This document shows, one piece after another, positions 1-32,000 of a stretch of DNA of 32,000 nucleotides. A model generated the notes under the pieces. The model worked only from the letters and a program-made list of their open reading frames with translations. It did not search any database and was not told where the DNA came from. Numbering within the stretch: the stretch's first letter is position 1; each line of letters begins with the position of its first letter. The stretch is from Candidatus Heimdallarchaeota archaeon. GTDB lineage: Archaea > Asgardarchaeota > Heimdallarchaeia > JABLTI01. The stretch is taken from assembly GCA_030614005.1 (NCBI GenBank), contig JAUWKS010000019.1, forward strand, positions 25,090 to 57,089, in the 5' to 3' direction. The position numbers and the translations under genes were made by a program.

Positions 1-1365
1 GAGAAATTTAAAACAATCAAACAAATCCTGATAGAAGAATTAGATGTTGATTTCTCGCTCTTAAAAGAGAAGGATCGTGCAGCTGAATATCTTCGTAGAA
101 AAGTCTACGATATCGTTAAAGAGTATTCACTAAAATTGAAGGAAGAATCATTCGATAGAATTCTCTATTATGTTCAGAGAGATCTTTTGGGTTTTGGTAA
201 AATTGAACCTATATTAAAAGATCATATGATTGAAGATATCTCCTGTGATGGTGTCGGAGTACCTATCTATGTCTGGCATAGAAAACACGAATCAATTCCT
301 ACAAACATCAGTTTTGATGACGCAGAAGAATTGGATTCATTTGTTATTAAGCTGGCCCAAAGATCAGGCAGACACATTAGTGTAGCCAATCCAATTGTAG
401 ACGCTTCCCTTGCAGATGGTAGTCGTATCAACATTACTTATGGAAAAGAAGTAACTCAAAGAGGGTCAACATTTACCATCCGTAAATTTAAATCAGATCC
501 AATGACAATAACGGATCTAATCCTTCTAAATACTCTTGATCCATTGATTGGTGCCTTTTATTGGTTTGTTATTGAAAACAGACACTCCGTTATGATTGCT
601 GGTGGAGTTGCCTCAGGAAAAACAACATTACTCAATTGTATTTCAATGTTTATTCTCCCTGATGCAAAAATAGTTTCTATAGAAGATACTGCTGAAATTA
701 ACCTCCCCCATGAAAATTGGATCCCCGCTGTCGCTAGATTAGGTTTCGGGGGAATAGAGAAAGATGGTAGAAAGCGTGGAGAAATATCCATGTTTGACTT
801 GCTGAAAGCTGCCCTCAGGCAGAGACCTGACTATATCCTTGTCGGTGAAATCCGTGGTGAAGAAGCATATATGTTATTCCAATCGATGGCTACCGGTCAT
901 CTTGGTTTATCAACAATCCATGGAGATTCAGTAGAATCAGTAATTCATAGGTTAGAATCAGAACCAATGAACATTCCTAGAACACTCTTACGTTCTCTCG
1001 ACATCGTTGCTGTACAAAGAAAAGTACGTTTGGGTGGTAAATTTATGAGACGAACTGTTGAAGTCACTGAAATTGCAGGAGTTGACCCTGTAACCAACGA
1101 ATTGCTAACGAATCCAGTGTTTAAGTGGAACCCCAAAGAAGATAACTTCACTTTCTATGGTCGTTCTTACATTGTCGAACGAATCCGAGATGGTCTTGGC
1201 AGTTCTGATAAAAAATGCTGGGACGAAATCAACCAAAGAAAAACTGTTCTACGATGGATGGTTAAAAAGAAAGTCAGATACTGGGAAGATGTCAGCACTA
1301 TAGTTCGAGAATATTATAGCAACCCCGAAAAAACATTTGAACGAGCACGAAGAGGACTACAATAA
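1..1365 (+). CDS. Type II/IV secretion system (VirB11/CpaF/FlaI-like) ATPase, 5'-truncated
   Basis: The frame is open from base 1 (EKFKTIKQILIEELDV...), so the true start lies upstream of the window. Walker A GGVASGKTT, Asp box IEDTAE, Walker B YILVGEIRG, His box TGHLGLSTIHG; also EDISCDG and LRQRPD. Confidence 0.93.
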   Translation, partial: EKFKTIKQILIEELDVDFSLLKEKDRAAEYLRRKVYDIVKEYSLKLKEESFDRILYYVQRDLLGFGKIEPILKDHMIEDISCDGVGVPIYVWHRKHESIPTNISFDDAEELDSFVIKLAQRSGRHISVANPIVDASLADGSRINITYGKEVTQRGSTFTIRKFKSDPMTITDLILLNTLDPLIGAFYWFVIENRHSVMIAGGVASGKTTLLNCISMFILPDAKIVSIEDTAEINLPHENWIPAVARLGFGGIEKDGRKRGEISMFDLLKAALRQRPDYILVGEIRGEEAYMLFQSMATGHLGLSTIHGDSVESVIHRLESEPMNIPRTLLRSLDIVAVQRKVRLGGKFMRRTVEVTEIAGVDPVTNELLTNPVFKWNPKEDNFTFYGRSYIVERIRDGLGSSDKKCWDEINQRKTVLRWMVKKKVRYWEDVSTIVREYYSNPEKTFERARRGLQ

Positions 1366-1382
1366 TTCCTTTTCAGCTCTAA

Positions 1383-1421
1383 TTTTGCAAAAACAACAGT
1401 AAAGTTTGCTGTTTTGCAAAA
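1383..1421. other. Two copies of the palindrome TTTTGCAAAA forming an imperfect inverted repeat between ATPase and tadC
   Basis: TTTTGCAAAA at 1383-1392 and 1412-1421, with inner CAG/CTG pairing. Function unknown (hairpin or protein-binding site). Confidence 0.35.
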
Positions 1422-1475
1422 GCACTAAAATTTAAAATAGAGAACGTCTAACAATTAAAGAGGAAGGAATATCCT

Positions 1476-2342
1476 ATGAGCAAAACATTTAGAAGAATAG
1501 CTTATCTTCGTGTCGGAAGATTAGTAGAACCACTATTACCTCGTTTTGAAAATCTTGGAAAATCATTAAGAAAAGCTGATATGGGCGTAAGTTTGCGAAT
1601 GTATCTCGCATCTGCTGTAACGATTACATTTATCGCAGCTTTAGTTGGTTTCCCTATAGCTGTTGGTATTGTCTATTTGTTCGCAAGCCAATTTATTTGG
1701 TGGGTATCAATTTTATTAGGGATTTTGATTCCATTGACAACTTTAACTGGATTCTATATCTATCCTAATTATATCGCAGGCAACCGAAAAAGAGCACTCG
1801 AGTCTTCCCTTCCTACGGCATCTTCATTTATCGCTGCAATGGCTTCTGCAGGAGTTGCTCCTGATAAAGCATTCTTAGCATTGGCTAATGAAAATATTAA
1901 ACTTGAAATAGCTAAAGAAGCAGAAAAAATCACTCGAAATATTGAAATCCTTGGGTTTGATTTACTTAGTGCACTAGAATTAGCAGCAGAAAATTCACCT
2001 TCAAGAGTATATTCAAGTTTCTTAGAAGGATTAGTTTCAGTCGTTATCAGTGGTGGAGATTTAACTAGCTATCTCACTAATGAAACGAAAATGTTAATGC
2101 GCGAAAAGGTTAGAGAAGAAAAAGAATTTATTGAAAGTTTAGGAGTTGTTGCTGAATTATTCTTAGTTATTGGAGTTGTAACTCCTATCTTCTTTGTAAT
2201 TATGCTCGCAGTTCTAGCAATTATGAGCTCTGAATCTGGAGCACAAGGAACAATCCTAATGGCTTTGCTTACTTATGTTTTAATTCCAATTGGAATGACA
2301 GTTATTATTGTCTTAATAGATGGTATGCAACCAACAGATTGA
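1476..2342 (+). CDS. Type II secretion system F / TadC-like membrane platform protein
   Basis: 288 aa with two N-terminal and two C-terminal hydrophobic helices; motifs LESSLP..SFIAAMASAG and SGGDLTSYL; directly follows the T4P ATPase; GAGGA upstream. Confidence 0.88.
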   Translation: MSKTFRRIAYLRVGRLVEPLLPRFENLGKSLRKADMGVSLRMYLASAVTITFIAALVGFPIAVGIVYLFASQFIWWVSILLGILIPLTTLTGFYIYPNYIAGNRKRALESSLPTASSFIAAMASAGVAPDKAFLALANENIKLEIAKEAEKITRNIEILGFDLLSALELAAENSPSRVYSSFLEGLVSVVISGGDLTSYLTNETKMLMREKVREEKEFIESLGVVAELFLVIGVVTPIFFVIMLAVLAIMSSESGAQGTILMALLTYVLIPIGMTVIIVLIDGMQPTD

Positions 2343-2361
2343 TCTAAAAATAGAATACTAA

Positions 2362-2389
2362 ATGGTAGCTTTAACTAACCAACTACCAT
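2362..2389. terminator. Hairpin between convergent tadC and thioesterase genes
   Basis: ATGGTAG (2362-2368) pairs with CTACCAT (2383-2389); a T-tract (CTCTTTTT) follows on the + strand. Confidence 0.45.
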
Positions 2390-2419
2390 CCTCTTTTTAT
2401 TTTCCATTGAATATAAAAC

Positions 2420-2800
2420 TCATAATCTTGCTATGAATTTTTCTTTATTGACAATATGTCTTTCGTGTGTTCCTTCCCCGATTTTATTTTCTCCTTCAAA
2501 AGCTTCAACATCATAAATCAGATGCTTATTCTCGAAGGATGTTAATTTAGCTTTGACGGAAACTTCAACACCTTGTTTCGATGCTCGTAAATGAGAAATA
2601 CATACTTTTGTACCGACAGTTATCCAACCATCTGGTAAATGCTCCTGCGCATGGTTCATTGCTGTATGTTCCATCATTAATATCATTGAAGGAGTTGAGA
2701 GAACAGCTACCTTCCCACTACCAAGCATATCAGCTATGTGTTTTTCTTCTACGGTAAATTTCTCGACGTGAGTTGTATCAACAGGTAAATCAAATTCCAT
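2420..2800 (-). CDS. Hot-dog fold thioesterase, fluoroacetyl-CoA thioesterase (FlK)-like
   Basis: ATG at 2800 preceded by GGTGA. T36 (STP), E44, H70 and R114 have the same spacing as the FlK T42/E50/H76/R120 residues; motifs VGTKVCISH and IGEGTHER. Confidence 0.85.
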   Translation of the reverse strand: MEFDLPVDTTHVEKFTVEEKHIADMLGSGKVAVLSTPSMILMMEHTAMNHAQEHLPDGWITVGTKVCISHLRASKQGVEVSVKAKLTSFENKHLIYDVEAFEGENKIGEGTHERHIVNKEKFIARL

Positions 2801-2906
2801 ATTTTTCACCAATGTAAATCAAATTGCTTCATATTAAAAATTTAACAAAAGTTGTTAAAAGGAATACTACAAATATCTAGAAAAGAGTAAAACTAAGGAG
2901 AGAAAA

Positions 2907-3176
2907 TTAAGCTTCAGTTGAAGCTCTGTTTGTCTCGATAATTTGTTTTCTAAAACATTTGGTACAAAGATAACCACCATAGGGTCTATTGGTCTTGGTG
3001 TGACTTTTAGTTGGTTTAGTGTTATCTTTCATTAATCGTTTCTTGGTGCTAGTAATTTGTTTTTTACAAACAGCACATTTTCCTAGACCAGACTTTACAG
3101 GTACCTTATGTCCTACAGAATCTTTTTTGGGTGGTTTTCGCCAAACTTTCTTGGCAAAACGTTCACTTGGTTTCAT
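2907..3176 (-). CDS. rpl34e: 50S ribosomal protein L34e
   Basis: Basic 89-aa protein with KCAVCK and NRPYGGYLCTKC (eL34 zinc-finger signature); ATG at 3176 after GTGA. Confidence 0.92.
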   Translation of the reverse strand: MKPSERFAKKVWRKPPKKDSVGHKVPVKSGLGKCAVCKKQITSTKKRLMKDNTKPTKSHTKTNRPYGGYLCTKCFRKQIIETNRASTEA

Positions 3177-3481
3177 TAGCTTCACTATTCCGGCATCTAT
3201 TTACTGAACCATATCGTTCGCTATATCGCGAAATTTATTTATCCTTCTTGAATATTGTGTTTGCAATGAAGATTTAAGTGTTACCTTCTTAATGAAAAGT
3301 TCGATTTTATATACACTCTATTACTCTTATTGAGTAGGTAAGTATTAATATTACTCTTTTCTATTTCTCTTTCAGAGAATAAAACAAGGCATTTTATCGA
3401 ATAATAAGAAATCTTTTATTAGATTAAATATGCTTTCTTATCCTAAGAAACAATAAAATAGCTACATAGGAGAAAAACACT

Positions 3482-4060
3482 TTGGGTTGGTTAAGTTTCC
3501 TTGATCCTATTGGAGTATGGTTTAGTCACATCTTTGAAGCCATTGGAATATTATATTCTCCAGGATCAACTTATTTCATAATTTTGTTTAATATAGCAAT
3601 AGCGGTGCTAATGAGTCTACTAACAAAGGCACTTGTAGATGTCAAGAAAATCAGTAGACACCAAAAAGAAATCAAAGTTCACAATGAAAATAAGAAGAAA
3701 GCAATGGATTCTGCTGATAAGAAATTATGGCAAAAAGTTCAAAGAAGAGAAGATTATATTAAGAAAATCCAAAGTGAAATGATGATTCAAAATATGAAAC
3801 CAATGCTAGTTTGGTTTGTTCCTATTACACTTATTTTCTTCCTGATGAGATCAGCCTTTGTCAATATTCCTATTGCTTGGATGCCTTTTAGATTCCCTGA
3901 AATACCTATAATTATACAAAATGTAAAGTATCTTGGTAATATAACTTGGATGGGGTTCACTGGTTGGTATTTCCTAACATCTATTGGTTTGGGAAATTTC
4001 GTTCGGCGCTTTATGGGTGCTACTCCAAGTGCACAACGAGCAGCTGCTACTACAACATAA
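3482..4060 (+). CDS. EMC3/TMCO1 family (DUF106, Oxa1 superfamily) membrane insertase
   Basis: TM1, then a cytosolic coiled coil (ISRHQKEIK...IQSEMM), MKPMLVWFVP, and C-terminal GFTGWYFLTS..G.FVRRFMG; TTG start after GGAGA. Confidence 0.9.
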   Translation: MGWLSFLDPIGVWFSHIFEAIGILYSPGSTYFIILFNIAIAVLMSLLTKALVDVKKISRHQKEIKVHNENKKKAMDSADKKLWQKVQRREDYIKKIQSEMMIQNMKPMLVWFVPITLIFFLMRSAFVNIPIAWMPFRFPEIPIIIQNVKYLGNITWMGFTGWYFLTSIGLGNFVRRFMGATPSAQRAAATTT

Positions 4061-4067
4061 AATGAAA

Positions 4068-4107
4068 TTTGTCCACGAATATTGTGGACAAAAAAATTCT
4101 TTTTCTT
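4068..4107 (+). terminator. Terminator-like hairpin plus T-tract after DUF106
   Basis: TTTGTCCAC (4068-4076) pairs with GTGGACAAA (4084-4092), 7-nt loop, followed by a T-rich run at about 4097-4107. Confidence 0.55.
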
Positions 4108-4258
4108 ATTTTAGAGACAAAAACAGCTTTTTTGCTCAATTAAAATGTAGTAAGAGGTTATTTTATTAGATAACTAATTTAAAGGTTAAACGATTTTTTC
4201 CATTGATAACGAAAATCCTTTTTAGAAGAAACATTCTGCAATTAATCTTGAAAGAACA

Positions 4259-5194
4259 ATGACCAAAACATCATTCCTCGGGAAGAGTTTAGTGTCAATT
4301 CGGGACCTCACTAGAGAGCATATTGATCTAATATTAGATGAAGCCGAAAAGATGGATAAAATTATTGAATCAGGGAAAAAACCTCTTGAAGGCAAAGTAA
4401 TGGTCTCTCTATTTATGGAACCAAGCACAAGAACTCGTTTAAGTTTTGAATCTGCGATGCACCGGTTAGGTGGTGCGGTTATTAGTGTATCTGACCCAAA
4501 ATCTTCTTCTGCTGCAAAAGGTGAAAGCCTTTCAGATACAATCCGAACAGTAGCTAATTATGGTGATGTGATTGTAATTCGTCATCCAATGGAAGGATCC
4601 GCACGGTTAGCAGCAGAGTTTTCCAGTGTACCGGTGATTAGCGGTGGTAGTGGTGCAGAAGAACATCCAACACAAGCACTACTTGACCTTCTTACCTTAA
4701 AGCGTGAATTAAAGGAAATAGAAGGAAAAAGAATAGCGTTAGTAGGCGATTTGAAATATGGTCGAACAGTACATTCCCTTGCGTATTCTTTAGCAAAATA
4801 CAAAGATGTGATAATAGATTTTGTATCTCCCCCCTCATTAAAAATTCGGGACGAAATCAAAACTGACCTTGAAGAAGCAGGATTAGAGTTTCATGAAGAA
4901 GAAAGTCTAAACGAAGTAATCTCGAGAGTAGATGCTATATATATGACAAGAATTCAGAAAGAACGATTTGCTCAAGAAAGTGAATACGCCAAAGTTAAAG
5001 ATGCTTATGTTTTAACTAAAAAAATAATGAAAAAAACAAAAGGTCCAATACCTGTTTTACACCCTCTCCCACGATTAAATGAAATCGATTATGATATGGA
5101 TGAAACTGTTCATGCAGTATATTTCAAGCAAACATTCAATGGAGTATTAACAAGAATGGCACTTCTGAATCTAGTACTTGGGGGAAAAGCATAG
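4259..5194 (+). CDS. pyrB: Aspartate carbamoyltransferase catalytic subunit
   Basis: FMEPSTRTRLSF, SSAAKGESL, HPTQALLD, GDLKYGRTVHS, YMTRIQKERF, HPLPR. Confidence 0.97.
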   Translation: MTKTSFLGKSLVSIRDLTREHIDLILDEAEKMDKIIESGKKPLEGKVMVSLFMEPSTRTRLSFESAMHRLGGAVISVSDPKSSSAAKGESLSDTIRTVANYGDVIVIRHPMEGSARLAAEFSSVPVISGGSGAEEHPTQALLDLLTLKRELKEIEGKRIALVGDLKYGRTVHSLAYSLAKYKDVIIDFVSPPSLKIRDEIKTDLEEAGLEFHEEESLNEVISRVDAIYMTRIQKERFAQESEYAKVKDAYVLTKKIMKKTKGPIPVLHPLPRLNEIDYDMDETVHAVYFKQTFNGVLTRMALLNLVLGGKA

Positions 5195-5221
5195 CAATAT
5201 TATCAAAGGATTTGATGAAAT

Positions 5222-5725
5222 ATGAGCGAAAAAACAACTGATAAAAGTGAACTCAAAGTTTCAAAGATTAAAAATGGAACAGTGATTGATCACATAGCTG
5301 CGGGAACAGCGTTACTTGTACTTGAGATGCTGGGGATTACAGGTAGAGAAGGAACAAAGGTAACACTTTCATTAAATGTGCAAAGCAAGAAAAAAACGAA
5401 AAAAGATATTGTGAAAGTTGAGAATAGGATTCTCGATAAAAAAGAAATTAATCAAATTTCACTTATTAGTCCAAGAGCTACAATTAATGAAATAAAAAAC
5501 TTCACTGTTGTTAACAAATTCAAAGTAGAGTTACCTGAAGAAGTTCATGGATTTCCAAAATGTATCAATCCAAAATGTATTACAAATGCAAGAGAACCAC
5601 CAAAACATTCCTACTTTGTTAAAAGCAGTGACCCATTGAAAATTAGATGTAAATATTGTAACACTAATATGAACAAGCAAGATATTGTTAAAATGTTACT
5701 AAAATATCAAGGGTTAACAAAGTAA
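5222..5725 (+). CDS. pyrI: Aspartate carbamoyltransferase regulatory subunit
   Basis: IKNGTVIDHI, KKDIVKVE, zinc site CINPKCITN...CKYC; follows pyrB. Confidence 0.96.
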   Translation: MSEKTTDKSELKVSKIKNGTVIDHIAAGTALLVLEMLGITGREGTKVTLSLNVQSKKKTKKDIVKVENRILDKKEINQISLISPRATINEIKNFTVVNKFKVELPEEVHGFPKCINPKCITNAREPPKHSYFVKSSDPLKIRCKYCNTNMNKQDIVKMLLKYQGLTK

Positions 5726-5773
5726 CAAAAATAGCAACGACTAAGCTGTATAAAAGAAATTGAAAATTAGAAT

Positions 5774-5799
5774 GTGAAACTGGAAAGAATTCCAGTCAC
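5774..5799. terminator. Hairpin between convergent pyrI and rpl38e
   Basis: ACTGGAA (5779-5785) pairs with TTCCAGT (5790-5796), with outer GTG/CAC pairing and a T-rich run on the right. Confidence 0.5.
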
Positions 5800-5814
5800 T
5801 TTATTATTTTTTTC

Positions 5815-6009
5815 TTAATAATCTACAATTGGTATAGTGATTCTTGCTCGAATTGCTTCGGCCTCATTGACTGGGACCTTAATGGTATAGAGTTTGTGTT
5901 TGGTTCTGAATTTTAACTTAACTTCGTCACCTACTCTTTTAACTCTACATTCAGTTGCACGAGCAATGATGTCATCTAATTTTGAAATGTCTTTGATTTC
6001 CTCGGGCAT
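5815..6009 (-). CDS. rpl38e: Ribosomal protein L38e
   Basis: 64 aa. MPEEIKD...A..CRVKR....VKLKFRTKHKLYT matches the eL38 pattern (MP.KI.EIK.F...VKFKVRCSRYLYT). Confidence 0.85.
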   Translation of the reverse strand: MPEEIKDISKLDDIIARATECRVKRVGDEVKLKFRTKHKLYTIKVPVNEAEAIRARITIPIVDY

Positions 6010-6117
6010 TGGTTTTCACATCATTTGTTTTTTTATTTCTATTTGATTTACAAAATGGACGAGTATTTAAGAGTTTGTTTAAGAAAGAATTTTAGAAATA
6101 GTTAAAGCTGTTGCTTA

Positions 6118-7398
6118 TTACAACAGCTGTTGACCATAACTAATATCTTGCATAACAAGACCAGAAATCATTTTTGGGTAGAAATCAGTTGATTTTTGAG
6201 GCATTCGTTCATTGTTCTTAGATGCATCAAGTACTTGTGAGGCTTTTGTTGAATTCATAATTACTGCAATAGTTGCTTTGCCATCATCAACTTTTTTCAA
6301 AGCATCGTCTAACCATCGAATATAGAAGATACTTTCATTTATTTTGAGGTTTTTTGTTTTGAGGATACCATTGAAAATAAGTTCACGAACGATTACAACA
6401 TCTAATTCTTTATAGGAATCTGCATGTTCTTCTTTCAAGAATTTGTCAATAGATTTGGTGTCTTTCAAAACTAAACCATAGGTTTTACCCTCAGTGTAGA
6501 TAGTGAACGCATGCTTTTCATATGAATCCATAAAAGCTTGAATTTTATCCTTTTCAATGGATGAAACTTCAAAATAGTCTTTGATTTCTTTCCAAGCTTC
6601 TTCTGAAACTTTGTATCCATCGAGAACTCTGTGAGTTGGTAAAACAGTTAAACCTTCATCTTGAACTGCAACCAATAAAGTCATTCTGAAATTAACTGCA
6701 TCATCTTCGGACCAATTTGAGCGAGTGTTGCGAATTGTATCGCTATACCCACAAGCAGTTTCATAACGATGATGTCCATCAGCAACAACAATTTGTCCAG
6801 GGGGAATTTCAAAGACTTCTTGAATAATCTTGATTTTATCTGGGTCTTCTAATTTCCAAACTCTATTGCGAACACCCAAACTGTCAATAACATCCATTAT
6901 CGGTTCTGATGTAGCAATTTCATCAAAAATTTTGATGGTTGCTTTCTCAGGATCATTATAAAGCATAAATCCAGGCTCTAAGAATGTTTGAGTGGCTTTC
7001 AACATATTTAAACGATCTATTTTTGGACCTTTGTGTGTCCATTCGTGTGGAAGAACAATTCCTCTTTCAAAGTGAGTTAATTTAACTGCAGCAAAAAATC
7101 CTTTTCGAATCATTTTCTTGCCATATAATTCAAAATCCTGAAAATAAACATACAGACCTATTTTTTCATCTTGTTCAAAGATATCGTCTGTTTTCCATTT
7201 CTCTAAACGTTCCCCTGAAATTTCATAGCGGTTTTCTTCAATGGGTAAATTCAATCGGCAAAAATTATATTCAGACTTTGCATAATAGTCCTTTTGCATT
7301 TCAGCAGTAATCTTATCATAGGGTTGAACTACGAGATCTACTAAATCTCCTGCTTTCTTAGTATATCGTATACCTCTAAAGGGTCTTATTTCTACCAT
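6118..7398 (-). CDS. DUF1015 family protein (ParB/Srx-like catalytic motifs)
   Basis: IRPFRGIRY start, PYDKI, LPHE (117-119), ADGHHRYET (D207-R211), LPTHR, MPQKSTDFYPK..SGL. Confidence 0.92.
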   Translation of the reverse strand: MVEIRPFRGIRYTKKAGDLVDLVVQPYDKITAEMQKDYYAKSEYNFCRLNLPIEENRYEISGERLEKWKTDDIFEQDEKIGLYVYFQDFELYGKKMIRKGFFAAVKLTHFERGIVLPHEWTHKGPKIDRLNMLKATQTFLEPGFMLYNDPEKATIKIFDEIATSEPIMDVIDSLGVRNRVWKLEDPDKIKIIQEVFEIPPGQIVVADGHHRYETACGYSDTIRNTRSNWSEDDAVNFRMTLLVAVQDEGLTVLPTHRVLDGYKVSEEAWKEIKDYFEVSSIEKDKIQAFMDSYEKHAFTIYTEGKTYGLVLKDTKSIDKFLKEEHADSYKELDVVIVRELIFNGILKTKNLKINESIFYIRWLDDALKKVDDGKATIAVIMNSTKASQVLDASKNNERMPQKSTDFYPKMISGLVMQDISYGQQLL

Positions 7399-7435
7399 CT
7401 TGTTTTTTCACTTCCTTGTTATAAAAAATTGATTG

Positions 7436-7466
7436 TGAAGCTAGAGCAAAAAAAAGCTCAGCTTCA
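7436..7466 (-). terminator. Hairpin with 8-nt homopolymer loop between serA-like gene and DUF1015
   Basis: TGAAGCT/AGCTTCA plus GAGC/GCTC stems with an A8 loop on + (U8 on the transcribed strand); a T-run follows on the minus strand. Confidence 0.4.
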
Positions 7467-7511
7467 ATTTTTAGTATTATATTTAGTGAGGATAATCAAA
7501 AAGTCACTTTT

Positions 7512-8423
7512 TTAAAGCTTTTTCAGCTCTTCGATTACTGCCTCAGCAACTTGAATTCCTGCGCGTTCTTGCCCTTCTTTTGTTTGAGCACCAATATGTG
7601 GACTACCAATAACTTCTTCTAATTCGAGAAGTTTCTTGGAAACATCCAATTCTATTGGTTCCTTTTCCCAAACATCTAAAGCGACACCACGAATTTTGCC
7701 ACTTTTAATTGCATCATATACTGCACCTTCATCAAGTGTGCCACCTCGTGCACAGTTAATAATACAAACACCATCTTTCATTTGGGCAATGGTCTCTTTA
7801 CCAATAAGGTGTTTAGTATCAGGTAGTAATGGCAAATGAAGAGAAATATAGTCTGCTTGAGTGAAAACGTCCACCATTTCACATTGATCAACACATGCTT
7901 CATGAATTTCGACGACATCACAGCCAACAATTTTCATGCCAATAGCATGGGCCTTACGAGCGAGGGCAGAACCAATACGTCCACATCCAACAATACCTAA
8001 AGTCTTGCCAAGGAGCTCAGTGCCTTTAAGTTGCTTCTTCGCCCATTCACCTTTCCGCATAGTTGTTGTAGCTTTTACTATTGGTCTTGCAAGAGCAAAC
8101 ATATAAGCTAATGCAAGTTCGGCAACAGTATCTGTAGTTGCATTTGGAGTATTACGGACAACAATATTGCGTTCTTTACATTTTGCAAGATCAACATTGT
8201 CTAAACCTATGCCTGCTCGACCAACTACTTTTAGGTTTTTAGCTGCTTCTAAAAGGTCACCTTTGACTTTCGTTGCAGAACGAATAACTATAGCATCGTA
8301 TTCACCAATGATTTTTGGAAGTTCATCCTTGGGGATGTCCCATGCTTTGTTTACATCGTATCCAGCAGCTTCTAAAAGTTCGACACCTTTGTCAGCAATT
8401 TTATCTGTAACAATAACTTTCAT
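7512..8423 (-). CDS. serA: D-3-phosphoglycerate dehydrogenase-like D-2-hydroxyacid dehydrogenase, short form without ACT domain
   Basis: ATG at 8423, 6 nt after the aminotransferase stop. RSATKV, RAGIGLDNVD, GIVGCGRIG, INCARGG, ALDVWEKEP, SPHIGAQT; 303 aa ending without a regulatory domain. Confidence 0.8.
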   Translation of the reverse strand: MKVIVTDKIADKGVELLEAAGYDVNKAWDIPKDELPKIIGEYDAIVIRSATKVKGDLLEAAKNLKVVGRAGIGLDNVDLAKCKERNIVVRNTPNATTDTVAELALAYMFALARPIVKATTTMRKGEWAKKQLKGTELLGKTLGIVGCGRIGSALARKAHAIGMKIVGCDVVEIHEACVDQCEMVDVFTQADYISLHLPLLPDTKHLIGKETIAQMKDGVCIINCARGGTLDEGAVYDAIKSGKIRGVALDVWEKEPIELDVSKKLLELEEVIGSPHIGAQTKEGQERAGIQVAEAVIEELKKL

Positions 8424-8428
8424 TGATT

Positions 8429-9507
8429 TTACAGCTCCCAAATTTCTTCAATATGATTACAAACTTCTTTAACATCAGGAAGAGTCCAATCACCCATATG
8501 ACCAATTCTGAATGTTTTCTCTTTGAGCTGTTTCCCGTAGCCATTTGAAATCATAAAGTGTCGTTTAGCTAATTCTTTATTTAAATCACCTATACTGTTA
8601 CCAAGAGTATTCTTGATAGTAGACACTGTAAGAGATTCATAACCTTTTTCTGGAAACATTTCAAAGTGTTTATTTGCCCATCCTTGAGTCCACGTAGCCA
8701 TTTCAACGTGGCGGTCGTATCGACCTTTAGCAGTTTCTTCGAGCATTTTATCTAATTGATAAGAGAGAGCATACAAGAGAGTAACATTGGGTGTACTTGG
8801 TGTTTGTTGTTTCTTTTTATAGTAAGTATAAAGTCCAAGCAAATCGGTGTATCTACCTCTATTTGGTACTTCTTCACATCGTTTTAGTGCTTTTTCAGAA
8901 GCAAAACCAATTGCTAAACCAGGTGGAAGTGCATAGGCTTTTTGAGTAGATGCAAATATTAAATCACTGTGGATTTTTTCTGGTTCTACTAAATCTCCGC
9001 CCATTGCAGAAACTGAGTCAATTACATACACTACCTCAGGAAATTCTTTCTGAATCATTTCACCGATTTTATAGATCGGATTACGAACTCCGGTGCTTGT
9101 TTCATTGTGACAAACAAGAACAGTGTCATATTCTCCTGAAGATAATTGTTCACGTACCATTTCAGGTTTTATTGCTTTTCCCCATTCAACATCTATGGTA
9201 TCAACTTCTTTACCACAAGCAGAAATTGTTTCTGCAAATCGTTGTGAGAAAGCACCATTAACACCTGCTAAAGCTTTCTTCTTAACAAGACAGCGAGCAG
9301 TGATATCCATGAAAAGTGTTCCAGATGCTGTTGGAACAGTACCCATTGTTTGGTCTCATGGAATTTTTGTAACTTTTCAATAATACCTGTATAAAGTTCA
9401 GTGAATTCCTTAGGCCTGTGACCAATAAGTGGTTTCGCTTGTTGCATTAAAACATCAGGGAAAACTTCAGTTGGTCCTGGAATGAATAATCTTTTACGCA
9501 ATGTCAT
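8429..9507 (-). pseudogene. Class V PLP aminotransferase (serine-pyruvate/glyoxylate or archaeal phosphoserine aminotransferase type), split by one frameshift
   Basis: The N-terminus (LFIPGPTEV, IGHR) is in the 9507 frame; PTASGT, HNETSTG, DSVSAMG, STQKA (PLP Lys) and FRIGHMG are in the 8429..9346 frame. Adding one base between 9332 and 9355 gives about 359 aa. Either a real lesion or a sequencing error. Confidence 0.85.
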
Positions 9508-9523
9508 TTTTCCTCCAATTGAC

Positions 9524-9541
9524 GTCTACACTTTTGTAGAC
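9524..9541. promoter_or_regulatory. Perfect palindrome GTCTACA-N4-TGTAGAC upstream of the aminotransferase operon
   Basis: 7-bp arms at 9524-9530 and 9535-9541, 17 nt upstream of the ATG at 9507 and next to the GGAGG SD. Confidence 0.45.
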
Positions 9542-9698
9542 AAAGAAACTTTGTGCATATACATATATAATAAATTTTGTGCTGTTCGAGAAAAAAATTA
9601 ACTTGCTTAAAAACTATTGTTTTTCTCAAAGAAGTTATATATTTTAACGATTCTAGTAATAACCATAATAAAAAAACAATGAGAAATGGTGAAACAAA

Positions 9699-9950
9699 TT
9701 GGCAAGCGCATATGTATTAATTAACACTGAAATCGGAGGAGAAGAGAATGTTATTGCACAACTTAAATCAATGGAAGTTGTGGACGAAGTTTCAGTCGTA
9801 TATGGAGTCTATGATATTGTTGCCAAAATTTCTTCTGAGACGATGGAAAGTCTTAAGGAGATTATCTCTACAAAAGTAAGGCATCTAAACAAAGTGCGAT
9901 CGACGATGACGATGATTGCAGCTGAGTCAAGAATTCTTAAGAAGAAATAA
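9699..9950 (+). CDS. Stand-alone Lrp/AsnC ligand-binding (RAM) domain protein
   Basis: AYVLINTEIG, VYGVYDIVAK, VRSTMTMI; no HTH; TTG start after GGTGA. Confidence 0.9.
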   Translation: MASAYVLINTEIGGEENVIAQLKSMEVVDEVSVVYGVYDIVAKISSETMESLKEIISTKVRHLNKVRSTMTMIAAESRILKKK

Positions 9951-10098
9951 CTAACTTTCTTCAACCCCTTTTTCTTATTTTTTAAAAAAAATAATCAAAT
10001 GTAGGTGTTACTTGACGTCAGAGAAGAAATTAGAAAAAAGTATTGTAAAAAGAAAATAATCTAATTACATAATTAATAACCAGCGAAAGTTGAAAGAA

Positions 10099-10119
10099 AA
10101 AGGCTAAGATATAGCCTTT
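10099..10119 (-). terminator. Terminator-like hairpin after the second RAM gene
   Basis: AAAGGCTA/TAGCCTTT stem with 5-nt loop; a T-run follows on the minus strand. Confidence 0.5.
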
Positions 10120-10134
10120 ATTTTAAGTGTAGAT

Positions 10135-10368
10135 TTAATCAGCGCCAGCGATCATTGTCATTGTTGATCGGACTTTATTGAGGTGTCTAACTTTGGATGT
10201 AATCAATTCTTTGAGAATTTCCATAGTTTCAGCTTCTAGCTTAACTATTACATCATATACACCGTAAACAACACTTACTTCTACTACTTCTTTCATATCC
10301 TTAAGCTGCTTAACCACTTCTGCTTCTCCGCCAATTTCGGAGTTTATTAGTACGTATGCTTTAGCCAT
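10135..10368 (-). CDS. Stand-alone Lrp/AsnC ligand-binding (RAM) domain protein, paralog
   Basis: 54 of 74 residues identical to 9699..9950 by manual alignment; no HTH. Confidence 0.9.
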   Translation of the reverse strand: MAKAYVLINSEIGGEAEVVKQLKDMKEVVEVSVVYGVYDVIVKLEAETMEILKELITSKVRHLNKVRSTMTMIAGAD

Positions 10369-10511
10369 TTCTTTTTTTCTCCATACTCCTAGTAGTTTTA
10401 AGTATCGAACTATTAGTTAGCTCACATTTAGTGATAAAGATATATTAGGTTTTTCTTTCTGCATATTAGCTATTTTTTTGTTTTAAAAATGATTTTAATT
10501 TTCAAAACTCT

Positions 10512-11498
10512 TTATTTCTCATAGATTTGAGGATTAACGCAGTTTGCTGGTTGCTTGTTATTCAAACCTGCAAGTAAATTTTCACCAACCATCATACCCA
10601 TTTTAGTTCTGGTATCTATTGTTCCAGTTCCAATATGTGCGGTTATAATTACATTATCTATTTCTTTTAGTCCAGGACTTAGCTTTGGTTCAAATTCATA
10701 AACATCGAGCGCAGCGCCAGCGATTCGTTCCTCTTGAAGAGCTTTAACGAGTGCACTTTCATCTATTACAGACCCTCGAGATGTATTGATGAGGATAGCA
10801 GATGGTTTCATAAGAGCCAATTCTTTCTCACCAATCATATGTTTGGTTTTTTCCGTTAATGGAACATGTAAAGTGATATAATCGGATTCCTTCAGAATTT
10901 CTTCTACTGAAGCAAATTCAAGACCGAGTTCTTTTTCAAGATCGGGCAGTTGCTTTGTATTATTGTAAAGCACTTTCATATTGAATCCCTTAGCAGCTCT
11001 TCTAGCAACAGCTGAACCAATCCGTCCACAACCAATTACACCCAATGTTTTTCCATGAATATCATTTCCGAGATGAAGCATAGGTCCCCATCCTTTGAAT
11101 TTTCCATCTCGAGTAAATTTATCACTTTCAACAATTCTTCTCCCAATTGAAAGGAGTAATGCAAAGGTTAGATCTGCAGTTGTTTCAGTTAATACTCCGG
11201 GAGTATTTGTTACAGGTATTTTTCTTTTCGTTGCTTCTTGTGAATTTATATTATTATAACCAACAGCATAATTGGCAATTATTTTTAGCTTTGGGCCAGC
11301 CGCGTCCATAATTTCTCCATCAATTGTGTCTGTTAGTAAGCAAATTAGCCCGTCCTTTCCTTTTACCCTCTCTTTAATTTCTGAATGAGTTAGCACTCTA
11401 TCTTCTTCATTTATTTCCAGATCAATTTCGTTCTTTAACATATAATCAATTGCTGGTTGAGGTATTTTTCTTGTAAGTAAAACTTTGAATTTTGTCAA
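10512..11498 (-). CDS. gyaR: Glyoxylate reductase / D-glycerate dehydrogenase (D-2-hydroxyacid dehydrogenase)
   Basis: NYAVGYNNI, TNTPGVLTETTADL, GVIGCGRIG, INTSRG, ALDVYEFEP, HIGTGT; TTG start after GGAG. Confidence 0.8.
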   Translation of the reverse strand: MTKFKVLLTRKIPQPAIDYMLKNEIDLEINEEDRVLTHSEIKERVKGKDGLICLLTDTIDGEIMDAAGPKLKIIANYAVGYNNINSQEATKRKIPVTNTPGVLTETTADLTFALLLSIGRRIVESDKFTRDGKFKGWGPMLHLGNDIHGKTLGVIGCGRIGSAVARRAAKGFNMKVLYNNTKQLPDLEKELGLEFASVEEILKESDYITLHVPLTEKTKHMIGEKELALMKPSAILINTSRGSVIDESALVKALQEERIAGAALDVYEFEPKLSPGLKEIDNVIITAHIGTGTIDTRTKMGMMVGENLLAGLNNKQPANCVNPQIYEK

Positions 11499-11739
11499 TT
11501 GTTAAAACTCCGATGAATATGATATTTTATTTGAATTAAAATGCTTTTGTTGATTAAAGACTAAATGATAGAACGAATCTAACTAAAATTTTTTCTCTTT
11601 ATGAACGATTGGCAGACTTTCTGATTTTCAAAAAATTTTTCAGTTACAGTTCTGGTACACAAGAATTAATAATCAATAATTGAATGTAAAAAAGAGATAT
11701 TTTGGTGAATACTCAATAATTGATGAGAGAAGTGTTTAC

Positions 11740-12987
11740 ATGAGAGAAAAAAAAACGGAATATTCGGATCTTGACCCTATAGTTCTCGATGCAGGTTCAA
11801 GCATCATCAAGGCTGGCTTTGCTGGTGACGCTTACCCCATTGTTCTTTTTCCTGCCCAAGGGGATTTCAATCCATGTGTGCTTGATTTATTTGGTGAACC
11901 ATATTTATACCATGAAAATATCAATAAAATTTTCCCAAAAACGCCACCTTCTTCTCTCGAGTCTTTAGATAAACTCAGTTCAGAAGATGCATTAGCGAAA
12001 CGTTTGAATTATATATTCAAAGAAGGGCTAGGGATAGATATTCGATATTATCCACTCCTATTCATTGAACCTCCCAGAAATCCCCCTGCTGAACGTAAAA
12101 AAATTGCTGATTTTCTATTCAAGAAATTACACTGTACTAAAATCGCTTTTATAGATTCTGCTAAAGCTTCACATTATACATTTGGAAGACATATGTCTCT
12201 AATAGTGGAAATAAATACTAATAAAATAATTATAACTCCAATTAAAGGAATTTATGTAATTATGGAAGGTTGTATGGAAATGAATGGTGGAGGTCATGCA
12301 ATGACCAATTATATAGAAAATCAGATAAAAAAACAAAATCCTAAAATCGAGTCTGATGTTCATAATCTTGCTCGAAAAATTAAAGAAACTCATGGGATTG
12401 TTTATTGTCCGAGCCTTACTGAACCAAAGGTGCCTGAAAAAGCTAAAGAACTATTTCAGAAACGTTTTGGAACATCTGTAAGTTTTCCCATTTCCGATAC
12501 TGAAGGAGAGTCTATCAAAATTGATGACATAAGTCCGTTGCGTTGGAAAGCAGCTGATGCTTTATTTCATAAGGGAGATCAAGGTATTTATCCAATGTCT
12601 ATTAGTGAGTTTATAATGGAGAGCATTAACAAATGTCCAAGTGATAAACACCATGATTTACTCTGTAACGTTGTGTTAGCTGGTGGAGGTACGGATATTG
12701 TTGGTTTGGCTGTTCGTTTGACTGAAGAACTTAAGATACTAACAAAGAATGACCAAAACCTACAGATCCACGTAATACAAACCAATGAAATTAAGATTTG
12801 TGCTTGGGTAGGAGGTTCAATTGAAGGTTCACTTAAGCTTTTCCAAAAATGCTGGTTAACTGAAAAAGAATATAATGATGGAAAATATCATGAAAAATAT
12901 GCTGTTTACCATTGTTATGGTAACTTTACTTATGAAAATGCCTTATTGAGTTACACCAAATACAGAAAAGAAGATGATTCAATCTAA
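11740..12987 (+). CDS. Divergent actin-family protein (Asgard actin-related protein)
   Basis: IVLDAGSSIIKAGFAGD (phosphate-1), LLFIEPPRNP..ERKK, NVVLAGG, AWVGGSI..SL..F...W....EY. ATG at 11740 preferred over TTG at 11680. Confidence 0.92.
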   Translation: MREKKTEYSDLDPIVLDAGSSIIKAGFAGDAYPIVLFPAQGDFNPCVLDLFGEPYLYHENINKIFPKTPPSSLESLDKLSSEDALAKRLNYIFKEGLGIDIRYYPLLFIEPPRNPPAERKKIADFLFKKLHCTKIAFIDSAKASHYTFGRHMSLIVEINTNKIIITPIKGIYVIMEGCMEMNGGGHAMTNYIENQIKKQNPKIESDVHNLARKIKETHGIVYCPSLTEPKVPEKAKELFQKRFGTSVSFPISDTEGESIKIDDISPLRWKAADALFHKGDQGIYPMSISEFIMESINKCPSDKHHDLLCNVVLAGGGTDIVGLAVRLTEELKILTKNDQNLQIHVIQTNEIKICAWVGGSIEGSLKLFQKCWLTEKEYNDGKYHEKYAVYHCYGNFTYENALLSYTKYRKEDDSI

Positions 12988-13135
12988 GTTATTCAACTTG
13001 AACATTAAAAAGGTAATACCTTCACTCTAGCAAAAAAACTACAATTGTCGCTTCCATAAAACATATATGAAGCATTTTCCCTCTCAATAATAGGAATTAA
13101 TCTTTGAGAAAAAATAAACTTAAAGAGGATTCGTT

Positions 13136-14251
13136 ATGGGGTTAAAGGCTAAAATACTAGTTATCGATGATAACGAATTAATTCGTACCCTATTACAGGA
13201 ACTTTTAACTCGAAATGGGTACGAAACATTTGTTGCTGTTGATGGTAAATCTGCTATCGAATTGTTAGAAAATGTTAAACCACATTTAGCGCTTGTAGAT
13301 TTAATGCTACCTGATATTTCCGGTATTGAAGTCATTAAACAAATACGAAGCATCTCCCCTTCAACAGAATCAATCATAATCACAGGGCACTCTTCTTATG
13401 ATTCAGCAAAAAAAGTTCTTTCTTCATATGTTGCTTGTGGTCTTCTCGAAAAACCGATAGATGTCAATAAATTATTGACCACTATTCAGAAAGTACTTGA
13501 AAGGCATGAAAGCCTAATCCAAATTGAGGAAGATCTCGATGAAGTTACTCGTATAAATTATCAACTCGACTTTTTCAATACCATTCTTTTCCGCGATTTC
13601 AAGATTTTAACAGAAGCACTTGCAGAATCAATGGTGCTTCTAGAAGATGATATTTTAACTGAAAAACAGAAAAGAAGTCTAGCAATAATCAATACCATTT
13701 ATTATAATAATACAAGACTGATTCACAGCTACAAAAAGATGAAGAAAATTCATACAATAAAAACTGAAGATTTCAGTTGTTTAGATATTGTTGTTATACT
13801 TAAGCAAGTTATTATTGCCTTAAATGATGTTGAGATTGATTGCAAAGTAGATCAACTAACTGAATACTCAGACAATGAAATTTTCGTTTTAGGAATAGAG
13901 GAAGAACTCAATGAATTATTTTATGAGCTATTTTTCTCAATGATTATGCCTGGAATTTTGAATCAAATAGTCATTGATTTGGATCTTAAGAAAACGAACT
14001 CATTAACTGATGAAGAAAAACGAAATATTCCTACGGTAGAATTGAAACTAACAGTTGAATCAGACAATAAACCAAAGATGACTAGCGAACCTTTAACAGA
14101 ATTCGAATCACAGAAATATGGTCTTGGTTTTTATATCGTAAAAAATATTGTCGATCTCTTTAACGGAAAAATATTCTTGGAAGATTCGAAAGAAAATGGA
14201 AAGCTAATTACCACAATAGTAATATTTCTTCCTGCTTGTAACAAAGAGTAA
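13136..14251 (+). CDS. Response regulator receiver fused to a degenerate histidine kinase-like domain
   Basis: Intact REC residues (D11, D12, D55, T83, K106). The C-terminal part retains GLGFYIVKNIV.LFNGKI (G2 box), but the H, N and G1 boxes are degenerate. Confidence 0.85.
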   Translation: MGLKAKILVIDDNELIRTLLQELLTRNGYETFVAVDGKSAIELLENVKPHLALVDLMLPDISGIEVIKQIRSISPSTESIIITGHSSYDSAKKVLSSYVACGLLEKPIDVNKLLTTIQKVLERHESLIQIEEDLDEVTRINYQLDFFNTILFRDFKILTEALAESMVLLEDDILTEKQKRSLAIINTIYYNNTRLIHSYKKMKKIHTIKTEDFSCLDIVVILKQVIIALNDVEIDCKVDQLTEYSDNEIFVLGIEEELNELFYELFFSMIMPGILNQIVIDLDLKKTNSLTDEEKRNIPTVELKLTVESDNKPKMTSEPLTEFESQKYGLGFYIVKNIVDLFNGKIFLEDSKENGKLITTIVIFLPACNKE

Positions 14252-14258
14252 CATAACC

Positions 14259-14271
14259 AAAAGATTATTAC
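14259..14271 (+). promoter_or_regulatory. BRE/TATA-like promoter element AAAAGATTATTAC upstream of GT4
   Basis: Identical 13-mer at 15557-15569; ends 25 nt before the ATG at 14296. Confidence 0.5.
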
Positions 14272-14295
14272 TGTGAAACCTCAAACGCTTAATGA

Positions 14296-15537
14296 ATGGA
14301 GGCAATAATAATTATAGCATTTTTTATCGAGCGATTTACTAAAAATGATATTGGCGGAGTAAAATCATATCTCCGAAGAATCGCAAAATACCTTATTGCC
14401 AATGATCGGAAGGTAGTAATTTTAACGCAATTAACTAAAAATGATCAAGAAGAAGAAACGGTAATTGAGGGCATCCCCGTAATACGGTTAGATTGCGGTG
14501 ATTTAGTAGATCGTATTGAAAGTTTCTCTACCATACCAACAGAAGAACGAATTCAATTAGCAAAGGATTTGTTTAACGACAATGACCTTGAAACTACAGG
14601 TTTGAAACTTGCAGGTGAATTAGCAGAGTTCATAAACAAAAATAAACCTCAAGTTATTCACTTTCATAACTCATATTTTATTACTCCATATGCACTCTAT
14701 TTTCTAAAACAAAGATTGAACACATACACAACACCTTCGTACTATTTTTGGACGCACAGTCCTCCAATGGATATTATTTTGCCAGATGGAAAGAAAGACA
14801 GCATCTATAGCGCATTGAGTTCATTCCAAAATTTGTTCAAAGGAATCTTTTCAGTAAGTCATTCTGTGAGAGATTATCTACTTAAAGCAGGAATTAATTC
14901 AAAAGTAAAATATCTTGGAGTAGATACAGAAGTATTTGCAAAGAGTGAAGAGAAAAGAAAACAAATACGAGAGAAATTCAATATTTCTGAAAATGCTTTC
15001 GTAGTCCTTTATACTGGAAGAATCATCAAGGAAAAAGGATTAGATCTATTTCCAACAATATGCAAGGAACTTTTGAAAAAAGGTGATTCATATGCTAAGA
15101 TTCAGTTTCTAATAGCAGGTGAAGGTCGCTATAAAGAAAAGTTAATTGAGAAATTAAAGCAAGAAAAGATCGACCATTGTTTTCATTTTACTGTAGCAGA
15201 AGCTGAAGAAGATTTGGCTGCGCTATATTCAAGTGCAGATTGTTTTCTATTACCTACAAGAAGAGAAGCATTAGGTCTTTCATTGTTAGAAGCAATGAGT
15301 TGTTCATTACCATGTCTGGTAACTGATTTATCCGGAGTAAAAGAAATAATTACTCATGGAAAAAATGGCATTATCTTTCCAAAAGATGATATAGCAGAAA
15401 TAGTTAGATGGATTTCAGCTCTCTTTTCTAATAAAAATATGAAAGAGAATCTTGCTCAACAGACTCGAGTTACCATCACAGAGAAGTTTAGTGCTGAAAA
15501 TCATTATCGTAATTTTATGCGGCGATTGCTATTCTAA
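14296..15537 (+). CDS. Glycosyltransferase family 4 (GT-B fold)
   Basis: IGGVKSY, IHFHN, LYTGRIIKEKG, EALGLSLLEAMSC (EX7E), GVKEII.HG.NG. Confidence 0.92.
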   Translation: MEAIIIIAFFIERFTKNDIGGVKSYLRRIAKYLIANDRKVVILTQLTKNDQEEETVIEGIPVIRLDCGDLVDRIESFSTIPTEERIQLAKDLFNDNDLETTGLKLAGELAEFINKNKPQVIHFHNSYFITPYALYFLKQRLNTYTTPSYYFWTHSPPMDIILPDGKKDSIYSALSSFQNLFKGIFSVSHSVRDYLLKAGINSKVKYLGVDTEVFAKSEEKRKQIREKFNISENAFVVLYTGRIIKEKGLDLFPTICKELLKKGDSYAKIQFLIAGEGRYKEKLIEKLKQEKIDHCFHFTVAEAEEDLAALYSSADCFLLPTRREALGLSLLEAMSCSLPCLVTDLSGVKEIITHGKNGIIFPKDDIAEIVRWISALFSNKNMKENLAQQTRVTITEKFSAENHYRNFMRRLLF

Positions 15538-15556
15538 TTTTTTTACCAAATTCATG

Positions 15557-15569
15557 AAAAGATTATTAC
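15557..15569 (+). promoter_or_regulatory. BRE/TATA-like promoter element AAAAGATTATTAC upstream of GNAT
   Basis: Identical to 14259-14271; ends 34 nt before the GTG at 15603. Confidence 0.5.
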
Positions 15570-15602
15570 CACATTTTGATTTTTGCTAGCTAAAGCTGTA
15601 GA

Positions 15603-16520
15603 GTGATACCTGTGAGTGAACGATTAGATTTTGTTTATGGTGAACGAGACGATTACAAAGATATTTTTCGAATTGCCGAAACTACCGATTGGGGTGAAAC
15701 ATCAAATGATATCCAAAGATATCTTAGAAATCCTCATCACAAATATATCTTATTGGTCAATCCAGAAGGTGTAGTTAATGCTATTACACTTACTGTTGCA
15801 TATGATGAGATAGGATTCATTGGACATGTAATTGTTGAACCAGAAATGCAAGGAATGGGAATTGGTCAAGAAATTATGATTGAGGCAACAAATTATTTGC
15901 TACATTGTGGTTGCAAAACAATAAAATTAGATGCGGTGCAAAAAGCTCAAACATTATATGAGCGAATCGGTTACTTGTTTGAATTAAACTCCTTAAGGTT
16001 TTATTTAGATGTGTCAACAGAAGAAAGAATAGCACAATTTAAAGAAAAGAGAAGGAAGTTTACTAAAAAATTTCCATTGAATAATGTGAAAGAAGATGAT
16101 TTAGCAGAAATTCTCAACGCAGATGAAGAGATGTTCGGGTGCAATAGGGATGGCTTGCTAAAAATATTATTCGAAGATTTTTCTGAATATGCATTTATTT
16201 CTAAAGATACTGATGATTTTTTAGCGGGGTATTCTTTCGGTGTTGTTGAAAACAAAATACTCAGAATAAGAGCTGGATTGAGCGACTCTCTCGAGACAAC
16301 AATTAGTTTGATTGATGCTGCAATAATCACTGCATTGGAAGCAGAAGATATTGAAGGTGTATCTATTGGTATGATTGAAAATACTAAGTGGGGTATCAAG
16401 GCAATGGACGCTTTAGGGTTTGCAAAAACAGGTTATTCTCTAAGAATGTATACAGGAGTGAAAAATGAAGCAACAATTAATCCATCATTTTTTGCTATTG
16501 GCCATCCAGCAAAAGGTTAG
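15603..16520 (+). CDS. GNAT N-acetyltransferase with a second (YitH-like) GNAT domain
   Basis: GFIGHVIVEPEMQGMGIG (acetyl-CoA motif), KLDAV....LYERIGY; second domain contains D..MFG.NR..LL and ends RMY.G...G. Confidence 0.85.
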   Translation: MIPVSERLDFVYGERDDYKDIFRIAETTDWGETSNDIQRYLRNPHHKYILLVNPEGVVNAITLTVAYDEIGFIGHVIVEPEMQGMGIGQEIMIEATNYLLHCGCKTIKLDAVQKAQTLYERIGYLFELNSLRFYLDVSTEERIAQFKEKRRKFTKKFPLNNVKEDDLAEILNADEEMFGCNRDGLLKILFEDFSEYAFISKDTDDFLAGYSFGVVENKILRIRAGLSDSLETTISLIDAAIITALEAEDIEGVSIGMIENTKWGIKAMDALGFAKTGYSLRMYTGVKNEATINPSFFAIGHPAKG

Positions 16521-16535
16521 AAATAACCTTTGTTT

Positions 16536-17432
16536 TTAAAACCAAATTGCAAAATGCTCTAGTATCATTCTAGAACCTTCTTCAAGTGATTTAGCAGAAA
16601 TCATATAATGAACTAACTCAGTCTCCTCTATCGATAATGCTGCTTCAACCAAAACTGTTGCATAGCCAATTCTAGCAAGTTTTCCACGAGCATTTAGACT
16701 ATAAGAATCTCCTGACTTTTGTAGAAGAGGAGAAAGTCTTGGAATCGCATCAGGTAGTTCACCTAGATGAATTTCACCAACTCTATCAAAGATGTAATCT
16801 TTGATTTGGTCTGTTGAAACTTTTTTCGGAGCACCAGCAATAAACTCGAATATTCTTTGCGTTACAAAACTTGCATCATCTCGTTTAGCATAAAAATGAT
16901 TTTCGAAATCTCGTATAGTTAATCTATTGTTAACTACACTATCGGTTATGAGACTCAATTCGTTCTCCAATGCCTCATCCCAATCTTCGAAACCACCGAT
17001 TGTAAGGAAGTTCACTGCACTACAACGTAATGAAGTTTGAAGCACTAACAAAGCATTGCCAAGTGGTGTAAGATTGTAATGAGAATGAACACCACCGAAT
17101 CCAGTCCAAGCCATCCCATCTGATGGCCCTTCTTTCTCACGAACCATTATACCATTTTCTCTGAAAATCTTGAGAAAACGTTCGAAACCCTTGACTCCTT
17201 TTCCTTTCACGCGCTTTGAAACAAGTGTAGTTAATTCCTTAACTCGGCTAAAACGATTGATATCTTTAGAACCGAAATACAATTCAAGCTTCTTGTCGTA
17301 ATTGAAAAATCGAGCACGATTAATTGGTTCTTCAAGATAAGGAATTAAAGAAGCTGAAAGAAGTATCACGAAACTTGATTCACTATCGGTTTCTTTAATC
17401 ATCTTTTGAGTTATTTCTCTAACTTCACTCAT
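16536..17432 (-). CDS. Hypothetical protein, probably two winged-helix domains
   Basis: Clean 298-aa ORF. Wing motifs YNLTPLG (119-125) and YSLNARG (244-250), each preceded by helix-turn-helix-like segments. Confidence 0.6.
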   Translation of the reverse strand: MSEVREITQKMIKETDSESSFVILLSASLIPYLEEPINRARFFNYDKKLELYFGSKDINRFSRVKELTTLVSKRVKGKGVKGFERFLKIFRENGIMVREKEGPSDGMAWTGFGGVHSHYNLTPLGNALLVLQTSLRCSAVNFLTIGGFEDWDEALENELSLITDSVVNNRLTIRDFENHFYAKRDDASFVTQRIFEFIAGAPKKVSTDQIKDYIFDRVGEIHLGELPDAIPRLSPLLQKSGDSYSLNARGKLARIGYATVLVEAALSIEETELVHYMISAKSLEEGSRMILEHFAIWF

Positions 17433-17554
17433 GAAATCACATTCAAATCTTAATTGAATACAATACTAAAATTGTAAAATGGACATAAAAACGATTCCAT
17501 ATAACAATCAATGACTATTTGAGGAAAAAAAGAATAAATTCGGAAAAAGAAGGA

Positions 17555-18508
17555 CTACTCTTTTTCGTCTTTAGACTTTAGAATTTCTGTTGTGGAAAGA
17601 TCTTCGGCTATTTCAGTGGTTATTGAAGAATCATTTTCATCCGAATCTTCTTCGGGGCCATCCTCTTTTAGTTTCAGTTTCTTCTTATGTTGATTTACAT
17701 AGTATATGACATTTGATAAAACAAACATCAATACAAGAACCCCGAAAATAATGAAGAATATTGTATTAAAATGACCTGCTGTAGCTTCAATTTCCTCTTG
17801 AGTTAATTCCAAAAGATGTTCTACTGGATTATTACCTAGAAGTTGAACTCCTAAAATGGAATAGAAAATCGCACGAGGTATTGACCCAATGAATGTTGCT
17901 AGGAAATATTGTTTATCTTTTACATTTGCTATACCAGCTGCATAGCTTATTGGATCAAACATAATTACTGGTACGGCTCTACCAATGATAATTGCCCAGA
18001 TTCCCCATCTTTTAATCCACACATCGAAAATATATATTGTACGATCAATAATGCCTGATTTCTTACCAGCAGCATCAACTATTGATCGTCCGCCTCGCTT
18101 TGAAAGATAAAAAGTGATTGCTGCACTAAACATAGAACCAATAACACCAATCAGTGAGCCCCAATAGTAACCGAATAACATACCACCTGATAAAAGAATT
18201 AGTTCCGATGGAATTGGTGCAAAAAGACTTTGAAGAACCATTACAGCTAAGAACATAACAATACGCCAAACAATATGTATTTTCAAAATGGGTGCAATAA
18301 ACCAATCACGAACAATTGTAAAGAGGAATGTTTCTTCAACAATGATGACTACTAATAAACCCACAGAGATAAGCATTATAATGATAAATATTATTGCAAG
18401 CACAATTCGATCTTTCGTCCAAGTAAATGTTCTGGATTCCTTAGTGATTTTAGCGCCATTGTCAGCAATAATACCATTTTGTTCTATTGTTGTATCAATT
18501 TCATCCAT
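17555..18508 (-). CDS. TVP38/TMEM64 (DedA/VTT, SNARE-associated) family membrane protein
   Basis: QSLFAPIPSE, GGMLFG..WG, GRAVPVIMFDPISYAAG, YFLATFIGSIP; acidic C-terminal tail. Confidence 0.9.
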   Translation of the reverse strand: MDEIDTTIEQNGIIADNGAKITKESRTFTWTKDRIVLAIIFIIIMLISVGLLVVIIVEETFLFTIVRDWFIAPILKIHIVWRIVMFLAVMVLQSLFAPIPSELILLSGGMLFGYYWGSLIGVIGSMFSAAITFYLSKRGGRSIVDAAGKKSGIIDRTIYIFDVWIKRWGIWAIIIGRAVPVIMFDPISYAAGIANVKDKQYFLATFIGSIPRAIFYSILGVQLLGNNPVEHLLELTQEEIEATAGHFNTIFFIIFGVLVLMFVLSNVIYYVNQHKKKLKLKEDGPEEDSDENDSSITTEIAEDLSTTEILKSKDEKE

Positions 18509-18677
18509 TTTACATTCACCAATAATATTAGGAGTTACTTTCGCTTTATTTTAAGTATATTCCTATAAATACTATGGCAATAACTCACCTTGGTTATTAA
18601 AAGAAAAAGCTATTAAAAGTTTTAAAAGGAGCATCAAAAAACATCAAACAGTAATTAATTCATAAGTGTTGGTTCAA

Positions 18678-19730
18678 ATGACTTTACAAGCATTACTTAA
18701 AAAAAAGGATTTAACGTATCTCTTCCTTGGGGGAAAAGGTGGTGTGGGGAAAACAATAGCTGCTTCAGCTATTAGTATAAAATTAGCAAAACATTTTGAT
18801 AAGGTACTTGTTGTAAGTACAGATCCAGCACATTCACTCTCCGATTGTTTTGATCAAGATTTATCAGGTGGGGAAGCTGTTAGAATTGATAAAGTGCCTG
18901 GAAATCTCTTTGGGATGGAGTTAGATGCTGAAAAGGGTATGGAGAGTTTTAAAGAGTTAAGCTCTATGGGAATGCCAGGTGCCCAAGATATGGGCGGCAT
19001 GGGCATGCCAGGTTTTGGCACTACACCTAACACTACAGAAGGAATGCCTGGAGGAGCTCCTCAAATGCCAGGTTTAGATGCTTTAGGATTAGGTTCTGAT
19101 TTACTTGGTGATAGTATCCCTCCAGGTTCAGATGAAGCATTTGCTTTTAGTAAATTGCTTGAATTAATTGAAACAAACGAATATGATTTAGTTGTTTTTG
19201 ATACTGCTCCAACAGGTCATACGCTTAGATTTCTTTCACTTCCAGATTATCTTGACAGCTTTATTGGTAGAATGCTCAAAATGAGAATGCGTTTTGGCAA
19301 TCTCTTTAAGGGAATCCGGAACCTCTTTTCCGGCGGAGCAGGTGAAGAAGGTGTTGAGGATAATTCTATGGAAATGTTAGAAACACTCAAGAAAACAATT
19401 ACTAAAGCTCGAATAGAATTAGCAGATGATACAAAAACAGAATTCATTCCTGTAACAATACCTACAATGATGGCTTTATATGAAACTGAAAGATTGATCA
19501 CTTCATTGAAAGAATATGGTATACCTGTGGAACACATTATTGTAAATCAATTAATACCTTCCAGCAAAGATTGTCCATTCTGCGCAAAAAGATTCGAAAT
19601 TCAAGAAAAAACGATGTTAACATTGAAACAATATTTCGGTGAATTTATTCAAACGAATGTTCCAATGGTACCACAAGAAATCCGTGGTATAGAACAATTA
19701 ACATTGCTTGCAGAAGTATTATTCAAATAA
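18678..19730 (+). CDS. ArsA/Get3 (TRC40)-family ATPase, Get3-type
   Basis: GGKGGVGKT, STDPAHSLSD, PPGSDEA, DTAPTGHTLRFL, CPFC dimerisation motif, Met-rich inserts. Single domain. ATG at 18678 (GTG at 18666 is an alternative). Confidence 0.92.
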   Translation: MTLQALLKKKDLTYLFLGGKGGVGKTIAASAISIKLAKHFDKVLVVSTDPAHSLSDCFDQDLSGGEAVRIDKVPGNLFGMELDAEKGMESFKELSSMGMPGAQDMGGMGMPGFGTTPNTTEGMPGGAPQMPGLDALGLGSDLLGDSIPPGSDEAFAFSKLLELIETNEYDLVVFDTAPTGHTLRFLSLPDYLDSFIGRMLKMRMRFGNLFKGIRNLFSGGAGEEGVEDNSMEMLETLKKTITKARIELADDTKTEFIPVTIPTMMALYETERLITSLKEYGIPVEHIIVNQLIPSSKDCPFCAKRFEIQEKTMLTLKQYFGEFIQTNVPMVPQEIRGIEQLTLLAEVLFK

Positions 19731-19794
19731 AAGATAAAATAAATGTTAGCTATGATCCTTAAATCATAGTGAACAATTTTTTTTGATTGTGATT

Positions 19795-20052
19795 TTATTC
19801 AATGGGTGCTCTTATTGTTGCAATAGAATTATCTTGGATCCCTTTGACAAGCAAGTCCTCAGGATTACCATAGATCTTATCTTCCTCTACAGTAGTTTTG
19901 GTGCGAACTTTGAAAATAAATCGTCTCTTGGCAACTACAATCTCTACTTTAGTTTTAATTTCCAATTCCTCTTTCAGCTTGGTATGAATTACAAGCTCAT
20001 CTTCCTTTGCAGTTTCATCATGTAAAATTCTTAATCGTCTTTCTTTTACCAT
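19795..20052 (-). CDS. Small stand-alone double-psi beta-barrel-like (CDC48_N-like) protein
   Basis: 85 aa from the ATG at 20052. Two-fold internal similarity (ETAKEDELVIHTKLKEELEI vs TTVEEDKIYGNPEDLLVKGI) and a terminal GI.D....TIR as in DPBB domains. Confidence 0.55.
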   Translation of the reverse strand: MVKERRLRILHDETAKEDELVIHTKLKEELEIKTKVEIVVAKRRFIFKVRTKTTVEEDKIYGNPEDLLVKGIQDNSIATIRAPIE

Positions 20053-20191
20053 ACTATTCAACACTTTCAAGTTTACTATTTTTTTGTTATTAGAATTACT
20101 AAGTTCTAAATTCTTTAATTAACCTTTGCTAAAAAAACAGACAAAAAAAGGTCAAAGATAGATTAAAAAGAATAAAAGAAAAAGGAAAAAA

Positions 20192-21715
20192 TTACATTCC
20201 TTTCTGTGTTTTTCTTCGTCCCTTGTATGTTACAAAAGTAACTATTAATGGAATAACAGTAAAGAGAACTACTCCGGCACTAATACCAAAAGCAATCCAC
20301 CACTGTGTAGATAAATCAATCGCAGGCACATTAAACAAAATAGTAAGTTCAATGATACCCGAATAGGTTATTTGATCCACTACAGAGAGAAGAGTTAATT
20401 GATTTATGTAGGAGAAAGTAACTTTAGTTGGTTCAAATTTGAAGCTTCCTAGAATGATAGGAGTAACAGTATAATTTAGAATAGCATTTTCTCCTTGAGC
20501 TAACTCAGTTATTATCCATATTTCTAAGAAATCAGTTTCGAATACCCATTCATTGAAAGCTGTTTCCTCGATTGTGATATTAACTGCAAGAACCGAACCA
20601 ATATTCGTTACATTGATTAGTATATTAATAGGTTCATCCGTTGTGTTGAATACTTCTAATTTGTTGTAGTATCTTTCCACAAGATCACCATTTATATCCT
20701 CTTCAAGAACCACGAAGAATTTTTGAACGCTAATCAAAGGTATTTTCAGGGTCCAATCATCACCATCGTATATTGGTAAATACAATTTTATAGTTGGACT
20801 ATTGGAAGTAAATTCTTTAACGGTTCCATTGGCTATATATGTGACTGATATTTCACAAGAATCGAGAGTGTATGTTCCGTTATCTAATGGAGTTATCTGA
20901 TAGGAATAGGTGTATTCTTTGTTAGGTTGTAGTAAAGAAGTATTAAATTCAAAAATCGATGAGTTATCATAAGTAAAGTCGGGACTGGCATCAGCATCAA
21001 TACCTGTAAGATTAATATCATATGGAATGAAATTTTTGATTACTATTTTTACTGTTACGTTGACAACTTCTTCTTGCAAGACAAAAGCCTGTCTTCCATC
21101 GAAGGTAGTAGCACCATCTATAACAAAGTATTTTTGGACCCTAACTGTTGGGGCAATCTCGAATACTCGAAATTCTATTTCATTTGAATAACTAACATCA
21201 TCTGTTCCATTACCCCATTCGTAAGTCATATTTGATGCACTAAAAGTAAAGAATTCTTCACTGATAATAGCATCGTAGTAATCTTCTTCAAATCCAATTG
21301 TATAGGAAACACTCTTAGATTGACCCGGATTAATATCACCAAAAAATTGTGAACCGTTACCTAACATAGTAAACCATTCTACATCATAGAAAGATTCACT
21401 AATGATTTCGCGCATATCTGTGACATTTATTTCAGGTGAGAGCAAACTAGCATTATAAAGAATTTCACCAGCAGTGTTTGTTACTTCAATAATGACTGAG
21501 AAAGTTTCCTCGGTGTAAGTATTATAGAATTCAAGCAAACTACCATTGGATGCAACTATTCTCTTGGTTATTTCGACAGCGGTGCTATGAGGAGTGAAAG
21601 TTATAGGATCTTCAATAGCAGCTGCTTTTGTCTCAGTAGGTGAGATAAATTGAACTGACGTTATAAATACCATTGCAAGGATTATGAATACTGCTGAGAG
21701 TTTCTTTGAATTCAA
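20192..21715 (-). CDS. Type I membrane glycoprotein with three TRAP-beta/BatD-like Ig domains
   Basis: Signal peptide; three repeats starting V.(I/V).K; C-terminal TM WWIAFG...IPL followed by KGRRK; about 16 N-x-S/T sequons; TTG start after GAGG. Confidence 0.75.
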   Translation of the reverse strand: MNSKKLSAVFIILAMVFITSVQFISPTETKAAAIEDPITFTPHSTAVEITKRIVASNGSLLEFYNTYTEETFSVIIEVTNTAGEILYNASLLSPEINVTDMREIISESFYDVEWFTMLGNGSQFFGDINPGQSKSVSYTIGFEEDYYDAIISEEFFTFSASNMTYEWGNGTDDVSYSNEIEFRVFEIAPTVRVQKYFVIDGATTFDGRQAFVLQEEVVNVTVKIVIKNFIPYDINLTGIDADASPDFTYDNSSIFEFNTSLLQPNKEYTYSYQITPLDNGTYTLDSCEISVTYIANGTVKEFTSNSPTIKLYLPIYDGDDWTLKIPLISVQKFFVVLEEDINGDLVERYYNKLEVFNTTDEPINILINVTNIGSVLAVNITIEETAFNEWVFETDFLEIWIITELAQGENAILNYTVTPIILGSFKFEPTKVTFSYINQLTLLSVVDQITYSGIIELTILFNVPAIDLSTQWWIAFGISAGVVLFTVIPLIVTFVTYKGRRKTQKGM

Positions 21716-21840
21716 TAGTAGACCTCAATTGTTATCTTATTCTGCACTATTTCGGTTTTACTTTGATATTAAAAAGCTTTCTTTTAGCTTTGTTTCTACC
21801 CAATTCCAATTTTACTTAATAAAATATTTTTCCTTCTATT

Positions 21841-22497
21841 TCAATACATTTGTTTGAGATTACTGTTAGTTTGGAGAAAAGGATACCCAATCTCATCCAA
21901 AATATTGGTTAATCTACTAAGAGGAAGTCCCATAACATTGTAGAAACAACCATCAATGTGATCAATTAACGCTGCACCAATCCCTTGAACAGCATATGCA
22001 CCTGCTTTATCCAATATATGCTCAGAGGCAATATAAGCTCGAATTCTGCTTTCGGAACAAGAAATCATACTCACTAAAGTTTTCTCGACACCGGTATACA
22101 AACGATCAGCATCAAAGTCGTATAAACATAAACCTGTGTAAACTTCATGAACGTTCCCAGTTAATCTCTTTAGCATTTCAATTGCATCGTCTAAGGAGGA
22201 GGGTTTGCCAATGATCTCATCATTAAGTACTACAATTGTATCTGCGCCTAAAACTAAAGCACCCTTCTTTTTTGAAAGGGCTAACGTTTTTGCAACACAC
22301 ATTGCTTTTTGACAAGCTACCTGTAAGATACTTTCTTCTATTGATTGTTGTTTTTTATCTTCATCAGAAGATTTTGTAGCATTGTTTTTTACCAGACCTT
22401 CTTCTTCTTTGCAAGGAATGACAGTATGAGAAATTCCAATAAGAGTAAGCAATTCATGACGTCTTGGCGATGCAGAAGCTAAGATAATTTCTTTCAT
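21841..22497 (-). CDS. maf: Maf family (YhdE-like) nucleoside triphosphate pyrophosphatase
   Basis: IILASASPRR.ELL, GADTIV, GKP, DKAGAYAVQG, GCFYNVMGLP; ATG at 22497 after GTGA. Confidence 0.95.
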   Translation of the reverse strand: MKEIILASASPRRHELLTLIGISHTVIPCKEEEGLVKNNATKSSDEDKKQQSIEESILQVACQKAMCVAKTLALSKKKGALVLGADTIVVLNDEIIGKPSSLDDAIEMLKRLTGNVHEVYTGLCLYDFDADRLYTGVEKTLVSMISCSESRIRAYIASEHILDKAGAYAVQGIGAALIDHIDGCFYNVMGLPLSRLTNILDEIGYPFLQTNSNLKQMY

Positions 22498-22523
22498 AAT
22501 ACTCACAACGATAAAGCATTAAT

Positions 22524-22540
22524 TATTAAATGATTTAATA
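22524..22540. promoter_or_regulatory. Palindrome TATTAAAT-G-ATTTAATA in the divergent maf / coiled-coil gene spacer
   Basis: Perfect 8+1+8 palindrome flanked by AAAGCA/TGCTTT; overlaps the TATA-like element of maf. Confidence 0.4.
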
Positions 22541-22682
22541 TGCTTTTGATGTTTCTGAGCGAAACATATTTTATATTTTAGGAAACTATTCATTACTAAA
22601 TATTAAAATTACATTACAGAATGAATAATACTAAACATAGATTTCTTCGCTGTAAAAACTATCAATTAGGGGATCAAAACAT

Positions 22683-24266
22683 TTGGTTAAAATAGAAATT
22701 CAGTTAGAAAATTTCGGTAAAGATTATATCTTAGCTTTATTAGAGGAATTAGACAATAGAAAAAAGAAACGGGATATCAATGATGATTTATATGAGACGC
22801 TAAAGAAAAGGTATTATCACGTTTTAGAATCAGCAGAAGAGAAATCGTTTATTCGAAATGGTTTTGCAACTTACGAAGCAATTATACCTGACCTCGAAAC
22901 TATCAACGTAAATGTTCAAAGTTTTATGACAAGACTGGAAAATATAGAAGAAGAAAAGAAAAGTGTACGAGCACGGTTCAAAAAACTGGATGATCTAACA
23001 GGAAAGGGTAGCATTACAGAATCAGCAGCTAAGAGTAAAAAAAGAGAATATGAAACGTTATTGTTAACAATTGAAGACAAAAGAGAAACATTAATTCAAG
23101 GAATACCAAAATCATTGGAATTAATTGAACAACTGAATGACGTTTTAAACCAAAATATTGAGGAACTTGCGGTCGATGCAGCATTGGATGCATCAAAAAA
23201 GAAGGAATTGGATTTAGAGAGAAAACGATTGCTTAAAATTCAAAAGAATACTCAATCTGTAGCAAAGAAATTATCAAAAATAGCTGCTGTAGAGTTTAAG
23301 CAAGAAGAATGGGTTAAACCGAAGAAAGAAACCAAACGAGAAACTGTTGCTATACCTCAACCAAAGGCTGTACCAATTCAAACTCAAGCTCCAAGTGTAA
23401 CACATGAACCAACACGACCACCTCCCGGAGAGGATATTTGGATCAAATGGAAAGGCATCACTATTGGAAAATTAATTGGGGATATAAACATCATTGGGAG
23501 TAATTTTGGAGTAATAGCAACAAATAGACCATCCCTAGCAATAATTCGCGATATTGCTGTAGTAGGACCTTCAAGATTACGATCATCCTCAAATCCTAAA
23601 GTAATTGAAGATAGATTACAACAATTAATAGTAGATGCTTACGGAGTGGATAAGGAACATGCGCTTTATCCTGAAAATGTTGTAAAATATTCTATTGATA
23701 ATAAAATCGGAATTGATTTATTAAAATTGATTAATTCTTATTTCGCTTCAGTTCCTGTGAGTGCAATCAATTATATTAATAATCAACCAATTCTAAATCA
23801 AAACTCTCAAGTGTTAACTCTAGCAGAAAATGCAGGGCTATTAGGACGGAGAGTGCTAGCACCAGACAGATCATTAGTAGGTGTTATTCACGAATTATAC
23901 TTTGACCCAACTTCTCTGGAATTATACACATTTGCTTTCAAAGGTGTACCACCACCAATAATTAGAAAAATATATCACGACACTCATAATAGAACACTTT
24001 CAGAAGGAAATTTCAGTAATTTCCGAAATGAAATATCCAAGAAATTGTCAATACCAATTTATGAAGCATTAACTCCATCGAGTATGATTCGGTATTGCCT
24101 TCATAGTGGGCAAATAGCAAATATGAATCAATTGGTAACAGTAGTTGATAGTATGAACCCTAGGATTTCAAAAGTAAGAGACATAACGTCCGTTTCATCT
24201 CAAGGAGTGTTTCTTTCGAGATTTCCACAGAACTCATTACCAAGGATTGAGTATGTAAAATTTTAA
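22683..24266 (+). CDS. Hypothetical protein: CdvA-like coiled coil, Pro-rich linker, two PRC-barrel-like repeats
   Basis: aa 15-205 helical and charged; aa 215-249 Pro/Thr/Gln-rich; aa 249-371 and 386-511 are internal repeats, the second with a clear PRC pattern (LLGRRVLAPDRSLVGVIHELYFDP). TTG start after GGGGA. Confidence 0.6.
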   Translation: MVKIEIQLENFGKDYILALLEELDNRKKKRDINDDLYETLKKRYYHVLESAEEKSFIRNGFATYEAIIPDLETINVNVQSFMTRLENIEEEKKSVRARFKKLDDLTGKGSITESAAKSKKREYETLLLTIEDKRETLIQGIPKSLELIEQLNDVLNQNIEELAVDAALDASKKKELDLERKRLLKIQKNTQSVAKKLSKIAAVEFKQEEWVKPKKETKRETVAIPQPKAVPIQTQAPSVTHEPTRPPPGEDIWIKWKGITIGKLIGDINIIGSNFGVIATNRPSLAIIRDIAVVGPSRLRSSSNPKVIEDRLQQLIVDAYGVDKEHALYPENVVKYSIDNKIGIDLLKLINSYFASVPVSAINYINNQPILNQNSQVLTLAENAGLLGRRVLAPDRSLVGVIHELYFDPTSLELYTFAFKGVPPPIIRKIYHDTHNRTLSEGNFSNFRNEISKKLSIPIYEALTPSSMIRYCLHSGQIANMNQLVTVVDSMNPRISKVRDITSVSSQGVFLSRFPQNSLPRIEYVKF

Positions 24267-24405
24267 TTCTAATGATTATGTGGAAGGAAAAAATTTTCGA
24301 CCTTTTTGTACAAATGAATATTACTTTTTTAGTGATAGATAGTTTTGAGAACACAAATTGTTAATTTAGAATTATTTAATAAATAAAAAGAGGATAATAT
24401 CTATT

Positions 24406-25806
24406 ATGACAACTCAGTCCTCGCATCCCAAATTAGTGAGTGTTTTTGTTTTGAGCTTAGTAATTGCATCTTTAATCTATTTGCCAGTAAATAGACCAGT
24501 TAAACTGCAAGACCAAATTGTAAGCAATGTTTTAGGAAGTGAAACTATCGAAGAAACAGAAATGTTAGTTCTTTGGAATAAAACATTCGGAGGAGAATAT
24601 TACGATACAGGGGAATCAATTATTAGAAGTACTACTGGGAAATATGTAATATCTGGATGGACAAATAGTTCTGGTGATTTGGATATCTTCTTGATAGGGC
24701 TAAGTTCTGATGGTACACAAGAGTGGAATCAAACAATTGGTGATGCTGAAGAGGACAAAGGATTTCAAATAATTACTTGCGATTCAGGGGGCTATGCTAT
24801 AGCTTCGACTTATACAAATATTACTGCAACCCGCAATAATACTGATTTTATGGTTTCTAGAATAGCAGATGATGGAACAATAATCTGGAATAAGTGTTTT
24901 GTTGGACCCGAACAAACAGGAGGAAATTACACGGGCGACCTTGGTCGATCAATCGCTCAATGTTCAAATGGTGATTTTGTTCTTGGTGGAGTTACTATTA
25001 CTACAAGTGGTAAAAGTGACATTTGGATGCTTAGAATTACTGCAAATGGTACTAAGGATTGGGAAAGAGTGTATCATAATTGGGATATAGACAGATGTTT
25101 TTCTCCGCACTGCATCGTACAATGTAATAATGGAGGGTTTGCTATACTAGGTTATACATATAATAGCACGCAATCTAATGATGTGTGGTTAATTAGAACA
25201 AACTCTAATGGATTGCCTATGTGGAATAGGACTTATGGAGATGCAACGGGATACCAAAGACCTGAATCATTAATAGAATGTTCCAATGGAGGGTTCGTTA
25301 TTATTGCAAATACTCAAAGTTTTGGGGCAGGGGATGCTGATGCATGGGTTATTCGTACTGATTTATTTGGAAATCAGACCTGGAATCAGACTTATGGGGG
25401 AATCGAATTAGATCAAGGATTCCAAATCTTAGAAATGACAAATAATGAATTAACCTTTGTTGGATCAACACACAATTTTGACCAAGAAGGTCAAGGAGAT
25501 GCTTGGATAGTTAGAATAGCAGAAAATGGAACACACCTTTGGAATTATACAATTGGAGATGCTTATGGAAACAGTGCAGGATCATTTGTTTATGAGGGAA
25601 ATGATACGTTTACTGTTTTAGGCGCAACAAATAGTATTGGTGTAGCGTTTAGCAAAATTTGGGTATTTAAATTGAGATTGAATACAACAATCATTACCCT
25701 AACTCCTTCAGTTTCCAGTGAAGCTAGAATCAATTACCATTTCTTTTTATTAAGTGGTTTGATTTCAATTGGCGCATTAATTATTCTAAAGAAGAAAAGA
25801 AGATAA
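24406..25806 (+). CDS. Secreted, membrane-anchored seven-repeat beta-propeller-like protein
   Basis: N-terminal hydrophobic segment; seven ~50-aa repeats (WNKTFGG, WNQTIGD, WNKCFVG, WERVYHN, WNRTYGD, WNQTYGG, WNYTIGD), most with D.W..R....G; C-terminal TM plus KKKRR. Confidence 0.8.
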   Translation: MTTQSSHPKLVSVFVLSLVIASLIYLPVNRPVKLQDQIVSNVLGSETIEETEMLVLWNKTFGGEYYDTGESIIRSTTGKYVISGWTNSSGDLDIFLIGLSSDGTQEWNQTIGDAEEDKGFQIITCDSGGYAIASTYTNITATRNNTDFMVSRIADDGTIIWNKCFVGPEQTGGNYTGDLGRSIAQCSNGDFVLGGVTITTSGKSDIWMLRITANGTKDWERVYHNWDIDRCFSPHCIVQCNNGGFAILGYTYNSTQSNDVWLIRTNSNGLPMWNRTYGDATGYQRPESLIECSNGGFVIIANTQSFGAGDADAWVIRTDLFGNQTWNQTYGGIELDQGFQILEMTNNELTFVGSTHNFDQEGQGDAWIVRIAENGTHLWNYTIGDAYGNSAGSFVYEGNDTFTVLGATNSIGVAFSKIWVFKLRLNTTIITLTPSVSSEARINYHFFLLSGLISIGALIILKKKRR

Positions 25807-25827
25807 GATTCTTCTTTTCAAATTCAA

Positions 25828-27486
25828 TTATTCTTCGAGAATATCTTCCTCACCATTTTCAAGTAAGTTTCTCTTTTGCTTTTGCTCTGACCATCTGAAC
25901 AAGAAGATACATCCGAAGAGTACTATAGCAATTACCATGAACCCTATTCCAAGGAATATTCCCGATGCACCACTTATAGCAATAATAACAATTGAAAATA
26001 CGATATCTCCAAGTATAATTCCCAACCCAACTCTACGCCAAAGGATTTTCTCTAAAAATATTCCTCCAGCAAAAAGGTAGAAACCTACAAGCACCCACCC
26101 AACACTTACCCAGATACTTGCAAAATCTAACAAAATAAGTAAACCAATCATTATCAATAGTGAACTACTTATTGTCAATGTTGAAGTTAGAGGTTCACCT
26201 CGAATCCATTTTTCATTTATTATTGCGAAAATTAACAATGCGCCTGAAATGCTTATCAAAACAATTAGAATAATATCGAGAATTACACTTCCAATAAAGG
26301 ACATTGTAAAACTTAAGAACATATATGATGATAGCATTGTGATTATTGTCAGATACTTGTTATTTATCACAATCGAGACAACAAAAAAGAGTATTGAAAT
26401 TATTAAAACATTAATTAGATTCAGATTACCAAATACCCAACCTAACATTGCTAATGAGGATATTACAAATGACAAATAGAGTATGAATGGTTTGAGTCTA
26501 TCATAACCTTTAGCAAAAGTTGTGCCATCTTCTATTTGACGTTGATTGCTTTTGAAATAATTGAACAGGTAGTTAGCTATTGTAAAGATTGCTAATGGAA
26601 TGTGAAGAGCATAATCTATGATAAGTGCATTATTATTAGAACTTGTCCAAGTATGCCCAATATTGAAGGAGTAGGATAGAATAATTATTCCTATTTGAAT
26701 TATTATAACTGACATGAGAATATGAAAATCATCTAATTCTTCATGTTTTGATACTAGAACCAAAGTTGTTATTGCTGAGATTAAGAATCCTAGAGCACAA
26801 ACTATGGTAAAAACGTTGGAACTTGTTCCTTCAGGTTGAATGAATGGCATGACTGCGGTAATTAATTGAACCGATAGGATATAGGTAAATATCTGCCATA
26901 GTTCTTTTCTAAACACTATTGTAGATACGGTTGCACAAATAATCCATAATAATACAACACCACTAATGGCATTTATTTCATTATTGACTTTTATGAAGCC
27001 TCGATCTATCAATGATAATGGTGTCAGAATTATGAGCATTAATCCTGTAGTGATGGTTGTGATAATTACATCTTGAAGATCTTTTTTGGTTATAGCAATA
27101 ATGAAAAAGAATAGACAATTAACACCATAAATGATAGTTATTAACAATGGGAAATCAATCAATATGCTAGCTACTAACAACGAAATAAATGGTATTGGTA
27201 TAAGAAATTTCGCTGATTCCTTTTGAATCCAGATATAACCAATTGAGCTGATTGATATTGTTCCATAAATTACTGCTGATATCCAATTGATTTTGAAAGC
27301 ATTTACAATTTCAAAAACAATAAAGAGTATATTGACAAATATCAACAGAAAAATCTGGTGAGCATATTTTGTCAAATAGGTTTTTTGACCTAAAGAAACC
27401 GGGGAAACAGGTGTTTCTTCTCCCAAGTCATCTGAAATTTTCATAGTTTTTGCATTCGTATCTGAATGGGCTTGTTTATTATTCAT
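25828..27486 (-). CDS. Polytopic membrane protein resembling the C-terminal part of DUF2339
   Basis: More than a dozen hydrophobic segments; ends with W.SVGW...G......G.....LWRRVGLGI; overlaps the upstream gene by 8 nt. Confidence 0.6.
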   Translation of the reverse strand: MNNKQAHSDTNAKTMKISDDLGEETPVSPVSLGQKTYLTKYAHQIFLLIFVNILFIVFEIVNAFKINWISAVIYGTISISSIGYIWIQKESAKFLIPIPFISLLVASILIDFPLLITIIYGVNCLFFFIIAITKKDLQDVIITTITTGLMLIILTPLSLIDRGFIKVNNEINAISGVVLLWIICATVSTIVFRKELWQIFTYILSVQLITAVMPFIQPEGTSSNVFTIVCALGFLISAITTLVLVSKHEELDDFHILMSVIIIQIGIIILSYSFNIGHTWTSSNNNALIIDYALHIPLAIFTIANYLFNYFKSNQRQIEDGTTFAKGYDRLKPFILYLSFVISSLAMLGWVFGNLNLINVLIISILFFVVSIVINNKYLTIITMLSSYMFLSFTMSFIGSVILDIILIVLISISGALLIFAIINEKWIRGEPLTSTLTISSSLLIMIGLLILLDFASIWVSVGWVLVGFYLFAGGIFLEKILWRRVGLGIILGDIVFSIVIIAISGASGIFLGIGFMVIAIVLFGCIFLFRWSEQKQKRNLLENGEEDILEE

Positions 27487-29893
27487 TGCTAATAACCTCC
27501 GTTTCTTTCCAATTAATGAATCCCGGTATGGATGCTATGAAGAAGAGTATGAAAAGGATCAGGGGAACATAATCAAAGAAATCTAATTTCCCTAGTAATA
27601 AGAATATAACAACAGTTAAGCCATTGAGTATTATTGATATCATCGAAAACTCTCGCCATGGTATTATTTTCGGTATTATTATTGGAAGAGCAGTTATTAT
27701 CGAACAACACAAATAAAGAACAATACTTGCAAAAATTAGCCACTGATTAATTACTCCCATCAAACCGAGTAGGATTAAATTGATTGAAGAGAGAAAACTC
27801 CAAACAAAAAAGAGCACTGATTGTTGGTGGAAAATATGTGGAACAAATAGGCTAATGATAGTTATTAGCATAAAAGATATCCCGAGAATAAAAATAAGTA
27901 CAGACTGTGCAATTGTAACGACATCAACTAAAACAATAACAAGAATAGCAAGTATTTCAGCTATAACAAAAGAAGTGATTATATTTTGAACAGATAATTT
28001 TTCTCTGAAGAACTTTAACGTACTTAAAATTCCAAAGACAAAGAAGATTGTGAAAAATAATGATGTAATCAGAGTATCTTTGTAAAGTCCTACGGTTAGA
28101 AATGATATTATCCCTGTAAGTACTTGTCCGGCAAACCAAATAATCTCATTTGAAGATTTAATATCTAAATGCTTCTCCTGGATGAATTGATAATAATATG
28201 ATATACCAATAATTACCACTCCAACGATCAACGATTGATAAGATTGATAGGAAGCCCAAGCAGGTTCAATAATAGGATTGTAGAAGTTCGTTAGTGAAAT
28301 AACAAATAATGAGATAACAGGTAGTAAAAATGATAAAACAACTAGACTTCTTTTGATAGGCATCGGTGTTTTGTCAGAACCAAATTGAATTGTCAAAATA
28401 ATCATAAATGGTACAAATATGAGAATAAGAAATTCAAGCCCTACTCGCGAATAAACTTTAGGTATGCACAACATAATAGGAATTATGGCCATTGTTATAG
28501 CTGATACAGTCCACTTTTTGAAGAATACAGCAATGCAAGTAGCACTAATAATTATCAAAGAATACACAATCAAACTTGTAACGTTATTTAGAACAGGAGG
28601 GTACTGTGCCCATAAAAGATCAATGGAAACGAAAATAATTGCTTGAAGAATGCTTGTCATAGCTAAGAATTCTGATTTGTTAAAGATACTAATTGCCATA
28701 CAAACAGCACTTAAACCTAAACTAAGACCAATGAAAACTCCTTTTGAAACACCCAGAGACTCATAAGATAATATCCCAATTATTCCACCGACAAAGAGTA
28801 CAACGAATCCAATAAATAAGATAACATTAGTCATTTGCGGAGTATATCGAATTAGTTCTTGTTGCTTGGGTTTTTTCTCTTTATCTGTAGTTTGTTTAGA
28901 TTCATCTTTCGCTAATTTTTTCTTCTTGCGATTTTTTACTATTAATGAAACACACTGGCCAAAACCAATTATGATTGCACCAATGGAATAAATGATCACT
29001 AATTGCCAAATCTCAGATTCCAATTCCACTGAAACGAAATAGAGAGTAATTGAGATTCCTACACTAAAGATAATTGTAGCAAGATAAAAGAACCAATAAT
29101 CAAGCAAATTTCTTTCAAATTTACTGTAAAAGGTGCTTTTTTTAGGCCCAGTTTTAATTTCGGATTTCCTAATGCTTGTAGGTGGTCTCGTTGGAGTCTT
29201 TGCTGGTTTCATAACGGGAATTTTTTCATACTGTTTCTTTGAAGGAACTATTGTCGATTTTTTATCAACTAAAACACCAGTAGAGATATCTGCTTTCATC
29301 TTAGTTTGTGGAACTTCTGTTTTCTGTATGTCTTGAAGCATGTCCTTTTTACTAAAATGAAGAATCAATTGTCGCATACTATTATAAATAAAAGTCAAAT
29401 CAGAGAGAGCTTCAGCAGCAAGAATTCTTTCCACTGATCTCTTAAAAGCAATAATATAATTCTGTGTGCGAATCAAATTTTGACTATACACTTGCTTATA
29501 TTCTTTTTCACTTTCACCTAAGAATGTTCCACAATTTTGACAGAATTTTGTAGGCAGAACTTCTTTACCACAACTCAAACATATTGTTGCAAATTTTTCT
29601 TGATCTTTATCCTTTTGTTTCATCCTATCAAAATCAAGGTCTGCTTTCTTGAGTAAAATATCAATTCTAGATTTTATTTCAAAGAATTTTTGATGAAAGT
29701 CAGGAGCTAATGTCTTCAAAATAGAGTTTTCGAATTTAACAATTCTTTTACTTATCTCTTCCAACCTTTGCTTTTGAACTTCAAATTCCTGCTCTGGAGT
29801 AATTTCTAAAGCAACACCACATTTTGAACAAAATTTAGAAACAGCTACAAATTCGCCACAACTTGAACAAATCATTTCTTGTTTTTCAGACAT
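27479..29893 (-). CDS. Zinc-ribbon-containing polytopic membrane protein resembling the N-terminal part of DUF2339
   Basis: Two CxxC-x9-CxxC units, a Pro/Lys linker, then FERNLLDYWFFY...SVGI...LY and many TMs; ATG after AGGAGA. Confidence 0.6.
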   Translation of the reverse strand: MSEKQEMICSSCGEFVAVSKFCSKCGVALEITPEQEFEVQKQRLEEISKRIVKFENSILKTLAPDFHQKFFEIKSRIDILLKKADLDFDRMKQKDKDQEKFATICLSCGKEVLPTKFCQNCGTFLGESEKEYKQVYSQNLIRTQNYIIAFKRSVERILAAEALSDLTFIYNSMRQLILHFSKKDMLQDIQKTEVPQTKMKADISTGVLVDKKSTIVPSKKQYEKIPVMKPAKTPTRPPTSIRKSEIKTGPKKSTFYSKFERNLLDYWFFYLATIIFSVGISITLYFVSVELESEIWQLVIIYSIGAIIIGFGQCVSLIVKNRKKKKLAKDESKQTTDKEKKPKQQELIRYTPQMTNVILFIGFVVLFVGGIIGILSYESLGVSKGVFIGLSLGLSAVCMAISIFNKSEFLAMTSILQAIIFVSIDLLWAQYPPVLNNVTSLIVYSLIIISATCIAVFFKKWTVSAITMAIIPIMLCIPKVYSRVGLEFLILIFVPFMIILTIQFGSDKTPMPIKRSLVVLSFLLPVISLFVISLTNFYNPIIEPAWASYQSYQSLIVGVVIIGISYYYQFIQEKHLDIKSSNEIIWFAGQVLTGIISFLTVGLYKDTLITSLFFTIFFVFGILSTLKFFREKLSVQNIITSFVIAEILAILVIVLVDVVTIAQSVLIFILGISFMLITIISLFVPHIFHQQSVLFFVWSFLSSINLILLGLMGVINQWLIFASIVLYLCCSIITALPIIIPKIIPWREFSMISIILNGLTVVIFLLLGKLDFFDYVPLILFILFFIASIPGFINWKETEVISNE

Positions 29894-29920
29894 TTAGACA
29901 TCTCTCCTGTTATGTATGAA

Positions 29921-29937
29921 ATACTAATATTTAGTAT
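29921..29937. promoter_or_regulatory. Palindrome ATACTAA-TAT-TTAGTAT upstream of the zinc-ribbon membrane gene
   Basis: 7-bp arms, 28 nt upstream of the ATG at 29893. Confidence 0.35.
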
Positions 29938-30255
29938 GTAAAATGTATTACTATTAAAGTTAAATTTTCATATTTTAATAGTTTTCCCGAAAAAAGGGCA
30001 TTTTTCAAATTAAGAAATTATAATAGACTCTCTTTGTTTCAAGATTATTCAAAGATACAAGTTGTTCAAAAAATCTAATCGCTTAATAAAAAAAAACCTG
30101 GCAATATTTAGCTATAATGAAGAATTTCTATCTAAACCAACTACACAAGAAAAAATTACTATCTTCTTTACTGCAAACTCACGTATATTTTGATAGATGC
30201 CTAGTAGAAATAGCTTTATTTGAAGTTCATTTAGAGCAAGCTTTCTCATATTCAA

Positions 30256-32000
30256 TTAGAAAGTATCATTTATTTCTATTGTTTTATTGTTCGTCCTAAT
30301 CCTGTTAAAAATGAATTTTCTAACTTCATCAACAATCAGGATTGGTAGTGCTGTTAGTAAAATAATCAACCATTGCATCCCATCCAATGGAGTTGTATGA
30401 GCAAACCTTGACATAAATGGTACATACAGTGCAATTATAAGCATAATAATGCTAAACAATACTGCTAGAAAGAGTTTATGATTTTTGAAAAATCCTTTTG
30501 TAAAAATCAAATCATCTTGACACAATGATAATGAATGAAGAAGTTGGTAAACAACAAGTGAAACAAAAACCATTGTTTGAGCGGTTTTCACAGTCACAAT
30601 ACCTTCTGGCAATGTTAAATCTGGTAATGTAAAACCCGTTGCCCAGAAATAGCCAAATAAAGTGCCAATGCCATACATTAATCCCGAGGTGATTATTGAA
30701 ACTAACATTTCCTTATCTATTAGAGGATCTTTTGGATCTCTAGGTTTGCGAAGCATTACATCTTTCTCAGCGGGGCTCACACCTAAAGCGAGTGCTGGAA
30801 AAGTGTCTGTCAGCAAATTAATGTAGAGTAATTGGATGCTCAAAATAGGAATGATTGTTGTTTTGAAGAAAATTAAACCAAAAATAATTCCAAAAAGAAC
30901 AGTGACTAATTCTCCAGCATTTGCTGAGAGAAGGTAACCTATGAATTTTTTAATATTCGAATAGATAGTTCGTCCTTCAGAAACAGCTTCAATAATATTT
31001 GCGAAGTTATCATCTACTAAAATCATATCACTTGCTTCTTTGGATACATCTGTACCAGTAATGCCCATTGCAACACCAATATCTGCTCTTTTTAGGGCTG
31101 GAGAATCATTTACACCATCCCCAGTCATTGTAACAATTTCACCCAACTTTTTCAGGGCATTGATGATACGCAGCTTGTGGTGAGGATTAACTCGAGCGAA
31201 AATATCTGTTGTTTGAACGATTAGCTCAAGTTCATCATCAGTCATCTTATCTAGCACTTTCCCAGTAATTGGCGTAGTGCTTGTTGTAAGACTTATTGAG
31301 CGTCCAATTGCTTTTGCTGTTTCTACATGATCACCAGTAATCATAATAACTCTAATACCAGCAGCTTTTGCTTTGAGAATAGCAGGACGAGATTGAGTTC
31401 GTGGTGGGTCAATCATCCCTACGAACCCGACAAATGTCAGATTTCTTTCTACGAGTTCTGATTTTTTAGATAGCAGTAATTTTTCTGCTTCTTTATCAGT
31501 TATTTCTCTAAAAGCCATTCCTAAAACTCGGTAGGCATAACTCGCGGAATAATTTTCACTGTTTTGAACAATAGTTTGTTTAACCGACTGATCAAGTGGG
31601 CTAACGATGTTATTGGAAAATTGATTTACACACAAATCAAGTAAAATATCAAGAGCACCTTTTACCATAATTGCATATTTTTCGGTTTTGCGATGCTTCA
31701 CAATAACGCTCATACGTTTTCTATCACTATCAAAGGGAAAGAGATATTCTACAGACCATTCAGATTGAATTGATTCCATCGTTTGCCCTTTCTCAGCAAG
31801 AATTAATAGCGCTACTTCTGTAGGATCACCAAATATTTTGTAGGGCTCTTTTTCACCTTGTTTTTCAATTCCAGCTTCATTGGCTAAAGCACCAATTTCA
31901 ATGTTTTTACGGAGAGTAGAATTTGTTAAAGATTCTTCTTTATCTCCTGTTTCTTTGACAACAATATTTCCAGCGCGGAAATAACCATCACCAGTAACAT
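30256..32000 (-). CDS. Cation-translocating P-type ATPase, P2A (Ca2+) type, 5'-truncated
   Basis: The frame is open to the window end (VTGDGYF...GDPTEVAL). FDSDRKRMS, KGA, DPPR, MITGD, FARVNP, MTGDGVNDSPALKRAD, SANAGE, INLLTDTFPALALG. Confidence 0.95.
   Translation of the reverse strand, partial: VTGDGYFRAGNIVVKETGDKEESLTNSTLRKNIEIGALANEAGIEKQGEKEPYKIFGDPTEVALLILAEKGQTMESIQSEWSVEYLFPFDSDRKRMSVIVKHRKTEKYAIMVKGALDILLDLCVNQFSNNIVSPLDQSVKQTIVQNSENYSASYAYRVLGMAFREITDKEAEKLLLSKKSELVERNLTFVGFVGMIDPPRTQSRPAILKAKAAGIRVIMITGDHVETAKAIGRSISLTTSTTPITGKVLDKMTDDELELIVQTTDIFARVNPHHKLRIINALKKLGEIVTMTGDGVNDSPALKRADIGVAMGITGTDVSKEASDMILVDDNFANIIEAVSEGRTIYSNIKKFIGYLLSANAGELVTVLFGIIFGLIFFKTTIIPILSIQLLYINLLTDTFPALALGVSPAEKDVMLRKPRDPKDPLIDKEMLVSIITSGLMYGIGTLFGYFWATGFTLPDLTLPEGIVTVKTAQTMVFVSLVVYQLLHSLSLCQDDLIFTKGFFKNHKLFLAVLFSIIMLIIALYVPFMSRFAHTTPLDGMQWLIILLTALPILIVDEVRKFIFNRIRTNNKTIEINDTF

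Follow-up and report, generated by a model that had tools for sequence, protein, structure and literature searches.

A 415-residue actin-family protein, P0001, is encoded on the + strand at positions 11740-12987 of the window, by which we mean the whole 32,000-nucleotide stretch of Candidatus Heimdallarchaeota DNA that was analysed. The assembly from which the window comes (G000; contig C82) totals 3.6 Mb in 126 contigs and is 90% complete. The open reading frame that contains the gene spans 11680-12987 (+) and offers an ATG at 11740 as well as an alternative TTG at 11680. The ATG is the likely start, because the orthologue P0002 (86% identical), located on the metagenome contig L033, was called from the same MREKK, and because an indel upstream at that locus puts the TTG out of frame. 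The protein matches the Pfam Actin profile (PF00022) far beyond chance, with an E-value of 1.2e-49 and a score of 169.5 bits against a cut-off of 27. Of the solved structures, HMMER ranks HC1 actin (PDB 9wc4, E 2.7e-34) first and eukaryotic actins, at about 1e-29, next. The name HC1 belongs to a Hodarchaeales strain that is in culture and whose Lokiactin has been studied. An AlphaFold2 model that rests on a 67-sequence alignment contains all four actin subdomains (mean pLDDT 84.7, pTM 0.85). Its confidence is low solely at residues 1-6 and 392-415 and is also reduced in the D-loop region and in part of subdomain 4. When the model is compared with the PDB by Foldseek, the top matches are actins, with TM-scores of 0.74-0.82 normalised by target. 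The profile match and the four-subdomain fold place P0001 in the actin family (ASKHA fold). The gene is genuine and intact, and its actin-shaped product belongs to an Asgard archaeon of the Heimdall group. The coding sequence and the sites within it are as follows.

11740..12987, + strand: coding sequence of P0001, stop codon included (Pfam Actin, HMMER, AlphaFold2, Foldseek)
11788..11811, + strand: phosphate-1 loop D17-A-G-S-S-I-I-K24, corresponding to actin D11...K18; Asp, first Gly, Ser and Lys kept, G15 replaced by Ser (S21)
11848..11964, + strand: subdomain-2 region, residues 37-75, with family-specific motifs; D-loop replaced by FPAQGxFxP..., PIEHG sensor loop replaced by FPKxPPS
12157..12159, + strand: S140 at the position of the catalytic Q137; Ser in four of four family members
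12208..12231, + strand: degenerate phosphate-2 hairpin E157-I-N-T-N-K-I-I164, glycine-free, with I164 at the position of H161
12676..12690, + strand: adenosine loop L313-A-G-G-G317 (LAGGGT), kept in P0001; GG changed to GE in the relative P0005
12919..12984, + strand: C-terminal extension G394-I415, 22 residues past actin's terminal CF; F396 and Y398 invariant in the family, model confidence low

The residue register was taken from HMMER alignments to solved actins and from independent L-INS-i alignments (MAFFT), and the two gave the same result. A preliminary description of the sequence, based on a manual alignment, had placed P0001 at an offset of +3 from actin. This offset is correct after subdomain 2, and at phosphate-1 it is +6. 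The three replacements that the description proposed, Q137 by S140, H161 by I164 and the phosphate-2 motif DSGDG by EINTN, were recovered in both sets of alignments. E157-I-N-T-N161 of P0001 aligns with D154-S-G-D-G158 of actin. No canonical residue was found at any of these sites. Residues 150-169 are devoid of glycine; hence, the phosphate-2 loop can be restored in no other register. The adenosine loop was correctly described as retained, and so was the 22-residue tail that follows the end of actin. Phosphate-1 had also been described as retained, which is true of its Asp, first Gly, Ser and Lys and not of G15. P0001 thus lacks the features of a catalytically competent ASKHA ATPase, as the DxGxG of phosphate-2, Q137 and H161 are all gone. 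The DxGxG...K of phosphate-1 and the adenosine GG are mostly kept in P0001 itself (DAGSS..K and LAGGGT) and are eroded in its relatives P0004 and P0005. Because the phosphate-1 Asp, Gly, Ser and Lys and the adenosine GG are present, P0001 may bind ATP without hydrolysing it.

The remaining surfaces are altered as well. The actin sequence of subdomain 2 is gone, with 0-4% identity to actin in the columns of this subdomain, and in this respect the earlier statement that the D-loop and PIEHG region is unrecognisable stands. It can now be refined, as PIEHG is replaced by FPKxPPS, which is conserved in the family. The H73 sensor loop of actin is missing, and close orthologues vary most in the subdomain-2 region. 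In both P0001 and P0002, the residue corresponding to actin L346 is a glutamate. This change, along with others among the groove residues, means that binding to the D-loop of actin is not implied. The C-terminal tail was considered as a membrane-targeting amphipathic helix and this was rejected, since its hydrophobic moment is low (muH at most 0.34).

P0001 belongs to a small family that consists of P0001, its orthologue P0002, P0004 and P0005. When 1.84 billion representative proteins were searched exhaustively with HMMER, three family clusters were returned, namely P0003 (the cluster that holds P0001 and P0002), P0004 and P0005. P0004 is 50% and P0005 48% identical to P0001, and the lowest identity among the four intact lineages is 43%. 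After the last family cluster the HMMER score falls from 273 bits to 129, where the matches are generic actins and Arps. A profile built from the four sequences is matched (E at most 1e-55) in one of 399 Asgard species genomes representing 85 genera, and the carrier is G000. Scanning by pattern of contigs from metagenomes, viruses and genomes gave no further members with genomic context and found only generic actins at 23-28% identity. Similarly, no family member was found in IMG/VR, where the best viral matches are giant-virus actins at 25-26%. DNA of the gene occurs in cold-seep and marine-sediment metagenomes from at least three studies, and no RNA dataset is listed among the samples that hold it. 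In the population contigs the frame is intact, with no stops or frameshifts, and the codon variants comprise four synonymous and five non-synonymous changes.

The active-site losses are shared by the whole family. In each of the four proteins, Q137 is replaced by Ser and H161 by Ile or Thr, and the phosphate-2 strand (EINTN, EFSAE or EISAT) contains no glycine. P0004 additionally has a phosphate-1 loop that reads DASSR, in which G13 is changed to Ser, and it lacks subdomain 4 entirely. In P0005 phosphate-1 reads NIGSC (D11 to Asn), the adenosine loop reads VGEYA (G302 to Glu) and subdomain 4 is reduced to a stump. As the relatives share the site losses and erode further, ATP handling is not under selection in this family. 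Other parts are well preserved. Identity between P0001 and P0004 is 57% in subdomain 1, 45% in subdomain 3 and 39% in subdomain 2, with subdomain 4 missing. Across the family 100 columns are invariant, and these include new family-specific motifs. Subdomain 2 has the conserved residues F37, P38, Q40, G41, F43 and P45, followed by F65, P66, P69, P70 and S71. The hinge motif WxGGS, the motif C-W-L-T-x-x-E-Y and, toward the C-terminus, H384 together with F396 and Y398 of the extension are conserved too. Selection has maintained the fold and some of its surfaces and has not maintained nucleotide handling, and no other observation speaks as strongly for a protein without catalysis. The suggestion of a pseudo-ATPase made in the preliminary description is accordingly firmer than before, because the degenerate catalytic site is common to all members of the family.

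Degenerate sites of this kind are also seen elsewhere in the class. At least two further groups of Heimdallarchaeia paralogues, one of 379-401 residues and another of 481-525 residues with Gly, Asn or Met at D154, have degenerate phosphate-2 loops and lack Q137. Among these sampled paralogues, phosphate-2 reads VESSAS or has Gly, Asn or Met at D154. Judged from such alignments, a degenerate phosphate-2 is a common trait among Asgard actin paralogues. The P0001 family is a new, small and rare family of a known kind, the archaeal actin-related proteins, and is not a part of the core cytoskeleton.

The gene sits in a variable insert within an otherwise conserved piece of chromosome. Positions 4259-19730 of the window are collinear with contig C24 of G010, a genome of the same genus, with protein identities of 79-96%. 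The insert was delimited with blastn and MAFFT and contains the following features.

11577..13038, + strand: insert of about 1.46 kb carrying the actin paralogue and its own upstream region; in G000 and L033, absent from G010
11577..11739, + strand: upstream non-coding part of the insert, presumed promoter, conserved with L033
11668-11683 and 11708-11723: 16-nt direct repeat, AATAATCAATAATTGA / AATACTCAATAATTGA, copies 40 nt apart, just upstream of the start codon

The direct repeat may have a regulatory role in the insert. The content of the gap that separates the 2-hydroxyacid dehydrogenase gene from the response regulator gene is different in each of four genomes.

G010: empty; the two genes adjoin
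G000 (11499-13135): actin paralogue
L033: actin paralogue and a 115-aa ORF
G001 (contig C366): intact 218-aa gene, with flavodoxin-like and aldo-keto-reductase-like genes

The last two names are ones that we take from our reading of the N-terminal sequences. Since the contents differ, the site is a variable hotspot at which the actin gene replaced other genes. The 115-aa ORF of L033 was considered as a partner of the actin paralogue and was rejected, because it is what a truncation has left of a 218-aa gene, its C-terminal part, and G001 has this gene intact. An insertion by a mobile element was likewise rejected, as there are no flanking direct or inverted repeats and the base composition is host-like (GC 0.343, GC3 0.233). 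A functional link to the neighbouring response regulator was rejected because the regulator is present in G010, where the actin gene is not. The neighbouring gene itself (13136-14251) has an intact receiver domain, whereas its match to HATPase_c is weak and partial (E 1.3e-4, below the cut-off), which fits a degenerate kinase module. The neighbours of P0005, a methyltransferase and a TPR protein, are unrelated to those of P0001, so that the family has no conserved operon partner.

Substitution rates were calculated between the window and L033, where the orthologue lies at L033:1160-2395.

Actin paralogue: dN 0.068, dS 0.167, dN/dS 0.41
Dehydrogenase: dN 0.046, dS 0.53, dN/dS 0.087
Response regulator: dN 0.067, dS 0.40, dN/dS 0.167
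Glycosyltransferase: dN 0.054, dS 0.67, dN/dS 0.081

The ratio of the actin paralogue is below 1 (Fisher p 5e-5) and exceeds the ratios of its neighbours three- to fivefold. The gene is therefore under purifying but relaxed selection. It does not have the marks of a pseudogene, as its reading frame is intact in all copies and in the population contigs and its dN/dS is 0.41. The dS of the cassette is 0.17, and 0.09 in its centre, against 0.40-0.67 in the flanks. The lower value would give the cassette a younger common ancestor than its flanks, and it suggests that the actin cassette was exchanged between lineages after the flanks had diverged.

The actin/Arp phylogeny with Asgard sequences that the preliminary description called for puts the family outside the Lokiactins, and its place among the Arps changes from tree to tree. 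Two careful trees were computed, one of 50 rows (LG+C20 PMSF) and one of 121 rows; named Arp2 or Arp3 rows were not among them. In every tree the four family members group together (100/100), and the stem of their clade is long. The Lokiactin clade excludes the family in both trees, with support of 99/97 and 96/89. In the 50-row tree the family joins rows that include named Arp4 proteins (98/100). In the 121-row tree the Arp4 rows form a monophyletic group that leaves the family out (100/99), and the family stands beside a divergent paralogue type named after contig C74 of G000, with weak support (93/24). AU tests reject none of the constrained placements, whether with the C74 type (p 0.46), with Lokiactins (p 0.13) or with all sampled Asgard paralogues (p 0.09). 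The family shares with the Arp4 rows the loss of Q137 and H161 and TP in place of VP after the phosphate-2 strand. When the family is aligned with named Arp4 rows, it is seen to lack the insertions that these have in subdomain 4. The position of the family in the actin/Arp tree is unstable and prone to long-branch effects.

G000 has only two actin-family matches above the cut-off, P0001 and the C74 paralogue (C74:12733-13896, 387 aa, Pfam E 3.9e-35). The C74 paralogue has His at D11 (VHGAGS), a phosphate-2 that reads DIGFSQ and a subdomain 2 of which most is missing. It is found in at least 8 of 11 genomes of the genus, G000 included. Both proteins are divergent and are altered at phosphate-1 and phosphate-2, whereas they are only about 22% identical and differ in the pattern of site losses. 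Although the two are weak sisters in the 121-row tree, the C74 type is widespread in the genus and P0001 is not. A Lokiactin-type gene was not found in the 90%-complete G000 assembly. An actin match is present in 39 of the 41 genomes of the class that were searched, with G000 counted, and is typically 378-392 aa long. Such a typical actin is 59-60% identical to eukaryote-type actin and 27-28% identical to P0001. This identity, together with the placement outside the Lokiactin clade, bears out the earlier statement that P0001 is not the conserved Lokiactin. Positional orthology with Lokiactin was rejected as well, because in relatives Lokiactin sits in a different neighbourhood. The 17 kb around Lokiactin in G010 (contig C45) have no close counterpart in G000. 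As the whole region is missing, the absence of Lokiactin is likely an assembly gap and not a loss. From the relatives we infer that the host would have a conventional actin available as a partner. G000 encodes a two-domain gelsolin (contig C31). The Pfam profilin search was silent in G000, and its controls were silent as well.

The explanation that we favour, with about even confidence, is that P0001 would be a non-catalytic accessory actin-related protein that keeps the actin fold, does not hydrolyse ATP and is probably independent of nucleotide. With the nucleotide clock lost and the pointed-end face (subdomains 2 and 4) eroding, it would not form dynamic filaments of the actin type. Instead, it would act stoichiometrically as a binding protein through the conserved face of subdomains 1 and 3 and the aromatic C-terminal tail, and its partner could be the conventional actin of the host or some other protein. 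Towards actin it might serve as the cap or nucleator proposed in the preliminary description, or as a monomer partner. Because close relatives do without the gene, its role would be dispensable and niche-specific. The preliminary description had drawn a parallel with the degenerate eukaryotic Arps, and a non-catalytic Arp-like protein remains the best description. The parallel does not extend to importance in the cell, since the gene is accessory and rare, lies in a variable insert and is under relaxed constraint, all of which argues against a core regulator like the universally conserved Arps of eukaryotes.

The dN/dS of 0.41 and the variation in presence and absence also fit a gene of marginal function. 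It is possible, at clearly lower probability, that the gene is a decaying and nearly neutral duplicate or acquired copy in a recombination hotspot that is being lost lineage by lineage. Its absence from the syntenic G010, the unrelated genes that fill the same gap in G001, its occurrence in one of 399 Asgard genomes, a dN/dS three to five times that of the neighbours and the progressive erosion of motifs, with subdomain 4 deleted in relatives, would all be expected of such a copy. Neutral decay is at odds with a dN/dS significantly below 1 (p 5e-5), with a reading frame that four lineages, as little as 43% identical, have kept intact along with 100 invariant positions including new motifs, and with contigs from several studies that are free of stops and frameshifts. 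We consider it improbable that P0001 is an unconventional but active nucleotide-driven filament former that follows a ParM/Alp-like logic, for example in the service of a mobile element. The phosphate-1 loop and adenosine GG kept in P0001 would suit such a protein, as would a cassette-like insert whose dS of 0.17 against 0.40-0.67 in the flanks suggests recent exchange. However, the phosphate-2 glycines are missing in any register, and relatives have lost D11, G13, G302 and subdomain 4. The surrounding block (4259-19730) is syntenic core chromosome with no mobile-element genes, the insert has host-like GC3 and no boundary repeats, and IMG/VR holds no family member, its best matches being the giant-virus actins at 25-26%.

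More improbable still is a relationship with eukaryotic Arp4, either as a pre-eukaryotic Arp4-like relic in Heimdallarchaeia or through transfer from a eukaryote to an archaeon, in which P0001 would be a nucleotide-independent, non-polymerising partner that pairs with monomeric actin. The 50-row tree, which joins the family to Arp4-containing rows (98/100), the shared loss of Q137 and H161, the shared TP for VP and the Arp4-like matches, which have the highest local identities to P0001 (31-36%), speak for this relationship. The 121-row tree does not reproduce it, as Arp4 is monophyletic without the family (100/99) and the family lies beside the C74 type (93/24). The AU test prefers neither placement (p 0.46), subdomain-4 insertions of the Arp4 type are missing, and the family and Arp4 are both long branches.

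If P0001 is the non-catalytic accessory protein that we favour, the family would show, in a clean and natural case, how an actin fold has become a binding module with no enzymatic function. Comparison of its members indicates that the ATP site is dispensable and that what is retained is subdomains 1 and 3 together with a new C-terminal motif. P0001 adds a small and previously unnamed family to the Asgard actin-related proteins, and its presence/absence polymorphism between sister species provides natural comparisons with and without the gene. To our knowledge, no prokaryotes other than Asgard archaea have a regulated actin system that resembles the eukaryotic one, and we know of hardly any experimental study of the function of their actin-related paralogues. 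Because the family is rare and its constraint relaxed, it carries limited weight for arguments on eukaryogenesis, unless the weak Arp4 signal is confirmed.

Among known systems, Lokiactin (9wc4 and the 378-392-aa actins of the class) resembles P0001 in its Pfam family, its four-subdomain fold and the motifs WxGGS and W-[IL]-T-x-x-E-Y. It differs in that Lokiactins share about 60% identity with eukaryotic actin, whereas P0001 is 27-28% identical to Lokiactins, is without Q137, H161, DSGDG and PIEHG, has a C-terminal extension and evolves at a dN/dS of 0.41. Lokiactin has been described in all Asgard classes (PMC9834061), unlike the P0001 family, which occurs in one of 399 Asgard genomes and is absent from the syntenic G010. 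Asgard genomes contain one conserved Lokiactin along with ARP-like homologues (Rodrigues-Oliveira et al., 2022; PMC9834061), and the distribution of the latter is patchy and shaped by gains, losses and duplications (PMC9834061). P0001 is similar to these Asgard ARPs as a divergent actin homologue, beside Lokiactin, with a patchy distribution. Its family is distinguished from them by its size of three clusters in 1.84 billion proteins, by its own subdomain-2 motifs and by a C-terminal FxY tail. The nuclear Arps of eukaryotes are non-polymerising subunits (PMC6167448). Arp4, Arp7, Arp9 and the dynactin subunit Arp11 use the actin fold as a stoichiometric, non-filament subunit (PMC6167448), and Arp4-like rows share the loss of Q137- and H161-type residues with the P0001 family. 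In contrast to these eukaryotic Arps, which are conserved core genes, P0001 is an accessory gene product and is free of Arp4-type insertions.
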